The position numbers were made by a program, and so were the translations under genes. From the NCBI GenBank assembly GCA_040386495.1, contig JAZKFJ010000016.1, positions 19,142-83,141 of the forward strand: a stretch of DNA of 64,000 bases, in the 5' to 3' direction. Positions 1 to 64,000 of the stretch are shown here, in pieces. Origin of the DNA: Pseudomonadota bacterium (GTDB lineage Bacteria > Pseudomonadota > Gammaproteobacteria > Xanthomonadales > Xanthomonadaceae). The notes under the pieces are model-generated. The model searched no databases. It worked only from the letters and a program-made list of their open reading frames with translations, and had not been told where the DNA came from. How positions within the stretch are numbered: the stretch's first letter is position 1; the number at the start of each line of letters is the position of its first letter.

Positions 1-285
1 GCCGTTCAACCGGCCGCCGCGGGCGATCCGCAGCAGCCCCAGCGCCGCTGCGATGCACAGCGCACCGGCGGTGACGGCGATGCCCGGGGTTTTCCAAAGT
101 TCATCGAACAGCGTCGCGAAAAAGCCGAACAGCAGCCCAGCGGCGATCCACGCCGACACGCCGATCAGCCCGGCGAGATACCACGGCAGACCATCGCGAT
201 GCGCGGGGGTGTCGCCGGAGACGGCGCCCGCGGCGCGCAGCCGCGACCACAGCGATTCGGCGGCGGGAGAGGCGGGAAGATTCAT
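1..285 (-). CDS. DUF4401-like integral membrane protein, N-terminal part only (gene runs off the left edge)
   Basis: The ATG at 285 overlaps the stop of the upstream ORF (ATGA at 282-285). My translation is MNLPASPAAESLWSRLRAAGAVSGDTPAHRDGLPWYLAGLIGVSAWIAAGLLFGFF. This is the N-terminal layout I associate with DUF4401 genes that follow DUF2157 genes. It is absent from the ORF track because it is truncated. Confidence 0.45.
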   Translation of the reverse strand, partial: MNLPASPAAESLWSRLRAAGAVSGDTPAHRDGLPWYLAGLIGVSAWIAAGLLFGFFATLFDELWKTPGIAVTAGALCIAAALGLLRIARGGRLNG

Positions 286-1292
286 GCGCCCGCCTCCCGG
301 CGATCCATCCGCCGCAGCCACCACGCGCCCGCGGTCGCCTCGCCCAGCACCACGACGGCGAGCAGCAGCCACAGTGCGGCGGGTTCGTTGTCGCGTTCGA
401 ACACAGACCGGCTCATCAGCCGGAACAGCCAGACCGTGCTGACGCCGATCATCGCGATCACCGTCAACGCGAGCACGGCGCGGTCGCGGCGGCGGCGCAG
501 CTCGACCGCAAGCAGGACGGCGACACCGGCCGACCAGGCCAACATCTCATGTCCCAACCTCGGCCCGCCATTGTCGAGCGCCGATATCATCGCCGGCACG
601 CTCAGACAGAACAGCGCCGCGGCGGCCAGCAGGCGCGGCCCGCCATCGCCGCCGAACTCCGGCCATCGCCCGGCCGCGAACCGCCAGCCGAGGAACAGCG
701 CGAGATCGAACAGGCCGACCAGCATCAGGCTGTGTTCGTCGTCCAGCTGCGCGCCGCCCATGGTGTCGGCCCACAACCCCAGCGCGATGTTCGCCACCGC
801 GATCCACAGCAGCCAGATCGCCGCATGCCGCCCGGCGAACGCCCAGGGCAGCGCCAGCGCCGCCCACAGCGTGAACAATTCCCAGGTGTCGGCGCCGGTC
901 TGGTAGGTCTGGCCGATCAGCGCCAGCAGCCCGCCCAGCAGCACCATCGCCAGCCACAGCGCGGCCTGCCCGCCGAGTCGCGCCAGCCCCAGCCGCGCGG
1001 TCGCCGCGACGGCCGCGATCGCCAGCGCCTGCATCCCGTACAGGCGGGTGAATTTGCCGAGGTGTTCCCAGTTGGCGGCGATGAAACAGATCGCCCCGGC
1101 CGCGCACAGTGCGACGCCCAGCCAGAGCGCGAAACGATCCAGGAACCATCGCCACAGCGCGGCGTCCGGCGCCGGCCCCAACGCCTCGCGAGCGGCAGCA
1201 GTTGCCGCCGCATCCAGCGCGCCGTCGCGACGCCATTCGCGCAGTTGCGTCTGTTCCGTAACCGTATCGCGCCAGCGCCTCCAGTCGCCCAT
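282..1292 (-). CDS. DUF2157-like polytopic membrane protein
   Basis: A 336-aa ORF with a cytoplasmic N-terminus (LREWRRDGALD) followed by many hydrophobic segments (FIAANWEHLGKF...). It is translationally coupled to the downstream membrane gene. Confidence 0.55.
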   Translation of the reverse strand: MGDWRRWRDTVTEQTQLREWRRDGALDAAATAAAREALGPAPDAALWRWFLDRFALWLGVALCAAGAICFIAANWEHLGKFTRLYGMQALAIAAVAATARLGLARLGGQAALWLAMVLLGGLLALIGQTYQTGADTWELFTLWAALALPWAFAGRHAAIWLLWIAVANIALGLWADTMGGAQLDDEHSLMLVGLFDLALFLGWRFAAGRWPEFGGDGGPRLLAAAALFCLSVPAMISALDNGGPRLGHEMLAWSAGVAVLLAVELRRRRDRAVLALTVIAMIGVSTVWLFRLMSRSVFERDNEPAALWLLLAVVVLGEATAGAWWLRRMDRREAGA

Positions 1293-1293
1293 G

Positions 1294-1854
1294 TCAGCTG
1301 CCGGTCTCGCCGGCCAGATACTGGTCCTTCAAGCGCACGTAATGCTGGGCCGAGTAGTACAGGGCTTCCATCTCGGCATCGCTGAGCCGGCGCGCGAACC
1401 TGCCCGGATTACCCAGCCACATTTCGCCTTCGCCCACCACCTTGCCGGGCGCGATCAGCGCGCCGGCACCGACGAAACCATGCTTCTTCACCACCGCGCC
1501 GTCCAGCACGATGGCGCCCATGCCGATCAGCGCCGCGTCCTCAATGGTGCAGGCGTGGATGATCGCCTTGTGGCCGATGGTCACGTCCTCGCCGATGCGC
1601 GTGGCGAACCCGCCGAGCTTGGCGTGCGGGCCATCGTGGCTCACATGCACGATGCTGCCGTCCTGGATATTGGTGCGCGCGCCGATGCGGATGAAATTCA
1701 CGTCGCCGCGGATCACCGTGGCCGGCCAGATCGACACGTCGTCGCCCAGCACGACGTCGCCGATGACGACCGCGGCGGGGTCGATGTAGACCCGTTCGCC
1801 TAATGCGGGCAGGTGGTGGAGATAGGGGCGTATCAGGGTATGGGCATCGGTCAT
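1294..1854 (-). CDS. gamma-class carbonic anhydrase family / hexapeptide-repeat protein (YrdA/PaaY-like)
   Basis: This is the C-terminal 186 codons of the 626-aa track ORF, from MTDAHTLIRPY. It has left-handed beta-helix hexapeptide repeats (VVIGDVVLGDDVSIWPATVIRGDVNFIRIGARTNIQDGSIVH). The ATG at 1854 is in frame. Confidence 0.85.
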   Translation of the reverse strand: MTDAHTLIRPYLHHLPALGERVYIDPAAVVIGDVVLGDDVSIWPATVIRGDVNFIRIGARTNIQDGSIVHVSHDGPHAKLGGFATRIGEDVTIGHKAIIHACTIEDAALIGMGAIVLDGAVVKKHGFVGAGALIAPGKVVGEGEMWLGNPGRFARRLSDAEMEALYYSAQHYVRLKDQYLAGETGS

Positions 1855-1899
1855 GGCCGCATTTAAGCACGCCCTCCCGACACGTTCTAAACTCGGGCC

Positions 1900-3441
1900 A
1901 TGAATACCACCGTCATCGCGGCCAACGCCGCCATCATCGCCGCCAACGCCGCGATTACCGCCGCCAACGCCGCCAACGCCGGCAGCAACGACCACAACAC
2001 ACCGACGCCGGATGCGCAGCGCGCCCCGCCCGCCGACGAGACCGCCGAGCTGGCGCCGACGCTCGACCGGCTCAAGGCCGCATGGCGGGCGAAGAAGCCG
2101 GACTATGCGCAGCGGATCAGCGATCTGGAACGCCTGAAGACGGCCTTCAAGGCGCGGATGGGCGAGATGGCGGCGGCGGTGCGCGCCGATTTCGGCCACC
2201 GTTCCGAACACGAGACCCTGCTGGCCGACGGCATGACCGTGATCGCCGAGATCGACCATCTGCGCAGGCACCTGCGCGGCTGGATGCGGCCGACGCGCGC
2301 GAGCGTCGGCGTCCAGCTGTGGCCGGCCAGCGCGCAGATCCGCCACGAGGCGGTGGGCGTGGTCGGGGTGATGGCGCCGTGGAATTACCCGGTGAATCTG
2401 GCGCTGGTGCCGCTGGTCACCGCCATCGCCGCCGGCAATCACGTATTCCTGAAGCCGTCGGAGCACACGCCGCAGACCAGCGCGTGGTTGCAAAAACTGC
2501 TGGCCGATGTGTTCCCCGCAGACCGCGTCGCGGTCGCGCTGGGCGGCGCCGAACTGGGCGCGGCGTTCTCCGGGCTGCCGTTCGATCACCTGGTTTTTAC
2601 AGGTTCCACGGCGGTGGGGCGCAAGGTGATGGCCGCGGCCGCGCCGAATCTCACCCCGCTCACGCTGGAACTCGGCGGCAAATCGCCCGCCATCGTCGCC
2701 GCGGACTTTCCGATCGACCAGGCCGCGGCGCGGTTGGCCAGCGGCAAATGGTTCAACGGCGGCCAGACCTGCATCGCGCCGGACTACATCCTGATCGACG
2801 CCGCGCGCCGCGACGCGCTGGTGGACGCGTTGCGCGCGCAGGTGCATGCGCGCTATGGCGCGGACATGCGCGAGGCGACCGACTACACCCGCGTGGTCAA
2901 CGAAGGCCAGTACCGCCGCCTGCGCGGCTACATCGACGATGCCCGCGCGCGCGGGCTGACGGTGATCGAACTGGCCAGCGTGGACGCCGGCCGCGCCGAA
3001 ACCGAGCGACTGATCCCGCCGACGCTGATCATCGAACCGGGCGACGACAGCAAGGTGATGCAGGACGAGATCTTCGGGCCGATCCTGCCCATCCACGGTT
3101 ACGCGAAGCTGGAAGACGCCTTGGCCTACGTCGAAACCCACGACCGGCCGCTGGCGCTGTATCCCTTCAGCCACGATCGCGGCATCGTCGAAAACATCCT
3201 CTCACGGCTCATCGCCGGCGGCGTCACCGTCAACGACACCCTGCTGCACTTCGCCGCGCACAATCTGCCGTTCGGCGGCATCGGCCCCAGCGGCATGGGC
3301 CAGTACCACGGCCGCGCCGGCTTCGACGCCTTCACCAAGGCGATGCCGGTGCTATGGCAGGCGCGCTTCACCGCGACCGATTTCATCAAGCCGCCGTATC
3401 GCGGTTGGATCGATCGGATAATCCGCTCCCTGACCAAGTAA
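1900..3441 (+). CDS. NAD(P)-dependent aldehyde dehydrogenase, coniferyl-aldehyde dehydrogenase-like
   Basis: ALDH motifs are present: APWNYPVNL, FLKPSEHTP, FTGSTAVGRKV, LELGGKSPAIV, NGGQTCIAPDY and EEIFGPILP-type DEIFGPILP. The N-terminal about 50 aa are low-complexity, so the start is uncertain. Confidence 0.85.
   Translation: MNTTVIAANAAIIAANAAITAANAANAGSNDHNTPTPDAQRAPPADETAELAPTLDRLKAAWRAKKPDYAQRISDLERLKTAFKARMGEMAAAVRADFGHRSEHETLLADGMTVIAEIDHLRRHLRGWMRPTRASVGVQLWPASAQIRHEAVGVVGVMAPWNYPVNLALVPLVTAIAAGNHVFLKPSEHTPQTSAWLQKLLADVFPADRVAVALGGAELGAAFSGLPFDHLVFTGSTAVGRKVMAAAAPNLTPLTLELGGKSPAIVAADFPIDQAAARLASGKWFNGGQTCIAPDYILIDAARRDALVDALRAQVHARYGADMREATDYTRVVNEGQYRRLRGYIDDARARGLTVIELASVDAGRAETERLIPPTLIIEPGDDSKVMQDEIFGPILPIHGYAKLEDALAYVETHDRPLALYPFSHDRGIVENILSRLIAGGVTVNDTLLHFAAHNLPFGGIGPSGMGQYHGRAGFDAFTKAMPVLWQARFTATDFIKPPYRGWIDRIIRSLTK
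1921..1983 (+). repeat. in-frame 21-bp tandem repeat x3 inside the 5' end of the ALDH gene
   Basis: The units are gccaacgccgccatcatcgcc / gccaacgccgcgattaccgcc / gccaacgccgccaacgccggc, encoding ANAAIIA-ANAAITA-ANAANAG. Confidence 0.8.
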
Positions 3442-3517
3442 GCGGTTGCTACGATCACCGTCTGGCCGGTCAAGCCGCCGCCCCCGCACCGACACCATCG
3501 ACAAGGAAAGGATTCCA

Positions 3518-4573
3518 ATGACCCGGACCACGACTCGCGCGCTGCTGCACACCCTCGTCGTCGCGCTGTTCGCGCTCGCGCTGCCGTTGGCCGCCGACGC
3601 CGCGCCCCGGCCCGCCAAACCGGGCAAGCTGCGGGTCTGGCTGACCGGCAATGCCGCGGACTCCGCGCGCGCGCCGGTCGGCGGCCCGGCGCTGCTGCTG
3701 ATGGGCGGCAGCACCGAAGTCGACGCCGGCTTCTCGCAGCGCGCGTATCCGGTCGCCAACGGCGGCGACATCGTGATCCTGCGCACCTCGGGCAAGGACG
3801 GCTACAACAGCTATCTCTACAACCTCGTTTCCGGGCCGCTGAAACCGGATTCGGTCGAAACCATGCTGGTCGACAGCCGCGACAAGGCCGACAGCGATTA
3901 CGTCGACTGGGTGATCCGCACCGCCGAGTTGATCTTCATCGCCGGCGGCGACCAGGCCACCTACGTCAACGCATGGCAGGGCACCCGCGTGGAAGATGCG
4001 CTGCACGCCGCATACGCGCGCGGCGCGGTGATCGGCGGCACCTCCGCCGGGCTCGCGGTGATGGGCGAATTCGTCTACGACCCGGACGGCATCGCCGGCA
4101 TCACCAGCGCCGAGGCGCTGGCGAATCCGTACAGCCCCTTCATGACCTTGAGCACCGGGTTCCTGCGCTTCCCCATCATGGACGGCATCGTCACCGACAG
4201 TCATTTCCATGCGCGCGACCGCATGGGCCGCACGCTCGCGTTCATGGCGCGGCTGCGCCAGGACGGCGCCGCGGCGCAGATCACCGGCCTCGCCATCGAC
4301 GAACAGACTTCACTGTTCATCGACCGAAACGGCCTGGGCGTGGTCGACAACAACGGCACCGGCGCGGCGTACGTGATCGAGGAACGCGCCGACACCCTGC
4401 GCACGCAGGTCGCGCCCGGCCAGCCGCTGATCTACCGCAACCTGCAGCGCATCCGGCTCGACGCCGGGCGGTTCTACGACTTCGTGAGCCGCCAGCACAA
4501 CGGCCTCGCCGCCATCATCAGTGTGGACGGGCGCAACGCGACCGCGCCGTTCACGCCGGCGGACCCGTACTGA
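3518..4573 (+). CDS. secreted peptidase S51 family protein (cyanophycinase-like)
   Basis: The ATG at 3518 lies behind AAGGAAAGGA. There is a signal peptide (MTRTTTRALLHTLVVALFALALPLAADA). S51 motifs IFIAGGDQ and VIGGTSAGLAV (Ser nucleophile elbow) are present. Confidence 0.75.
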   Translation: MTRTTTRALLHTLVVALFALALPLAADAAPRPAKPGKLRVWLTGNAADSARAPVGGPALLLMGGSTEVDAGFSQRAYPVANGGDIVILRTSGKDGYNSYLYNLVSGPLKPDSVETMLVDSRDKADSDYVDWVIRTAELIFIAGGDQATYVNAWQGTRVEDALHAAYARGAVIGGTSAGLAVMGEFVYDPDGIAGITSAEALANPYSPFMTLSTGFLRFPIMDGIVTDSHFHARDRMGRTLAFMARLRQDGAAAQITGLAIDEQTSLFIDRNGLGVVDNNGTGAAYVIEERADTLRTQVAPGQPLIYRNLQRIRLDAGRFYDFVSRQHNGLAAIISVDGRNATAPFTPADPY

Positions 4574-4673
4574 AGCCTGCGGCCGGGCGCATCCGCGATG
4601 CTGCCCTGCAGCTTGACCCTCGCCACGGCACGGCGTATCAACCCGTATTTCCATCGGGCAACGCTCCGCGACG

Positions 4674-4755
4674 CCTCCATGCCGAAACCACGCATCCATC
4701 TCCGGCACATCGGCCGGACTTTCTATCTCAGCGAATGGTGGGACGAGTAATCCTG
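4674..4755 (+). repeat. copy 1 of an about 82-bp duplicated 3' flank of the S51 paralogs (contains hairpin CCGGC-acatcg-GCCGG followed by a T-rich run)
   Basis: The sequence cctccatgccgaaaccacgcatccatctccggcacatcggccggactttctatctcagcgaatggtgggacgagtaatcctg is repeated at 6427-6510 with a few substitutions. Confidence 0.8.
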
Positions 4756-4889
4756 CGCCACTGATCGCCCCGGGCCCGCAACGGGCCCGCCGGCATCCTG
4801 CCGGTTCGCATCGCAGTCTCGCGTCCAGATTCCCCGCATCCCGAATCGTGTGCCGCTTCCCGCGCACACCAATCGCAATGGAGATCGCC

Positions 4890-6335
4890 ATGTCCATTCA
4901 GCTTCCGCGCATCGCTGCGCGCGTCGTTTTCGTCGCACGTTGTTGTTGCATCGCCCTCGCACTTTTCGTCCAGCCCCTTTTCGTCCAACCCGCTTTCGCG
5001 CAGATCGCCAGCGAAAGCGAGAACAACAACACCGAAAGCGCCGCCGACGGCCCGGTGGGTTCCGGCACGCGCGTGACCGGCAGCCTGTCCACGTCGTCCG
5101 ACATCGACTGGTTCTACTTCGATCTGACCGCCGCCAGCACCATCGCCATCCGCCTGAATCACGGCACCGGCAACGACTTCGACTGGGCGCTGTACAAGGC
5201 CACCGGCAGCGCGGTCGCCAGCGGCAAAAGCAGCGCGATACCCGAGAACGGCAGCTACGCCGCGACCACCACCGGCCGCTACAAGCTGAAGGTCACCGCG
5301 TATCGCGGCAGCGGCTGGTACGACCTCGACGTCACGCTGACGCCGTCCGGCGGCGGCGGCGGGGGCGGCGGAACGCGTCCGGCAAAACCCGGCAATCTCC
5401 AGAGCTGGCTCGTCGGCAACGCCGCGGATTCGGGGAAAAACCCGGTCAACGGCCCGGCGCTGATCCTGATGGGCGGCGGCGCCGATGTGGACGCCAGCTT
5501 CAGCCAGCGCGCGTTCCCGGTCGCCAACGGCGGCGACGTGGTGATCATCCGCACCAGCGGCAGCAACGGCTACAACGATTATCTCTACACCCTCGTCAGC
5601 GGCGCGACCAAACCCGATTCGGTCGAAACCCTGCTGCTGGACAGCGTCGACAAGGCCAACAGCGACTATGCCGACTGGGTGCTGCGCAACGCGGAGCTGA
5701 TCTTCATCGCCGGCGGCGACCAGTCGGCCTACGTCAACGCCTGGAAAGGCACGCGCACCGAGGATGCGATCCACGCGGCTTACGCGCGCGGCGCGGTGAT
5801 CGGCGGCACCTCCGCGGGGCTGGCGGTGGAAGGCGAGTTCGTCTACGACCCGGACGGCGTGACCGCTGTCACCGGCGCCGAAGCCATCGCCAACCCGTAT
5901 CGCAGCAGCATGCTGTTCACCGGCGATTTCCTGAATTTCCCGCTGATGAACGACATCGTCACCGACACCCATTTCTCGCAGCGCGACCGCATGGGCCGGC
6001 TGTTCGCGTTCATGGCCCGGCTGCGCCAGGACAACAACACCGCGCGCATCATCGGCATCGGCGTCGGCGAGAACACCGCGCTGTTCATGGGCCGCACCGG
6101 CCTGGGCATCGTCGACGGCAGCGGCGCGGCGTATGTGGTCGAAGAACGCACCGATACCCAGCGCACGCAGGTGCTGCCCGGACAACCGCTGATCTATCGC
6201 AATCTGCAGCGCACCAAGCTCACCGCCGGCCAGTTCTTCGATTTCGTCGGCTACACCCACAACGGCACCAGCATCGTGCTGAGCGTGGACGGCCGCAACG
6301 CCACCGCGCCGTTCTCGCCGGCCAGCCCCTACTGA
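4890..6335 (+). CDS. secreted PPC (pre-peptidase C-terminal)-like domain + peptidase S51 (cyanophycinase-like) fusion
   Basis: GGAG lies 6 nt before the ATG at 4890, and there is a signal peptide ending AFAQ. A beta-sandwich-like region (DIDWFYFDLTAASTIAIRLN...GRYKLKVTAYRGSGWYDLDVTL) is followed by a PSGGGGGGGG linker. The rest is an S51 domain collinear with the 3518-4573 product (IFIAGGDQ, VIGGTSAGLAV). Confidence 0.75.
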   Translation: MSIQLPRIAARVVFVARCCCIALALFVQPLFVQPAFAQIASESENNNTESAADGPVGSGTRVTGSLSTSSDIDWFYFDLTAASTIAIRLNHGTGNDFDWALYKATGSAVASGKSSAIPENGSYAATTTGRYKLKVTAYRGSGWYDLDVTLTPSGGGGGGGGTRPAKPGNLQSWLVGNAADSGKNPVNGPALILMGGGADVDASFSQRAFPVANGGDVVIIRTSGSNGYNDYLYTLVSGATKPDSVETLLLDSVDKANSDYADWVLRNAELIFIAGGDQSAYVNAWKGTRTEDAIHAAYARGAVIGGTSAGLAVEGEFVYDPDGVTAVTGAEAIANPYRSSMLFTGDFLNFPLMNDIVTDTHFSQRDRMGRLFAFMARLRQDNNTARIIGIGVGENTALFMGRTGLGIVDGSGAAYVVEERTDTQRTQVLPGQPLIYRNLQRTKLTAGQFFDFVGYTHNGTSIVLSVDGRNATAPFSPASPY

Positions 6336-6426
6336 CCCCCACTGCCTCGCCGATGCGCAGCCGTCCGTGGATCCACACTTGACGGCTTCCCATCGGCGGG
6401 GTATCACATCGCCGGTCCCGTCTGGC

Positions 6427-6510
6427 CTCCGCATGCCGAAACCCCGCACGCATATCCGGCACATCTGCCGGACCTTCTATCTCAGCGAATGGTGGGACGA
6501 ATAAGCCTGT
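6427..6510 (+). repeat. copy 2 of the duplicated 3' flank
   Basis: The sequence is cctccgcatgccgaaaccccgcacgcatatccggcacatctgccggaccttctatctcagcgaatggtgggacgaataagcctg. Confidence 0.8.
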
Positions 6511-6657
6511 CCGCGTGAATGTCCGGGGCCCTCGCGGCCCGTCGACCGCAGCGTCTCGCTGCCGCCTTTCCACCCGTTCCGATCCCAATACGACCGCAGA
6601 CCACCGCTGCGCGCCCGTCGCGCGGCCGTGCCGTCCGTTCGCATGCACGAGTAAATC

Positions 6658-9483
6658 ATGAACAGCACCATGACCCGCATCCTGCCGCCCGCTCTATCGT
6701 TCGCCACGCCGCTCGCCACGCCGCTGGCGATCGCCATTTCGCTGTTGCTGTCCACGCCCGTCGCCGCCCAGGACACGACAACGCCCGCCGCGCCGCAGGA
6801 TGCGCCGGCCACTCCGCAGAACGACCTCGACACGATCGTCATCACCGGCTCCAATCTGCGCGGCATCGACCTGCAGGAAGCGCAGCCGGTGATCGTGCTG
6901 GACAGCAACGACCTCAAACAGATCGGCGCCAGCACCGTCGGCGACGCGCTCAAGCAGGTCTCGGAAACCGGCGGCGGCACCGGCAACTTCAGCACGTCCA
7001 ATTCGGGCGCGCTGCAGGCCGATTCGCCGGCCGGCAGCGCCGCGGCCTCGCTGCGCGGCCTCGGCACGTCGTCCACGCTCACTCTGGTCAACGGCCGCCG
7101 CATCGCGGTGTCTTCGTTCGCCAACGGGTCCGAGAACTTCGTCGATATCAACGCGATTCCGCTGGCCGCCGTGGACCGCATCGAAGTGCTGACCACCGGC
7201 GCATCGGCGATCTACGGCGCCGATGCGGTGGCCGGCGTGGTCAACGTGATCCTGCGCAAGGATTTCGACGGCCTGCGCCTGGGCCTGAGCTATGGCGATT
7301 CGACCCGCGGCACCGACGAGGGCAAGACCAACGTCAACTTGGTCTACGGCTTCCAGGGCGAGCGCGTCGACGGCCTCTTCGTGATCGACGCCTACCAGCG
7401 CAACGCGCTGTACGACCGCGACCGGCGCATTTCCGCGGTGGAACCGCGGCCGTCGCAGCAGGGTCTTTTCCCGAGCTTCAACGACTTCGATTTCGCACAG
7501 GACGATATCGTCGAAGCCCGCTGTCCCGACGATCAATTCGCCGTCGGCCGGCTCGGCGAATACTGCGAAGTCAACCGCAACGCGTTCACCGCGACCGATC
7601 CGGAAAGCCGCCAGTTCGGCGCGTACGGCACCTTGAACGTCAAGCTCAACGACAACGTGGAATATTTCACCGAGCTGGCGCTGCAGCACAACAAGGCGCG
7701 CGCCGATGCGGCGCCGGCGCCGTGGGATGCGGCGGTGTCCTTCGATCACCCGGGCATGCCGGCGGAATTGAGGCAGCGCTTCGTTTCTCTGGGCTTCGAC
7801 ACCAGCGCACTGGTCGCCTTCGGCCGATTCCCCGATGCGCGCACGATCGAAGTCACCACCGACAACGTGCGCTGGCTCAACGGCCTGCGCGGCAGCATCG
7901 GCGGCTGGAACTGGGAAACCGCGCTGACCGTCTCGCGCAGCGAATCGGAACAGAACGCGGTGGCCGGCATCTATAACGTCGCCCGCGTCGAAGCCGGCCT
8001 GTTCGGGGAGCTCTGCGCCGACGGCAGCACCACCTGTTCACCCGGCGCCGGCGGGCTGTGGTACGACCCGTTCAACGGCCAGGCAGGCAACAGCGCGCAG
8101 GTGCTGGATCTGGTCCGCGAAACCGTGCCGCGCGAGGGCCGTTCGAAACTCTATGCGTGGGATGCGAAGCTCAACGGCGACTGGGGCAGCATCGGCGGAC
8201 GCGCCGTGCCGTGGGCGTTCGGCGCCGAGCTGCGCCGCGAGGAGATCGTCGACGATCCGTCGCCGCTGGCGACCGCCGGCATCGACGGCAACGTGCCGGT
8301 CTACGGCTTCGGTTCCACCGCGGTCGAAGCCGAGCGCACGCAGTGGGCACTGTTCGCCGAAACCAACCTGCCGGTCACCAGCACGCTGGACGTGCGCGTC
8401 GCCGGCCGCTACGACCATTACGACGATTTCGGCGGCGACTTCAATCCGTCGATCGGTTTCCGCTGGCGTCCCAGCGACATGTTCCTGCTGCGCGGCGGCT
8501 GGAATACCTCGTTCCGCGCGCCGTCGCTGGCCCAGGTGGGCGCAGGCACGACGCTCAGTTCCGGCGCGCTGCCGTGCGCCGCCGGCAGCGAATTCTTCGA
8601 CAGCTACTGCGGCGGCTTCTCCGGCGACGACAGCTATCTGTCGGAAATCTACGGCAATCCCGACCTCGACCCGGAAACGTCCACGGCCTGGTATTTCGGC
8701 AGCGTGTTCGAGTTCGGCGACCGCGCGACGCTGACCTTGGACTACTGGAATTTCGATCAGGAAGATCTGGTCGACATCGACGATCTGGAACTCTTCCGCC
8801 GGGCATTGACCGACCCGGGCCTGATCTACGACTCGCGGGCCGATTTCGGCGATCCGGGTTATCTGGCGCCCGGCGTCATCGGCATCGCCACCCGCGGCGG
8901 CGGGATCGGCGATCCGGTCGACGACGTGCAGCTGCAGTTGATCAATATCGGTCGGCAAAAGACCGACGGCATCGATCTGGGCTTCGACTACCGTTTCGAC
9001 GAAACCCCGCTCGGTCGATTCAAGACCTACGTCGATGCGACCTGGACGCATTCGTTCGAACGCAGCGAATCCTGCGACCCGAACGGCAGCGACACGCGTC
9101 GCGGCGCCGGGAATTGCAGCGGCGGCGGGCAGCGTCTGCTGGAAAAAACCGGCGAATTCCGCTATCCGGAATGGCTGGTCAACACCGGCGTGTCGTGGTC
9201 GCGCGGCGACTGGAGCGCGCGGCTGTGGGCGAATTACATCGACGGCTATTACGACGACGATCAGCGCGCCGAAGTCCCGGCCGGGCGCAAGGTCGCGTCC
9301 TGGACCACGCTCAATTTCAACGTGGACTGGGATATCGACGACCGTCAGTCGATCGGCCTGAACATCAGGAACCTCGGCGACCGCGATCCGCCGCTGTCGC
9401 TGGGCTCGACCAGCAACGTGGATCTGTACAACCACAACACGCTGGGCCGGTTCGTGACATTCCGCTATACCTATCGCTACTGA
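6658..9483 (+). CDS. TonB-dependent outer-membrane receptor
   Basis: A 941-aa ORF with a signal peptide. Plug-domain motifs are present (LDTIVITGS, LRGLGTSSTLTLVNGRR, IEVLTTGASAIYGADAVAGVVNVIL). A long beta-barrel follows, ending in the aromatic terminus FRYTYRY. Confidence 0.9.
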   Translation: MNSTMTRILPPALSFATPLATPLAIAISLLLSTPVAAQDTTTPAAPQDAPATPQNDLDTIVITGSNLRGIDLQEAQPVIVLDSNDLKQIGASTVGDALKQVSETGGGTGNFSTSNSGALQADSPAGSAAASLRGLGTSSTLTLVNGRRIAVSSFANGSENFVDINAIPLAAVDRIEVLTTGASAIYGADAVAGVVNVILRKDFDGLRLGLSYGDSTRGTDEGKTNVNLVYGFQGERVDGLFVIDAYQRNALYDRDRRISAVEPRPSQQGLFPSFNDFDFAQDDIVEARCPDDQFAVGRLGEYCEVNRNAFTATDPESRQFGAYGTLNVKLNDNVEYFTELALQHNKARADAAPAPWDAAVSFDHPGMPAELRQRFVSLGFDTSALVAFGRFPDARTIEVTTDNVRWLNGLRGSIGGWNWETALTVSRSESEQNAVAGIYNVARVEAGLFGELCADGSTTCSPGAGGLWYDPFNGQAGNSAQVLDLVRETVPREGRSKLYAWDAKLNGDWGSIGGRAVPWAFGAELRREEIVDDPSPLATAGIDGNVPVYGFGSTAVEAERTQWALFAETNLPVTSTLDVRVAGRYDHYDDFGGDFNPSIGFRWRPSDMFLLRGGWNTSFRAPSLAQVGAGTTLSSGALPCAAGSEFFDSYCGGFSGDDSYLSEIYGNPDLDPETSTAWYFGSVFEFGDRATLTLDYWNFDQEDLVDIDDLELFRRALTDPGLIYDSRADFGDPGYLAPGVIGIATRGGGIGDPVDDVQLQLINIGRQKTDGIDLGFDYRFDETPLGRFKTYVDATWTHSFERSESCDPNGSDTRRGAGNCSGGGQRLLEKTGEFRYPEWLVNTGVSWSRGDWSARLWANYIDGYYDDDQRAEVPAGRKVASWTTLNFNVDWDIDDRQSIGLNIRNLGDRDPPLSLGSTSNVDLYNHNTLGRFVTFRYTYRY

Positions 9484-9503
9484 TCGCTTATCGCTACTGA
9501 TCG

Positions 9504-9535
9504 CTGCGCGGCGCGGCATCCGTCGCGCCGCGCAG
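9504..9535 (+). terminator. GC-rich perfect hairpin just after the TonB receptor gene (no T tract)
   Basis: The hairpin is CTGCGCGGCGCG-gcatccgt-CGCGCCGCGCAG. Confidence 0.4.
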
Positions 9536-9556
9536 GCACAGTTGGAAATCATCTGC

Positions 9557-9645
9557 CATCCCGAACGCGGGCGAAGCCCGGGGAGGGATCTGCAGCGACA
9601 TCGAAACAGCAGGTCCCTCCACCCGCTGCGCGGGTGTTCGGGATG
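9557..9645. repeat. REP doublet / long hairpin (CATCCCGAAC...GGAGGGA / TCCCTCC...GTTCGGGATG)
   Basis: Two inverted copies of a GTCATCCCGA-type palindromic unit. It is related to the units at 29427-29453 and 31460-31590. Confidence 0.7.
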
Positions 9646-9725
9646 ACAGCAAGGTTTCGAAGCGGTGTTGTGGCTGAGCTTTTGAACGTGTATCCGTCGT
9701 GTTGTTCGCTGCACCGAGGTGATCG

Positions 9726-11165
9726 ATGTCGAACGTCCCATCCCAGGCCGCGCCGGAGCGCGGCCTCAACACCCTGCTGGTGCTGCTGGGCATCGCGTTG
9801 CTCGCCGCGCTGGTGGTGCCGTTCGTGCCGGCCGGGCTGTTCGAGCCCGGCGCGCCGGTGGCGCTGGAGCGTTTCCGCATCGATGCCGATGCCGCGGTGT
9901 CCACCGTGTTCGGCACCGCCGACGGGCGCGGTTTTCTCAACTTCCTCTTCGAAGGCATGACCAGCGGCGACCGCAACGGCGCGGCGGTCGGCCTGATCGC
10001 GCTGATCTTCATCATCGGCGGCTCGTTCGCGCTGGTGAACGAAACCGGCGCGGTCGAACGCGGCCTGCTGCGGCTGGTGGCGCTGAGCGGCGGCCATCCG
10101 GCGTGGCTGCTCGGCAGCCTGACGGTCGCGTTCTCGCTGGGCGGCGCGGTGTTCGGCATGGGCGAGGAAACCATCGCGTTCCTGGTGCTGCTGCTGCCGC
10201 TGATCGACCGGCTGGGACTGCCGCGCGAAAGCGCGGTGATGGCGACCTACATGGCCAGCCAGATCGGATTCGCCACGTCGTGGATGAATCCCTTCAGCGT
10301 GCTGGTCGCGCAGAGCGTGGCCGAGGTGCCGGCGCTGTCCGGCGCGCCGCTGCGCATCGCGGTGTGGGCGGTGTTCACCCTGGCGGCGCTGGTGTTCACG
10401 CTGCGCTACGCATTGCGCCATCGCATCGCCGGCAGCGGCGATGTGGCGGCGATGCTGCAGGCATCGCCGCTGCGCGGCAGCGACCGGATCGTGCTGCTGG
10501 CGATCGTCGCCACGGTGGTCTGGATCGTGTGGGGCATCACCTCGCGCGGCTATTACCTGCCGGAACTGGCGGCGCAGTTCTTCGCGCTGGGCCTGTTCTG
10601 CGCGCTGGTGATGCGTTTCGGCCGGCGTGGCGGAGACGGCGACGCGCAGCGCCCCAGCGCGAATCGATTAGCCGAGCTGTTCACCGCCGGCGTCGCGCAG
10701 ATGGTGCCGGTGGCGCTGGTGATCGCCGCGGCCAAGGGCATGCTGTGGCTGCTGGGCGGCACCGATCCGCACAAGGCCTCGGTGCTCAATACGCTGCTGT
10801 ACACGATGGGCCACGCGCTGGAAGGCTGGCCGCCGATGCTCGCGGCGCAGGGCATGCTGCTGTTCCAGGCGATCTTCAACGTCTTCGTCACCTCCGGCTC
10901 GGCGCAGGCCTCGATCACCATGCCGCTGATGTCCGGGCTGGGCGACATCGTCGGCGTGACGCGACAGGTCGCGGTGCTGGCGTTCCAGCTGGGCGACGGG
11001 GTGACCAACCTGATCATTCCCACGTCCGCGGTACTGATGGGCGCGCTGGGCGTGGCCGGGGTGAGCTGGCAGCGCTGGCTGCGCGCGATCTGGCGGTTCG
11101 AATTGCTGCTGGTCGGCCTGGCCGCCACCGCGGTGGCGGTCGCGGTGAGCATCGGCTACGCCTGA
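9726..11165 (+). CDS. YfcC / DcuC-superfamily transporter (putative basic amino acid or peptide antiporter)
   Basis: A 479-aa polytopic membrane protein. Its N-terminus and overall layout (LNTLLVLLGIALLAALV..., FLFEGMTSG, LIFIIGGSFALVNETGA) resemble YfcC-family proteins. Confidence 0.7.
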   Translation: MSNVPSQAAPERGLNTLLVLLGIALLAALVVPFVPAGLFEPGAPVALERFRIDADAAVSTVFGTADGRGFLNFLFEGMTSGDRNGAAVGLIALIFIIGGSFALVNETGAVERGLLRLVALSGGHPAWLLGSLTVAFSLGGAVFGMGEETIAFLVLLLPLIDRLGLPRESAVMATYMASQIGFATSWMNPFSVLVAQSVAEVPALSGAPLRIAVWAVFTLAALVFTLRYALRHRIAGSGDVAAMLQASPLRGSDRIVLLAIVATVVWIVWGITSRGYYLPELAAQFFALGLFCALVMRFGRRGGDGDAQRPSANRLAELFTAGVAQMVPVALVIAAAKGMLWLLGGTDPHKASVLNTLLYTMGHALEGWPPMLAAQGMLLFQAIFNVFVTSGSAQASITMPLMSGLGDIVGVTRQVAVLAFQLGDGVTNLIIPTSAVLMGALGVAGVSWQRWLRAIWRFELLLVGLAATAVAVAVSIGYA

Positions 11166-11229
11166 CGGCGGCGGCGGACATGGCGATGCATGCCGCGATT
11201 CCGGCAGCGTTTCTCGCTAGACTCCGGCC

Positions 11230-12006
11230 ATGAAAATCGCCTCCTGGAACGTCAATTCCCTCAACGTGCGCCTGCCGCATCTGGAGCAGTGGCTGCAGGC
11301 CGCCGCGCCCGACGTGGTCGGGCTGCAGGAAACCAAGCTCGAAGACAACCGCTTCCCGGATACGGTGCTGGCCGGATTGGGCTATCGCAGCGTGTTCGCC
11401 GGACAGAAGACCTACAACGGCGTGGCCCTGCTCGCGCGCGGGCATGCGCTCGACGATGTGCAGATCGGCATTCCGGATTTCGACGATGCGCAGCGACGCG
11501 CGATCGCCGCGACCATCGGCGGCATCCGCATCGTCAATCTGTATGTCGTCAACGGCCAGGATGTGGGCACCGAGAAATACGCCTACAAACTGCGCTGGCT
11601 CGACGCCGTGCATGCATGGCTCGCGGATGAAATGCAGCGGCACCCGAAGCTGGTGGTGATGGGCGATTTCAACATCGCGCCCGACGACCGCGACGTGCAC
11701 GATCCGGCGGTGTGGAACGACGACAGCATCCTCACCTCCACCGCCGAGCGCGCCGCGCTGAAGCGGCTGCTCGACCTCGGCCTGCACGACGCCTATCGCC
11801 TGCATCACAGCGAAGGCGGCTTCTTCAGTTGGTGGGATTACCGGCAGGCCGGTTTCCGCCGCAATCTCGGCCTGCGCATCGACCTGACGCTGGTGTCGGA
11901 TGCGCTGCGCGACAAGGCTACTGCGGCGGATATCGACCGCGAACCGCGGACGTGGGACCGGCCCAGCGATCATGCGCCGGCATGGGTGACCCTCGCTGCG
12001 CCTTGA
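11230..12006 (+). CDS. xthA: exodeoxyribonuclease III
   Basis: MKIASWNVNSLNVRLPHL..GLQETKL...VMGDFNIAPDDRDV...WDYR...RIDLTLVS...SDHAP. These are classic EEP-fold Xth motifs. Confidence 0.9.
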   Translation: MKIASWNVNSLNVRLPHLEQWLQAAAPDVVGLQETKLEDNRFPDTVLAGLGYRSVFAGQKTYNGVALLARGHALDDVQIGIPDFDDAQRRAIAATIGGIRIVNLYVVNGQDVGTEKYAYKLRWLDAVHAWLADEMQRHPKLVVMGDFNIAPDDRDVHDPAVWNDDSILTSTAERAALKRLLDLGLHDAYRLHHSEGGFFSWWDYRQAGFRRNLGLRIDLTLVSDALRDKATAADIDREPRTWDRPSDHAPAWVTLAAP

Positions 12007-12068
12007 GCGCATGGCGGCGCAAGCCGTTGCGCCAGCATCATCGGCCGCCTATCGGCTGCGCACAGCGC

Positions 12069-12100
12069 AAAAAAAAGCCCGGAAAACCGGGCTTTTTTTC
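12069..12100. terminator. bidirectional rho-independent terminator between convergent xthA and the GlsB-like gene
   Basis: AAAAAAAA-GCCCGG-aaaa-CCGGGC-TTTTTTT. Confidence 0.85.
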
Positions 12101-12120
12101 ATCCATCAATCGAAGCCCGC

Positions 12121-12390
12121 TCAGCGTGCGCGGCCCCGCGTGATCAGATTCACCAGCAACAGCAGGATCACGGCGCCAATGAGCGAAGCCGTCAATCCCA
12201 CGATCGAAAAATCGCCGGTGTTGGCGGTGCCCGAGCCCAGCATCGGCGCGATCAGGAAGCCGCCGAGGAACGAGCCGACGATGCCGACGATGACATTGAG
12301 GAAGATTCCCTGTTGGCCATCGCGCTTCATGATGATGCTGGCCAGCCAGCCGATGATGCCGCCGACGATCAACCAGATGATGATGTTCAT
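12121..12390 (-). CDS. GlsB/YeaQ/YmgE family stress-response membrane protein
   Basis: 89 aa from MNIIIWLIVGGIIGWLASIIMKRDGQQGIFLNVIVGIVGSFLGGFL. This is the typical transglycosylase-associated family signature. The ATG at 12390 is in frame. Confidence 0.85.
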   Translation of the reverse strand: MNIIIWLIVGGIIGWLASIIMKRDGQQGIFLNVIVGIVGSFLGGFLIAPMLGSGTANTGDFSIVGLTASLIGAVILLLLVNLITRGRAR

Positions 12391-12809
12391 GGTGCGTATT
12401 CTCCACGTTGGATTTGACATGGCCGGTACCGGGCCCGTGATGGGACACCGATGCGGCCGATTCGAGATGCAGCGGCAGGCTTGCGCTACGGAAACCAGCC
12501 ATCGGCAGCGCGCCGACGGACGTTTTGCGCAACCGCACGGCCGCCGCCTCGACAAAGCTTGAAGGCAACCGGCGGGCGCGACAGCACGCTGCGGATGTCG
12601 TTCAGGCGGACATCATTTCCGATGGAAAACGGCCGGAATAAGCGGTTTTTTCCCGATGCCCAGCGGCGTTGTGCACGATGGCCCGGGTCTAAGGCATGCA
12701 CATTGCATGCGGCGTCAAAGGATGTATTCGATGGCTGCGCGAAGCGTCAGCCCACGGTCCCGGGTGGGAGTGCGAAAAAATCGTGGTCCAGCGCCAGGGC
12801 GGGAGCGCG

Positions 12810-13205
12810 CTACGGTTTCGTCGGTTGCGGGGCCGGCTTGCTGCGTAGCGCCGACGCCATGGCACCGATGCCGCCTGCGAGCAGTGCGAGCATCAGCAGC
12901 GTGTTGAACAGGCTGGTCGGCCTGAAATAAATGTTGAGGTTGGCGAGGATGCCGACGAACACGATCACCAGACCCGCGGCCAGCAGCAGCCAACCCATGA
13001 TCGACTTGCCGTTGAAGAAGATCAGGCCGGTACCGAGGATGAAGGGGATGAGCGACAGGCCGAAGCCGTTGTAGCCGTAGATCATCCAGCCACCGCCGGA
13101 GCTGACCGATACCTGGTTGGTCAGCAACCAGCCGCCGGCCACCGCGCACATCAGGCCGATGAAGAATTGTCCGATGCCGCCCTCGGTGCCGCCTGCGCCT
13201 TTCAT
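12810..13205 (-). CDS. small hydrophobic membrane protein, function unknown
   Basis: A 131-aa ORF with about four predicted TM segments and Gly-rich loops. I recognise no family. Confidence 0.5.
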   Translation of the reverse strand: MKGAGGTEGGIGQFFIGLMCAVAGGWLLTNQVSVSSGGGWMIYGYNGFGLSLIPFILGTGLIFFNGKSIMGWLLLAAGLVIVFVGILANLNIYFRPTSLFNTLLMLALLAGGIGAMASALRSKPAPQPTKP

Positions 13206-13275
13206 GTGTCGTGCTCGCTCTGGAAATACGGCCGGCCGCGATCATAACGCAGCATGTTCGCGCTCACGCGCGCGC

Positions 13276-14646
13276 TCATCCCAGCAACCGCAGCAGCGCC
13301 TCGCGCGGCAGCTTGCCGGTCTCGTTGCGGGGCAGGGCATCGACGATGCGCAGCCGCCGCGGCAGGAAGATCGGGTCGACGCTGTTGCGCAGGGCCTCCA
13401 GGATCCCGGCGACATCCTGCCCGGGCGCGACCGCGAGCGCGGCGATCCGGCGCACGCCGGTCACGTCGCAGGCGTCCAGCTGCAGCATCACGCCGTCGAT
13501 CACGCCGGGCACCGCCAGCAGGCGGCGGGTCAGGTCGCCCAGCGAAGCGCGCTTGCCGGCGATCTCCAGCAGGTCCGACTGCCGGCCGCACAGCTGGAAC
13601 CGGCCTTCGCCGTGCAGTTCGACCAGATCCGCCAGCGCCATCGGCGCGGGCAGGTGCGGCGCGATCACCAGCGTGCCGTCGGGCTGCGGCTGCAACTGCA
13701 CGCCGGGCAGGCACTGCCAGAAGTCGTCGCGCGCGGTGCGGCGGTGGGCGATGACGCAGGTTTCGGTGGAGCCGAACATTTCGCGCACTTCGCAGCCGAA
13801 GGTCTGCTCGGCGGCGGCGGCCAGCCCCTGCGGCAGCGGCGCGGTGGCGGTGACGATGCCGGCCAGCGGCGGCAGCGCGATGCCGGATTCGACCAGCGCG
13901 CGCAGATGCACCGGGGTGGTGACCAGCAGCGCCGGCGCGGTCGCATGGCCCAGGGCGCGGGCGACATCTTCGGGAAAGAACGGGCGGCCGCCATGCACGG
14001 CGGCGGACGCCAGCAGCGGCATCAGCACCGACAGCTCCATGCCGTACATGTGCTGCGGCGGCACCGTGGCGACGATCGGCAACACGGCCGCCTCCGGCCA
14101 CAGGTGGCGCAGCGCGGCGGTGTTCTGCGCGGTGCTGGTGCGCAGGCTGCCCCAGGTCTTGGGGTTGGGTTTCGGCGTGCCGGTGCTGCCCGAGGTGAAG
14201 CCGATCATCGCCAGCGCCCCGGCATCGACCTCCAGCGCCGGACCGTGCTCCCGCGGCAGGCGCTCGGGCAGCGCATGCATCCGCGGCGGCGCGGGCGACA
14301 GCCGCACGTCGGCGATGCAATAACTGTCGGGATACTGCCGGCGCACGTCCTCGATCACCGCTGGCGTGCGCGACGGCGGCAGCAGATTGACCTGTCCGCG
14401 CACGGCGGCGGCGCAGAACGCGACCAGGAAGCGGTAGCGGTCTTCGCACAGATTGATCGCGAAAGCCGCCTGCGGCAGGCCGGCGGCGACCCCGCGGACT
14501 TCGGCCAGGAAGGTATCGAGCGCGATGTGGCCATGGCCATCGAAAGCGAAGCTGCGGCCGGCCGGACCTTCGGCGAGCGCCACCCACTGCGGCGATGGCG
14601 CTTCGGGCATGGCCCCGGTGCCCATGGTTTCGATCGCTGCCGACAT
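13276..14646 (-). CDS. AMP-dependent synthetase/ligase (acyl/aryl-adenylating enzyme)
   Basis: The A3-like core IGFTSGSTGTPKPNPKTW is present, with later GSTE and lysine-containing C-terminal motifs (ETGKLPR). The start is taken at MSAAIETMG (14646) behind GGGAGA. Confidence 0.75.
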   Translation of the reverse strand: MSAAIETMGTGAMPEAPSPQWVALAEGPAGRSFAFDGHGHIALDTFLAEVRGVAAGLPQAAFAINLCEDRYRFLVAFCAAAVRGQVNLLPPSRTPAVIEDVRRQYPDSYCIADVRLSPAPPRMHALPERLPREHGPALEVDAGALAMIGFTSGSTGTPKPNPKTWGSLRTSTAQNTAALRHLWPEAAVLPIVATVPPQHMYGMELSVLMPLLASAAVHGGRPFFPEDVARALGHATAPALLVTTPVHLRALVESGIALPPLAGIVTATAPLPQGLAAAAEQTFGCEVREMFGSTETCVIAHRRTARDDFWQCLPGVQLQPQPDGTLVIAPHLPAPMALADLVELHGEGRFQLCGRQSDLLEIAGKRASLGDLTRRLLAVPGVIDGVMLQLDACDVTGVRRIAALAVAPGQDVAGILEALRNSVDPIFLPRRLRIVDALPRNETGKLPREALLRLLG

Positions 14647-14748
14647 ATCGTTGTTTGTCTCCCGCTGGCTACGCCCAGGCACCGATCGGTGCCCGCCCCT
14701 GCCTTAGCTTACGCTGGGCGGCCCGACCGCCTCAAACCGACGCGCTAC

Positions 14749-15366
14749 GTGAACAGTCTGGAATTCGCTCCTCCGCAGCTCGCCACCCGGCAGCCCGGCC
14801 CGGTGTCCTGCGCCTGGTGGCCCTATCGCCGCGGCGACGATGCCGAGCGCCGCATCCGCGGCTGGCTGGGCGACCTGTGGGCGTTGCCGCCCGCAGCAAT
14901 GACCATCGCCCGCGATAGCCACGGCCGGCCGTTCCTCGAGGCCGGCGCCCACCGGGTCGATCTGAACTGGAGCCACAGCGGCGACTGGCTGATTGCGGTC
15001 TGCGCCGAGCGCGCGCGGGTCGGCGTCGATATCGAATGGCTCCGCCCGCGGCCCAGGGCGCTGGCGCTGGCGCGGCGGTTCTTCGCGCCGGCCGAAACCG
15101 CGGCGCTGGCCACGATGGCCGACGATCCGGCGCGGCTGGAATACGCCTTCACCCGGCTGTGGTGCGCGAAGGAGGCGGTGCTGAAGGCCCACGGCCGCGG
15201 GCTGTCGTTCGGGCTGGAAAAGCTGCAGTTCGCACTGGACGACGACGGCCCGCCGCGGCTGGTGGCCTGCGATCCCGCGCTGGGCGCGCCGGAGGAATGG
15301 CGTCTGCATGCCTGGACGCCGGTGCCGGGGTATCTGGCGACGTTGGCCTGCAAGCCCGTCTCGTAG
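14749..15366 (+). CDS. 4'-phosphopantetheinyl transferase (Sfp/EntD type)
   Basis: NWSHSGDWLIAV, VGVDIEW and FTRLWCAKEAVLKAHG are the Sfp-type PPTase motifs. A GTG start is assumed at 14749 because there is no earlier ATG in frame. Confidence 0.7.
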   Translation: MNSLEFAPPQLATRQPGPVSCAWWPYRRGDDAERRIRGWLGDLWALPPAAMTIARDSHGRPFLEAGAHRVDLNWSHSGDWLIAVCAERARVGVDIEWLRPRPRALALARRFFAPAETAALATMADDPARLEYAFTRLWCAKEAVLKAHGRGLSFGLEKLQFALDDDGPPRLVACDPALGAPEEWRLHAWTPVPGYLATLACKPVS

Positions 15367-15477
15367 GAGGGGCTGTTGTAGGAGGGGCTTCAGCCCCGAG
15401 CTTTTGCTTTGAACGAGCCCAAGCCCGGGGCAGAAGAGCTCGGGGCTGAAGCCCCTCCTACAAAAGCCCGTCCTACA
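15363..15477. repeat. REP doublet, family GTAGGAGGGGCTTCAGCCCCGAGC
   Basis: tgtaggaggggcttcagccccgagc ... gctcggggctgaagcccctcctaca in inverted orientation. The same family occurs at 54910-54987. Confidence 0.8.
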
Positions 15478-15500
15478 AAAGCGTCGCGCATAATTCCCGC

Positions 15501-16157
15501 ATGACCACCTCCGACCTCCCCACCGCCGCCCGCGCCGACCTCGATGCCGGCCTGCAGGCGCTGCAGCTCGACCCTGCGCTGGCCGAGCCGCTGGCGCGCT
15601 ATCTGGCGCTGTTGCTGCGCTGGAACGCCACCTACAACCTCACCGCCATCCGCGACCCGCGCGAGATGGTGACCAAACACCTGCTGGACTCGCTGGCGAT
15701 GGCACCGTTCGTGGCCGATGTGCCGACCTTGGCCGATCTGGGCACCGGCGCGGGGCTGCCCGGCATCCCGCTGGCGATCGCGGTCCCCGGCCTGCGCGTC
15801 ACCCTCGTGGAATCGGCCGGCAAGAAAGCCCGGTTCATGCGCGAAGCCATCCGCCACCTCGGCCTGGGCAACGCCGAGGTGGCCGAATCGCGGATCGAGG
15901 CCTTGGATCGACCCGGTGAATTCTCGGCGATCACCGCCCGCGCCCTGGCCACGCTGCCGCAGATCCTGACCCTGGGCGGGCATCTGCTGGCCCCGGGCGG
16001 CGTGCTGCTGGCGATGAAGGGCATCCGCCCGGACGACGAGATCGCAGGCCTGCCCGCAGGCTGGGCGCTGCGCGAGATCCACCCGCTGACCGTGCCCGGG
16101 CTGGGCGCAGAACGGCATCTTGTCGTGGTGGGTCGTAGCGAACCGACCAAAGGCTGA
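15501..16157 (+). CDS. rsmG: 16S rRNA (guanine527-N7)-methyltransferase
   Basis: [28 protein letters not shown] and [15 protein letters not shown] (SAM motif). It lies directly upstream of parAB. Confidence 0.9.
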
Positions 16158-16264
16158 CGGCAAGCCCGCCCGCCAGCAGGCATAATCCGCGGTTCGGCCC
16201 GCGTCGCCTCCGGCGCGGACTCGCCGGCTTCTGCCCGGCCAACACCAGACTTCCGGACTCCACC

Positions 16265-17086
16265 ATGGCCCGCATCATCGCCATCGCCAACCAGAAAGGC
16301 GGGGTCGGCAAGACCACCACCGCGGTCAATCTCGCCGCCGCGCTGGCGCAGGCGCCCAAGCGCGTGCTGCTGGTCGACCTGGACGCCCAGGGCAACGCCA
16401 CCATGGGCAGCGGCGTCGACAAGCGCGAGCTCGCCGGCTCCACCTGCGACGTGATGCTGGAGGAAATGCACGCGGTCGACGTGATCGTGCGCACCGCCGA
16501 AGGCTTCGACCTGCTGCCGGGCAACAACGACCTGACCGCGGCCGAGATCGAGCTGATGGACGAGCCGGGCCGCGAGCAGCGGCTCAAGCGCGCCATCGAA
16601 ACCGTGCGCGACCGCTACGACTTCATCCTGATCGACTGCCCGCCGGCGCTGTCGCTGCTCACGCTGAACGCGCTGACCGCCGCCGACTCGATCCTGGTGC
16701 CGATGCAGTGCGAGTACTACGCGCTGGAAGGCCTCAGCTCGCTGCTGCAGACCATCGACGCGCTGAAGGCCAAGCTCAATCCGGATCTGGAAATCGAAGG
16801 CGTGCTGCGCACCATGTTCGACGTGCGCAACAACCTCGCCAACGCCGTTTCGGCTGACCTCACCGCGCACTTCGGCGACAAGGTCTTCCGCACCATCATC
16901 CCGCGCAACGTGCGCCTGGCCGAGGCGCCCAGCCACGGCCAGAGCATCGTCGGTTACGACAAGGGGTCGCGCGGGGCCATCGCTTATCTCGGGCTGGCCG
17001 GCGAAGTGATCCGCCACCAGCGCGAACGCACGCAACAGGCCGGCGCCGGCGGTGCGAACATCAAGACCCCGGGGATCTCCGCATGA
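16265..17086 (+). CDS. parA: chromosome partitioning ATPase ParA (Soj)
   Basis: The deviant Walker A IAIANQKGGVGKTTTAVNLA is present, along with VLLVDLDAQGNAT and IDCPPAL. Confidence 0.95.
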   Translation: MARIIAIANQKGGVGKTTTAVNLAAALAQAPKRVLLVDLDAQGNATMGSGVDKRELAGSTCDVMLEEMHAVDVIVRTAEGFDLLPGNNDLTAAEIELMDEPGREQRLKRAIETVRDRYDFILIDCPPALSLLTLNALTAADSILVPMQCEYYALEGLSSLLQTIDALKAKLNPDLEIEGVLRTMFDVRNNLANAVSADLTAHFGDKVFRTIIPRNVRLAEAPSHGQSIVGYDKGSRGAIAYLGLAGEVIRHQRERTQQAGAGGANIKTPGISA

Positions 17087-17997
17087 GCACCGTCAAAAAG
17101 CGCGGCCTCGGCCGCGGCCTCGAAGCCCTGCTCGGCCCGAAAGCCGCCGCGGAGGCGCCCGCGCTGGAAGCCACGTCCACCGACACCCTGCGGATGCTGC
17201 CGGTCGATGCCCTGACCCCCGGCAAGTACCAGCCGCGCCGCGCGATGGACCCCGGCAAGCTCACCGAGCTGGCCGAGTCGATCAAGGCGCAGGGCGTGAT
17301 CCAACCCATCGTCGTGCGCGAGATCGCCAAGGACAAGGGCGGCAAGGTCTACGAGATCATCGCCGGCGAACGCCGCTGGCGCGCGTCGCAGCAGGCCGGG
17401 CTGAAGGACATCCCGGTCGTCATCCGCGAAGTCGACGACCGCACCGTGGTCGCGATGGCGCTGATCGAGAACATCCAGCGCGAAGACCTCAACCCGCTGG
17501 AAGAAGCGCAGGCGCTGCAGCGCCTGATCGACGAATTCGACCTCACCCATGCCCAGGCCGCCGAGGCCGTGGGCCGCTCGCGCGCCGCGGTCTCCAACCT
17601 GCTGCGCCTGCTGGAGTTGCCGGCCGATATCCGCACCCTGGTGGAAACCCGCGCGCTGGAAATGGGCCACGCCCGCGCCCTGCTGTCGCTGGCGCCGCAG
17701 GCGGCGATCGCGCTGGCCCGCCAGGCCGCCGAGCTGGGCTGGTCGGTGCGCGAAGTCGAACACCGCGTGCAGCAGTACGCCGCCGGGCAGGTGCCCAGCG
17801 GCACCAAGGCCAAGACCACCAACGGCACCAAGCCCAAACCGCAGGCCGACATCGTCGCCCTCGAACGCGACCTGTCCGAATCGCTGGGCACCGTCGTCAA
17901 CGTCCTGCACGGCCGCGGCGGCAAGGGCCGGCTGGTGATCCATTACACCGATCTGGACACGCTGGAAGGCGTGCTGGAGCGGTTGAAGGCGCGGTGA
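17083..17997 (+). CDS. parB: chromosome partitioning protein ParB (Spo0J)
   Basis: RGLGRGLEALL, YQPRR, GVIQPIVVR, IIAGERRWRA and ENIQREDLNPLEEA are present. The start overlaps the parA stop. Confidence 0.95.
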   Translation: MSTVKKRGLGRGLEALLGPKAAAEAPALEATSTDTLRMLPVDALTPGKYQPRRAMDPGKLTELAESIKAQGVIQPIVVREIAKDKGGKVYEIIAGERRWRASQQAGLKDIPVVIREVDDRTVVAMALIENIQREDLNPLEEAQALQRLIDEFDLTHAQAAEAVGRSRAAVSNLLRLLELPADIRTLVETRALEMGHARALLSLAPQAAIALARQAAELGWSVREVEHRVQQYAAGQVPSGTKAKTTNGTKPKPQADIVALERDLSESLGTVVNVLHGRGGKGRLVIHYTDLDTLEGVLERLKAR

Positions 17998-18779
17998 GTC
18001 AGTCCTACGCCAAGAGACCTCTGACTCGCGAAGAGCGATTGTTCTACCGCGACCGATTGCGCGCCGCGCGCTATGCCGCGTTAGCAGATGCCGAGGGGTT
18101 CGAGCAGGTCTGTTTTGCGGTCGAGGCGTTGGGGATGCGCCTTGTAGACAGACAGGAAGCACTGGGCAAATATCGTGATGCGATCTTGTCGCTGGCATCT
18201 ACAGTCGATTGGCGCAGCGACCCCGTTGAGCGATTTTCCGGGGTATTCACTCGATGCGCCGCATTGTACGAAAAGCTCAGAGTCGCTCGAAATGACGCCA
18301 TGCACACGGGCGCTTACGCAAGGCATGCGACATCCGCAGCTATTGAACTTTGCATTCATCTGGAAGAAGCGCTGATGGCGAACAACGGGAGTGATCTGAA
18401 CTCCGCTGCGGATTACATGGTGCGAGAGGTAGTGGTGGTCGAAGAATGGCATCTCGTAGCGCACGCGAGGCAGATGATGCTCATGCATTCCTTTTCGTTT
18501 CTCCCAATCCGTCTCAATGGGCATTGGAAATTGATTTCGGAAATGTCCGTCGCTCGTTTCCTAAGACAAGACCGTGCGAATCGTTTGGCGATGCCAATAA
18601 TCGATGCTGAACGTATTGAGTCGAGTCTGGTCTGTGACGCAGTAGAAATTCGCTCTGATATGGGAATTTCCGATTTGTATGACGCACCTATCGGAGACCA
18701 CGGTCGTCTCTGGCTGGTCACCGAGATCGACGGCTCGGAGCGGTTGCTCGGAGTATTGACTCCATTCGAGCTGATGTAG
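17994..18779 (+). CDS. hypothetical protein: helical N-domain with HEPN-like RNxxxH motif + tandem CBS-like domains
   Basis: The GTG at 17994 overlaps the parB stop (GTGA), and composition turns AT-richer exactly here. The N-terminal about 130 aa are predicted helical and contain LRVARNDAMHTG. The C-terminal half has two CBS-like repeats: (DYMVREVVVVEE..LPIRLNGHWKLISEMSVARFL; VCDAVEIRSDM..LWLVTEIDGSERLLGVLTPFELM). Confidence 0.55.
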   Translation: MSQSYAKRPLTREERLFYRDRLRAARYAALADAEGFEQVCFAVEALGMRLVDRQEALGKYRDAILSLASTVDWRSDPVERFSGVFTRCAALYEKLRVARNDAMHTGAYARHATSAAIELCIHLEEALMANNGSDLNSAADYMVREVVVVEEWHLVAHARQMMLMHSFSFLPIRLNGHWKLISEMSVARFLRQDRANRLAMPIIDAERIESSLVCDAVEIRSDMGISDLYDAPIGDHGRLWLVTEIDGSERLLGVLTPFELM

Positions 18780-18840
18780 CGATAGCGATCGCGTAGCACG
18801 CTTGTGCTACAGTTCTGCCCGCCGCCGCGATGGAGCCCGC

Positions 18841-19131
18841 ATGCCCACGCCCACCACCACGATCCGCATTCCCGACGAACTGAAGGCGCGACTCGCCCGA
18901 CTGGCCGAGCGGGAAGGCACGTCGACCCACAGCCTGATCCTCGATGCCATCGCCGAGAAGGTCGATGCGCTGGAGCGCCGTCATGCGTTCCATGAAGAGG
19001 CACAGAAACGCTTGGCGCACCTGGAAGAGACCGGCATGGGCATCGAGTGGGCAGACATGAAGCGCTACCTGGATGCACGGATGGCTGGCGAGGATGTTCC
19101 ACCGCCGGCATCGCGACGCATCGGAAGCTGA
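18841..19131 (+). CDS. ribbon-helix-helix (CopG-like) type II antitoxin
   Basis: MPTPTTTIRIPDELKARLARLAEREGTSTHSLILDAIAEKV is a canonical RHH N-terminus. It sits 4 nt upstream of a ParE-like gene. Confidence 0.75.
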   Translation: MPTPTTTIRIPDELKARLARLAEREGTSTHSLILDAIAEKVDALERRHAFHEEAQKRLAHLEETGMGIEWADMKRYLDARMAGEDVPPPASRRIGS

Positions 19132-19135
19132 GTAC

Positions 19136-19426
19136 GTGAGCGCGATCGTTTTAGCGGACGAGGTGGTTCTGGATGTCCAACGCATCCTCGATGACCCGTG
19201 CGAGCACGCGCAGGCGGATCAACGTCCGACCTGCATGATCGATGCGTTCGAGGTGCTCGGCAGCAGCCCACGGATCGGCCAGCCGTCCGCCAACGGATGC
19301 CGCGAGCTGGTCATCGGCCGGGGTCGGCAGGTTTGCGTCGCACTCTATCGTTATGACGAATCGGCGGACATGGTGACGATCCTCGCCATCCGCGCCCAGA
19401 AAGAATCCGGATATCACCTTTTATGA
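19136..19426 (+). CDS. RelE/ParE family type II toxin
   Basis: GTG start at 19136, 96 aa. The C-terminal pattern CRELVIGRGRQVCVALYRYDESADMVTILAIRAQKE is typical of ParE toxins. The stop overlaps the next gene start (ATGA). Confidence 0.7.
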   Translation: MSAIVLADEVVLDVQRILDDPCEHAQADQRPTCMIDAFEVLGSSPRIGQPSANGCRELVIGRGRQVCVALYRYDESADMVTILAIRAQKESGYHLL

Positions 19427-20160
19427 CAAACCCCCACCTTTCCGTCGTCGTCCCCGTGTTCAACGAGCGAGACAACGTGACGCCGTTGATCGACGAAATC
19501 ACCGCCGCGCTGCGCGGCAACGCGCTCCTGAAAGGCGAGGCGTTCGAGATCGTCTATGTCGACGACTGCTCGCGCGACGACACGCTGGATGTGTTGAAAA
19601 AACTCAAGGCCGACGTGCCGGAGCTGCGCGTCATCAGGCACGTCACCCAGAGCGGGCAGAGCACCGCGGTGCGCACCGGCGTGAAGCAGGCGCGCGGTGC
19701 GTGGATCGCCACCCTCGACGGCGACGGCCAGAACGATCCGGCGGATATTCCGAAGCTTTTGGCCGAACGCGAAACCTCTGCCGCCGACGTGAAGCTGTTC
19801 GCCGGCTGGCGCGTGCAGCGCAAGGACACCGGCAGCAAACGCTGGGCGTCGAAACTCGCGAACGCGATCCGCAGCCGCATGCTGCAGGACGCCACGCCCG
19901 ACACCGGCTGCGGGATCAAGCTGTTCGAACGCGAGGCCTTCCTCGACCTGCCGTATTTCAACCACATGCACCGCTATCTGCCCGCGCTGATGCAGCGCGC
20001 CGGCTGGAAGACCGTCAGCGTGCCGGTGAACCACCGCCACCGCGCCAGCGGCGTGTCGAAATACAACAACCTCAACCGCGCGCTGGTCGGCCTGCGCGAC
20101 CTGCGCGGCGTGGCGTGGCTGATCGCGCGCAGCAAGCGCACCGCGGTCGAGGAGCTTTAG
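19423..20160 (+). CDS. family 2 glycosyltransferase (polyprenyl-phosphate glycosyltransferase, ArnC/DPM1-like)
   Basis: LSVVVPVFNERDNV, VYVDDCSRDDT and LDGDGQNDP (DXD) are present. Confidence 0.85.
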   Translation: MTNPHLSVVVPVFNERDNVTPLIDEITAALRGNALLKGEAFEIVYVDDCSRDDTLDVLKKLKADVPELRVIRHVTQSGQSTAVRTGVKQARGAWIATLDGDGQNDPADIPKLLAERETSAADVKLFAGWRVQRKDTGSKRWASKLANAIRSRMLQDATPDTGCGIKLFEREAFLDLPYFNHMHRYLPALMQRAGWKTVSVPVNHRHRASGVSKYNNLNRALVGLRDLRGVAWLIARSKRTAVEEL

Positions 20161-20162
20161 GC

Positions 20163-20504
20163 ATGCCGATCGACATCATGAATGCGCCGATCTCCTGGCT
20201 GGAGTGGACCGGCATCCACATGAGCCCATGGAAGCTGATCGGCCTGACCGGCGCGCTGATGTTCGGCGGCCGCTGGCTGGTGCAGTTCATCGCCAGCAAG
20301 CGCGAAGGCAAGCCGGTGATCCCGCGCCTGTTCTGGTACATGAGCATCGTCGGCAGCCTGATGACGCTGAGCTACTTCATCTTTTCGCAGAAGCAGGATT
20401 CGGTCGGCATCATCCAGAACCTGTTCCCCGCGTTCACCGCCGTCTACAGCCTCTATCTGGACATCAAGCATCGCGGCTGGCATCGCGACCGCAATACGCA
20501 TTGA
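20163..20504 (+). CDS. lipid-A-disaccharide synthase N-terminal domain-containing membrane protein (LAB_N)
   Basis: PWKLIGLTGALMFGGRWLVQFIASKREGKPVIPRLFWYMSIVGSLMTLSYFIFSQKQDSVGIIQN. This small 3-TM protein is the usual partner of the GT2 gene. Confidence 0.8.
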   Translation: MPIDIMNAPISWLEWTGIHMSPWKLIGLTGALMFGGRWLVQFIASKREGKPVIPRLFWYMSIVGSLMTLSYFIFSQKQDSVGIIQNLFPAFTAVYSLYLDIKHRGWHRDRNTH

Positions 20505-20589
20505 TCGGCCCCCGCAGCCAATCAAGCGGCGACGAAAACGATGCCGTGCCAACGGCTGACGACAGCGAAACGCGAACGATGCCTGTAGA

Positions 20590-21912
20590 TCACGTCGCCG
20601 GCGTGCGCAGCCGCAGCCCGGCATAGATCAGCATCAGCGCCGCCAGCGCGACCCCGATCGCGATCCATTCCTTGCTGGTCAGCGTGGTGACGATGGCCAG
20701 CATCGCCGCGAACGCGATCAACGGAATGACCGGGCCGCCCGGCAGCACGAAGGGCTCGCCACGCTCGCGCAGGTTCACGCGCTGCGCGCGCCACGCGGCC
20801 AGGCTGACCAGGCCGTACATCAGGCAGATCGCGCCGCCCGAGATCAGCGCCAGCGTGTCGAAGCTGCCGCCCAGCGCGAGCACCCAGGCCAGACCGGCAT
20901 GCGCGATCAGCGCCAGCAACGGCACGCGATGGGTGGCGGTGACCCGGCCGAACGCGCGCGGCAGGTAGCCGTCGCGGCCCAGCGCGAATACCAGCCGCGA
21001 GGTGCCCAGCAGATTGCCCAGCATGAATCCCGCCATCGAGATGCAGGCGGTGATCAGCAGCAGCGTGCGTCCCGGCCCCCACAGCGCCGCGGCGGTGTCG
21101 GCGATCGGCACGCCGCTTTCGGCGAGCTTCGGACCGAGCAGGCCCTGGCCGACGATCTGCAGGCCCAGATACAGCAGCACCACCAGCAGGATCGCGGCGA
21201 TGGTCGCGCGCGGCACGTTGCGCGCGGGGTCGCGCAGCTCGCCCGACGGCACAAGCGCGGTCTCCATGCCGGAGTAGGCGAACATCACCAGCACCATCGA
21301 CGCGCCCAGCGCGGACACCGACGGCACGTCGCCGAAGGAGAAGCTCACAAGATTCCAGTCGACGAAGAACACGCCGACGCCGGCAAGCACGAACAGCGGC
21401 GCGAGTTTCAGCGTCGCCAGCACCGCGATCGCGCGCGCGCCCAGCTTCACGCCGAACGCGTTCAATGCGAACAACAGCAGATAGACCGCCGTGAGCAAGC
21501 CCGCGCGCGCGTAGGGATCGGCAAACGCGGGCACCAGGGTCGCCACCTGTACCGACAGCGCGGCGGCGACGCCGGCGCTGGAGGCGATATTACTGATCCA
21601 CATCAGCGCGCCGGCGAGGAATCCCGCAAACGGCCCGAACACCGCGGTGAGATAGGTGTACGGCCCGCCGGTGGCCTGGGTGCGGCTGCCGATGGCGGCG
21701 AAGCACAGCGCCACCGGCACGATCGCCAGCGCGCCGGCCAACAGCGCCAGCGGCGCGGCGCTGCCCATCTTATCGGCCAGCGCCGACGGCATCCGGAAGA
21801 TCCCGCCGCCGATGATGACGTTGATGACGGCGGCGGTCAGCGCGAACGTGCCGACCGCGCGGATCAATGCGGCGTCGCCTTCCAGCGGACGGGCGGTTGC
21901 GGGTTCGGACAT
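20590..21912 (-). CDS. APC-superfamily amino acid permease
   Basis: Starts at MSEPATARPLEGDAALIRAVGTFALTAAVINVIIGGGIFRMP. It has 12-TM architecture and the typical amino-acid/polyamine permease N-terminal motif. Confidence 0.85.
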   Translation of the reverse strand: MSEPATARPLEGDAALIRAVGTFALTAAVINVIIGGGIFRMPSALADKMGSAAPLALLAGALAIVPVALCFAAIGSRTQATGGPYTYLTAVFGPFAGFLAGALMWISNIASSAGVAAALSVQVATLVPAFADPYARAGLLTAVYLLLFALNAFGVKLGARAIAVLATLKLAPLFVLAGVGVFFVDWNLVSFSFGDVPSVSALGASMVLVMFAYSGMETALVPSGELRDPARNVPRATIAAILLVVLLYLGLQIVGQGLLGPKLAESGVPIADTAAALWGPGRTLLLITACISMAGFMLGNLLGTSRLVFALGRDGYLPRAFGRVTATHRVPLLALIAHAGLAWVLALGGSFDTLALISGGAICLMYGLVSLAAWRAQRVNLRERGEPFVLPGGPVIPLIAFAAMLAIVTTLTSKEWIAIGVALAALMLIYAGLRLRTPAT

Positions 21913-21984
21913 GGGTGCGGCCTGCTGCTGGCGAAGCGCGAAGCCTCGCACGCGCGGTCCGGTTTGACGAGTGCGAGCAACCCG

Positions 21985-22600
21985 CCCTGCAGGGGCGGCG
22001 GAAGCCGCGACCCGCTTTTCTCATCCTCCTGTGGGAGCGACGCAAGTCGCGACGGGCTGCGGAAAACGCATCCGTGAGCCGTCGCGACTTGCGTCGCTCC
22101 CACAAAGGCAGCAGTGCGTTTGGAGGAGTGTGAGAACCCAGCTTTGCAGGAGCAGCGGAAGCGGCGATGACGCGCCGAAAGTCTTGACCAGCCTTCGGCT
22201 GTTGAAAGCCCGTCATCCATCGCGGCTTCCGCCGCTCCTACGGGCGGGCGGTGCGGCACGGTTGCACGCCGCTTGGCGATAGGGGCCGGTGGGACGACAA
22301 GCGCATATCGTCATGGCGACCGGGGAGAACGGACCTGTGAACCCCGCATGCGGCAGCGACCCTGTGGGAGCGACGGAAGTCGCGACTGGCTGCGGACCGT
22401 GCATCCGTAAGCCGTCGCGACTTCCGTCGCTCCCACAACAGCGGTGCGTTTCCACGAGTGCGATAACCCCGGCTTTGTAGGAGCGGCGGAAGCCGCGATG
22501 ACGCGCCGAAAGTCTTGGCCAGCCTTCGGCTGTTGAAAGCCCGTCACCCATCGCGGCTTCCGCCGCTCCTACAAGTGGGCGGTGCGCCGCATGGGTTAGC
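21985..22600. repeat. dense REP cluster with two about 235-bp composite copies (22028-22262 and 22361-22597)
   Basis: Each composite holds two inverted pairs. The first is CCTGTGGGAGCGACG(C/G)AAGTCGCGAC...GTCGCGACTT(G/C)CGTCGCTCCCACA. The second is T(G/T)(C/T)AGGAGC(A/G)GCGGAAGC(G/C)GCGATGACG...CGTCA(T/C)CCATCGCGGCTTCCGCCGCTCCTAC. Confidence 0.85.
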
Positions 22601-22629
22601 ATCGCCGGACTCATCGGAGACCCGACCGC

Positions 22630-23955
22630 ATGCGCACGACCCTGCTCGCCCTGTCCCTTGCTTCCGCGTGCCTCACCTGCGCGCTCGGCGCGCCGCTCGC
22701 GCACGCCGCCGACATGGCGCGGCCCGAAGTGCGCGCCCAGGCCGAACGACTGGCCCCGAAAGTGCTGGCCTGGCGCCGCGACATCCACCAGCACCCGGAA
22801 CTCGGCAACCGCGAAGTGCGCACCTCGAAACTGGTCGCCGACCACCTGCGCGCGCTCGGCCTGGAGGTGAAGACCGGCATCGCCACCACCGGCGTGGTCG
22901 CGGTGCTCAAGGGCGGCAAGCCCGGCCCGCGCATCGCGATCCGCGCCGACATGGACGCGCTGCCGGTCACGGAACGCCACGCGCTGCCGTTCGCGTCGAA
23001 GGCCACCTCGACCTTCCGCGGCGAGACCGTCGGTGTCATGCACGCCTGCGGTCACGACGCCCACACCGCGACCCTGATGGGCGTGGCCGAAGCGATGGCG
23101 GTGATGAAGGCCGACCTACCGGGGGAAGTTCTGTTCGTGTTCCAGCCGGCCGAGGAAGGCCCGCCGGACGGCGAGGAGGGCGGCGCCGAGGAAATGCTGA
23201 AACAGGGCATCTTCCGCGACTTCAAACCCGAGGCGGTGTTCGGCCTGCACGTCTTCAGCACCCTCAACGCCGGACAGATCGGCTATCGCGCCGGCCCGGC
23301 GATGGCCGCGTCGGACCGCTTCAACATCGTCATCAAGGGCCGGCAGACGCATGGCTCGCGGCCGTGGGGCGGCGTGGACCCGATCGTCGCCGCGGCCGAT
23401 GTCATCGGCACCGCGCAGACCATCGTCAGCCGCCGCCAGAACATCTCGAAGCTGCCGGTGGTCGTCACCTTCGGCGCGATCAAGGGCGGCATCCGCTACA
23501 ACATCATTCCCGACCAGGTGGAAATGATCGGCACCGTCCGCACCTTCGACGAAGGCATGCGCCAGGCGGTGTTCAAGGATCTGCAGAACGTCGCCGAACA
23601 CGTCGCCGCCGCGCACGGCGCGACCGCGGTGGCGCAGATCCCGGACACCAAGGGCAACCCGGTGACGGTCAACAACCCGGCGCTGACCGCGAAGCTGCTG
23701 CCCAGCCTCGAACGCGCGGTCGGCAAGGAGAACGTGGTCGAAATGGGCCTGAACATGGGCGCCGAGGATTTCTCTTTCTATGCCCGCGAAGTACCCGGCT
23801 TCTTCTTCTTCGTCGGCGCCACGCCGAAGGGCCAGGACGCCGGCAAGGCGCCGTCGAACCATTCGCCGGAGTTCTTCCTCGACGAATACGCACTGGACGT
23901 GGGCCTGCGCGCGATGCTGCAGGTGACGCTGGATTATCTGCATGGCCCGACCTGA
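22630..23955 (+). CDS. secreted M20D-family amidohydrolase (aminoacylase / carboxypeptidase-like)
   Basis: A signal peptide is present. WRRDIHQHPELGNRE, IAIRADMDALP, MHACGHDAH and FQPAEEG are M20D metal-ligand motifs. Confidence 0.85.
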   Translation: MRTTLLALSLASACLTCALGAPLAHAADMARPEVRAQAERLAPKVLAWRRDIHQHPELGNREVRTSKLVADHLRALGLEVKTGIATTGVVAVLKGGKPGPRIAIRADMDALPVTERHALPFASKATSTFRGETVGVMHACGHDAHTATLMGVAEAMAVMKADLPGEVLFVFQPAEEGPPDGEEGGAEEMLKQGIFRDFKPEAVFGLHVFSTLNAGQIGYRAGPAMAASDRFNIVIKGRQTHGSRPWGGVDPIVAAADVIGTAQTIVSRRQNISKLPVVVTFGAIKGGIRYNIIPDQVEMIGTVRTFDEGMRQAVFKDLQNVAEHVAAAHGATAVAQIPDTKGNPVTVNNPALTAKLLPSLERAVGKENVVEMGLNMGAEDFSFYAREVPGFFFFVGATPKGQDAGKAPSNHSPEFFLDEYALDVGLRAMLQVTLDYLHGPT

Positions 23956-24439
23956 GCGGAGCGCCTTCTTGAAAATATCCCGTGTTTTCGCGTTGACAGC
24001 TCTCGTCGTCTCGCTGCCGACACTCGCGGGCGAAAACCTGCCTGCGCTCGGCGGCAGCTATCGCGTTCGTGGCGAGTGCCATCAACGCAGCGCTGATGGC
24101 GAATACAAACGCTGCGTCGCATGGAATGAACTCATATTGACGCCAAGCGCTACCGCCGGCAGTTACCGCTACACGCTGGAAACCAACACCTTCGCGACCA
24201 CCCAGGGCGGCTGCTCACTGGAAGGCACGCTTTTGCCCGAAACAAAGGGCAATCAGCTCTACCTGATCGCTACCGCTGACGACGGTGCTGCCTGCCCCGT
24301 CAGATTCAGGGTCGAAAAAAAGGCGTTGACGCTCGATATGCACGCTGAACAAGCCGACAGCCCCGCATGCCGGAACAGCTGCAGCAGCAACGCTTCGCTC
24401 TACACCGATCCATTCCCGAGAGCGTCACGGAAAAAGTAG
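23942..24439 (+). CDS. hypothetical secreted Cys-containing protein
   Basis: A 165-aa ORF with a hydrophobic N-terminus (VFALTALVVSLPTLAG). I recognise no family, and the start overlaps the previous gene by 14 nt. Confidence 0.4.
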   Translation: MARPERSAFLKISRVFALTALVVSLPTLAGENLPALGGSYRVRGECHQRSADGEYKRCVAWNELILTPSATAGSYRYTLETNTFATTQGGCSLEGTLLPETKGNQLYLIATADDGAACPVRFRVEKKALTLDMHAEQADSPACRNSCSSNASLYTDPFPRASRKK

Positions 24440-24505
24440 CGCGTTCACATCCACGTATCTTCATCGCCCGGGCACAGCACGCCTACGAGCAGACGAGCTT
24501 TTCAT

Positions 24506-25336
24506 ATGCACACCGACATCCCCCTCGGCCGCGAGGTCGCGTATCCGTCGCATTACGACGCCGGCCTGCTGTTCCCGATCCCGCGCACCTTGGGCCGCGC
24601 CGAGATCGGCATCGACACCGACGCGCCATCGCTGCCTTTCATCGGCCACGACCGCTGGCATGCCTACGAACTGAGCTGGCTGGACGCGCGCGGCAAGCCG
24701 GTGGCCGCGACCGCGACGCTGGCGGTGCCGGCGGCGTCGCCGATGTTGATCGAATCCAAATCGCTGAAGCTCTATCTGAATTCGCTCAACGCCGCGCGTT
24801 TCGACTCCGCAGACCACGTGCGCGACACGCTGGTCGCCGACCTGTCGCGGGTCGCGGGCGCGACGGTCGCGGTCGATTTCGGGCTACCGCCGTTCGCCGT
24901 CGACGGCGATGCGGCTTTGGAAGGTACGATCCTGATCGACACGCTGGATCTCGACATCGACGACTACGGTCCGCCGAACGCGGCTTACCTCGCGTCCGAC
25001 GGTGATGCCGTCGTCGAAGAAACGCTGCGCTCCGACCTGCTGAAATCCAACTGTCCGGTGACCGGGCAACCGGACTGGGCCAGCGTGCGCATCGCCTATC
25101 GCGGCGCGCGGATCGACCGCGCCGGGCTATTACGCTACCTAGTGTCGTTCCGCGACCACGCCGAGTTCCACGAGCAGTGCGTGGAGCGGATCTTCGTCGA
25201 CATCATGGCGCGCTGTCGGCCGCGAACGCTGTCGGTGGAAGCGCGCTACACGCGTCGCGGCGGACTGGACATCAACCCGTGGCGCGCCACGCCCGGCGCA
25301 TCGCCGCCGGCCGCCGGTCGCGACGAACGGCAGTAG
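24506..25336 (+). CDS. queF: NADPH-dependent 7-cyano-7-deazaguanine reductase, two-domain type
   Basis: [33 protein letters not shown] (catalytic Cys), FHEQC and [10 protein letters not shown] are present. Confidence 0.9.
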
Positions 25337-25427
25337 TCCGCGGCTGCGAAAAACACACGCCATCGATATGGTTTCTTAACATTCGCCGTGTCACTGTGGT
25401 TCGGCCATCCGGCAGGAGCCGTCCGAC

Positions 25428-25778
25428 ATGACCACACCCGATAAGAAACCCGATTTTTCCAATGTGCAGAGTTCGGCGACCAGCACCGAGCAGGCCCGGC
25501 CCGACTTCAGCAACGTCCAGACCACCGTCGCCACCACCGAGCAGATCACCGGCGGCGAAGGCGGCGGCACAGGCGCACAGACTTACACCATCGAGAAGGG
25601 CGACACGCTGTCGGCCGTCTCCAAGCGCTTCTACGGCAAGGCCAAGTTCTGGCGCCAGATCTACGAGGCCAACCGCGACACGATCGAGGATCCGGACCGG
25701 ATCTTCCCGGGGCAGACCATCAAGCTGCCGGCGATCGATGTCGACGGCGACGGCGATCTCGACGATCCCTCGACCTGA
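25428..25778 (+). CDS. LysM domain-containing protein
   Basis: YTIEKGDTLSAVSKRFYGKAKFWRQIYEANRDTIEDPDRIFPGQTIKLP is a LysM fold signature. Confidence 0.8.
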   Translation: MTTPDKKPDFSNVQSSATSTEQARPDFSNVQTTVATTEQITGGEGGGTGAQTYTIEKGDTLSAVSKRFYGKAKFWRQIYEANRDTIEDPDRIFPGQTIKLPAIDVDGDGDLDDPST

Positions 25779-25858
25779 GTGATCGACCGACTCGTCGCGC
25801 CGCACGCACACCGCCTTCGCATCAGAACATCCACATGACCGCCCCGAGGATCCAACCC

Positions 25859-26371
25859 ATGAATCGCACGCGTCCGCTCCAAAGCACACTGACCCAAGCC
25901 CTGCTCGTCGCCGTCATCGGCAGCGTCGCCATCGTCGGCTGCAAGAAAAAGGAAGAAGCCGTTGCGCCGCCCGCCATCAGCGAGCCGGCCCCCGCGCCCG
26001 TACCGGCGCCGGTCGCCGCCACCGCGTCGGTCACCACCGTCGAACTGGGCAACGCCGTCGGCCCGGACATGAAGCTCACGTCCACCGGCACCACCTTCAA
26101 GCCCAAGGACACCATCACCGTCTCGATCGGCACCAGCACCAGCGACCCGGCCGCCACCGTCGCCGGCAATATCGGCGCCAAGTGGACCTACGCCAACGGC
26201 GCGGAAACCATGGAAGTGTCGAACGAAAGCAAGGCCCTCAACCTCACCGGCACCGGCTCCACCAACTTCCAGATCGCGAAGCCCGACGGCTTCCCGCCCG
26301 GCAAGTACAAGGTCGAAGTGTCGCTCGATGGTGCGGTGGTGCAGACGAAGGAATTCGAAGTCACCAGGTAA
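25859..26371 (+). CDS. lipoprotein, function unknown
   Basis: MNRTRPLQSTLTQALLVAVIGSVAIVGC has a lipobox (VGC). The alternative ATG at 25835 would give an unusually long n-region. Confidence 0.6.
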   Translation: MNRTRPLQSTLTQALLVAVIGSVAIVGCKKKEEAVAPPAISEPAPAPVPAPVAATASVTTVELGNAVGPDMKLTSTGTTFKPKDTITVSIGTSTSDPAATVAGNIGAKWTYANGAETMEVSNESKALNLTGTGSTNFQIAKPDGFPPGKYKVEVSLDGAVVQTKEFEVTR

Positions 26372-26396
26372 CGCGGTCGCTTCGAGCGTTTCAAGA

Positions 26397-26425
26397 AGGG
26401 CGCGGCTCCGGTCGCGCCCTTTTTC
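26397..26425 (+). terminator. rho-independent terminator after the lipoprotein gene
   Basis: GGGCGCGG-ctccgg-TCGCGCCC followed by TTTTT. Confidence 0.75.
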
Positions 26426-26653
26426 GTGCCTCTTTCTTGCGGATGTCGTTTTGTTCCCGCGAGCGCAACGGCGCGTGTCATCCGCGCGCACTGGATGGCC
26501 CCGGTGAATTGGAATAGTGTGGCCCGGTTCGCCCGCGCGGCGACCGTGGCCCGGCGCTCCTCCCCCTTCCCGTGCCCCTTGCGCCAGTCCGCACGGGAAC
26601 GCCTCTGGAAATCCGGCCATCTCTTCTCTTCAGACCAGCATCAGGAGCGCGAC

Positions 26654-27118
26654 ATGGCCTTCGAACTGACGATCAACGGCAAAGCGGTGCCGGTGGATGC
26701 CCCCGACGACATGCCGCTGCTGTGGGTGTTGCGCGACATCGCCGGATTGACCGGCACCAAATACGGCTGCGGCATGGCCCAGTGCGGCGCCTGCACGGTG
26801 CACGTCGCCGGCCAGCCGATCCGCAGCTGCGTTACCCCGGCCAGTGCGCTGGTCGGCCAGCCCATCACCACCATCGAAGGCGCCGGTGCGACCGGGCCGG
26901 TGGCCAAGGCGGTGCAGGACGCGTGGATCGCCGGTGCGGTCGCACAGTGCGGCTACTGCCAGAGCGGCCAGATCATGTCGGCGATCGCGCTGCTGGACAC
27001 CAACCGCAGCCCCAGCGACGACGACATCGACGCGGCCATGGCCGGCAATCTCTGCCGCTGCGCCACCTATCAGCGCATCCGCGCGGCGATCAAAGCCGCC
27101 GCCACCGCACTCGCGTAA
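26654..27118 (+). CDS. (2Fe-2S)-binding small subunit of a molybdenum hydroxylase (IorA / aldehyde oxidoreductase type)
   Basis: [12 protein letters not shown] and [10 protein letters not shown]...NLCRCATY are the two [2Fe-2S] cysteine clusters. Confidence 0.9.
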
Positions 27119-27129
27119 GGAGAACGGAC

Positions 27130-29364
27130 ATGTTCAACGGTCGCAAACTTTCCGCGCTGGACGTCGTCGACGCGACGCAGCCGCACGCCCCGGCGCTGTC
27201 GCGCCGCCAGTTCCTGCTCGGCGCGACGCTGATCGGCTCGGCGCTGATGGTCGGCTGCAGGATGGAATCCTCCGGCGATGCCGCACCCGCTGCGGCGGCC
27301 GCCGGCGGCAAACCCGCCGCGGGCTCGCCGTTCGAGGCCTACATCGCGATCGCCGCCGACGGCATCGTCACCGTGTATTCCAGCCAGTTCGACATGGGCC
27401 AGAACTCGTATCACGGCCTGGCGACGCTGGTCGCCGAAGAACTGGACGTGGCGCTGGACAACGTGCGCGTCGAAGGCCGCGCCGGCAATCCCAAGTGGTA
27501 CGGCAATCTCGCGATGGGCGGCGCGTTCCAGCTCACCGGCGGCTCCAGCAGCATGCACACATCGTGGGAGCGCTACCGCAAGGCCGGCGCCGCCGCGCGC
27601 GAACTGTTGAAACAGGCGGCCGCGCAGCAGTGGAAGGTCGCCGTCGGCGAACTGTCGACCGCGAACGGCGAAGTGATCCACGCCGGCAGCGACCGCCGCG
27701 CGCCCTACGGCAGCCTGATCGGCGCCGCCGCGCCGCTGCCGGTGCCGGGCGACATCGCGCTGAAGGACGCGAAGGCGTGGACGCTGATCGGCAAGGACGC
27801 GACCTCGCGCATCGACGCGCGCGCCAAGTCCGACGGCAGCCAGGACTACACCATCGACATCCAGCTGCCGGGCATGCTGGTCGCGACCATCGCGCACAGC
27901 CCGCGCTTCGGCGGCAAGCCGACATCCTTCGACGCGACCGCCGCCAAAGCGGTGCCGGGCGTGGTCGAGGTGGTGCAGATCAGCCGCGGCGTGGCGGTGG
28001 TGGCGAACAACACCTGGGCCGCGATCAAGGGCCGCGAGGCGCTGCAGGTGACTTGGGACGACAGCGGCGCGGAGACGCGTTCCTCGGATGCGATGTTCAC
28101 CGAATATGAAACCCTGGCCAAGAAGGAAGACGGCAAGGTCGCATTGAAGCGCGGCGATGCCGCCGGCAAGCTCGCCAAGGCCGCGAAAACCATCGAAGCG
28201 ACGTATCGTTTCCCGTATCTCGCGCACGCGGCGCTGGAACCGCTGAACGCGGTGATCCACAAGGACGGCGACCGCCTGCACATCCACGGCGGGCTGCAGA
28301 TGCCCGACGCGGTGCAGGGCACCTGCGCGCAGATCGCCGGGGTCAAACCGGATCAGGTCGACCTGCACGTGATGAAGACCGGCGGCGGTTTCGGGCGGCG
28401 CGCGGTCGCCGACTGCGATGTGTTCGTCGAAGCCACCGAGATCGCGAAAGCGATCGATTTCCGCGCGCCGGTCAAGCTGCAGTGGACGCGCGAAGCCGAC
28501 ATGGGCGGCGGCCGCTATCGCCCGCTGCACGTGCATCGCGTGCGCGTGGGCCTGGACGCCGACGGCAACGTAAGCGGCTGGCAGCACCACATCGTCGGCC
28601 AGTCGATCATGGCCGGCACCCCGTTCGAGGGGATGATGATGAAAGGCGGCATCGATCCGACCTCGACCGAGGGCGTCGTCGACACGCCGTACGCGTTGCC
28701 CGACATCGACGTGCGCATGACCCATCCGGCGTCGCCGGTGCCGGTGCTGTGGTGGCGCTCGGTCGGCCACACCCACACCGCGTACGTGATGCAGACGCTG
28801 CTCGACGAGATCGCGACGGCCACCGGCAAGGATCCGGTCGCGCTGCGGCTGGCGCTGCTGCCGGCCGACGCGCGCGAACGCGCGGTGCTGTCGCTGGCCG
28901 CCGAGAAAGCCGGCTGGTCGCAGCCGGTCGCGGACGGCCGCTATCGCGGCGTCGCCGTGCACCAGTCGTTCGGCAGCTTCGTCGCCACCGTCGCGGAAGT
29001 GTCGAAGACCGCCGACGGCGGGATCCAGGTCGAACGCTGCGTGGTGGCTTCGGACTGCGGCACCGTGATCAATCCCGACATCGTGCGCGCGCAGATCGAA
29101 GGCGGCACCGGCTTCGGCCTCAGCGCGATGCTCGGCGAACGCATCGCGCTGGAGAACGGCGCGCCGACCGCGAGCAACTACGACGCCTACCGGGTGCTGC
29201 GCATCGATGCGATGCCCACGGTCGAAGTGCATATGCTGCCGTCGACGGCATCGCCCACCGGCATCGGCGAATGCGCGGTGCCGCCGATCGGCCCCGCGGT
29301 CGCCAATGCGATCTTCCAGGCCACCGGCAAGCGCGTGCGCGACCTGCCGTTTTTGGAGGCCTGA
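27130..29364 (+). CDS. molybdopterin-binding large subunit (IorB / aldehyde oxidase beta type), Tat-exported
   Basis: A twin-arginine leader is present (LSRRQFLLGATLIGSALMVGC). This is a 744-aa xanthine-dehydrogenase-family Mo domain, for example GGGFGRR and WWRSVGHTH. Confidence 0.9.
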   Translation: MFNGRKLSALDVVDATQPHAPALSRRQFLLGATLIGSALMVGCRMESSGDAAPAAAAAGGKPAAGSPFEAYIAIAADGIVTVYSSQFDMGQNSYHGLATLVAEELDVALDNVRVEGRAGNPKWYGNLAMGGAFQLTGGSSSMHTSWERYRKAGAAARELLKQAAAQQWKVAVGELSTANGEVIHAGSDRRAPYGSLIGAAAPLPVPGDIALKDAKAWTLIGKDATSRIDARAKSDGSQDYTIDIQLPGMLVATIAHSPRFGGKPTSFDATAAKAVPGVVEVVQISRGVAVVANNTWAAIKGREALQVTWDDSGAETRSSDAMFTEYETLAKKEDGKVALKRGDAAGKLAKAAKTIEATYRFPYLAHAALEPLNAVIHKDGDRLHIHGGLQMPDAVQGTCAQIAGVKPDQVDLHVMKTGGGFGRRAVADCDVFVEATEIAKAIDFRAPVKLQWTREADMGGGRYRPLHVHRVRVGLDADGNVSGWQHHIVGQSIMAGTPFEGMMMKGGIDPTSTEGVVDTPYALPDIDVRMTHPASPVPVLWWRSVGHTHTAYVMQTLLDEIATATGKDPVALRLALLPADARERAVLSLAAEKAGWSQPVADGRYRGVAVHQSFGSFVATVAEVSKTADGGIQVERCVVASDCGTVINPDIVRAQIEGGTGFGLSAMLGERIALENGAPTASNYDAYRVLRIDAMPTVEVHMLPSTASPTGIGECAVPPIGPAVANAIFQATGKRVRDLPFLEA

Positions 29365-29426
29365 TCTGGTCGGTGTTGCCTGAAACCAGTCTCAACATCG
29401 GCCAATGGATCTTGAGCAACGTTTTT

Positions 29427-29453
29427 GTCATCCCGAGCGCAGCGAGGGATGAC
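29427..29453. repeat. single REP hairpin GTCATCCC-gagcgcagcga-GGGATGAC
   Basis: A perfect 8-bp stem in the intergenic region before the cytochrome c gene. Confidence 0.7.
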
Positions 29454-29513
29454 AGTTCAAACCGCTTTCGAGATGACGACTACGTACCTGCAACCGACGC
29501 GGAGCATTGACCC

Positions 29514-29885
29514 ATGACCCTTCGAATCGTCTCGCTCGCCGTGCTGTCGCTGTGCGGCGCACTCTCGCTCAGCGCACACGCGCAGACCGCGCAGGAAGGC
29601 AAGGCGGCGTTCGTCGCCTGCACCGGCTGCCATTCGGTGGACGGCAGCGCAAAACCGACCGGCCCGACGCTGAAAGGCGTCGTCGGCCGCAAGGCCGCCA
29701 GCGTCGCCGCCTATCCCAACTATTCGCCCGCGTTACGCAGCAGCAAGATCACCTGGACCGCGCAGGAACTCGACGCTTACCTCAAGGCGCCGTCGACGCG
29801 GGTCAAGGGCACGACGATGATGATCGCGACACCCGACGCCAAGCGCCGCAAGGCGATCGTCGCGTATCTGGGCACGCTGAAATGA
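29514..29885 (+). CDS. class I c-type cytochrome (c2/c550-like), probable electron acceptor of the Mo enzyme
   Basis: A signal peptide, the heme motif CTGCH, GPTLKGVVGRK, and a distal Met region (GTTMM) are present. Confidence 0.85.
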   Translation: MTLRIVSLAVLSLCGALSLSAHAQTAQEGKAAFVACTGCHSVDGSAKPTGPTLKGVVGRKAASVAAYPNYSPALRSSKITWTAQELDAYLKAPSTRVKGTTMMIATPDAKRRKAIVAYLGTLK

Positions 29886-29901
29886 TGGTGGCGGCCACGC
29901 T

Positions 29902-30876
29902 TTGTCCGACGCGCTTCCATTCGACCGCATGCCGCGTCCGCTCGAGCTGCTGATCGCCAGCGCGCGGCGCGACGAACGCTGCGCGCTGGTCACCCTCGTC
30001 GGCATCCACGGCGCCGCGCCGCGCCGGATCGGCGCGCAGATGGCGGTGACCGAAGGCGGCGAGGTCGCGGGTTCGTTCTCCGGCGGCTGTCTGGACTGGT
30101 CGGTGATCGAGGAAGCGCAGCGCGCCATCGCCGATGGCGCCAGCCGGCGCGTGCGCTACGGCACCGACTCGCCCTACGTCGATATCGTGTTGCCCTGCGG
30201 CAGCGGCCTCGATTTGCAGTTCGACGGCATCGTGCCGGCCGCGACCGTCGAAGCCATCGCGCAGGCCATCGCGCAGCGCGAAGCCTTCGATCTGCGCTGG
30301 CGCGACGCCGCGACGCCGCCCGATTGTCTGCCGCCCGCACCGACCGCCGCCGATGAAACGCGCATCCGCCAACGGCCCGCGCTGCGCCTGGTGCTGGCCG
30401 GCGCCGGCGACACGTTGCTGGCGATGTGCCGGCTGGCGCGCGCGGCGGACATCGAAGTGATCGCGCTCAGTCCCGAACGCGAGTTGCTTCCGGCGCTGGA
30501 CGCGATCGGCGTACCGCTGCACGTGTTGCAGGCGCAGCACGCGCTGCCGCCGCTGGCGTTCGATGCCTACACCGCGGCCATCACCCTGTTCCACGATCAC
30601 GACTGGGAACTGCCGTTCCTGCAGCGGGCGCTCGCCAGCGACGCCTGCCTGGTCGGCGCGATGGGCAGCCCGCGCGCGCAGGCGCAGCGGCTGGAAGCAT
30701 TGCAGTCGCGCGGCGTGCCGGCCGCGGACGCCGCGCGACTGCGCAGCCCGCTGGGGCTGCTGCCGCGCGCGCGGGATCCGCAGGAATTGGGGGTGTCGAT
30801 GCTGGCCGAAGCGATGCAGGCGTATCGCGCGCATTGCTATCCGGAAACCGCAGCGGACGCCGCCACATCCGCATGA
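29902..30876 (+). CDS. XdhC/CoxI family molybdoenzyme maturation protein
   Basis: [39 protein letters not shown] is the XdhC N-domain signature. A Rossmann-like C-domain follows (LVLAGAGD). Confidence 0.8.
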
Positions 30877-31445
30877 CCACGGTCGTCGCCATCCTCGCGG
30901 CCGGCGGTTCCAGCCGCCTCGGCCAACCGAAACAGCTGGTGCGATGGCGTGGTGCCTCGCTGCTGCAACATGCGGTCGATACCGCCAGCGCCGTGGCGCC
31001 GCGCGTGCTGCTGACCCTCGGCGCGGATGCCGACGCGCTGTGGCGCACGCTGCGCGCGCCGCCGTCTCTGGAACGCGTCGACGTGCCCGATCATCGCGAC
31101 GGCATGTCCGCGTCGCTGCGCGCGGCGGTCGCGCGCGTGGATGCGGAGCCGGCGGTGCAACGCCTGCTGGTGATGCTGGTCGATCAATACGCCGTCGACG
31201 CCGCCTGGCTGCGCGACCTGCTCGCGCTGGCCGACGCGCATCCGCGGCGCATGGTCGCCTCCCGCTACGACGGCCTGCGCGGGGTGCCGGCGGTGTTTCC
31301 GCGCAACGTCTTCCCCGCGCTCGCCGCGCTGCACGGCGACCGGGGCGCGCGCGCGTTGCTGCGCGACGAAGCCGATCCCATCGACGTCATCGCCCCGCAG
31401 GCGCCGGGCGATGTCGATACGTCGCGGCAGATCCCTGGCGACTGA
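30873..31445 (+). CDS. molybdenum cofactor cytidylyltransferase (MocA-like nucleotidyltransferase)
   Basis: [19 protein letters not shown] and LVMLVDQ are present. The start overlaps the XdhC stop (ATGA). Confidence 0.8.
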
Positions 31446-31459
31446 AAGGCCCGGGATTT

Positions 31460-31590
31460 GTCGTCGCCCCCGCGAAGGCGGGAAGCTCCCGCAACAGCCG
31501 GAGGCCGGTCATCCATGCCTGGGACCATTCGGCGCGTATCGTATTGGCTTCACTTAACCGGGCATGGATCCCCGCCTGCGCAGGGACGGC
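31460..31590. repeat. REP-like hairpins (CCCGCGAAGGCGGG; ATCCCCGCCTGCGCAGGGAC)
   Basis: Short GC palindromes of the GTCATCCC/…CGCGAAGGCGGG type, after the MocA gene. Confidence 0.5.
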
Positions 31591-31654
31591 GGCAGAGGCG
31601 CAGCGACGGCCGCAGTCGATTACCCTAGCCACCGTTTTCCTTCGACGCACCGAC

Positions 31655-32362
31655 ATGTCCGCCACCGATCTGCTCGACGACGCCAAGCTCGACCGCCTCT
31701 CCGACCTGCTGGACCAGCGCGCCGTGCCGTTCAAGGGCTTCAATGTCGAAGCGCTGGATGGTTACCTCTCCGCGCTGGCGGTGTCGCCGGAGACGGTGCC
31801 GCCCGAAGAGTGGCAGCCGGCGGTGTGGGGCGGCAAGGTGCCGCGCTGGAACGACGCTACCGAAGCGGCCGAGGTCGACATGCTGCTGATGTCGCACTGG
31901 CGCATGGTCGAACAGCGCGTCCGCCACGACGGCGACATCCCCGACCACCTCGCGCCGCTGCTGTGGCTGCCCGACGATCCGTCCGAGCACAGCGACGACG
32001 CCCTGGACGTCGGCCAGGACTGGGCCTACGGCTTCTTCCGCGCCGTCGAACTGCGCGAATCCGCCTGGGACGCGTGGCTGGACGAACAGGACTGGATCGA
32101 TGAGATCTTCACCTACCTCGACCGCCTCGCCAGCGGCGAAGTGATGGGCGAGGATCCCGAAGCAGAAGGCACCCCGCTGGGCTACGAAGAACGCCTGGGC
32201 ATCATCGTCCAACTGCCGGAGATGCTGGCCGACCTGCACCTGCACCGCATCGACGCCCTGACCCCGCGCACGCAACTCAAGCGCGAAGAAAAACCCGATC
32301 GCAACGACCCGTGCCCCTGCGGCAGCGGCAAGAAATACAAGAAGTGCCACGGCGCGGGTTGA
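31655..32362 (+). CDS. UPF0149/YecA family protein with C-terminal SEC-C metal-binding motif
   Basis: [21 protein letters not shown] (YgfB/UPF0149 core) is present. The terminal sequence is [17 protein letters not shown]. Confidence 0.8.
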
Positions 32363-32409
32363 GCGCCCCCGTATTTCAAACCACATGCGAACAGGGTGAT
32401 TGCGAATCC

Positions 32410-33141
32410 GTAGCCCGGGTCTCGCCACCGGCGAGACCCGGGATGGCGGTGACCAACAACTCATCCGTCTTCGCCCGCATCCGCACTATCAGGCGCCACA
32501 CCCTAATCGCGATGCGTTCTGCCCATCGCGACATCACGATGAAACGTGGAATACGGCCAAGCCGAAACGCGATCGGTCAGACCATGCTTGACCGGGTTGT
32601 AGTGAACATAATCGACGTGCGTCCGCAGATCGTCGTCGTCGCGGATCGTGTGCTCCCAGAAACGCCGGGCCCACACGGTTGGCTCTCCTCGATGAGATCG
32701 CGGAATGCATACGCCCCGCGCTTTCAAGGCCTGCGTGAACCTGCCTTTGAAAACCTGCAACCGTGTCGAATACGCCTCATCGCCTTCCGGTAAACGCCAG
32801 ACGGCATGCAGATGATCCGGCAACACCACCATCGCAACTATTTCGAACGGGCGCTCCGCCTTGGTCTTACGCAACGACCGTCGCAGAGCGTCGATCTGCT
32901 CAACGAGCGTCCGCGAAGAACGATCGGCCAACGTCAGCGTGAAGAAATAGGTGCCCCCGGGGGCACGATTGCGTCGATACAACACCATCGGGGCAGGATG
33001 CGATCCTTGCGTGCTGTGCGGTATCGGAAAAGTCCGCCATCGCTGTAAGGATTTCCCGGGTCTCGCCGTTGGCGAGACCCGGGCTACGAACCTTTCATCG
33101 CACTCGTAGCCCGGGTGCGCGCGCAGCGTGTACCCGGGACG
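32410..33141 (-). mobile_element. REP-RAYT-REP unit (REP-associated tyrosine transposase with flanking cognate REPs)
   Basis: REPs occur at 32410-32444 (GTAGCCCGGGTCTCGCCACCGGCGAGACCCGGGAT), in inverted orientation at 33051-33087, and as a third copy at 33107-33141. They surround the Y1-transposase-like gene. Confidence 0.8.
32503..32988 (-). CDS. REP-associated tyrosine transposase (IS200/IS605 TnpA-like, RAYT)
   Basis: 161 aa. The HUH motif is in LPDHLHAVW. The catalytic Tyr region is [13 protein letters not shown]. The overall match is to transposase_17/Y1_Tnp-like proteins. Confidence 0.85.
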
Positions 33142-33156
33142 GACGCGATGCAGACC

Positions 33157-33354
33157 TCACCTAATAGTCCGGTTACTGTTCTTGGCGCCGCGCAGGTTAT
33201 TTGATTGAGGAGTGCCCTGGTCTTGCGCATGATTGGGATCACCGTCGACCTCAACCTCGATATCTTTGTAAATCGGCTGCCAGCTCGTCATGCCAAACGG
33301 GCCACCAACTTCTATTGCGCCGCAAGCGACACGGATTTTGATTTTCTTGTGCAT
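33157..33354 (-). CDS. possible small hypothetical protein in an AT-rich patch
   Basis: A 65-aa ORF (MHKKIKIRVACGAIEVGGPFGMTSWQPIYKDIEV...). Its composition is clearly AT-richer than the surroundings. The SD is weak and I recognise no family. Confidence 0.25.
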   Translation of the reverse strand: MHKKIKIRVACGAIEVGGPFGMTSWQPIYKDIEVEVDGDPNHAQDQGTPQSNNLRGAKNSNRTIR

Positions 33355-33443
33355 GGTGATTTCCGACTCTGGTTGGTATGAACCGACAGTCTGAGTCTGA
33401 TCGTCCCATCACTTTTCAAGTGGTTTCCGAAATTCGAGTTCTC

Positions 33444-34637
33444 TCAGCCTTTCGCCTTCCAAGCCGCCAACACCGCCGCCTCGCGCTCCGGCTTGATCCC
33501 CGCACGCGGCCCTGCCTTGCGCCGCTCCTCCGGCTGCGCTGCGAACCACGCCAGTGTCGCTGCTGTGGTGTCGGCGATGCTGCGAAACGTCAGCCCGGCG
33601 GCAATCGCTTTCGCGTTGCTGCGGGTGTGGAAGCCGGCGGAGTCGCCGCCGCCGGGCACCCATACCGGCATGTCGCCCCAGGGCGAGACGTTCTGCGCTT
33701 CGAGGAAATCGGTCGGTACGAAGGTGAGCTTCGCGCCCTGGGTGGTGGAAGCGCGGATGCCGTACAGCAGCGCGGCCATGTCGAGGTCGTAGTCCGGGCC
33801 GATGGCGTTGTAGATGCCGTGGGCGTGGTTCTCGGCGAGGCGGATCATCCATTCGCCCAGATCGCGCGCGTCGACGAACTTCACCGGGTCGCGGCCGTCG
33901 CCCGGGCACAGCACTTCGCCGCCGCGCGACAGCCGCAGCGGCCAGTAGGTGAAGCGGTCGGTGTCGTCGCCGGGGCCGACGATCAGGCCCGGCCGCACGA
34001 TGGTGGTCTTGTCGCCGAAGTGCTTGCGCGCTTCGGCTTCGGTCGCGGCTTTCAGACCGGCGTACTTCTGCATGTCGGCGCGCAGGCTGGCGTTGGTTTC
34101 CTTGAGCGGGTCGCCGTCGAACGTCGCCAGCGGCGCGGTTTCGTCGGTGCCGGGCGTCGCGCTGTCGGCGTAGGCCGAGAGGCTGGAGATCATCGTGTAC
34201 GCACCGACATGGCCTTTCAGCACCGCGGCCGCATCGCGGATCCACGCCGGCACGCTGCTGGGATTGTCGATCACCGCGTCCCAGCGCCGGCCCTTGGCGA
34301 TTTCGGCTTCGATGGCGGCGTAGTCGTTCTTGTCGCGGTCGCCGAGCAGCTGCTCCACATCGCCCGGCCATTCCGGCTGTTTGCGGCCGCGGTTGAAGAG
34401 GGTGACCCGATGACCGCGCGCCAGCGCGTAACGCACCTGATGCGGGCCGGTCAGTCCGGTGCCGCCGAGGATCAGCAGGTCGAAGGGCGCTTCGGCCGGA
34501 CGCGGCTTGCCGATGGGCTGCGGCGCGGAGTCGCGGCTGGCGGCCTGCACGGGGGCGATCTGCGCGGACGCGTGCGCGGCGACGGTGGCGGCCAGACCCA
34601 GCGCACCGAACTTCAGGACATCGCGACGATCGAGCAT
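33444..34637 (-). CDS. Tat-exported NAD(P)-dependent epimerase/dehydratase-family (SDR) protein
   Basis: A twin-arginine leader MLDRRDVLKFGALGLAATVAAHASA is present, followed by a Rossmann motif LLILGGTGLTGPH. Confidence 0.8.
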   Translation of the reverse strand: MLDRRDVLKFGALGLAATVAAHASAQIAPVQAASRDSAPQPIGKPRPAEAPFDLLILGGTGLTGPHQVRYALARGHRVTLFNRGRKQPEWPGDVEQLLGDRDKNDYAAIEAEIAKGRRWDAVIDNPSSVPAWIRDAAAVLKGHVGAYTMISSLSAYADSATPGTDETAPLATFDGDPLKETNASLRADMQKYAGLKAATEAEARKHFGDKTTIVRPGLIVGPGDDTDRFTYWPLRLSRGGEVLCPGDGRDPVKFVDARDLGEWMIRLAENHAHGIYNAIGPDYDLDMAALLYGIRASTTQGAKLTFVPTDFLEAQNVSPWGDMPVWVPGGGDSAGFHTRSNAKAIAAGLTFRSIADTTAATLAWFAAQPEERRKAGPRAGIKPEREAAVLAAWKAKG

Positions 34638-34862
34638 GCGGGCGCTCCGGCAAGGGTTCGCGCCATGGTTCTCCGAAACAGCGGCCGCAGCCCGTGCCGG
34701 AAGTCAGCACGCGCCGCGGAACCGCGGAGTAGCGTCTGCCGGTCCCGTTCGGTGTTCGGTGTTCGCAGGCGAATGCTTGCCGAAAGGTTTTCCGGCCGGA
34801 AACGACGATGCCCCGGGTTTCCCCGGGGCATCGTGCGACAACGCGGTGCAGAAACTACGCGA

Positions 34863-36053
34863 TCAACCGAGGACCAGCGTCAGGGCGAAGCGGCTGAGGA
34901 TCGGAGTGATCGGCTGGAACCACGTGATCGGGCTGGCCACGCCGCAATTGTTGTTGCTGCCGGCGGGCAGCTGGCCGCCCGAGGTCACGCCCTGGGCCTG
35001 GCCGGTGCCGGTGATCCACGAACCGCCGGAGTCGCCCTGGCCTGCGCATGCGGTGGAGCGGGTCAGGCCGTTCACGTTGCCCGTACCGTAGTTAACGGTG
35101 TTGTTGTAGGAGACGACGGTGCCGCAGCGCCAGCCGGTGGTGCGGCCGGAACGGCAGATCGCCGCGCCGATCGGCGCCACGGTGCGGCCCAGCACGCGCT
35201 GCACGGTGCCGTTGTACTTGGTCACCTGGCCGAACAGCGTATCGATGCTGCGCACGTTCGCCCAAGCCATGTCGCCGCCCGGGAAATACTGACCCTGGAC
35301 CGCGCCGACCTGCGTGCCCAAGAGGCGCACCGGGGTACCGACGCCGCCGCAGTGGCCGGCGGTGGCGAAGCCCTTGGTGGCGCCGCGCGTGACCGAGAAA
35401 CCGATCGAGCACAGACCGCCGCCGGACTGGTACTCGGCGCCGCCGACGACATTCAGGAACGGCGTCGGCGCTTCGAAGGGCGACACCTCGAAACGGACCA
35501 TGCCCGCATCGATGTTGCTGGCCGCGACGAAATCCACCGCGCGCAACGCGTGGCCCGGCGCGACCGTCACCACGATGCTGTTGCCCGGCACATCCACAGC
35601 CCAGGCATGCACGCCGCTCAGGCGGCTCTTCTGCACGGTGCCGGCGTGGACGGCGTCGAGTTCCGCCGCCGCATTGCGCAGCTGGCGGGCGGTGTAGCGG
35701 TGCTGACGCACTTCGATGCCGCCCACGCTCGCGGCCTTGGCGGCGCCGGTGGTGGCGGCGACATAACGGTAGTTACCGTCGGCATCGCGCTCGAGCCAAC
35801 TGCCCGCATAGCGGTCGCCCAACTGCTTGGACACGCGCGCTTCGTTGAGATAGGCGGTGCGTTCGGCATTGAAGTATTGCGCCAACTGCGCGTCGTTCAT
35901 GCCCAGATCGCGCTTCATCGCATCGGCGACGACTTTGCTGAGCACGGGCGCGCGCTCGGCGGCGGAAACGTTGCCGATGGCGAGCACGGCGGCGGCGAGC
36001 GACAGCGCGATGGCGGTGCGGCGGGCGGAAAGACGGTTGTGCGGATGGGACAT
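34863..36053 (-). CDS. alpha-lytic protease-like S1E serine endopeptidase, prepro-enzyme
   Basis: Starts at MSHPHNRL (GGAG 9 nt upstream), with a signal peptide and a long pro-region. The mature part is collinear with Lysobacter alpha-lytic protease as I remember it: CSIGFSVTRGATKGFATAGHCG, AICRSGRTTGWRCGTV, ACAGQGDSGGSWIT, GQAQGVTSGG and PILSRFALTLV. Confidence 0.9.
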   Translation of the reverse strand: MSHPHNRLSARRTAIALSLAAAVLAIGNVSAAERAPVLSKVVADAMKRDLGMNDAQLAQYFNAERTAYLNEARVSKQLGDRYAGSWLERDADGNYRYVAATTGAAKAASVGGIEVRQHRYTARQLRNAAAELDAVHAGTVQKSRLSGVHAWAVDVPGNSIVVTVAPGHALRAVDFVAASNIDAGMVRFEVSPFEAPTPFLNVVGGAEYQSGGGLCSIGFSVTRGATKGFATAGHCGGVGTPVRLLGTQVGAVQGQYFPGGDMAWANVRSIDTLFGQVTKYNGTVQRVLGRTVAPIGAAICRSGRTTGWRCGTVVSYNNTVNYGTGNVNGLTRSTACAGQGDSGGSWITGTGQAQGVTSGGQLPAGSNNNCGVASPITWFQPITPILSRFALTLVLG

Positions 36054-36495
36054 TGAGATTCGCTCCATGATTGATTGATACATCGCTTGAAGATCGATCG
36101 GCGACCAGAGCGATGGGGGCTCGCTTCCTTGCCGGAACCGACCAGGCAGATACCGATCTGCGGTCGTGAGGTCGCCATCGAAGGCGGGCGTGCGGCGGGA
36201 ACCCTTTTCCGCGCCGCACCGATCGATGCTATCTCTGCCGCAGGTCGCATTTCGTGCAAGGGCTCTCAAAAATTCGTTTCGGTTGCAGCATCCGTGTGCG
36301 GCCGCGAAACGCGATTTGCGCGATGCATCTCAGAGCCTCGCCGGCAGGCGCAACGATCCGTGTCCCTGATCTCATCCGTCCGACCCGCGGCCACAGCGGA
36401 CCGCGCACCGACCGCGGCAATCCGGTGTCGATCAGACGCTCGCGGATCGCCCGGCCGAAACCGGATCACCGGGGCGCAAGCACAGCCCGGCAGCG

Positions 36496-38301
36496 TCAGC
36501 GGCGGCGCGCACGCGATGCCGGCGGCGCGGCGGAAAGCCCGGCCATCATCGCGATCAGTTTGGTCTTGCGCGCATGTTTCGATCGATAGCCGGCCAGAAC
36601 TTCGTCTATCGTGCCAGCCGTGTCCGGATGCGCCTGCGCGATGCGCGTCATTCGCTTCATTTTTTCGACGGTTTGGTCGTATCTGCTGCTGTAGACCGCG
36701 TCCAGACCATCGTCGATCGACCTCTGCAGCACGCGCACGGCTTCCAGCGGCCGCGTGCGTTCCAGCATCGGCAACAGGGCCGACCAGATACGCATAGGCA
36801 ACTGCTGACCTTCGGCCAGGGCCCAGGCGCCCTCGCTGTCCTCGTCGATCAGTTTGAATTCTATCCGCAGGCTCAGCCGCGCCTCGGCCGACAGCCCCTT
36901 GCGCTTCGCGATACCGGCATCGATCCGCTCGCGCAGCGATGGCCAATCGCCGTACGCCTTCGCCGTCTTGCGCAACATGGCGTAACGCTCATGCGAGCAG
37001 CGATGGTCGAATGCCTTCGACAGCAAAGCGATCGCATCCTGCGCGAAGCCTTCGGCGCAATACGCTTCCGCCAATCGATCGTGCAGACGGCATTCGTCCG
37101 GCGCATGCTTGACGCCGCGCTCCAGCCAATCGATGCCCTGCCGCGTACGCCCATGCGCCAGGCACAGTTCCGCCAGCACCAGGTAGTCGTAACCGCTGTG
37201 GAGCGTGCGTTGTTTCAGCGCGATCAACGCCTCCAGATCCCCGCACGCTTCCAGCACGCTCTCCAGGATCCGCTGCGCGTGCCGATACTCGTGCGCGTCG
37301 CTGGCCCAACGCTCTTTCGGTGCCGGCACGGACGCGAACCGCTTTTCGGCCATGACCTGCAGATCCGCCATGCCCTTGGGGCCCAGCGCGGGCGCCAACG
37401 ATGCCAGCGGATGCAGGCTGTCCCAATCGTCGATCGCGAGCACGGCGAAGACCTCCTTCGCCATCGCGGGCGCGGGCGCGGCGAATGTCTGCGCATGCGC
37501 CAGGATGCGCTGCCCGACGCGCTGGCCGATATCGCCGATGGACCCGTTGGAATCGTCCACCTTCGTGTAGATGGACAACAGTTTCTTCAACGCGAACAGC
37601 ATCAGCGACAGGGTGTCCTTCGGATCCCGGCCCGCCTGCTCATCGAAAAGATCGAACAGCGCTTCGAGGCGGCGCGCGTACTGCCGGGTTCTTTCCCAAT
37701 CCATGAAGCGCGGACTGCCGATCAATGTCTTGACCGCTTCGCGCTGCGCCCCGGCCGATGCCGATGCCGCACGCGCCCGCGCAACGAGGGCGCGCCACTG
37801 ATCGCTGTCCTGCGCAGCCTGACGGATCAGCAGCTCCACCAGCCGCGCCTGCGGCAAGCCCGACAACCACTGCGCAATCACGGTGTCGTCGTCGACCGGC
37901 GCGGCCTGGCCGGGGGGCGGCGTCTTCATGCGGCTGCCCTTGGCCAACGCCGCACCACCGCGGCCGCGCGCGACCCTGGTCGCCTCCCGTCGCTCACCGG
38001 ACGCCGACGCCAGTACCGCCAGACCCAGCGCCACCTGATGCTTGCAGAACCCGTCGTCCGCCGCCGGGCAATCGCAGTCGCCATCCAGACCAGCGTCCCA
38101 GCCCAGGCTGGTCCGATACGCATGCGTCCCCATGACCGTCGCACGGTAGCGACCTGCCCGCCGCTCCAGATCCTCCACGGCGCCGGCGTCGAAATAGCCC
38201 CGGCCGCGCTGAAACGCGCGATCGCCTGCGAGTTCGAACAGATCGTTTTCCTCGAATGCGAACAGCATCGGCGGGCCGTCATCGGCGGGGACAGGCGTCA
38301 T
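36496..38301 (-). CDS. SWIM zinc-finger domain protein with long helical C-terminal region
   Basis: The SWIM signature is [17 protein letters not shown] (CxC..CxH). The start is taken at MTPVPADDG (38301); the track ORF extends further upstream into the icd promoter region. Confidence 0.65.
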
Positions 38302-38452
38302 TGTCCCAAAGTCCACGCAGGCGATGCGATGGGCTGTGGGCATAGGGGCGCAGGCGCCCGGATCGCCCTGCACCCTTCCCCCTGCCCCGGCAAGCCGCGA
38401 CAATGGCGGTCTTGGCCGGCGCCGCTGCCGGCCTTCATGGAGACCATGCGTA

Positions 38453-39781
<1,329 letters not shown>

Positions 39782-39812
39782 CGCCGCCGCGATCACATGC
39801 AGAAAGCCTGGA

Positions 39813-39842
39813 GCCAGTCAGTGAACGCTGACTGGCTTTTTT
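39813..39842 (+). terminator. rho-independent terminator of icd
   Basis: GCCAGTCAG-tgaacg-CTGACTGGC followed by TTTTTT. Confidence 0.85.
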
Positions 39843-40019
39843 ATGTTCGCGGGATTCTGTTTTGTAGAGCGGCAGATATGGCTTGGCTGACCGGCATTGG
39901 GCGAAAGCCGGGTTTTTTGCATTCCGGAGGCGGCGATGGCGCCAGTGCCCGCTACATACGTACCGCCGCAACGCGGATGCACTAACGTATAGCGCCCCCG
40001 CACCGCCAAGAATCCGTCC

Positions 40020-41843
40020 ATGGAAGTACAGCAGGCCCTGTTTCTCGTCATCCTCGCCGCCACGCTGGCGCTGTTCATCAGCGAAAAACTGCGCGTGGAT
40101 CTGGTGGCGATGCTGGCCCTGCTGGCGCTGACCCTGACCGGCATCCTCGAACCGAAAGAAGCGCTGTCGGGCTTTTCCAGCGAGCCGGCGATCATCGTGG
40201 CGGCGGTGTTCGTACTGTCGGCGGGGCTGTCGGCCACCGGCATCACCGACCGCATCGGCGCAGGCATCGGACGCGCGGCGGGCGGCAGCGAATGGCGCAC
40301 CATCGCGGTGGTGATGCCCGCGACCGCGGCGCTGGCCGCGTTCTCGCATCACCTCATGGTCACTGCGATGATGTTGCCGATCCTCATGCGCCTGGCGCGC
40401 GAACAGAAGCTGGCCACCTCGCGCCTGCTGATGCCGATGTCGCTGGCGGCGTCGCTGGGCACCACGCTCACGCTGATCAGCGCGCCCGCCTTCCTGTTGG
40501 CCAACGATCTGCTGAAGCGCGACGGGCAACAATCGCTGGATATCTTCGCCATCACCCCCATCGGTGCGGCGCTGGTGCTGCTGGGCACCGTGTACATGCT
40601 GCTGGGCCGCTGGCTGGTGCCCAAGCGCAGCGGCGAATCCGGCCAGGCCGATTACCTGCGCCTGGAACGCTATTACACCGAGCTGGTGGTGGAAGCCGAA
40701 TCGCCGTGGATCGGCAAGACCCGCGAGGCGTTCGAAAAAAAATTCGGCGACCGCCTACAGGTGGTGGACTGGCTGCGTCACGGCATGCGCCGCAGACAGC
40801 AACACAGCGACAGTCCGTTCCTGGCCGGCGACGTGCTGCTGGTGCGCGCGTCGCCGGACGAGATCGCCTCGATCAAGGACGAACCCGGCCTGGCGCTGCA
40901 TGCCGTGGCCAAATATGGCGAAAAGCCCGCCGAAGGCTACAAGCCCGAACTGCTGGGCGAAGAACAGCTGGTGCAGGCGGTGGTGGCGCCGCGTTCCGAG
41001 TTCGCCGGCCGCAGCGTGGCCAACGTCGACTTCCTGCGCAATCTCGGCGTGGTGGTGGTGGGCCTGTGGCGCAAGGAAGGCTGGCTGCATGGCGAACTGG
41101 CCGAGATGCCGCTGCAGGAAGGCGACCTGCTGGTGCTGTGGGGCCGGCAGCAGAACTTCGAACAGCTGGCCGCGCATCACGGCTTCCTGCTGCTGATGCC
41201 GTTCGACGGCCAGAAAAAAACCCGCAGTCGCGCGCCGCTGGCGCTGCTGATCATGGCCGCCGCCATCGTCGCCTCCGCCACCGAACTGCTGCAGCCGCAG
41301 ATCGCATTCCTCGCGGGCGCGGTGGCCATGGTGCTCACCCGCTGCGTCGGCGTGGAACAGGCCTACCGGCAGATCGACGTGCGCATCTTCGTGATGATCG
41401 CCGGCGTGATTCCGCTGGGCATCGCGATGGAGCGCACCGGCACCGCGAGCATGCTGGCGTCCTTCCTGCTGGAGCACGCCTCGCACTGGTCGCCGCTGAC
41501 GCTGCTGCTGGTGATGTTCGGCGCCGCCGCGCTGCTGACCCAGATCCTCTCCGACGCCGCCACCACCGTGCTGCTGTGCCCCATCGCGCTGGCGCTGGCC
41601 GAAGGCCTGGGCCTGCCGCCGGTGCCGTTCGTCGTCTGCACCGCGATGGGCGCGGTCGCCTCGTTCCTGACGCCCATCGGCCATCACGGCAACTTGCTGA
41701 TCCTCAACCCCGGCCAATACACCTTCGGCGATTTCCTGCGCGTCGGTGTGCCGCTGACGCTGTTGATCGCCATCACGACGGCGTGGATGGCGCGGTGGAT
41801 GTGGTTGGGGGGGCCGTTGTTGCCGGGTGGGTTTGCGTTTTAG
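40020..41843 (+). CDS. SLC13/DASS-family anion permease with two internal TrkA-C (RCK_C) domains
   Basis: A 607-aa ORF with N- and C-terminal transporter halves. A central soluble insert shows the pattern of duplicated TrkA_C domains, containing LVVEAESPWIGKT...GDVLLVRA and VVAPRSEFAGRSV...EGDLLVLWG. Confidence 0.85.
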   Translation: MEVQQALFLVILAATLALFISEKLRVDLVAMLALLALTLTGILEPKEALSGFSSEPAIIVAAVFVLSAGLSATGITDRIGAGIGRAAGGSEWRTIAVVMPATAALAAFSHHLMVTAMMLPILMRLAREQKLATSRLLMPMSLAASLGTTLTLISAPAFLLANDLLKRDGQQSLDIFAITPIGAALVLLGTVYMLLGRWLVPKRSGESGQADYLRLERYYTELVVEAESPWIGKTREAFEKKFGDRLQVVDWLRHGMRRRQQHSDSPFLAGDVLLVRASPDEIASIKDEPGLALHAVAKYGEKPAEGYKPELLGEEQLVQAVVAPRSEFAGRSVANVDFLRNLGVVVVGLWRKEGWLHGELAEMPLQEGDLLVLWGRQQNFEQLAAHHGFLLLMPFDGQKKTRSRAPLALLIMAAAIVASATELLQPQIAFLAGAVAMVLTRCVGVEQAYRQIDVRIFVMIAGVIPLGIAMERTGTASMLASFLLEHASHWSPLTLLLVMFGAAALLTQILSDAATTVLLCPIALALAEGLGLPPVPFVVCTAMGAVASFLTPIGHHGNLLILNPGQYTFGDFLRVGVPLTLLIAITTAWMARWMWLGGPLLPGGFAF

Positions 41844-41845
41844 GC

Positions 41846-41977
41846 GTAGGGTGGGCCCCTGGCACACCATCACCATGCGTCCGTTGTCGCAAACAATGAT
41901 CGAAGCAAATCTCCGCAAGAAAACCAATCGTCGTGATTGTTTGAATACGGTGGTGGTGGGCCAGGGGCCCACCCTGC
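41846..41977. repeat. about 130-bp MITE-like element with terminal inverted repeats GTAGGGTGGGCCCCTGGC / GCCAGGGGCCCACCCTGC
   Basis: Inverted termini are seen directly after the SLC13 stop. Confidence 0.7.
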
Positions 41978-42003
41978 GGCCCTACTCGCTGCACACATTC
42001 CAG

Positions 42004-42124
42004 TAGAGCGGGTGCAACCCGCCTTCTGCAATTCGAGCACCGCATACGACCAGATCACGCAGTCTCATGATCGTTGTAATCCACGGTATAGCGCTTCGAA
42101 ATGGCGGGTTTCACCCGCCCTACA
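42004..42124. repeat. about 120-bp MITE-like element with termini GTAGAGCGGGTGCAACCCGCC / GGCGGGTTTCACCCGCCCTAC
   Basis: Inverted termini are present. It belongs to the same family as 45532-45664. Confidence 0.7.
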
Positions 42125-42202
42125 AGCTCATCCTGAAATAAATGACAGGGTTAATTTCCGGCCAAGCATGGAAATGGAAAGGTGATCTGATCCATTCTGT
42201 GG

Positions 42203-43279
42203 ATGTCTACTAGAAGAAAAATCATGGCCGGCCGACGTCACCACTACCTACCCCGTTTTCTTCAACGCCCCTTCGCTTTCCGGCAAAAGGGTAAACACTT
42301 CTATGTACACGCTCATCACCGCGCACATGGAACCTACGACACTAATGTTATGGAACTTGGCCAAGAGTTAGATTTCTACGGAACCCAAGAGGACAGATCG
42401 TTAGATGATGCGATCACAGTTGGCGAGAAACAACTGGCTATCACGGTTAATAGACTCAATAACAACGAGCCAATGGAGCCTGGCCAGATGGCAATCCTCA
42501 TCTGCGCATTAGGTATTCGCACTAAGGCGATGCGCACTGCGCTTACAGATATGATGCCTGTATTTATGGCGGCGGCCCGGTCTCGCCTCTTGGATGGCAA
42601 ACACCTGCAAGCGGAATTGACCAAGAGCCTCCACGACCCCAAGAAACGTAGACAACTTATCTACGAGCAGATCCGAAAGGATCACGGCCACTTGAGCCGA
42701 GAACAACAGGCCAAGTTCTACAGTTTAATGCTCCCTAAATGGAAAATCATAGTTCAGGAAAACGAGCAACGATTACTCGTAGAGGTTAAATCGCTTGTTG
42801 TTCATGCATTGGATCACATGCAGTCGGAAGCAGAAAAAATTGCCGATAAGGCATTTCTTGGAGGATTGTCGAAGGGCCCAGAGAGCCCCATCCGATCTCA
42901 GCGCATGGTTGAAGAAATGACACTTGAAACTTGGAGCTCCTGTGCTGGCGACCACTTCATTCTCGGCGACTGTGGCCCGGTAGCCATCTTCACCGACGGT
43001 AAGCCACGCTTGGCTCTGGGGGCAATCGACAATGAGGTCGAGATGGCCATGGTTTTCCTACCAATTTCGCCCACACGCTGCATCGTTGGCCGCCGTCCTT
43101 CATACGAGAACCCACTTAATGTGTCGGATATAAACCAAATCATTGCGGCGCTATCCCATGAATTCTTCATCTGCGACCAAGCCGATGGACCCGCGCTCGC
43201 TGCCTTACGTCAGAGGATCGGCTCGCTAGTGCCGATCGCAACCGAGGAAGAAATGTCTAGGCTACTCGCAGAAGCCTAG
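42203..43279 (+). CDS. DUF4238 domain-containing protein
   Basis: The N-terminal RRHHYLPRFLQRPF matches the HHY(V/L)P(Q/R)F signature of DUF4238. The gene is markedly AT-richer than its neighbours. An alternative ATG lies at 42224. Confidence 0.7.
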   Translation: MSTRRKIMAGRRHHYLPRFLQRPFAFRQKGKHFYVHAHHRAHGTYDTNVMELGQELDFYGTQEDRSLDDAITVGEKQLAITVNRLNNNEPMEPGQMAILICALGIRTKAMRTALTDMMPVFMAAARSRLLDGKHLQAELTKSLHDPKKRRQLIYEQIRKDHGHLSREQQAKFYSLMLPKWKIIVQENEQRLLVEVKSLVVHALDHMQSEAEKIADKAFLGGLSKGPESPIRSQRMVEEMTLETWSSCAGDHFILGDCGPVAIFTDGKPRLALGAIDNEVEMAMVFLPISPTRCIVGRRPSYENPLNVSDINQIIAALSHEFFICDQADGPALAALRQRIGSLVPIATEEEMSRLLAEA

Positions 43280-43342
43280 TCCATCCTCCAACCTCCACAG
43301 GCGGCGAACATTCGACGAATGCTCCGCTCTGGGTCGAAAACA

Positions 43343-43461
43343 GCGAGTAGCCCGCGTGAGGGCATATCAAGCACCCGGGAGAACGCAAGCGGTCAAGTAC
43401 CTGTGATGTTTCAAGATCAAAAGCCCCGGGTGCGGCCTTCGGCCTTACCCGGGCTACTCGC
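43343..43461. repeat. left arm of an about 120-bp inverted repeat (three REP units of the GTAGCCCGGGT family)
   Basis: Its reverse complement aligns almost base for base with 45393-45510 (…GTAGCCCGGGTAAGGCCGAAGGCCGCACCCGGGGCTTTTGATCTTGAA…CTTGACCGCTTGCGTTCTCCCGGGTGC…). Confidence 0.85.
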
Positions 43462-43930
43462 TGTTCGCGGGCTTCCCTCAGTATCGACTCCAAGGCGACT
43501 CCCGCCCCTGCTTCGCTTGTTACGGGCTGGTCCGCCGACTGCGCGGTCACCGAACCTGCGGCCAACACCAGAGGCAGCCATAACGCGAACCGTCGATCGC
43601 TCACTCGCTCACCCCCAGCCGCGCCAAATAGAGGCCGGAAATATAACTCGAGCTGCTGAAGTCCAAGATGCATTCTCTGCTGGCGTCATTTTCAATGTCG
43701 GCTTCGGGTCGTAAGCGCTCATTGCCTTCGAAGCAACGAGGTCCACCGGACGACCAGCGGAGGCGCGGCGCGGTGTGCCGCCCTTGTCATCAAAGGGGCG
43801 ATTGCATTGACGTGCGGCGCGGAACGCGTAGAACCTGAGCCAGAAACAGCAGGCTCGATTGATCCAATGGCCACCAAGCGGACCTGTTTGCGGCAAAATG
43901 GCATGCCTCGCCATCAGTTTCGGGAAGTGC

Positions 43931-45373
43931 ATGCGCATCGGAATCGACTTCGGCACAAGCTATTCGGCCGCCGGTGCCGTTATCGATGGCGAGTTGCAGC
44001 TGATCCGGTTCGGCGACGACCTGCAGTTCCGTACCACTGTTTTCTTCCCGCAGCGTCTGCCGGACCTGTCCGACTTCGTACTCACCGACGACCTGCACGA
44101 CGAAATCCGGAGACTGACGGGGGATTTCCGGCGCGATCAGACCATGCTGCATGCGGAGCTTCGTGCACGCCGCGAGCAGGCATTGCAGCGCCCCGAACCC
44201 CAGCGGTCGCGCGAGCTGGGCATGATTCCCTCGCCGCGCGTTCGAAGCGAGCCGGAGCTGGAACGCGATGCGCTTGCGCTCGTGCGTCGGCGCTGGGCGG
44301 CGCAGGAGATGCGCAAGGCCATGCTCGAGCGCGTGGATCTGCAGCACGCGATTTATGGTGAAGAGGCGGTCGATGCCTTCATTGAGGGAAGCGCGGGCCA
44401 GTTGGTGGTCTCTCCGAAGTCCATGCTGGGCTATCGGCTGGAGGCGCATGCGCGCGACACCCTGTTGGGTATCGCCACACAGTTGCTGCGGCATATCCGG
44501 CTTACGGCGAGCGCGCAGCTCGGGTGCGACGTCAGGGCGGCTCTGCTGGGTCGCCCGGTGCGATTCCGCAGCTCGATGCAAGAGGCAGGCGGCGTACAGG
44601 CGCTCGAAATCCTGACCGACGCGGCGTATGCCGCAGGCTTCGACGAGGTGGCGTTCCTCGAAGAACCGGCAGCGGCTGCGTACGGCTATCACCAGCGCAA
44701 CGAACACTCCCGCAGGACGCTGATCCTCGACATCGGCGGTGGAACGACGGACATCGCGCTTGCCGATGTCGGCGGTGCGGAAAGCGCACCCGTCGTGCAT
44801 GGCTCATGGGGCGAGCCGATGGGCGGAACCGATGTGGACATCGAGCTGAGCATGCGCGCGGTCATGCCGCTGTTCGGCAAAGGCGTCACCAACACGCCGG
44901 TGCACCGCTTCTACGAAGCGTCCGCCGTGCAGGACTTGCAGCGTCAGGCCCGCTTCCGCGAGGCCTCGTTCGCGCATGTCGAAGCGCCCTACGGCCAGCG
45001 CCTGGAAACGCTGAGGGCATCAGGCCACACCGTTCGCCTGAACCGTGCCGTCGAGCGCGCCAAGATCCAATTGAGCCAAGCCGACTGCGTAACGCTGGAG
45101 CTCGATTTCATCGAACCGGGCTTGGCCGGGACCGTCGACTCCGCGCGCCTCGACGATGCCGCGTCGCCGTTCCTTCGCCATGTGCGCACGCTCATGGAGA
45201 GCGCCAAGGCCGAACTGACGCAGCCGCCGGAGACGGTCTATCTCACCGGCGGCATGTCGCGCTCGCCCTATGTGCCGCAGCTCGTCAGGGAGATGTTCCC
45301 GGATGCGGAGCTGGTCAAGGGCAACGCGTCGCTGGGCGTGGTGACGGGACTGGCGCACGCGGCAGCGCTTTAA
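43931..45373 (+). CDS. YegD-like Hsp70/actin-fold ATPase (no substrate-binding domain)
   Basis: MRIGIDFGTSYS (phosphate 1), VVSPKSMLGY, LILDIGGGTTDIAL (phosphate 2) and VYLTGGMSRSPYV (adenosine motif) are present. It is collinear with E. coli YegD as I remember it. Confidence 0.8.
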   Translation: MRIGIDFGTSYSAAGAVIDGELQLIRFGDDLQFRTTVFFPQRLPDLSDFVLTDDLHDEIRRLTGDFRRDQTMLHAELRARREQALQRPEPQRSRELGMIPSPRVRSEPELERDALALVRRRWAAQEMRKAMLERVDLQHAIYGEEAVDAFIEGSAGQLVVSPKSMLGYRLEAHARDTLLGIATQLLRHIRLTASAQLGCDVRAALLGRPVRFRSSMQEAGGVQALEILTDAAYAAGFDEVAFLEEPAAAAYGYHQRNEHSRRTLILDIGGGTTDIALADVGGAESAPVVHGSWGEPMGGTDVDIELSMRAVMPLFGKGVTNTPVHRFYEASAVQDLQRQARFREASFAHVEAPYGQRLETLRASGHTVRLNRAVERAKIQLSQADCVTLELDFIEPGLAGTVDSARLDDAASPFLRHVRTLMESAKAELTQPPETVYLTGGMSRSPYVPQLVREMFPDAELVKGNASLGVVTGLAHAAAL

Positions 45374-45392
45374 AGATCCGTACTGCTCACCA

Positions 45393-45518
45393 GCAAGTAG
45401 CCCGGGTAAGGCCGAAGGCCGCACCCGGGGCTTTTGATCTTGAACCACCACAGAAACTTGACCGCTTGCGTTCTCCCGGGTGCGTGCTACGCACTTACCC
45501 GGGCTACTCGCTACTCGC
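45393..45518. repeat. right arm of the inverted repeat bracketing the YegD-like gene
   Basis: See 43343-43461. It begins 20 nt after the stop codon. Confidence 0.85.
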
Positions 45519-45531
45519 TAAGAGTTGACGT

Positions 45532-45664
45532 GGATATCGCGTAGGGCGGGTCTCGTACCCGCCTACTGGACCGGAGCATGGCTTCTTGAACGACGCATCG
45601 CCATCTGGAGCATCGCCGTGATTTCGCATGCGGCGGGTGCAAGACCCGCCCTACGCGATATCCG
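45532..45664. repeat. about 133-bp MITE-like element with termini GGATATCGCGTAGGGCGGGTCT / AGACCCGCCCTACGCGATATCC
   Basis: Near-perfect 22-bp terminal inverted repeats. Confidence 0.75.
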
Positions 45665-45806
45665 CATCGGGTCGAAGCCAAGCTCTGACTATCGAAAACG
45701 AGCGGACGAACGAAACAGGCAGTAAGGCGTCGCTCGCAGCGCGGAACCGCCGAAGACGATTCCGCTCTCAACCACCCCACAACGCCTACTTACACACCAC
45801 CGCCGC

Positions 45807-46028
45807 TCACTTCTTCTTCAAACCCGCAACCACTTCCGACACGCCAAGCCCCAGTTCGAGCTGAAGGCGCACGTATTCGCGCTCCTTGCGCGACAGGTTG
45901 CGGCCCATCTCGATACGAACATCCTCGGCTTCCATGATGCGCAGGAGCCTCGGCATCGCCGAGCCGATGGCATCGGGCCCGTAGCCCGCTTCGCGCAAGG
46001 CGGCAATCAGAAGGGCTTCTAGTTCCAT
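45807..46028 (-). CDS. small hypothetical protein (73 aa)
   Basis: MELEALLIAALREAGYGPDAIGSAMPRLLRIMEAEDVRIEMGRNLSRKEREYVRLQLELGLGVSEVVAGLKKK. It lies downstream of the histidine kinase on the same strand. I recognise no family. Confidence 0.35.
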   Translation of the reverse strand: MELEALLIAALREAGYGPDAIGSAMPRLLRIMEAEDVRIEMGRNLSRKEREYVRLQLELGLGVSEVVAGLKKK

Positions 46029-46163
46029 GATGCGTCCAGATCGATTCGATGCGCTGCATTGTGCACCAGCGGATGCGTGGGCCACAGCGCGTTCGTACCG
46101 CACGGCCCGCGGTCGCCGCACCGCTTGCGCCAGAGGCATGTCCATTGCGCACGCACCACAGGC

Positions 46164-47372
46164 TTATCCCGCCGCTTTCGCATCGTCCCGATCCTGCTCT
46201 TCAGCGGGAAGCAACCGCGGTATGAAGACGGTGAACGTAGTGCCTTCCTCCGCCGTGGAGGTGACCGAAACTCTGCCGCCGTTGGCTGCGACGATCTCGC
46301 GCACGATGTACAGGCCCAGCCCGATGCTGCCGGGCGTCCGATCCGCTGCGGATTCCTGCGTGGCGTAGCGCTTGAGCGGATCGAAGAGCGTGGGCAACAG
46401 GTCCGGCGGGATGGGCGGGCCCTCGTTGTGGACGCTCAGCGCCACGACGGCATCCGCCGGGCCCGATGCCGCTGAAGGCGTGCTTTTCGAAGTCGCCGAC
46501 AACGTAATCGGCCCATCCGGCGAGCCGTGCTGGATGGCGTTGCCCAGCAGATTCGAAACGACCTGGCGGATGCGGCCCACATCCCACACGCCGTTCACGT
46601 CGCCGTCCGAATGGAAGTGCAGCACGCGGTCCGCGTGCGTGGTGCGGTACGCGTCGATCACCTCGCGGCACAGCAGTTCCAGATCGACCGGCTCGCGATT
46701 CAGCGGCATCGCGCGGCCCAGGCCGCTGGACGAGAAATCGATCAGGTCGCTGATCAATCGCACCATGACATCCGTGCTCCGGTTGATCATCAGGATGGCG
46801 TCGGCGGTGGCCCGGTCTTCGTTGTTCATCGCGACCAGATAGGCGGCGGTGCGGATGGTGCTGAGCGGATTGCGCAGATCGTGGCTGAGAATCGCGAGGA
46901 ACATCTGCCGCGAATCGTCGACGCGCTTGGAGTAACTGGCCACGCCGCGGGCCAGCGATTGATCCAGCGACTCGTTGAAGCGCGTGAGGTCGTCGAGGTC
47001 TTTCCGCTCCGGCTGCGGAACGCTTTCGCGCCAGAGGCGCAGGACGCTGGCGCGCAGCGCGCGGTATTCGGAGACGACGTCGGTGATGTGGAACCCCGAG
47101 GACACCCGCTCCACGCCGTGCATGTCCGAGGCGATGTCCAGCCGGTCGCTCGCCGCGCCGCCAGCGCCGCCGTCCCCTTTGGACTTGCTCTCCTGCTGCT
47201 CGAGGCTCTGACGGTTCTGCATGTCGCGTGCGGTCGCGAGCAGGATCGATTGCGCGTCGTCGCGAAGCTGGACGATCGTCATGTCCGCGCCGGGCGACAA
47301 GCTGCGCGCGAAGTCTTCCCATTCCGCGAGGATGGGTTCGATGTTCGCCAGAATGAATTCGGCCAGTCGCAT
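46164..47372 (-). CDS. cytoplasmic sensor histidine kinase with RsbRD_N-like N-terminal domain
   Basis: The N-terminus FILANIEPILAEWEDFAR is present. The H-box is FLAILSHDLRNPL, the N-box NLLGNAIQHG and the G-box GSIGLGLYIVREIV. There are no TM segments and no adjacent response regulator. Confidence 0.8.
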   Translation of the reverse strand: MRLAEFILANIEPILAEWEDFARSLSPGADMTIVQLRDDAQSILLATARDMQNRQSLEQQESKSKGDGGAGGAASDRLDIASDMHGVERVSSGFHITDVVSEYRALRASVLRLWRESVPQPERKDLDDLTRFNESLDQSLARGVASYSKRVDDSRQMFLAILSHDLRNPLSTIRTAAYLVAMNNEDRATADAILMINRSTDVMVRLISDLIDFSSSGLGRAMPLNREPVDLELLCREVIDAYRTTHADRVLHFHSDGDVNGVWDVGRIRQVVSNLLGNAIQHGSPDGPITLSATSKSTPSAASGPADAVVALSVHNEGPPIPPDLLPTLFDPLKRYATQESAADRTPGSIGLGLYIVREIVAANGGRVSVTSTAEEGTTFTVFIPRLLPAEEQDRDDAKAAG

Positions 47373-47606
47373 CCTGCTTTCCCCCGCGGATTCAAGTCGC
47401 CAAGCATGGGGCCGGCCCTGCCGCATGTCACGGAGAATGCGCTTTGGTCGCGACGGCCGGTGTCGCGTCCCCTGTCCGGACGGCTAATCCGGGTTGTATC
47501 CCAGGTCCGATGTCCGTTCCGACGATCGATCGCATGAACCAAAAAGCCCGGCATGCGCCTAATGCTCGTCAGTTAAAGCGAATTGTCCTTCAAATGCGGC
47601 TGTTTT

Positions 47607-47706
47607 CTCCTTCCCCCGCGTGCGGGGGAAGGCCGGGATGGGGGCGCTCTGCGCTCCATGTCGCGCGCCCCCACCTTAATCCTCCCCCGCGCGCGGGGGA
47701 GGAGGC
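47607..47706. repeat. two REP hairpins of the CTCCCCCGCG-GCGGGGGA(G/A)G family
   Basis: tccttcccccgcgtgcgggggaagg and cctcccccgcgcgcgggggagg. The family is shared with 49786-50380 and 52131-52168. Confidence 0.7.
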
Positions 47707-47796
47707 CAAATCACTGCGTCGCCAAACATACTCGACAGCGTTAACTGACTGGCATTAGGCATGCGCCGGACTTTTTTCTTTCCGCAATCCCGCCGA

Positions 47797-49001
47797 TCAG
47801 GACGAAATCGCCAACTTCTCCTGGCGATAGCGCCAGATCGCCGCCAGCCACAGCGCCGCGGCCAGCGCGATCGCGCAGACCAGGTAGATGGCCCACTGTT
47901 CGGGCGACGCATTCTCGCCGCGCGACGCTTTCACCAGCATCTGGTTCTGCGACAGGAACGGAACCGCGTACTGCCACAGGTCCTGATCCTTCAGCGGATA
48001 CGCCATCAGCGCGTAGCCCGGCAGCATCGGCATGAACATCAGCCAGACCATGTGGCTCTGCGCTTCCTTCATGCTTTTGGAGCCGGCAGAAATGAACGTC
48101 AGCAGCGCGGTGCCGATCAGCACCAGCGGCGCCAGCACCAGCAGCATGCGGCCGATGGCGGGGAACGACACGTCCAGCGAACTGGCCATCGCGCTGGTCG
48201 ACATCGCCGCGCTGAGCTTGAACGACAACAACGTGAGGATGACGCTGGCGATGCCGATCAATCCCGCCGCGGCCATCTTGCCGCTGACCAGCACGCCGCG
48301 CGAGACGGGCGTGGCCAGCAGCGGCTCCAGCGATTGCCGCTCGCGCTCGCCCGCGGTCACGTCCATGGTCAGGTTGGCGCCGCCCATGAACGCGAACAGC
48401 ACCAGGATCAGCGGCAGGATGATCGACATCAGCCGGCCCTGTTTCGCTTCCGGCGTGGCCACGTCGCGCTGGGTCACCGCCACCGATTGCGTCAGCGCGG
48501 GATTCACGCCGCGCGCCACGAGCCGCAACGCGCCGACCTGGCCGCTGTAGGCGTTGAGCGCGCCGCGCAGGCGTTCGATCGGCACGTCTGCATTGCTGCG
48601 CGTGGTGTCGGCGACGACTTCCACTTTCGCCGGCCGCCCCGCGCGCCATTCCTCGCCGAAATTCGGCGCGATGACGAGAGCCACGTCTTCGTCCTGGTTG
48701 CGGATCGCCGCGACCAGATCCTTCGGCGCCGGCTTGGCGCGGATGTCCTGGGTTTCCAGCCATGCGACCAGGTTGGGCGCGTAGGCGGCACCGATGATCG
48801 GGATCTCCAGCGGCTTCTCCAGCTGGGTGCTGATGCGCGCTTCCATCAGCTTGCCCATGCCCAGCATCAGCACCGGATAGACCAGCGGGCCGAGCAGCAG
48901 CGCCATCAGGAAGGTGCGGCGGTCGCGGGCGAAATCGCGGAGTTCCTTGCGGAACACGGTCATGAACGTGGCGAACATGTTTATCTTGAGTCCGGTCGTC
49001 T

Positions 49002-49005
<4 letters not shown>
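47797..49005 (-). CDS. natB: ABC-2 type exporter permease (NatB-like)
   Basis: 402 aa. It begins FRKELRDFARDRRTFLMALLLGPL, has a large first extracytoplasmic loop, then 5 TM segments. It overlaps the upstream ATPase gene by 4 nt. Confidence 0.75.
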
Positions 49006-49748
<743 letters not shown>

Positions 49749-49785
49749 GGGAAAAACCCCGTGAAGAAAATTACGTGGATGACGT

Positions 49786-50380
49786 CTGTGGATGCGGCGA
49801 ACCCCGCAGCACCCGCGAATGACTCCCTCCCTTTGGCCGCAGGCCAAGGGGGTGAGGTGGCATGCTGCGAGCCACAGGCTCGCATGCCGCCGAACGCCAG
49901 CCTGCTATAGCAGGCTGGCAGGACGGGTTGGGGAGGGGTGCTTTCGGACAACTACCTCACTCCAAACCCCCTCCCGACCTCCCCCTGCGCGATGCGCAAG
50001 GGGAGGAGCAAAGCTTCAACGCGATATCAAACCTATCTGTGGATGACGCGAACGCCTCAGCGCTTGCGACCGGCTCCCTCCCTTTGGCCGAAGGCCAAGG
50101 GGAGGGTTGGGGAGGGGTGCTTTCGGACGACTGCCTCACTCCGAACCCCCTCCCAACCTCCCCCTGCGCGTTGCGCAAGGGGAGGAGCAGAGCTTCAACG
50201 CGATATCGAACTCTCTGTGGATGACGCGAACCCCGCAGCGCTTGCGACTAGCTCCCTCCCTTTGGCCGCAGGCCAAGGGGAGGGTTGGGGAGGGGTGCTC
50301 TTGAACGACTACCTCACTCCGAACCCCCTCCCGACCTCCCCCTGCGCTGTGCGCAAGGGGAGGAGCAAAGCTTCAACGCA
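49786..50380. repeat. tandem array of about three composite REP units (period about 178 bp; first unit carries an about 74-bp insertion)
   Basis: Unit starts are CTGTGGATG at 49786, 50037 and 50215. Each unit has hairpins CTCCCTCCCTTTGGCC-gca-GGCCAAGGGGAGGG and CTCCCCCTGCGC-n-GCGCAAGGGGAGGAG. Confidence 0.85.
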
Positions 50381-50383
50381 AGG

Positions 50384-51886
50384 TCACGGCTCCCAGCCGT
50401 AATTGCCCGCGAACGGCGGCGTCGGCTTCAGGCGCTGCAGGCATTTGGCGTCGAGTTTTTTCGCATCGGCGGTTTCGACGAACTGCGCGAACAGTTTCGG
50501 CATGCAGCCGGTGGTGAGCACGCTGTGGCCCTGGCCCGGTAGCACCAGATGGCGGCCATTCGGCAGCGTCTTCACCACTTCGTCGCCGTAGCGCGGCGGG
50601 GTGACCGGATCGAACTCGCCGCTGATCGCCAACACCGGCACCTTGCCCGCCAGCGGTTTGCGGAAATCGGCCGCGCGCTTGCCCTTAGGCCAGACCGCGC
50701 ACTGCGCCTGGATGAATTCGACGATGTCGTTGCCCATGATCGTCGTTTCGTCCTCGGGGCTGGTCCGCACTTCGAAATCCTCGGTGCAGCTCACCGACAG
50801 ATGCATGCCCAGCGCCATCGAATCGCCGACGTCTCCGCTCAGCGCGCGCGACTGCGACAGCAGGGTTTCGTAGCGGCCTTCGGACGCATCGTGCAGGATC
50901 AGCGGCAGCATCGCCGCCGATTCCGGGCGATAGGCGTAGAACCGCAGCAGTCCGCCGAGATGACCGAAGCGCGGCACTTCCTCGCGCCACTCGCCGCTGG
51001 TCGGGTCGCGGTAACGCACCGGCGCGAGATTCCCCGCCTGCAGCGTCGCGCGCACCTTGGCGAGCAGCGCAGTGGGATCGCCGATGTTGCGTTTGCAGGC
51101 GGCATCGGCGACGCAGCGCGCGAACTGCTGTTTGATCGCAGCGTCGAGATTGCGCGCGTGCTCCTGGCCCAGCACCAGCGTGTTGGGCGCGATCGAGTCC
51201 AGGGTGACCGTGCGCGTGTGCGCCGGATAGCGCGCCGCGTACTGCTGGGCGACGCGGGTGCCGTAGGAAATGCCGGCGAGATTGAGCTGTTCCACGCCGA
51301 TGGTCCGGCGCAGCAGATCGAGATCCTGGACGTGGTCGCCGGTGCCGTAGAAACGCAGATCGCTGGTCTTGGCCAGGCGATCGCGACAACGCTCGACCAG
51401 CGCGCGGGTCTTGGCCGGGTCGTCGAAGTCTTCGGTGTCTTCGTCCAGCGACGTGAACTCTTCGCACTGCAGAAGATTCGACGTGCCGGTGCCGCGCGCG
51501 TCCACCAGCAGGATGTTGCGGCTGCGGCGTACGTCGTTCAGCGCCGGATGCAGCATGGGGTAGCTGTCGAGGATCGATTGCCCCGGGCCGCCGGCGATGA
51601 TCACCACCGGGTCGGACTGGGTCTGGCTTTTGGCCGGGATCATCGCCACCGCGAGCGAAATCTTGCGGCCGTTGGGCGCGGCGTGGTTTTCCGGCGCCTG
51701 CAGTTTGGCGCACTGCGCCTCGACGCCCTGGCCGCGGTCGCCGCCCAGGGCGCAGGGTTTGAACACCAGCCCGCCGTAGCGCAGATCGCCGTTGGCGCCG
51801 GTCTTCGGAACCACGGTTTTTTCGGCCTGCCCGCCGCAGGCGGCGAGCGCCAGCGCGAGCGAGGACAGCAACAGGGGTTTGAGCAT
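50384..51886 (-). CDS. alpha/beta-hydrolase lipoprotein (S33 tripeptidyl-aminopeptidase-like)
   Basis: MLKPLLLSSLALALAACGG has a lipobox. IIAGGPGQS and the nucleophile elbow LAGISYGT are present, with the C-terminal region VLPGQGHS. Confidence 0.8.
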   Translation of the reverse strand: MLKPLLLSSLALALAACGGQAEKTVVPKTGANGDLRYGGLVFKPCALGGDRGQGVEAQCAKLQAPENHAAPNGRKISLAVAMIPAKSQTQSDPVVIIAGGPGQSILDSYPMLHPALNDVRRSRNILLVDARGTGTSNLLQCEEFTSLDEDTEDFDDPAKTRALVERCRDRLAKTSDLRFYGTGDHVQDLDLLRRTIGVEQLNLAGISYGTRVAQQYAARYPAHTRTVTLDSIAPNTLVLGQEHARNLDAAIKQQFARCVADAACKRNIGDPTALLAKVRATLQAGNLAPVRYRDPTSGEWREEVPRFGHLGGLLRFYAYRPESAAMLPLILHDASEGRYETLLSQSRALSGDVGDSMALGMHLSVSCTEDFEVRTSPEDETTIMGNDIVEFIQAQCAVWPKGKRAADFRKPLAGKVPVLAISGEFDPVTPPRYGDEVVKTLPNGRHLVLPGQGHSVLTTGCMPKLFAQFVETADAKKLDAKCLQRLKPTPPFAGNYGWEP

Positions 51887-52130
51887 GGGAGGCTTCTCGA
51901 TGCGGATCGTGTGCGGGGATGCGTGCGGGTGAACACTGCGCTTCGTGGACCAAGACGCGTGCGGGCAGCGGATGTGACAGCCCCAGGCAGAACCCGGAGC
52001 GCGACGCCAATGATGCCGCGGCCGCGGCTGACGCGAATCAAACGTCCGGTTTGTAAAGCGGGCTGACCAGCCGTTCGGCTGTTGAACACCAGCCCGCTGC
52101 TTCGCCCTCACATTCGCGAAGCACGCGAAT

Positions 52131-52168
52131 CTCCCTCCCCCGCATGCGGGGGAGGGTTGGGGTGGGGG
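52131..52168. repeat. single REP of the CTCCCTCCCCCGC...GCGGGGGAGGG family
   Basis: ctccctcccccgcatgcgggggagggttggggtggggg. Confidence 0.7.
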
Positions 52169-52208
52169 CAGCGGCCTGAAGACCGCTCTACGGAGTCGGG
52201 CTCACGCC

Positions 52209-53030
52209 TTACTTGCTGCTGATGTACTTCTCGCGGCGGATCGCCGGCACCGGCAGGCCATGGCCCTTCAGCGCTTCGAAGCACACGTCGACCATGTTCG
52301 GGTTGCCGCAGAGGTAGGCGATGTCGGATTCGGCCTGAGGCGCGAATTCGGCCAGCTGCTCCTGCACATAGCCCTTGCGCACGTCGGCGTGCGCATGCGG
52401 CGAATCGTCGGCGGGCAATTCGCGCGAGAAACACGGCACGAAGCGGAAATTCGGATGCGCGTCGGCGAACGCGCGGAAATCGTCGCCGTACAGCAGTTCT
52501 TCCGGCGTGCGCGCGCCGAACAGCAGCACCACTTCGATGCCGCGGTCGGCGATCAGGGCCTTCAGCTGCGGCAGCATCGCGCGATACGGGGTCACGCCGG
52601 TGCCGGTGCCGATGAGCAGATAGCGACGGTTGGCGTCGGCGGGCATCAGGCAGAAGCGGCCGTACGGGCCGCTGGCGTCGATCCGTCCGCCCAGCGGCAG
52701 TTCCTCGAACAACGCGGTCGCGGCGCCACCAGCGACGTAGCTCACCGCGATCTCGACCGATTCGCCCGGGCCCAGCGCATGGTCGTGCTGGGTCGCCAGC
52801 GAATAGCTGCGCTTGGTCGCGGTGCCGTCGGCGTAGTGGAAATGCACCTGCAGGAACTGCCCCGGGATGTAGTCCAGCGGTTCGCCGTCGTCGCGGACGA
52901 AATTGAGATGGGCGACGGTGGGGGCCAGCATCCGGCGGCCGACGAGTTTGAGCGGGAAATGGACGGGCACGGGAAGGAAACCTTGTGGAAAGGAGTGTTG
53001 CCGACGCTGCGTATCGGGAGCCGCCGGCAC
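52209..53030 (-). CDS. FNR-family FAD/NAD(P)-binding oxidoreductase (ferredoxin/flavodoxin reductase-like)
   Basis: RSYSLAT (FAD RxYS), LLIGTGTGVTPYRAM (NAD(P) GTGxxP) and YLCGNPNMV are present. The track start is a GTG. An internal GTG at 52970 is also possible, so the start is uncertain. Confidence 0.75.
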   Translation of the reverse strand: MPAAPDTQRRQHSFPQGFLPVPVHFPLKLVGRRMLAPTVAHLNFVRDDGEPLDYIPGQFLQVHFHYADGTATKRSYSLATQHDHALGPGESVEIAVSYVAGGAATALFEELPLGGRIDASGPYGRFCLMPADANRRYLLIGTGTGVTPYRAMLPQLKALIADRGIEVVLLFGARTPEELLYGDDFRAFADAHPNFRFVPCFSRELPADDSPHAHADVRKGYVQEQLAEFAPQAESDIAYLCGNPNMVDVCFEALKGHGLPVPAIRREKYISSK

Positions 53031-53104
53031 GGCCGCCTATACTAGCCGTTCCGTCGCGCCGATCTCACCGGGCGCACGCCTGCCCGCGACGGCGAGGACC
53101 CCCG

Positions 53105-54067
53105 ATGACCCCAGATTCCGCCCCCGGCGCCGACGCGCCGGCGCTTTCGATCCGCAACCTGCGCAAGACCTACGACAACGGCGTGGAGGCCCTGAAGGGC
53201 GTCTCGCTGGACGTGGCCCCCGGCGATTTCTACGCGCTGCTGGGCCCGAACGGCGCCGGCAAGTCGACCCTGATCGGCGTCGCCAGCTCGCTGGTCAACA
53301 AGACCTCGGGCGATGTGCGCATCTTCGGCGTCGACATCGCCGCCCGGCGCGACGCCGCGATGCGCCTGATCGGCCTGGTGCCGCAGGAACTCAACTTCAA
53401 CATGTTCGAGAAGCCGTTCGATATCTGCGTGAATTACGCCGGCTTCTACGGCGTGCCGCGCGCGATCGCCCGCGAACGCGCCGAGCGGGTGCTGAAGGAA
53501 GCGCAGCTCTGGGACAAGAACGACAAGATGAGCCGCACCCTGTCCGGCGGCATGAAGCGGCGGCTGATGATCGCCCGCGCCATGATGACCAGCCCGCGGC
53601 TGCTGATCCTGGACGAGCCCACCGCCGGCGTGGACATCGAGATCCGCCGCGGCATGTGGAAGACGCTGAAGGAGATCAACGCCTCCGGCACCACCATCAT
53701 CCTCACCACCCATTATCTGGAAGAGGCCGAAAACCTCTGCCGCAATCTGGCGATCATCGACAAGGGGCGGATCGTCGAGCAGGGGCCGATGAAGGCGCTG
53801 CTGGCGAAGCTCGATGTCGAAGGCTTCCTGCTCGACATCGACGGCGCGCTGCCGGCGCAGCTGCCGTCGATCCTTGGCGCGACCCTGCTCGCGGCCGACG
53901 ATCACACCCTGGACATCGACATGCCGCGGGCGATGGACCTCAACGGCGTGTTCGCCGCGCTGGATGCCGCGGGCATCCGCGTGCGCTCGATGCGCACCAA
54001 GACCAACCGCCTGGAGGAACTGTTCGTGAGATTGACCGGCGACAACAACGTGGGCGCCGCGGCATGA
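53105..54067 (+). CDS. ABC transporter ATP-binding protein (YadG-like, ABC-2 exporter)
   Basis: Walker A GPNGAGKSTL, signature LSGGMKRRL and Walker B LLILDEPTAGVD are present. Confidence 0.9.
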   Translation: MTPDSAPGADAPALSIRNLRKTYDNGVEALKGVSLDVAPGDFYALLGPNGAGKSTLIGVASSLVNKTSGDVRIFGVDIAARRDAAMRLIGLVPQELNFNMFEKPFDICVNYAGFYGVPRAIARERAERVLKEAQLWDKNDKMSRTLSGGMKRRLMIARAMMTSPRLLILDEPTAGVDIEIRRGMWKTLKEINASGTTIILTTHYLEEAENLCRNLAIIDKGRIVEQGPMKALLAKLDVEGFLLDIDGALPAQLPSILGATLLAADDHTLDIDMPRAMDLNGVFAALDAAGIRVRSMRTKTNRLEELFVRLTGDNNVGAAA

Positions 54068-54867
54068 GCGCGCACCCGGCCACACCCGACATGAGCGTCG
54101 CCCAGCGCCACCGCACCGCGCTGTACACCATCGTCCGCCGCGAAGTGGCGCGGATCCTGCGCATCTGGGGCCAGACCCTGGTGCCGCCGGCGATCACCAT
54201 GACCCTGTATTTCCTGATCTTCGGCGGCCTGATCGGCGCGCGGGTCGGCGAGATGGACGGCATCCGCTACATGGACTTCATCGTCCCCGGGCTGGTGATG
54301 ATGAGCATCATCCAGAACAGCTACGGCAACATTTCGTCGAGTTTCTTCGGCGCCAAGTTCGGCCGCCACGTCGAGGAACTGCTGGTCAGCCCGATGCCGA
54401 GCTGGGTCATCCTGGGCGGCTACGTCGCCGGCGCGGTGCTGCGCGGGCTGCTGGTCGGCGCGATCGTGCTGGTGATCGCGATGTTCTTCACCCAGGTGCG
54501 GGTGCCGCACCCGCTGATCACCTTGAGCACGGTGATCCTGGGCGCGACGATCTTCGCCCTCGCGGGCTTCGTCAACGCGGTGTACGCGAAGAAATTCGAC
54601 GATATCGCGATCGTGCCGACCTTCATCCTCACCCCGCTCACCTATCTGGGCGGCGTGTTCTATTCGGTGAAGCTGCTGCCCGACTGGGCCGAGGCCGCGA
54701 CCCACCTCAACCCGATCTTCTACATGGTCAACGCCTTCCGCTACGGCCTGCTGGGCGTCTCCGACGTGCCGCTGTGGCTGGCGTACGCGCTGATGCTGGG
54801 CTTCGTGTTCGCGCTGGGCGGCCTGAGTCTGTGGCTGCTGAAGCGCGGCGTGGGCCTGCGCAGCTGA
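54064..54867 (+). CDS. ABC-2 family transporter permease (YadH-like)
   Basis: A 267-aa protein with 6 TM segments, and REVARILRIWGQTLVPP near the N-terminus. The start overlaps the ATPase stop (ATGA). Confidence 0.85.
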   Translation: MSAHPATPDMSVAQRHRTALYTIVRREVARILRIWGQTLVPPAITMTLYFLIFGGLIGARVGEMDGIRYMDFIVPGLVMMSIIQNSYGNISSSFFGAKFGRHVEELLVSPMPSWVILGGYVAGAVLRGLLVGAIVLVIAMFFTQVRVPHPLITLSTVILGATIFALAGFVNAVYAKKFDDIAIVPTFILTPLTYLGGVFYSVKLLPDWAEAATHLNPIFYMVNAFRYGLLGVSDVPLWLAYALMLGFVFALGGLSLWLLKRGVGLRS

Positions 54868-54909
54868 GGCCTTTCCGAATCCGACAGCCCCGCATTCGTT
54901 CGTGCGTTT

Positions 54910-54987
54910 CGTAGGAGGGCCTTCAGGCCCGAGCTCTTCGTTACGCCATGGTGAGATCAAGAGCTCGGGCCTGAAGGCCCTCCTACG
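54910..54987. repeat. REP doublet, family GTAGGAGGGCCTTCAGGCCCGAGC
   Basis: gtaggagggccttcaggcccgagc ... gctcgggcctgaaggccctcctac in inverted orientation. Confidence 0.8.
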
Positions 54988-55041
54988 AAGCGCATGAACG
55001 CACACGCACGAACGCCGTCATCATTTCGACTGGAGCCTGTC

Positions 55042-55584
55042 ATGCGTATCCGTACGATTCCCGCGACGTTGTTGATGTCGGTATTAGCCGCCTGCAGCGC
55101 CGCCACGCCAACGGACGCGGACGCACCCGTAACGGCCGTACCCGAAGCCGCTGCGCCCGATGCCCCCATGCCCGCCGCCGCGCCGCCGCCCGGGGCCGCC
55201 GGCAAGATTTCGCCGGACATGGTCGGCAAGGTCAGCCCGGTGGCGGCGTTCAAGGGCCTGGGCGAGCACTTCAACATCGAGATCCAGAGCCAGGGCGAGC
55301 AGACGCCCGAGGGCATGCGCCACAGCGTCCGCCTGGTCTGGGGCATGGGCACCTACGAGGGCGAAGGCACGCTGTTCTATCGAAGCGCGCCCGTTCCGGT
55401 ACGCGGCGCACCGCTTCTGCTCGACGGCACGTTGCAGACCGCACAGGGCCCGAAAACGATCCGGGTCGAAATCGTCACCGAACCTTGCACCGACGACGCC
55501 GACAGGCCGCATCCGCAGCGCGTGACCGTCGCGCTGCAGGGCGAAACCGGCATGCAGGGCTGCGGCGACCTGGCGGTGTATTGA
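55042..55584 (+). CDS. lipoprotein, function unknown
   Basis: TGGAG lies 6 nt before the ATG. MRIRTIPATLLMSVLAAC has a lipobox. The C-terminus is ...GMQGCGDLAVY. Confidence 0.55.
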   Translation: MRIRTIPATLLMSVLAACSAATPTDADAPVTAVPEAAAPDAPMPAAAPPPGAAGKISPDMVGKVSPVAAFKGLGEHFNIEIQSQGEQTPEGMRHSVRLVWGMGTYEGEGTLFYRSAPVPVRGAPLLLDGTLQTAQGPKTIRVEIVTEPCTDDADRPHPQRVTVALQGETGMQGCGDLAVY

Positions 55585-55683
55585 TCCCCGCATCGCCGCG
55601 TGCATGAACGGCGCAACAGGAGTAGGTTTCGGTATGCGCTCCCATCGACAGCGGGGCGAACGTGAATTCGCCAAGGAGGGTCG

Positions 55684-56121
55684 ATGCCCAGGTTCATCCG
55701 GAAATTGCTGCCGCTGCTGCTGATCCCCGCGTTCTTCGCGATTGGCCTGTACCTGGGGCCAAAGCTCTCCTCTTCCTATCGCACCGCTTTCCCGCCCGCC
55801 CAGTACGCCACCGGCGATCACGCCGCGCTCTACGCCAAGGCCGGCAACGAAGTGGTGATGTACGCCACCACCACCTGCCCGTACTGCACGAAGGTGCGCG
55901 ACCTTCTGGCTGCGGAGGGCGTGCAGTACACCGAATACCAGATCGACAAGTCCGAAGCGGCGAACGCGGAGTTCATCGCCAAGGGCGGCATCGGCGTGCC
56001 CTTGCTGTACATCGGCGAACGCAGGATCGATGGCTTCCGCGAGCCGGTGATCCGCGAGGCATTGAAGGCCATCGGCAAATCCGTCGATAAGCCGGCCAAG
56101 GCCACGGGCGCCTCGCTCTAG
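55684..56121 (+). CDS. membrane-anchored glutaredoxin-family protein
   Basis: There is an N-terminal TM segment after basic residues (MPRFIRKLLPLLLIPAFFAIGLYL). A Grx fold follows, with active site CPYC (VVMYATTTCPYCTKVRDLL) and GVPLLYIGERRIDG. Confidence 0.8.
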   Translation: MPRFIRKLLPLLLIPAFFAIGLYLGPKLSSSYRTAFPPAQYATGDHAALYAKAGNEVVMYATTTCPYCTKVRDLLAAEGVQYTEYQIDKSEAANAEFIAKGGIGVPLLYIGERRIDGFREPVIREALKAIGKSVDKPAKATGASL

Positions 56122-56202
56122 AAGCCCGACCTCATCCCTGAGATTGCAAAGCCAAGCGATCCGGCTTCGAACAGGATCGACCTCAAGCGAAGGAGAGCGA
56201 CA

Positions 56203-56415
56203 ATGAAGACGAAAACATGGGCCCTGGCCGCGATGATGGCCCTGTCGGCAGGCCTGGGCATGTCGGTGTCCACCACCACCGAAGCCGCCGGCAACCTGTG
56301 CATCAGATCGTGTCAACAGGAGTACACCGCCTGCTGGTACTCGTGCACGCCGGGGCAGGGCTGGTGCTACGACCTGTGCCGCACCAACTATTACGACTGC
56401 GAAGCAGGCTGCTGA
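56203..56415 (+). CDS. small secreted cysteine-rich peptide, four CX3C motifs spaced by 6 residues
   Basis: GAAGGAGAG lies 5 nt before the ATG. There is a Sec-type leader MKTKTWALAAMMALSAGLGMSV. The mature region is NLCIRSCQQEYTACWYSCTPGQGWCYDLCRTNYYDCEAGC. Confidence 0.6.
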   Translation: MKTKTWALAAMMALSAGLGMSVSTTTEAAGNLCIRSCQQEYTACWYSCTPGQGWCYDLCRTNYYDCEAGC

Positions 56416-57212
56416 TCCGCACGGGTCGGTAGCCCGAAAAACGCCGTCGCCGTCGCCGTGGTCGCCGCGGCGACGGTTTCCACCGGCTCGCCGCGGTCGC
56501 GGGCCAGTTCTTCGACGATGTGCGCGAGGTACATCGGTTCGTTGCGCCGGTGCGAAGGCTGCGGCTTCACGGTGCGCGGCAGCAGATACGGCGCGTCGGT
56601 TTCGATCATCAGCCGGTTCGCCGGAATATGCTTCACCAGTTCGCGCAGATGCAGGCCGCGGCGTTCGTCGCAGAGCCAGCCGGTGATGCCGATGTGCCAG
56701 TCCCGGTCCAGACAGTCGAACAGCTCCTTGCGGGTGCCGGTGAAGCAATGCACCACCGCCGGGCCCAGGCGACCGTCGAAATTATTCATCATCGCCACGA
56801 AATCGTCGTGCGCGTCGCGCTGGTGCAGGAACAGCGGTTTTCCATTCTCGGCGGCCAGCTGCAGCTGGCGCTCGAACGCCTTGCGCTGCGCCGGCCGCGG
56901 CGAGAAATCGCGGTTGTAGTCCAGCCCGCATTCGCCCACCGCCACCACTTCCGGATGCGCATGCAGTTCGCGCATCTCGGCGTCGCACTCGTCGGTGTAC
57001 TCCAGCGCCTGATGCGGATGCACGCCGGCGGTGGCGAACAGTTCGCCCGGATACGTGCGCGCCAGGATCAGTGCTTTCGGCGAGTGCTCGCGGCACGCGC
57101 CGGTGATCACCATCGTCGTCACGCCGGCGGCGCGCGCGCGCTGCAGCACCGCCTCGCGGTCGTGGTCGAAACTGCCGTGGGTGAGATTGGCGCCGATGTC
57201 GATCAAGGTCAT
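56391..57212 (-). CDS. tatD: TatD-family metal-dependent hydrolase/DNase
   Basis: MTLIDIGANLTH, AGVHPH, AVGECGLDY, PLFLHQRDA, VVHCFTG and MIETDAPYL are present. Confidence 0.9.
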   Translation of the reverse strand: MTLIDIGANLTHGSFDHDREAVLQRARAAGVTTMVITGACREHSPKALILARTYPGELFATAGVHPHQALEYTDECDAEMRELHAHPEVVAVGECGLDYNRDFSPRPAQRKAFERQLQLAAENGKPLFLHQRDAHDDFVAMMNNFDGRLGPAVVHCFTGTRKELFDCLDRDWHIGITGWLCDERRGLHLRELVKHIPANRLMIETDAPYLLPRTVKPQPSHRRNEPMYLAHIVEELARDRGEPVETVAAATTATATAFFGLPTRADQQPASQS

Positions 57213-57391
57213 GCGGAGGACACGGAATGCGGGGTCGCCATTGTACGGAAGCCGCAAGCCTGCTCCCGACACGGCCGGAAACAACCCCGGACACAACTCG
57301 TTACAACTTCGCAGGATCCGTACCGCCGCCAGCGTCAACGGCGCGCGGCGCGTCGGCGTTCACGCCCCTACCCAGCCACGGAAGATCCACC

Positions 57392-58567
57392 ATGTTGCGC
57401 ACCCTGATGACCACCTTCGGCCTGACCCTGCTGCTCGGCGCCGCCGGCACCGCACGTGCGGTACCGATCTACGATTTCTCCCCCGTCACCGCGGAAATGC
57501 AGACCTTCGTGACGGCCAACAACCTCGACGGCGCGTCGCTGCGCGTCAACAAGCATGGCAGCGTGGTTTATCGGCGCGCGTTCGGCGGTTACACCCTCGG
57601 CACCCGCATCCGCATCGCCTCGGCCAGCAAATGGCTGTCCGCGCTGGCCATCGCCCGTCTGGTCGACAAGGGCCAGATGCGCTGGACCGATACCGTCGGC
57701 CAGTATTTCCCCAACATCGAAGCAGCCAAGCGCCCGATCACGCTGGCGCAGCTGTTCTCGCACACCAGCGCGCTGCCGGGCGGCGACGACAGCTGCATGT
57801 CCAACCCGCTCTACACGCTGGCCAGCTGCGCCAACCGCATCCTGCAGGAACCGTTGATCGGCGCGCCGGGCACGGTGTTTTCCTACGGCGGCAATTCGAT
57901 GCAGGTCGCCGGACGCATGGCCGAACTGGCCACCGGCAAGGCCTGGGACGACATCTTCATCGACGAAATGGCGACGCCGCTGGGCTTGAACGCCACCGAT
58001 TTCGCCACCGCCTCCACCGCTCCGGGCTACGTGCGCAATACCAATCCGCGCATCGCAGGCGGCGTGCGCAGCACGCTGGAGGACTACGGCAAGGTCGTCG
58101 ACATGGTGCTGGCCTACGGCTGCCTCGACAACAGCACGACCCAGTTCTGCCTGCCGGGCCGCCGCTTCCTCGCCAGCACCACCATCGAAGCGATGGCCAA
58201 CGACCGCACTGTCGGCACCGTCGACATCTCGCGTCCGCCCACCGCCACCGGCTTCGGCTACGGCATCGGCCAGTGGATCGACCCCACGTCGCCGCTCATC
58301 GTGTCCAGCCCCGGCGCCTTCGGCTTCACGCCGTGGGTCGACCGCGTGAACCAGGTGGCCGGCGTGTTCCTGGTCGACGATCTCAACACCCGCGTGGTCG
58401 ACGACATCAACGACATCCGCGCGATGGTGAATGTGGTCACCGCCGAAGGCCAGGGCCTGCGCGTGGCGCCGGTGTTGCCGGCGGTTCCCGCAGTGCAGCA
58501 GCCGAAGACGAATGCGATGCCCGATGGCGTGCGTCTACCGGATCGCGACGCGTCCAAGCGGCGCTGA
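57392..58567 (+). CDS. secreted serine hydrolase of the beta-lactamase/transpeptidase-like family
   Basis: A signal peptide MLRTLMTTFGLTLLLGAAGTARA is present. The SxxK motif is in IASASKWL, and YGGNSMQ lies downstream. Confidence 0.8.
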   Translation: MLRTLMTTFGLTLLLGAAGTARAVPIYDFSPVTAEMQTFVTANNLDGASLRVNKHGSVVYRRAFGGYTLGTRIRIASASKWLSALAIARLVDKGQMRWTDTVGQYFPNIEAAKRPITLAQLFSHTSALPGGDDSCMSNPLYTLASCANRILQEPLIGAPGTVFSYGGNSMQVAGRMAELATGKAWDDIFIDEMATPLGLNATDFATASTAPGYVRNTNPRIAGGVRSTLEDYGKVVDMVLAYGCLDNSTTQFCLPGRRFLASTTIEAMANDRTVGTVDISRPPTATGFGYGIGQWIDPTSPLIVSSPGAFGFTPWVDRVNQVAGVFLVDDLNTRVVDDINDIRAMVNVVTAEGQGLRVAPVLPAVPAVQQPKTNAMPDGVRLPDRDASKRR

Positions 58568-58601
58568 GCGATCCACGCAATCCGTCCAGGAATCGCAAAC
58601 C

Positions 58602-58640
58602 GCATCCCGGGTCCATGCAACGCGCGGACCCGGGATGACG
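58602..58640. repeat. REP of the (GTAG)CCCGGGT...ACCCGGGAT family
   Basis: gcatcccgggtccatgcaacgcgcggacccgggatgacg. It is near-identical to 60971-61009 and in the same orientation. Confidence 0.8.
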
Positions 58641-58723
58641 CAAGAAAGTTCTTACCGGAGCGCCCCGGCTGCGGCCCCCGGCCGCAACCTGGCGACCGCG
58701 TCACTGACCTTTTTCCCCGAATC

Positions 58724-60166
58724 TCAGCCGGCTACGGTGGGCAACCCGGCGAGATAAGTCAGGCCGGAGATGCTCGGGAAAAAGCAGTACACCCCGCCGC
58801 GCGTCGTGATGGTGCGGCCGAAGCCGGTCACTGTGGTGTTGCCCGAGCCGTTCGCGCCCGCGCCGGGGAAGGTGAACGCACTTGATGACGGGTCGTTCAC
58901 GCCCAGGAACACGTCCTCGCCGCTGATGTTGAACAGCGCATTGCCTGCGGGCGTGCCACCCGGCGCGGTGGCCGATTTCACGAACGTGTACGTCATGCTC
59001 CACTGGCTGGTCAGGAACTCGAACTGGTTCTGGATGCTGGCATTGATGAAATAACCGACCAGGCCGCGCGTCGCCGAATCCGGCTTGTCCGGATCGTACG
59101 GCGGACCATACGGCATCGCGCGGCGAACGATGCGGTGGTTCGAGCTGGTGCCGCCGCCCACCACGGCCTCGTTGCGCGGATTGTTGCGACGGATGTGCGA
59201 CCCGATCGGGCACATCAGGCCCAGCGTATCGTCGGTCTCGGCCGGCGGCGCGACATAGGTGAAGTTGTTGAGCCGATCGCGCGGCAGCAGCGGATCCTGC
59301 TGCGTCGGCGACAGCGACAGCGGATTGCCGTTGCGCCAGCGTCCGCAGATCTTCGCCGCCGCCATTTCGGTGTCGACACCGGCCTTGTCGGCGAAGCTCT
59401 GCACCAATGCATCGTAGGCGGCCACATCCTGTTCCAGGATGCGGAACGCGGCATAGCTGCCGTTCAACGACAGCTGCGACGGCGACACGCGGTAGCTGCC
59501 GCCGATCTCGTTGGTGTAGCCCAGCAGGAACTCGCCCGTCGCGACCACGGGCTGGTCGTCCGGCGCGTGCTTGGTGGGCGGCGCACCGAGCACGGTCGGC
59601 TGCGAGATGCTGTCGCGATAGCCGAAATGCACCTTGTTGTCGGGCAAGGCGTTGGCGTCCTGTTCCAGCAGGATGGTCGCTGCACCGTCGAAGGCGGACC
59701 GCAGCTGCGCGGACACGGATTCCAGCACTTCGGTCGAGTCGCGCACCCACAGGCTGACCAGCATGTGGACCTGCGCACCGTCGCCGAGCCCGCCGATCCA
59801 GTGTTCGGGCGCGCTGCTGCCCACATCGCCCACATTCCTGGCCACGCCGGCATTGCTTGCGCCAAGCTGGAACGAACCGTCGAAGGTCGCCAGATCGGCG
59901 GCCGAGACGCCCATCGCGGCGAGCCCGGTACAGGTGAAACTGACATTGAGGAAACAGGCAGGGCGAACCTTGGTGCGCTGCGCGGAGGTGATCTTCGGCA
60001 GGCCGTTGCTGCCGTTCACCAGGTCCGTCAGCAGCGTGCCTGTCGCGACGGCATCGGTGATCGAAAGAACGAAATGTCGCGCGAAATCGACGCGATAACC
60101 GCGCAGGATCGTGCCCTGCACATCCGCATAATCGATGGGTGTGGTGTCGGCGGGCGTCGTGGTCAT
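58724..60166 (-). CDS. large DyP-type (dye-decolorizing) heme peroxidase
   Basis: AGGAGG lies before the ATG at 60166. DVQGTILRGY, HFGYRDSISQP (distal Asp region) and CPIGSHIRRNNPR (proximal His) are present. Confidence 0.85.
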   Translation of the reverse strand: MTTTPADTTPIDYADVQGTILRGYRVDFARHFVLSITDAVATGTLLTDLVNGSNGLPKITSAQRTKVRPACFLNVSFTCTGLAAMGVSAADLATFDGSFQLGASNAGVARNVGDVGSSAPEHWIGGLGDGAQVHMLVSLWVRDSTEVLESVSAQLRSAFDGAATILLEQDANALPDNKVHFGYRDSISQPTVLGAPPTKHAPDDQPVVATGEFLLGYTNEIGGSYRVSPSQLSLNGSYAAFRILEQDVAAYDALVQSFADKAGVDTEMAAAKICGRWRNGNPLSLSPTQQDPLLPRDRLNNFTYVAPPAETDDTLGLMCPIGSHIRRNNPRNEAVVGGGTSSNHRIVRRAMPYGPPYDPDKPDSATRGLVGYFINASIQNQFEFLTSQWSMTYTFVKSATAPGGTPAGNALFNISGEDVFLGVNDPSSSAFTFPGAGANGSGNTTVTGFGRTITTRGGVYCFFPSISGLTYLAGLPTVAG

Positions 60167-60283
60167 CCTGACCTCCTGCAAGAGAAGAAGAAACGCGCAG
60201 GCAAGCCACGGCAGATCCGTGGCGTTGCCGGTGCGCGCGCGGCAGACACCGGACCGGCAGACGCCGGCCCGGCGCTCATGCGA

Positions 60284-60760
60284 TCACTTGGCAGGCGGGA
60301 ACGCGGCCAGGATCATCTGCACGGTCTGCGGATACGCCGCATAGATGCCGACGTTGTTCGGCAGGTGCTGCGACGCATCGTTCGCGGCCACGAAGGCCTC
60401 GAATGCGGCCAGGTTGCTCTGCACGGGCGACACCGCCGCCCCGCCGACCACGAAGGCCAGCAAGGCATTGAACACATCGCCGAGCTGGTTCACGAAATCG
60501 CTGATGTAGGCGTTGAAGCTGCCGTCGTATTCGGTGATCACGCTGATCACCAGCGTGTCGGACGGCGTATCGATCTGGCTCATGTCGGGCTGCAGGTTCG
60601 GCTTCGACGTATCGAACAGCACGAAGCGCGCGAAGTGCACGGTGCCGATCGACTGCAATGCGGCATGGATCGCGGCATTGTTGAACGCGAGTGTTTCCAC
60701 GATGGTCGAGAGCTTGGTGCCCGGCAACACGGGCATCATCAGGGTCAGTCCGGTGGTCAT
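60284..60760 (-). CDS. hypothetical protein (158 aa) upstream of and co-oriented with the DyP gene
   Basis: The start at MTTGLTLMMPVLPG lies behind AAGGA. It contains GTVHFARFVLFD and ITEYDGSFNAYISDF. I recognise no family. Confidence 0.55.
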   Translation of the reverse strand: MTTGLTLMMPVLPGTKLSTIVETLAFNNAAIHAALQSIGTVHFARFVLFDTSKPNLQPDMSQIDTPSDTLVISVITEYDGSFNAYISDFVNQLGDVFNALLAFVVGGAAVSPVQSNLAAFEAFVAANDASQHLPNNVGIYAAYPQTVQMILAAFPPAK

Positions 60761-60970
60761 GTGTGCGTCCTTTGCGGTGAGTGGAATAGTGTTTCGCTGG
60801 GCTTGGCCGGGCTGGCGGCGTAGCCGCCGTGTCGGCTTCCAGCGAACAGCAACTGCATGGGAAAGATAGCAACCGTGACCGTGTGTCACAACGGCGTTTC
60901 TGGTGCGCTTCGCTTAACCTGGCGACGTCGCTGCTTGTCGATCCGGCCAATGGCGAACAAGCGCAGTCGC

Positions 60971-61009
60971 GTAGCCCGGGTCCGTGCAACGCGCGGACCC
61001 GGGATGAAG
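60971..61009. repeat. REP of the GTAGCCCGGGT...ACCCGGGAT family
   Basis: gtagcccgggtccgtgcaacgcgcggacccgggatgaag. Confidence 0.8.
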
Positions 61010-61212
61010 CAAGGAACCTCTTTCCGAAGAGCGAAGTAGGATGGGTTGAGCGTAGCGATACCCATCAAAAAGCAACTGCAGAGCTTCCGCGCTAGCGCGC
61101 GGGTAACTTTCTTTGTCGCAAAGAAAGTCACCAAAGAAAACTCTCAGTGACGAGGCAAATCTGCCATCGGAAACATGGCCGGGATTTTTCGATGCGGCAT
61201 CCTGCCGCGTCG

Positions 61213-61238
61213 AAAAACGGCGCACGTCCTGTGCGCCG
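61213..61238 (-). terminator. rho-independent terminator on the minus strand, distal to the cassette array
   Basis: The minus strand reads CGGCGCAC-aggac-GTGCGCCG followed by TTTTT. Confidence 0.6.
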
Positions 61239-61317
61239 CCCTTTGGGTCTGCAGAAGAATGTCAGCAACACTATGACGGGCATTTCGATGGGACGACAGC
61301 CTATGTATCGCCCAATA

Positions 61318-61606
61318 GCGTAGGGCGCATAAGCCGAAGGCGTCATGCGCAATCGAATGCTGCCGGCGCGGTGACAGAAAGGTGCATGACGCTTCGCTTA
61401 TGCACCCTAAGCGGCTATATGCGCCTTACGGCCTTAGCGTCACGTGGCCGACGCCACGATGCGGGGTCAAATTGTGCAGGGCGTAAGGTGCATAAACCCA
61501 AGGCGTCATACGCCATCGAATACTACCGGAGCGGAGCGGTGACAGAAAGGTGCATGACTCTTCGCTTATGCACCCTACGCGGCTATATGCGCTTTACGGC
61601 CTTGTC
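61318..61606. repeat. two about 120-bp copies of a composite REP (GTAGGGCGCATAAGCC.. / GGTGCATGACGCTTCGCTTATGCACCCTA) flanking an attC remnant
   Basis: The copies are at about 61319-61435 and 61482-61603. The second copy supplies the last codons and the stop of the lipoprotein ORF (ggctatatgcgctttacggcc). The first carries the same words (ggctatatgcgccttacggcc). Confidence 0.75.
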
Positions 61607-61990
61607 GTTAACAAGGACATATTGGCCGTTCCACGAGAGTGGCTTGCTAACTTCATCGTCCGTATTGTCGTAGTACAGATTCACACGCATTTGAGTGCCA
61701 GACACTTCAATAGTACCCGTGTATTCGTATCCAGACTTCACTGGAATGTCGTCTCCTCGAATTGTCCCGCTCAAACGAGGTAGGTCGAGCTCCAAGTGCT
61801 CTTCATATGTCTTGCTGAGAATCAATGAAACCGGATCGTGCGCCATCAGCATGCGTTTGCCAGAAAGCGTCACTGTGTATCGGCCGTCAAGCTCAAAATA
61901 GGCGGCCTCTTTGTAGTTATGACTTCGGTCACAGCCGGTCAATGCCATTCCTATCGCAATGCACACAACGCAGACGAGCGAGAGCTTCAT
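61583..61990 (-). CDS. cassette-encoded lipoprotein, function unknown
   Basis: MKLSLVCVVCIAIGMALTGC has a lipobox. AGGA lies 3 nt before the ATG and immediately after the attC core site. Confidence 0.55.
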   Translation of the reverse strand: MKLSLVCVVCIAIGMALTGCDRSHNYKEAAYFELDGRYTVTLSGKRMLMAHDPVSLILSKTYEEHLELDLPRLSGTIRGDDIPVKSGYEYTGTIEVSGTQMRVNLYYDNTDDEVSKPLSWNGQYVLVNDKAVKRI

Positions 61991-61993
61991 TTT

Positions 61994-62052
61994 CCTAACA
62001 CCTGAATTAAGCCGAGACGCGAAGCGGCTTCGGCGTGAATTAATTTTTAGGT
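61994..62052 (-). repeat. attC site (59 bp)
   Basis: The minus strand reads ACCTAAAAATTAATTCACGCCGAAGCCGCTTCGCGTCTCGGCTTAATTCAGGTGTTAGGA. It aligns end to end with the aadA1 59-base element as I remember it. The upstream ORF stop lies in the first heptamer. Confidence 0.75.
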
Positions 62053-62964
62053 AGCGCTCAAGCAATACTTTCTAGATGCATCGAGCACGTCCGCCACTTT
62101 AACCTCTATGTATTTCAGAAAAATTTTGATCTCTTCTGGTTCTAAATTTTTTTGGTTGGTCGTGATGCTTGCGGGTGTAGCGTGCAGTAACTTGCTTGAG
62201 AAAGCATAGATGTAGTCATACTCATCTTGCAGTTCTACCTTCTTCGCCATTTCATTCCATTTCCAACGCTTCTTCCTACCATTGTTGTCAAGCATCAGGT
62301 CGGATACCTTAGGAAGGATATTCGCGTCAAAGTTAGACCGCTCATTCTCTATTTCAATCAGGGCCAACTCAGCTGACGGAATGGCGTTGCTCTCAACTAG
62401 GTAAGCCTGAAAGTCGTAGCCGTTATGCTTAGCGTGCTCCGAATATATGGAGAACTTCCGCGCAGCCTCGGCGTCGATTGAATCAGCTACCGAATGAATT
62501 ATTCTTGCGCGATCTTCGGGCGACTGTTCTGTTGCGAGAAGTGCGTCTTGCCTCTCATTCTCTCTGCGATCAAATTCTCGAAGTAGCGCAACTTCCCGAT
62601 GAAATTGCCTGAGGGTGCTGTGATAGTAGTTCTTTTGTGTCTCGATCAACTGGTCGTAATATACGAAGCCATAGCGCTCATCTATCTCGAAAAGCTTCAG
62701 CCAGACGCTAAGCTCGAACAAATATCTTGAAACAGCAACAACACCCAATGTTTCGACGAAGTTGAAATTTTGCTCAATTAGTAGGCGTATGCGAACGAGA
62801 CTGTCCCCGACGACTGACAAGCACCAGAGATGAGCGCTTTGATTGTCAAACGCCGCAGCCAACTCGGACGGACGCAGGCGCCTTGCCTCTGCGTCGACCG
62901 AAACGCGATGAGCCCTGATTCTTTCTATTAAGCTTGTGAGCTGTGCTACGACGTGATCTGTCAT
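62047..62964 (-). CDS. cassette-encoded hypothetical protein (305 aa, predicted helical)
   Basis: An AT-rich ORF with no family recognised. It starts 5 nt after the attC core GTTAAGT. Confidence 0.6.
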   Translation of the reverse strand: MTDHVVAQLTSLIERIRAHRVSVDAEARRLRPSELAAAFDNQSAHLWCLSVVGDSLVRIRLLIEQNFNFVETLGVVAVSRYLFELSVWLKLFEIDERYGFVYYDQLIETQKNYYHSTLRQFHREVALLREFDRRENERQDALLATEQSPEDRARIIHSVADSIDAEAARKFSIYSEHAKHNGYDFQAYLVESNAIPSAELALIEIENERSNFDANILPKVSDLMLDNNGRKKRWKWNEMAKKVELQDEYDYIYAFSSKLLHATPASITTNQKNLEPEEIKIFLKYIEVKVADVLDASRKYCLSAT

Positions 62965-62969
62965 GTGCT

Positions 62970-63072
62970 ACTTAACGCCTGAGTTAACAGCGGGGTGGCG
63001 GACGCGTGATAGCGTAGCGCGGGCACGTAGCCGACGCCACGATATGGGGTCGGCTTGAACGAATTGCTAGGC
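62970..63072 (-). repeat. attC site (103 bp)
   Basis: On the minus strand it starts GCCTAGCAATTCGTTCAAGCCGACCCC and ends ...GTTAACTCAGGCGTTAAGT. The stop codon of the YrhB-like ORF lies within the first heptamer. Confidence 0.7.
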
Positions 63073-63363
63073 GCCACCAGGGGATAGTGATGCTTTGTAG
63101 CGGGAAATGTAAGCATCAATTGATTCTGCAGTGCCGGTCGCGACGACGTCACCTGTGAAACGGTTGACTATGACTGGAGCATTGCCCACAAGAGCATCCG
63201 ACGGATCTTCGCTCTGGATGTAAACACGTGATTGATAAAAGAACACCCAGCCGAACGATTTTTCGAGTGTGTCAGATGTAAGCACGACTACCTCGATGGG
63301 ATCGTCTGGCAAGCCGCAGATCCGAGCCTCTACTAATGATTGTGCTTGAGCAAGAGAAAGCAT
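63067..63363 (-). CDS. YrhB-like immunity-protein family member (orphan)
   Basis: MLSLAQAQSLVEARI...IEVVVLTSDTLEKSFGWVFFYQSRVYIQSEDPSDALVGNAPVIVNRFTGDVVATGT..IDAYISRY. The FGWVFFYQS and GNAPxIVxRxTG pattern is that of YrhB / polymorphic-toxin immunity proteins. Confidence 0.65.
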   Translation of the reverse strand: MLSLAQAQSLVEARICGLPDDPIEVVVLTSDTLEKSFGWVFFYQSRVYIQSEDPSDALVGNAPVIVNRFTGDVVATGTAESIDAYISRYKASLSPGGA

Positions 63364-63372
63364 CTTTGTGGC

Positions 63373-63485
63373 GCCTAACGCCTTAGTTAAGCCGCCCCGT
63401 GGCGGGGCGGCGGACATGGGCAAGAGTAGCGTAAAGCACATGCTAGATGCCACGATGCGGGGTCGGCTTGAACGAATTGTTAGGC
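63373..63485 (-). repeat. attC site (113 bp)
   Basis: On the minus strand it starts GCCTAACAATTCGTTCAAGCCGACCCCGC and ends ...GGCGGCTTAACTAAGGCGTTAGGC. The core GTTAGGC lies 9 nt before the next start codon. Confidence 0.8.
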
Positions 63486-63517
63486 CTCTGCGTGAAGGCG
63501 CGTTTAAGTTTGAGCAG

Positions 63518-64000
63518 CTACTCATAGCTCTGAAACGTAATCACGTCCTCATGGTGGAACTCGCATACCCAACTCTTTCTCTCGTTGAGAGCGAGCATGG
63601 CAACTCCAACTGACCAAGAGAACGCATCCCAGTATTTGACTAAGAGCTTCCATTCAGTGGCTACGACAATCTCGTCGTAGACAAGATAAATGCTTGTGGA
63701 GTAGGGAACACTTCTTCGATGGAGCCACTCCCTTGTCGCTTGCACATCTTGTGGGCTATTCCATGAATCAGCGATGCTGCGCATCTCATTTCTTTGGAAC
63801 TTTCCGTTCGCGGAGGCCGAGTATCCAGGCACATCCTTTAGCAGTTCACGCCCTAGTTGGACGGCCTTGATACCAAACAGCGCTTCGATCCGTTCGGCAT
63901 GGGGGCTAGGGAGGGGCAAGTAGCTCTCCCCGGTGAAAATTCGAGATTGCTCTTTGTTCGATAGCGCCGCCCATTTCTTGGAGCCACTATTGGTTTGATG
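63518..64000 (-). CDS. cassette-encoded hypothetical protein, probably 5'-truncated by the window edge
   Basis: The track starts it at a TTG (63919). The frame nevertheless stays open through 64000 (HQTNSGSKKWAALSNKEQSRIFTGESY...). I recognise no family. Confidence 0.4.
   Translation of the reverse strand, partial: HQTNSGSKKWAALSNKEQSRIFTGESYLPLPSPHAERIEALFGIKAVQLGRELLKDVPGYSASANGKFQRNEMRSIADSWNSPQDVQATREWLHRRSVPYSTSIYLVYDEIVVATEWKLLVKYWDAFSWSVGVAMLALNERKSWVCEFHHEDVITFQSYE

Follow-up and report, generated by a model that had tools for sequence, protein, structure and literature searches.

The systems closest to the gene studied here are proteins in which a CBS module is joined to a HEPN domain. 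DS-11 of E. coli (WP_000257686.1, 365 aa; NCBIfam NF053863, 'CBS domain-containing anti-phage protein') is a one-protein CBS+HEPN anti-phage system that was validated with the mutants Y157A, R330A and H335A, and its phage defence depends on both the CBS and the HEPN domains (DeWeirdt et al., DefensePredictor, Science 2026; PMC13092281). HEPN-CBS(-HD) fusions, among them alr3009 and the Pelobacter protein gi 118580987, had been predicted by Anantharaman et al. in 2013 (PMC3710099). With DS-11 validated and these fusions predicted, the remark in a preliminary description of the present locus that it knew of no characterised CBS-gated HEPN protein is superseded. Ligand-binding sensor domains are also found fused to HEPN RNases in the CARF-HEPN effectors (Csm6/Csx1), which are dimeric.

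The window (the whole 64,000-nt stretch of DNA that was analysed) contains, between parB and a GT2 glycosyltransferase gene, a 261-aa gene (gene 1) followed by a toxin-antitoxin (TA) pair. The features of this region are the following.

17083..17997, plus strand: parB, upstream border of the slot (ParB_N, HTH_ParB and ParB_C matches, E 1.6e-38 to 5e-20)
17994..18779, plus strand: gene 1, 261 aa, HEPN-like N-terminal domain and C-terminal CBS pair, low-G+C accessory cargo (ORF and translation)
17994..18389, plus strand: N-terminal all-helical domain of gene 1 (residues 1-132), candidate HEPN RNase domain (predicted fold)
18288..18305, plus strand: codons of R99-N-D-A-M-H104, putative catalytic Rx4H motif (conservation, hhalign)
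18390..18779, plus strand: CBS pair (Bateman module) of gene 1, residues ~133-261 (Foldseek, hmmsearch)
18793..18810, no strand: palindrome GTAGCACGCTTGTGCTAC, probable RHH operator, downstream edge of the cargo position (conserved arms)
18841..19131, plus strand: RHH (CopG/RelB-like) antitoxin gene (PF01402, 31.1 bits, E 2e-7)
19136..19426, plus strand: ParE-family toxin gene, divergent allele (positional orthologues matching PF05016)
19423..20160, plus strand: GT2 glycosyltransferase gene, downstream border of the slot (PF00535, 1.5e-29)
20163..20504, plus strand: LAB_N membrane protein gene (PF07578, 3.6e-19)

The coordinates, the RNDAMH motif and the RHH/ParE pair given in the preliminary description were all found again, as were the 4-nt stop/start overlaps at both borders. 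Upstream, the parB stop is overlapped by the GTG start codon of gene 1 at 17994 (GTGA, 17994-17997); downstream, the TGA of the ParE-like gene shares ATGA (19423-19426) with the ATG of the GT2 gene, an overlap also present in genomes G009 and G025. The drop in G+C at the parB stop was likewise borne out: values are 0.70-0.74 in parB, 0.51-0.58 in the interior of gene 1, 0.62-0.64 in the TA pair and 0.66-0.69 in the GT2 gene. Both flanking genes are conserved across the genus (ParB 83-99% identity in full-length matches, GT2 82-99%). From parA to LAB_N, no consensus promoter was detected, nor any coding-strand terminator; three terminator-like sites were detected in that interval, all on the opposite strand and in the number expected from shuffled sequence. 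Gene 1 would probably be co-transcribed with parAB.

Comparison of the parB-GT2 junction in relatives, which the preliminary description had proposed as a check on insertion, changes the picture of the region. Thirty-five genomes of the genus could be assessed: three have an empty gap, 18 have RHH-ParE by itself, and only five have the 261-aa gene together with RHH-ParE. The region had been described as a single three-gene insert; that view does not hold, as most of the genus has only RHH-ParE at this site, and gene 1 is an additional cargo that lies upstream of the operator of the pair. The expectation that gene 1 is accessory and not core stood, with its presence in five of 43 genomes of the genus, every time at the parB-GT2 site. 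Other genes take the same place elsewhere: a HEC-01 candidate defence pair in G034, and a SUFU-family gene and a NOV_C gene in other species. The position of the cargo is constant, after the parB stop and before a conserved palindrome (GTAGCAC-N4-GTGCTAC) that precedes the antitoxin gene. Against relatives that do not carry gene 1, DNA similarity ends at the parB stop (17993-17998) and, in most of them, returns near 18790. A 10-nt direct repeat (17976 and 18737) was considered as a border of gene 1 and discarded, since it lies off the true breakpoints and has a length expected by chance. The slot consists of the parB stop, a swappable cargo, the conserved operator, the RHH-ParE pair and the GT2 gene. 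Gene 1 would be mobile cargo that sits after the parB stop codon and ahead of the operator belonging to the resident RHH-ParE pair, and sister species appear to carry other conflict genes in its place. RHH homologues were also checked in five other genera of the family; in four they are not beside parB, and the fifth (G857) gave no parB match.

The RHH and ParE-like genes are, by sequence, a toxin-antitoxin pair, as the preliminary description had proposed. In addition to its PF01402 match, the RHH protein hits the NCBIfam RelB-like antitoxin model at E 7.5e-7, under the cut-off. The ParE-like protein of the window has no Pfam match of its own, PF05016 included, and is 46-51% identical to its positional orthologues in G009 and G025, which match PF05016 at 4.9e-9 and 5.7e-6, respectively. 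The palindrome GTAGCACGCTTGTGCTAC occurs once in the window and once in the whole genome. When the 13 TA-bearing genomes were aligned, the arm GTGCTAC was exact in 13/13 and the arm GTAGCAC in 12/13 (GTGACAC in G066), within surrounding DNA that is only about 70% identical, and the palindrome is a probable operator for the RHH protein. The arrangement resembles that of ParDE-type type II systems, with the RHH antitoxin gene immediately upstream (stop at 19131), the toxin start 4 nt on at 19136 and a palindromic operator upstream. Unlike such systems, the pair keeps to a single chromosomal site in the genus and is yet hyperdivergent (ParE 42-54% identical, against 87-99% for ParB), and it doubles as an anchor beside which cargo genes are exchanged.

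The C-terminal half of gene 1 is solidly assigned as a CBS pair from its predicted structure and sequence. It matches CBS-pair structures of the PDB in Foldseek at E 2e-5 to 3e-4 (TM on target 0.67-0.77, rmsd ~3 Å), and a profile search against PDB sequences gives E 1e-7 (hmmsearch), in agreement with the two CBS-like repeats noted previously. The CBS pair ends in a motif, G-h-h-T/S-x-F-D/E-h-h, which in the window reads G253-V-L-T-P-F-E259-L-M. Among 121 diverged representatives of the family (at most 50% identical), G253 is kept in 106 and T/S256 in 105, while D stands at position 259 in 85 and E in 24. This motif fits the ligand-site (ribose-binding-type) pattern G-h-h-T/S-x-x-D/N. The CBS pair most likely binds an adenosine-type nucleotide.

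The N-terminal domain had been read as a HEPN RNase on account of the stretch LRVARNDAMHTG (residues 96-107), which contains an R-N-x3-H motif. A loose Rx4-6H motif is uninformative alone, because 93% of shuffles of the gene 1 protein contain one (mean 2.5 per shuffle); the strict RNxxxH form is found in 1.8% of them. The evidential weight of the motif comes from its conservation across the family: R99 is kept in 121/121 representatives, N100 in 119/121 and H104 in 120/121. Also kept in 119-121 of the 121 are G106, R110, E124, E34 and E44. The stretch R-N-D-x2-H-T-G-x-Y-A-R is intact in a Deinococcus plasmid homologue of 34% identity, so that the conservation of R and H in homologues, which the HEPN proposal implied, was observed.

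Structural and profile comparisons of this domain agree with the HEPN proposal in part. The AF2 model of gene 1 (pLDDT 89) shows an all-helical N-terminal domain of five to six helices, which folded alone gives a pLDDT of 84. Its best fold matches in the PDB are chains A and B of the HEPN protein 4nqf (E 0.6-1.0, prob 0.57, TM 0.42), and HEPN toxins come further down the list at ranks 13 and 16, with generic helical bundles at similar scores. Scans of gene 1 with Pfam, NCBIfam and PADLOC returned no HEPN family, but only a sub-threshold CBS match and noise; 40 N-terminal domains scanned with Pfam likewise matched no HEPN family, an N-domain profile run against PDB sequences gave only coiled-coil noise, and hhalign against HepT from a shallow alignment found no match. 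With deeper alignments, hhalign yielded E 0.038 against HepT and E 0.046 against the Swt1 HEPN domain, over 12-19 columns that cover the motif only, and placed R99-H104 on the catalytic RNxxxH of both profiles. This comparison has little power, because a control with the two bona fide HEPN families, HepT against Swt1, reaches just E 0.031, a score similar to those of the N-terminal domain. What stands of the HEPN proposal is the all-helical fold and the near-invariant R, N and H, with a marginal likeness to HEPN in fold and profile. The N-terminal domain is most likely a HEPN-type RNase.

Of the HEPN families with which the domain can be compared, HepT/MntA (DUF86, RX4HXY) and Swt1-like HEPN (PF18731) share with it a helical domain of ~120-135 aa and an R-N-x3-H motif at the same relative position. 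In HepT the last residue of the RX4HXY motif is Y104 (PMC7641770), and residues 99-104 of the ~130-aa domain of gene 1 agree with the position of the HepT motif. Outside the motif there is no similarity of either family to gene 1, and, unlike HepT, gene 1 does not have an MNT partner; its control would be exerted by the fused CBS pair and not by AMPylation. The 2013 HEPN-CBS fusions, compared here by description, resemble the proposed reading of gene 1 in that a HEPN RNase is controlled by a nucleotide-sensing CBS module; they are listed among recognised HEPN clades, often with an HD domain (PMC3710099), whereas the N-terminal domain of gene 1 is recognised by no current Pfam HEPN model. The proposed logic of gene 1, a sensor domain fused to a candidate HEPN RNase that would act as a dimer, is that of the CARF-HEPN enzymes, but its sensor is a CBS pair and not a CARF domain, and neither a CRISPR locus nor a cyclic-oligoadenylate synthase is found near it.

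DS-11 is the characterised counterpart. Both are single proteins with a CBS module and an Rx4H HEPN-type motif (the HEPN part of gene 1 being a candidate), both are accessory and proposed to be nucleotide-gated RNases, and neither has an obligatory partner gene. They differ in domain order, since in DS-11 the CBS module (Y157) precedes the HEPN domain (R330/H335) and in gene 1 R99 and H104 precede the CBS pair (133-261). The gene 1 protein is also ~100 aa shorter, and DS-11 has been validated experimentally, whereas the gene 1 family is known from sequence and models. Against NF053863, gene 1 scores 13.5 bits (E 0.029), below the cut-off of 260 bits, and the match aligns residues 133-172 to profile positions 76-111, that is, to one CBS motif only. 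By this profile comparison, the gene 1 family has no detectable sequence relationship to DS-11 outside the sensor half. In 400 genomes of the class, a search with NF053863 retrieved CBS-pair matches under the cut-off only and no DS-11 member.

More than 700 homologues of gene 1 were collected, and the family comprises 832 clusters at 50% identity, spread over Burkholderiales, Lysobacteraceae and further groups. Its tree disagrees with taxonomy, and copies lie on plasmids of Burkholderia, Cupriavidus and Acidovorax; a search of 50,697 phage records returned zero matches. When neighbouring ORFs were clustered across 50 homologue loci in search of a conserved partner gene, none was common to more than five. 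Small sub-clusters of neighbours (MazG-like, PIN7, GGDEF, adenine glycosylase) are each confined to particular lineages and, where the strand was checked, are mostly convergent. Among the neighbours there are type I and IIG restriction-modification genes, Hma, PtuB, AbiH, DUF499 and methylase genes, as well as Gabija-type genes (an OLD-family ATPase-TOPRIM protein beside a UvrD helicase, assigned on a Pfam basis only); plasmid copies are accompanied by HipA, PLD-like and IS genes. A known defence gene is at most two genes away in just a minority of loci, and many homologues lie not in recognisable defence islands but in strings of the plasmid backbone or establishment type (SSB, ProQ/FinO, H-NS, TrfA, RepB).

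Several explanations of gene 1 have to be weighed against these data. The neighbourhoods bear on the idea that the gene serves mobile elements and not host defence, for instance by helping plasmids to establish, keeping competitors out or countering defence, perhaps still as a regulated RNase. The plasmid copies, their location in long runs of small unknown genes on one strand, the adjoining H-NS, SSB, ProQ/FinO, TrfA, RepB and error-prone polymerase genes and the disagreement of the tree with taxonomy would suit it; nevertheless we consider it unlikely, given that no phage record matches, that gene 1 is chromosomal in the genus, in a slot that also accepts a candidate defence system, and that the sole characterised CBS+HEPN protein, DS-11, acts in host defence. 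The N-terminal domain bears on a further idea, namely that it is no nuclease and that gene 1 encodes a CBS-regulated binding or regulatory protein, acting for example on transcription or on a partner enzyme, in which R, N and H bind a ligand or a partner. The HMM searches that detect no HEPN family and the generic helical bundles with similar fold scores are compatible with this, and the invariant charged residues R26, E34, E44, R110 and E124 could make a binding surface; we rate it as improbable, however, because the strict motif is rare in shuffles and invariant in the family, aligns with the catalytic RNxxxH of both HepT and Swt1, and belongs to an accessory, low-GC gene whose horizontally moved spread is unlike that of a housekeeping regulator.

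The three genes would be one functional unit if gene 1 were a third component of the RHH-ParE pair, serving for example as its regulator or stabiliser or as a second toxin that the RHH protein keeps in check. Gene 1 does lie immediately upstream of RHH-ParE and on the same strand in 5/5 gene 1 genomes of the genus, but the pair lives without it in 18 genomes, retains its own operator downstream of it, and adjoins, among the 50 homologue loci that share no common gene in more than five, the Lysobacteraceae copies only. Moreover, unrelated cargo occupies the position of gene 1 elsewhere, and the TA allele of G025 closely resembles the one in G020, a genome without gene 1. The distribution of gene 1 largely refutes this explanation, and we regard it as very improbable.

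We lean, with moderate confidence, towards gene 1 as a stand-alone sensor-effector, a putative HEPN-type RNase with a nucleotide-binding CBS pair that moves as slot cargo. In our assessment of this reading, defence-type neighbours, the slot shared with HEC-01, NOV_C and SUFU-family genes, low G+C, sporadic spread and the lack of a partner gene were counted in its favour. Plasmid-backbone neighbourhoods, the lack of a model for the N-terminal domain and the non-significant HEPN fold match were counted against it, together with the GTGA overlap with parB, which implies steady expression of a potential toxin. The product of gene 1 is most likely a ligand-gated RNase acting as a conflict effector. 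By analogy with DS-11 and the CARF-HEPN enzymes, the protein would act as a dimer; its CBS module may restrain the RNase for as long as ligand occupancy stays the same, and a change in occupancy, for instance upon phage infection or another insult, would release the RNase to cleave RNA and bring about growth arrest. More tentatively, the family might have been assembled independently of DS-11 as its domain-permuted counterpart, with an unclassified HEPN clade placed before the CBS pair, providing one-gene, nucleotide-gated RNase defence as one of several slot cargoes.

The slot behind parB is a small and clean natural system in which the exchange of conflict genes beside a core operon can be followed. 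The gene 1 family itself is large, and its members are at present annotated just as 'hypothetical' or 'CBS domain-containing'. Should the N-terminal domain prove to be an active HEPN RNase, CBS sensors would have been joined to HEPN effectors on at least two occasions, in both domain orders. This would strengthen the case for adenosine-nucleotide sensing as a general gate of suicide RNases, and gene 1, a compact candidate of ~260 aa, would be of a handy size for finding the ligand of this class of defence proteins.

The DNA between parA and the gene for the LAB_N membrane protein contains the following genes.

Genes from parA to the LAB_N gene (window coordinates, strand, gene)
16265-17086, +, parA
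17083-17997, +, parB
17994-18779, +, gene 1 (261 codons)
18841-19131, +, RHH antitoxin gene
19136-19426, +, ParE-like gene
19423-20160, +, GT2 glycosyltransferase gene
20163-20504, +, LAB_N membrane protein gene

The features noticed in the preliminary description are present: both 4-nt stop/start overlaps lie precisely at the stated positions (17994-17997, GTGA; 19423-19426, ATGA), and G+C falls from 0.70-0.74 in parB to 0.51-0.58 within gene 1. It partially recovers over the RHH-ParE pair (TA pair). A crude scan from parA to LAB_N detected no consensus promoter; its three terminator-like sites are all on the minus strand and are no more numerous than in shuffles. Because gene 1 overlaps the parB stop, the arrangement suggests that it is steadily expressed at a low level from the parAB transcript.

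parB and the GT2 gene were located in 43 genomes of the genus and the intervening DNA was read; the junction could be assessed in 35.

Content of the parB-GT2 gap in 35 genomes of the genus (G, genome; L, locus)
Empty gap, 34-49 bp: 3/35 (G018, G061, G019)
198-bp gap with a ParE remnant: 1/35 (G015)
RHH-ParE alone, gap of 640-684 bp: 18/35
Small ORF + TA pair: 1/35 (G066)
Gene 1 + TA pair: 5/35 (G000, G009, G025, G032, G005)
SUFU-family gene + TA pair: 1/35 (G004; L016, G004:C478:16000-17600)
S51 peptidase gene without TA pair: 4/35 (G036, G031, G023, G007; L017, L018, L021, L023)
S51 + NOV_C-domain gene + TA pair: 1/35 (G030; L019, G030:C35:14660-17700)
HEC-01 candidate defence pair + antitoxin remnant: 1/35 (G034; L020, G034:C27:1550-3920)

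The HEC-01 pair comprises an AAA_21 ATPase and a DUF4276 protein (PADLOC E values of 2e-191 and 2e-95). The S51 gene of the four genomes without the TA pair encodes a secreted, cyanophycinase-like protein and lies on the opposite strand. When the window is aligned with relatives that carry the TA pair only, DNA similarity of 84-97% ends at the parB stop and, for most of them, picks up again at about 18790, at only ~70%. The three genes had been taken for a single insert; this has to be abandoned, as RHH-ParE is present without gene 1 at 18 of the 35 junctions and with other cargo elsewhere. Gene 1 is accessory, being present in 5 of the 43 genomes. Gene 1 is one among several alternative cargoes of the parB-GT2 slot.

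A palindrome, GTAGCAC-N4-GTGCTAC (window 18793-18810), is found ~30-45 nt 5′ of every RHH start aligned. The alignment covered 13 TA-bearing genomes (that of the window, G009, G025, G065, G004, G066, G012, G029, G003, G020, G002, G008 and G027); the GTGCTAC arm is unchanged throughout and the GTAGCAC arm in 12, GTGACAC replacing it in G066. The palindrome is kept although the TA DNA is just ~70% identical among these genomes, and no second copy exists in the window or elsewhere in the 4.4-Mb genome. It is probably the operator of the RHH antitoxin. Wherever cargo is present in the 13 genomes, it lies between the parB stop and the palindrome. RHH-ParE is a module separate from gene 1, with its own putative operator.

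In genomes with ParB 87-99% and GT2 88-97% identical to the window copies, identity is only 42-54% for ParE and 59-75% for RHH. Such hyperdivergence at a fixed site suggests either allele replacement or diversifying selection. Five other genera of the family were checked: in four, the RHH homologues are not beside parB, and the fifth had no parB match. Slot states, TA divergence and the location of RHH elsewhere together identify RHH-ParE as a long-standing resident of the slot in the genus, fast-evolving or often replaced, and gene 1 as alternative cargo. The pair may help to hold the slot and its cargo against loss.

The CBS-like repeats proposed for the C-terminal half of gene 1 are well supported. 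The AF2 model, built from 110 homologues, has a pLDDT of 89 and a pTM of 0.82, and residues ~133-261 superpose by Foldseek on solved CBS pairs including MJ0922, CBSX1/2, AcuB, OpuCA and CorB (E 2e-5 to 3e-4, TM on target 0.67-0.77, rmsd ~3 Å). A PDB search with the family profile also recovered CBS proteins (E 1e-7). At the C-terminus, G-V-L-T-P-F-E-L-M corresponds to the canonical CBS motif G-h-h-T/S-x-x-D/E, whose last position is occupied by D in 85 of 121 representatives sharing ≤50% identity with one another and by E in a further 24. A second Rx5H string, RQMMLMH (residues 159-165, window 18468-18488), lies within the first CBS motif; its R159 is kept in 119/121 representatives, and it is more likely part of a predicted ligand site than a nuclease motif.

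Residues 1-132 are helical (pLDDT 84 when modelled alone). They had been assigned to HEPN from an Rx4-6H match, which by itself is uninformative, being present in 93% of shuffles; the strict RNxxxH form appears in just 1.8%. What gives RNDAMH its weight is conservation across the family rather than the motif match alone. Among the same 121 representatives, R99, R110 and E124 are invariant, H104, G106 and E34 are kept in 120, and N100 and E44 in 119. ARNDxxHTGxYAR is also retained by a homologue of 34% identity on a Deinococcus plasmid. No Pfam, NCBIfam or PADLOC model recognises the domain. In fold ranking, chains A and B of the HEPN protein 4nqf took the first two places (E 0.6-1.0, TM 0.42) and HEPN toxins came 13th and 16th, but these scores are non-significant. 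By hhalign, RNDAMH falls on the catalytic RNxxxH of two HEPN families, HepT (E 0.038) and Swt1-like HEPN (E 0.046), and its relative position within the domain agrees with theirs. Since HepT against Swt1-like HEPN, with equally shallow alignments, scores alike (E 0.031), this outcome is compatible with HEPN membership and the comparison has little power. The HepT RX4HXY motif ends at Y104 (PMC7641770), a position matched by residues 99-104 in the ~130-residue domain of gene 1. On balance, a HEPN-type domain is judged more probable than not.

Fusions of HEPN to CBS, sometimes with HD, were listed in 2013 and ligand-regulated RNA degradation was proposed for them (Anantharaman et al., PMC3710099). 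The view that no such effector had been characterised is superseded by DS-11 from E. coli, validated as a one-protein CBS+HEPN system (DeWeirdt et al., Science 2026, PMC13092281), whose defence is abolished by Y157A in the CBS domain and by R330A and H335A in the HEPN domain (PMC13092281). Membership of gene 1 in the DS-11 family (NF053863) was ruled out (13.5 bits against a 260-bit cut-off, with one CBS motif only). In contrast to DS-11, where CBS precedes HEPN, the HEPN-like domain of gene 1 comes first. Gene 1 is a domain-permuted candidate CBS-gated HEPN-type effector; the permutation is new, the kind of effector already known. In sum, the preliminary observation stands; its interpretation holds in part, for the CBS pair, the conserved R, N and H, the accessory status of gene 1 and the TA pair, and neither for a single three-gene insert nor for a lack of precedent.

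More than 700 homologues are present in a 90%-clustered collection, and clustering at 50% identity gives 832 clusters; nearly all are of 250-275 aa with the two-domain plan unchanged. In the representative library, proteins P0181, P0214, P0154 and P0187 show apparent N-terminal extensions of 130-300 aa before the core (DUF6946, a DUF429-like region, unassigned sequence), either true fusions or merged gene calls. Named hosts are mainly Burkholderiales and also Lysobacteraceae, with plasmid-borne copies in Burkholderia, Cupriavidus, Acidovorax and Deinococcus; 50,697 phage records gave no match. The protein tree is discordant with taxonomy, Comamonas for instance lying beside Achromobacter.

No conserved neighbour gene was found at 50 loci. 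Within two genes lie MmeI-type and type I restriction enzymes, methylases, HmaC, PtuB, AbiH and DUF499, and in Ralstonia Gabija-type genes (by Pfam domains only, an OLD-family ATPase-TOPRIM beside a UvrD helicase). At the Ralstonia sp. 25C locus (L009), the second gene upstream of the homologue, beside the Gabija-type pair, encodes a DUF4238 protein (2230-3267). On plasmids, the genes at this distance include HipA, H-NS, a PLD-like protein and IS elements; plasmid backbone genes (TrfA, RepB, SSB, ProQ/FinO) also occur within it. Such surroundings are those of a mobile conflict gene rather than of a housekeeping gene; alone, they are compatible both with host defence and with plasmid self-interest and do not separate them.

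We propose that the gene 1 protein would homodimerise through its CBS pairs, juxtaposing two R-N-x3-H helices, and that the RNase site would take up a geometry set by nucleotide occupancy of the Bateman cleft. If infection or stress then altered the ligand pool, RNA would be cleaved and growth would be arrested. The low, steady expression suggested by the overlap with parB would fit such an auto-inhibited sensor-effector. The cargo-exchange slot behind parB is noteworthy in its own right.

Follow-up and report, generated by a model that had tools for sequence, protein, structure and literature searches.

A short gene-cassette array in an uncultured Lysobacteraceae bacterium, very probably the integrase-less remnant of a sedentary chromosomal integron

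Layout of the array

The last kilobases of the DNA analysed here, a stretch of 64,000 nt (the window), resemble an integron cassette array that is cut by the window edge. The question is whether this array belongs to a complete chromosomal integron, with its integrase gene (intI) and insertion site (attI) just to the right of the edge, or whether it stands without an integrase. The host is an uncultured Lysobacteraceae (Xanthomonadales) bacterium from freshwater, recovered from a watershed metagenome.

From about 61.0 kb to the window edge the GC content drops from 0.65-0.69 to 0.45-0.55, in line with an earlier note on the sequence, which had reported a turn to AT-richer DNA near the end. The low-GC block at 61.3-64.0 kb holds four minus-strand ORFs, all in one direction and each followed by an attC-type imperfect palindrome, so that the arrangement described in that note was confirmed at the ORF level. 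The features are as follows.

61318..61608, no strand assigned: scrambled distal array end, with two copies of a 95-100-nt palindromic element
61450..61489, minus strand: attC4 remnant, 5′ half of the variable stem, 112-nt class
61583..61990, minus strand: cassette 4 ORF, 135 aa, predicted lipoprotein (signal peptide and lipobox LTGC)
61993..62052, minus strand: attC3, 60-nt class, weakened; R″ ACCTAAA, R′ GTTAGGA; aadA1/qacL/fosE-like type
62047..62964, minus strand: cassette 3 ORF, 305 aa, sub-threshold match to DUF5677 only
62970..63072, minus strand: attC2, 103 nt, degenerate; R″ GCCTAGC (AAC triplet lost), R′ GTTAAGT
63067..63363, minus strand: cassette 2 ORF, 98 aa, assigned to the Imm35 family (Pfam PF15567)
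63373..63485, minus strand: attC1, 113 nt, canonical; R″ GCCTAAC, R′ GTTAGGC, extrahelical G in the L box
63518..64000, minus strand: cassette 1 ORF, cut by the window edge, its frame open to the edge

Each cassette consists of one ORF with its own attC downstream, and the leaders are too short to hold a promoter. They had been given as 5-9 nt and measured 9, 5 and 2 nt, with 4 nt for cassette 1. The attC sites begin at or over the stop codon, and the next ATG follows 2-9 nt past R′. Palindrome sizes of 103 and 113 bp proved accurate, while the short site is 60 nt long (62052-61993) and not 59. The core heptamers lie where they had been placed, except for GTTAGGA, which was found at 61999-61993 and not at 62000-61994.

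Recognition and state of the attC sites

An Rfam search of 58-64 kb with E values up to 1 returned only two chance-level hits. As Rfam has no attC family, we built our own covariance model (R1) from 61 attC bottom strands, all taken from other genomes; compensatory changes occur at 13 of its 37 pairs. It was run on the window together with L118, a contig that continues the window to the right (67.6 kb in total). On the bottom strand attC1 scored 103.3 bits, attC2 69.2 bits and attC3 31.3 bits, and nothing elsewhere in the 67.6 kb exceeded 14.7 bits. These scores support the claim of a cassette array with genuine attC sites.

GC-rich imperfect palindromes directly after ORFs could also be dispersed REP or MITE repeats, or transcription terminators, with no tie to integrons, and a genuine dispersed repeat does adjoin the array at 61030-61250. 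However, the arm words AATTCGTTCAAGCCGAC and GGCTTAACTNAGGCGTTAGG are confined to these attC sites within the 64 kb (two matches each at up to 3 mismatches, against 0.12 and 0.00 expected), and R1 likewise matches these sites alone. The sites also span the gap from a stop codon to within 2-9 nt of the following ATG. In other genomes the repeat recurs in arrays beside integron integrases, and it matches the annotated attC sites of aadA1, qacL and blaGES-1. A dispersed REP family independent of ORF boundaries was accordingly ruled out for the 64 kb, where no other copies occur and the placement at ORF boundaries is kept; we regard any repeat or terminator reading as having practically no chance of being right.

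The sites differ widely in their state. The score of attC1 (E = 3e-29) falls to 28 bits on the top strand, and its bottom strand, which is the plus strand here, folds at -30.1 kcal/mol (z = -4.4) with the R and L boxes paired and the G bulged, a pattern as in aadA1. The bottom strand was thus better than the top strand both in R1 score and in fold. In attC2, alignment to attC1 showed a deletion of about 9 nt that affects the L′ box and the stem base; in R1 this corresponds to 9 deleted model positions and 8 broken pairs, and its score compares with 97-133 bits for comparable sites in relatives. The long hairpin did not form in the bottom strand of attC2. For attC3 (E = 6e-7) the R1 score lies below the 48-58 bits of 60-nt sites in relatives that keep intI and the 57.8 bits of the aadA1 attC, and its fold reaches -11.5 kcal/mol against -18.8 for aadA1. 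The R″ boxes of both attC2 and attC3 deviate from RYYYAAC. The attC4 remnant was not picked up by R1. Its R″/L″ and entire 3′ half are gone, and it was recognised through direct-repeat family D1, to which it belongs with 63% identity to attC2, the copy used as reference; within it GACCCCGCATCGTGGCGTCGGCCACGTG, read directly, fits the family consensus. Two of the three detected sites are degenerate, and the last (fourth) attC is destroyed.

Related arrays in Xanthomonadales

Matches to the 20-mer AATTCGTTCAAGCCGACCCC were found in more than 116 genome stretches. Among the matches listed, about two thirds bore a Xanthomonadales or Lysobacteraceae label, and many were arrays with a spacing of 400-600 nt. 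Over its full length attC1 was 85-91% identical to attC sites of Lysobacter, Thermomonas, Pseudoxanthomonas, Xanthomonas and other arrays among the matches listed. By this identity, and by the scores from our self-built R1, the site falls by homology within the Xanthomonadales-like attC clade. All ten adjacent recombinases examined matched the integron integrase model TIGR02249, with 468-502 bits (cut-off 265), and where the attC seed and intI fell in one block, attC lay on one strand and intI on the opposite one. The attC family of the window forms arrays beside integron integrases in many Lysobacteraceae. Among the related loci, five carried intI fragments and seven had kept the attI motif but no intI at all.

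The sedentary chromosomal integrons known from Xanthomonas, Lysobacter, Thermomonas and Pseudoxanthomonas (PMC8352920; bioRxiv 10.1101/2025.06.18.660453) share with the window the attC family, with its 112-nt and 60-nt classes, the host order and a cargo largely made up of genes of unknown function, and loss or decay of intI is common in them, as here. The present array is very short in comparison, with four cassettes. It lies beside an endonuclease-I-family gene and hrpB, whereas the site in Xanthomonas is next to ilvD, and intI is wholly absent here and not just inactivated in place.

The right-hand continuation

From the cassette orientation and attC polarity, intI should lie beyond the right edge of the window, on its plus strand, as the earlier note had expected, and relatives show exactly that layout. 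The continuation could be followed in contig L118, an independent assembly from the same sample (depth 9.9 versus 11), which overlaps positions 63457-64000 of the window with 0 differences and then runs on for 3,021 nt. It contains, in order, the complete cassette 1 protein (P0001), a spacer, a gene with Endonuclease_1/Big_5 matches and hrpB, which takes up the sequence to more than 4 kb from the first attC.

No integrase gene was found in the window or in this extension. A tblastn search with 13 integrase sequences, ten of them confirmed as TIGR02249, reached a best E value of 0.09 against window positions 1-64000 and the 3,021 nt, and a regular expression for tyrosine-recombinase motifs had no match in the window. 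R1 detected no further attC in the 3,021-nt extension. About 250 bp of unrelated DNA separate an attI-like core from the endonuclease-I-family gene, and a search of this spacer, as far as the endonuclease terminator, for traces of intI or of the relatives' attI-intI spacer gave noise-level alignments only. The integrase predicted on the plus strand is thus missing from the next 3,021 nt, and with neither an integrase or remnant nor further attC sites there, the outcome is the one that the earlier note had named as contradicting its reading. That a complete sedentary integron with a maintained array continues just right of the window is therefore very improbable; the attI-like core would suit it, but the 3,021 nt hold only the spacer, the endonuclease-I-family gene and hrpB, and three of the four attC sites are degraded, consistent with the lack of a working recombinase.

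Of the attI predicted to the right, an attI-like core is present just beyond position 64000. Each of 18 related loci has a single CCCC-N5-6-GGGGTCTAnTnGnnGTTAGGC motif, beside intI where this is present. Its counterpart in L118, ACCC-N9-GGGTCAATTAGGTGTTAGGC, coincides with the start of cassette 1 and lies 4 nt before the ATG. This attI-like core agrees with the attI consensus at 16 of 20 positions, and similarity to attI upstream of it is weak. An alternative source is a truncated attC of which the 3′ half is left, since the core fits an attC3-type 3′ end about as well (17 of 20, with one gap); in that case the deletion would also have taken attI and some cassettes. As a candidate Pc promoter for the cassettes, one weak match of sigma-70 type, TTGAAC-16-AATAAT, was found some 125 nt upstream of cassette 1, where 0.4 would be expected by chance, and a TTGAC box is as far from GTTAGGC in L118 as in relatives.

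Origin of the array

At the DNA level the endonuclease gene shares about 80% identity with those of three related loci (L078, L080 and L034), all of which have a full-length intI directly beside the same gene, between it and attI. The order in these relatives is array, attI, intI, endonuclease-I gene and hrpB; in the present genome the array and attI-like core are followed by unrelated DNA of about 250 bp, and only then come the endonuclease-I gene and hrpB. The comparison indicates that intI is missing from a conserved locus. We consider the region to be an integrase-less remnant of a sedentary chromosomal integron, a CALIN, that has lost intI and whose sites are decaying, and put the probability of this reading at roughly 85%.

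CALINs are clusters of attC sites that lack an integron integrase (Cury et al. 2016, PMC4889954). As defined there, a CALIN has two or more attC sites on the same strand, spaced by less than 4 kb, and lacks a nearby intI. The array likewise has three R1-detected sites on one strand, all inside 1.5 kb, and searches of the 61 kb to its left and the 3.0 kb to its right found no intI. Like 83% of CALINs in that survey it has fewer than six sites, and its cassettes, as in CALINs, are unrelated to resistance genes. About 95% of them had no trace of intI nearby and their origin was left open, whereas here the origin is readable from synteny. This is of modest use, as the origin of most CALINs is undeterminable.

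Rearrangement can also carry cassettes away from their integron, as can their insertion by IntI into a secondary site, and an IntI is present in the same replicon as about half of CALINs (PMC4889954). The array could on these grounds have moved here from an integron elsewhere in the genome and still be controlled in trans. We think this improbable, since the array sits at the same endonuclease-hrpB locus where three relatives have intI, with the attI-like core correctly placed, which speaks for loss in situ and not for relocation; the decay of the attC sites also argues against ongoing recombination. Gene order and the retained attI-like core thus point to an origin by loss of intI in situ at the conserved endonuclease-hrpB locus.

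In integrons, circular cassettes made of one ORF and one attC enter singly through the IntI tyrosine recombinase. They are inserted at the attI site adjoining intI, and the reaction uses the folded bottom strand of attC. If the general scheme applies, the present cassettes would have been inserted one by one by IntI at an attI beside intI, and the reactive folded strand, with its paired R/L boxes, extrahelical G and variable stem, would be the plus strand of the window. The sites are in decay: attC1 is canonical, attC2 lacks the AAC and 9 nt in its L′/stem region, attC3 is weakened and attC4 is a fragment. Under the favoured reading, the four cassettes would now be essentially fixed chromosomal genes, read, if expressed, from a putative promoter in the attI-proximal spacer. 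Cassette 1 alone lies between the attI-like core and an intact attC1, and looks as though it could be mobile with an integrase in trans.

The cassettes might be mobilised in trans by an intI elsewhere in the genome. A further step would be that the array is still a live donor: if a class 1 integron on a mobile element, or a chromosomal IntI from elsewhere, entered this host, it could excise and capture the cassettes. This is suggested by the bracketing of cassette 1 by the attI-like core and canonical attC1 and by attC3, which belongs to the fosE/qacL/aadB/aadA class; we hold it to be rather unlikely. If it were true, integrase-less remnants would be a working reservoir for mobile integrons.

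Cassette genes

The cassettes carry no resistance gene. Their cargo comprises a putative orphan Imm35 immunity gene, a predicted lipoprotein and two proteins without assigned function. The complete cassette 1 protein is 162 aa long and starts from an ATG that L118 places at virtual position 64006. It had no NCBIfam match and only a sub-threshold Pfam match to DUF2947 (E = 0.013); a homologue with 66% identity was found directly behind an attC-like site in four other metagenome contigs. The Pfam match of cassette 2 to Imm35 (PF15567; E = 8.2e-11, 42.3 bits, cut-off 27.5) identifies its predicted product as an Imm35-family immunity protein of polymorphic toxin systems, and a look-up of the exact protein found no record. 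The sole Pfam match of cassette 3, to DUF5677 (E = 3e-5, 24.6 bits), was below the cut-off of 27.1, and the NCBIfam search was without a match. A look-up of this 305-aa ORF led to one 2.1-kb Logan contig only, which ends inside attC1. Cassette 4 matched neither a Pfam nor an NCBIfam family; its signal peptide, with the lipobox LTGC at its end, was read directly as MKLSLVCVVCIAIGMALTGC. When the four proteins were searched by tblastn against 117 related loci, the only match was a weak one to Imm35, in L035. The cassette content is not common to the sampled relatives.

Likeness to attC sites of resistance cassettes

The sites had been described as almost identical to the aadA-type 59-base element. 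The aadA1 attC on which this rested was correct when compared with a plasmid record (NZ_CP017221.1), and the likeness holds for the arms; over whole sites, identity to aadA1 is only 46-77%. In attC1 and attC2 the 5′ arm matches aadA1 at 23 of 24 positions, and over the whole site these two reach 46-52%. For attC3 the whole-site identity is 46/60 (77%) to aadA1, 50/60 (83%) to qacL and about 90% to fosE, with 84-91% to the attC sites of fosE, aacA34, aac(6′)-IIa and aadB. attC1 is about 75% identical to the blaGES-1 attC. R1, a model of chromosomal sites, also recognises the clinical ones, scoring blaGES-1 at 76.3 bits in addition to the aadA1 value given above. Judged by these alignments and scores, the window sites and the aadA1 attC are members of the same family, though not near-identical as whole sites.

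With the attC sites of class 1 and class 3 resistance cassettes (aadA1, qacL, fosE, aadB, blaGES-1) the window sites have in common the R″-L″...L′-R′ layout, an identical 5′ arm (CTAACAATTCGTTCAAGCCGAC), a nearly identical 3′ arm (GGCTTAACTNAGGCGTTAG), the placement of the extrahelical G and, for the 60-nt class, the loop GCCGCTTCGCG. Unlike those cassettes they are chromosomal and their cargo lacks resistance genes, and the 60-nt site of the window is more degenerate than its clinical counterparts. The relevance to the origin of mobile resistance cassettes that had been proposed is borne out as a likeness but is not a new lead, as the link between Xanthomonadales attC sites and aadA-type resistance cassettes has been published (Ghaly et al. 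2021, PMC8352920). The Xanthomonadales family was reported there to resemble the attC sites of aadA1a, aadA7, qacI, catB3 and other cassettes. The array is ordinary, short and decaying, and its attC family and clinical link are already known. It adds one more environmental case of Xanthomonadales chromosomal integrons that carry the clinical-type attC family and have often lost the integrase.

Distal end and neighbouring repeats

A structured element at 61030-61250 lies distal to the arrays in the window and in two related loci (L096 and L041), which was the reason for testing it as integron-associated. This was rejected, as it is a dispersed multi-copy repeat and attC was present in only 5 of the 51 metagenome loci that carry it.

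In the scrambled distal end, the final 21 nt of the cassette 4 ORF are found again ahead of each of the two copies of the palindromic element. The direct repeats D2 and D3 are 92% and 83% identical and lie 163-168 nt apart. The four terminal inverted-repeat arms of the element are the only ones in the window. The element occupies the expected start of the last attC and might be a small mobile element with attC sites as its target.

Structure of the cassette array

We consider the right end of the window, with a probability of about 0.85, to be a genuine Xanthomonadales-type integron cassette array of which, at a conserved chromosomal locus, only a decaying remnant without an integrase is left. 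GC content is 0.45-0.55 in the stretch that starts at about 61.0 kb and reaches the window edge, down from 0.65-0.69 before it. ORF and GC readings bore out the described anatomy of four co-oriented minus-strand ORFs with palindromes between them. Positions above 64000 are virtual, taken from an overlapping metagenome contig (L118).

Features of the array and its right flank
Right end of the L118 extension, plus strand: 5′ end of hrpB
66143-64353, minus strand: 596-aa gene with Endonuclease_1, Big_5 and (weakly) LTD domains, at host GC
After GTTAGGC on L118: spacer, 335 nt
64017-64011 (virtual), minus strand: GTTAGGC
64006 (virtual), minus strand: cassette 1 ATG
63518 to the edge, minus strand: cassette 1 ORF, open at 64000
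63485-63373, minus strand: imperfect palindrome attC1, 113 nt
63067-63363, minus strand: cassette 2 ORF, 98 aa
63072-62970, minus strand: imperfect palindrome attC2, 103 nt
62047-62964, minus strand: cassette 3 ORF, 305 aa
62052-61993, minus strand: imperfect palindrome attC3, 60 nt
61583-61990, minus strand: cassette 4 ORF, 135 aa
61489-61450, minus strand: attC remnant, 40 nt, 3′ of the lipoprotein ORF (D1 repeat family)
61318-61412 and 61481-61580: palindromic element, two copies of 95-100 nt

Every palindrome begins at or over the stop codon of the preceding ORF, and the next ATG follows its end after 9, 5 or 2 nt. The earlier note was right on two of the leaders (given as 5-9 nt) and on the 103 and 113 bp lengths, the short palindrome measuring 60 rather than 59 nt; its core coordinates also held, except that GTTAGGA lies one base off, at 61999-61993. 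Two arm words, allowing up to 3 mismatches, had two matches each in the 64 kb (0.12 and 0.00 expected) and none outside the palindromes. Since the arm words are confined to these sites within the 64 kb, a dispersed REP family, an alternative raised in the earlier note, was ruled out.

Cassette 2 encodes an Imm35 immunity protein (E=8e-11) and cassette 4 has a predicted lipoprotein signal peptide with the lipobox LTGC. Cassettes 1 and 3 gave only sub-threshold matches, to DUF2947 and DUF5677, respectively. Four other metagenome contigs carry a homologue of cassette 1 with 66% identity, each time behind an attC-like site. None of the four cassettes carries a resistance gene.

Identification of the attC sites

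No family in Rfam represents attC sites, and an Rfam search of 58-64 kb returned chance-level matches only. The 20-mer AATTCGTTCAAGCCGACCCC was searched in one genome per species. Among the matches listed were more than 116 stretches, about two thirds of them labelled Lysobacteraceae or Xanthomonadales (Lysobacter, Thermomonas, Pseudoxanthomonas, Xanthomonas, Stenotrophomonas and Luteimonas), and many were arrays of up to 12 matches spaced 400-600 nt apart. Exact matches also occurred in genomes labelled Acidobacteria, cyanobacteria (Microcoleus, Nodosilinea), Burkholderiales, Perlucidibaca and Halothiobacillus (including loci L003, L016, L060, L064, L067, L073 and L106). As some are isolates, binning errors cannot account for all of these matches, which hints that cassettes may have spread beyond Xanthomonadales.

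Related loci yielded 113 distinct sites, mostly of 112-113 nt with an RYYTAAC start and a GTTAGGC end. A covariance model was built from these loci, without any window sequence, on an alignment of 61 non-redundant bottom strands. Their consensus fold has paired R boxes, paired L boxes and a long variable stem, and 13 of its 37 pairs maintain pairing through changes on both sides. This independent model confirmed the call of integron attC sites, all three being detected on the bottom (window plus) strand: attC1 at 63373-63485 (103.3 bits, E=3e-29), attC2 at 62970-63072 (69.2 bits, E=1e-18) and attC3 at 61993-62052 (31.3 bits, E=6e-7). All scored above the best match at any other distinct place in the window and L118 (14.7 bits, E=0.076), which was otherwise exceeded only by the top strands of attC1 (28 bits, against 103 for its bottom strand) and attC2 (17.2 bits) and by the piece of attC1 on L118. 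As single-stranded DNA, the attC1 bottom strand folds at −30.1 kcal/mol (z=−4.4) versus −21.2 for the top strand. In this fold the R box spans 7-8 bp and a G bulges out of the L box, as it does in the aadA1 attC.

Probable loss of the integrase

L118, a 3,565-nt Logan contig from a watershed metagenome, matches window positions 63457-64000 with zero differences and at similar depth. With it the sequence reaches virtual position 67021 (subtracting an L118 position from 67022 gives the window position), and the partial cassette 1 ORF is completed as a 162-aa protein, 100% identical and carried by L118 and the window's 128.8-kb source contig. The earlier note had expected intI and attI right of 64000, with intI on the plus strand. 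Instead, the spacer, the Endonuclease_1 gene and hrpB were found. A tblastn search of all 67 kb with 13 integrases from relatives detected no integrase (best E 0.09), and the attC model detected no further site on the L118 extension.

All ten recombinases beside related arrays were integron integrases (TIGR02249, 468-502 bits against a cut-off of 265), and intI was divergent from the cassettes wherever the attC seed shared the block. The endonuclease gene and 56 nt downstream had approximately 80% DNA identity to three related loci, L078, L080 and L034 (proteins 74-81% identical; HrpB 85% to L080), and each of these loci has a full-length intI immediately between the endonuclease gene and the array. 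From these comparisons, the simplest reading would be in-situ loss of intI at a conserved locus. In L078, a long-contig MAG, the match to the endonuclease-I-family gene beside intI (2795-4595) is broken into three frames or pieces. This pattern is suggestive of frameshifts, which may reflect real pseudogenisation or errors of long-read assembly.

The motif CCCC-N5-6-GGGGTCTAnTnGnnGTTAGGC, a conserved attI core of Lysobacteraceae integrons with a TTGAC box about 64 nt upstream, was present a single time in each of 18 related loci (L022, L034, L043, L074, L080, L097, L111 and 11 others), adjoining intI where present. L118 has an attI-like core, ACCC-N9-GGGTCAATTAGGTGTTAGGC, exactly at the cassette 1 head. 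The roughly 250 bp that separate this core from the endonuclease terminator did not align to relatives. Loss of intI recurs in the clade: five related loci had intI fragments only, and among the 18 attI-motif loci seven lacked intI and three had only fragments. This agrees with reports on Xanthomonas (bioRxiv 10.1101/2025.06.18.660453) and with integrase-lacking attC clusters (CALINs) in general (PMC4889954).

Decay of the attC sites

In relatives keeping intI, 112-nt sites scored 97-133 bits and 60-nt sites 48-58 bits. attC1 is canonical at 103 bits. attC2 (69 bits) has lost the AAC triplet, its R″ being GCCTAGC, and 9 nt are missing from its L′ box and the base of the stem. Its bottom strand has also lost the hairpin fold. 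attC3 scores 31 bits; its R″ reads ACCTAAA, its L box contains mismatches, and it folds at −11.5 kcal/mol versus −18.8 for aadA1.

The 40-nt remnant of a fourth attC lies in a scrambled stretch, between the two copies of the palindromic element. This element has 17-nt terminal inverted repeats (GCGTAGGGTGCATAAGC), and each copy is preceded by a repeat of the lipoprotein ORF's final 21 nt. No other copy was found in the window or any fetched locus. Either a duplication or an insertion into the final attC may have given rise to the pair.

Similarity to clinical attC sites

The aadA1 attC cited in the earlier note agreed with the plasmid record (GTCTAACAATTCGTTCAAGCCGACGCCGCTTCGCGGCGCGGCTTAACTCAAGCGTTAGAT). 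The claimed near-identity held for the arms, the 5′ arms of attC1 and attC2 being identical to it at 23 of 24 positions, but not for whole sites: attC3 (60 nt) matched aadA1 at 46/60 and qacL at 50/60 positions. In BLAST, attC3 shared 84-91% identity with the attC sites of fosE, aacA34, aac(6′)-IIa and aadB, and at least 80% of it was covered in 3,441 plasmid records. attC1 was approximately 75% identical over its full length to the 110-nt blaGES-1 attC of a class 3 integron. The chromosomal model scored blaGES-1 at 76.3, aadA1 at 57.8 and qacL at 52.9 bits. The proposed significance for the origin of resistance cassettes is not new, nor is the Xanthomonadales integron type: aadA1a, aadA7, qacI, catB3 and 15 other resistance cassettes were already assigned Xanthomonadales-type attCs (Ghaly, Tetu and Gillings 2021, PMC8352920).

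Left flank

A discrete, strongly structured repeat of about 165-220 nt with sharp ends and terminator-like hairpins (RNA fold z=−6.45) lies at 61030-61250. Its depth in the source metagenome was 248x, against 11x in the flanks. It had 71 matches, 74-94% identical and spread over 51 metagenome loci; long contigs carried several each, in many cases arranged as inverted pairs with 440-700 nt between them. An attC was present in only 5 of these 51, so the repeat is not part of the integron but a dispersed MITE- or REP-like family outside it. Further left is ordinary host DNA (58724-60757, GC 0.65), with a minus-strand DyP-type peroxidase gene at 58724-60181 (TIGR01413, E=1e-22; DyP_N) and a minus-strand 157-aa ORF without a family at 60284-60757.
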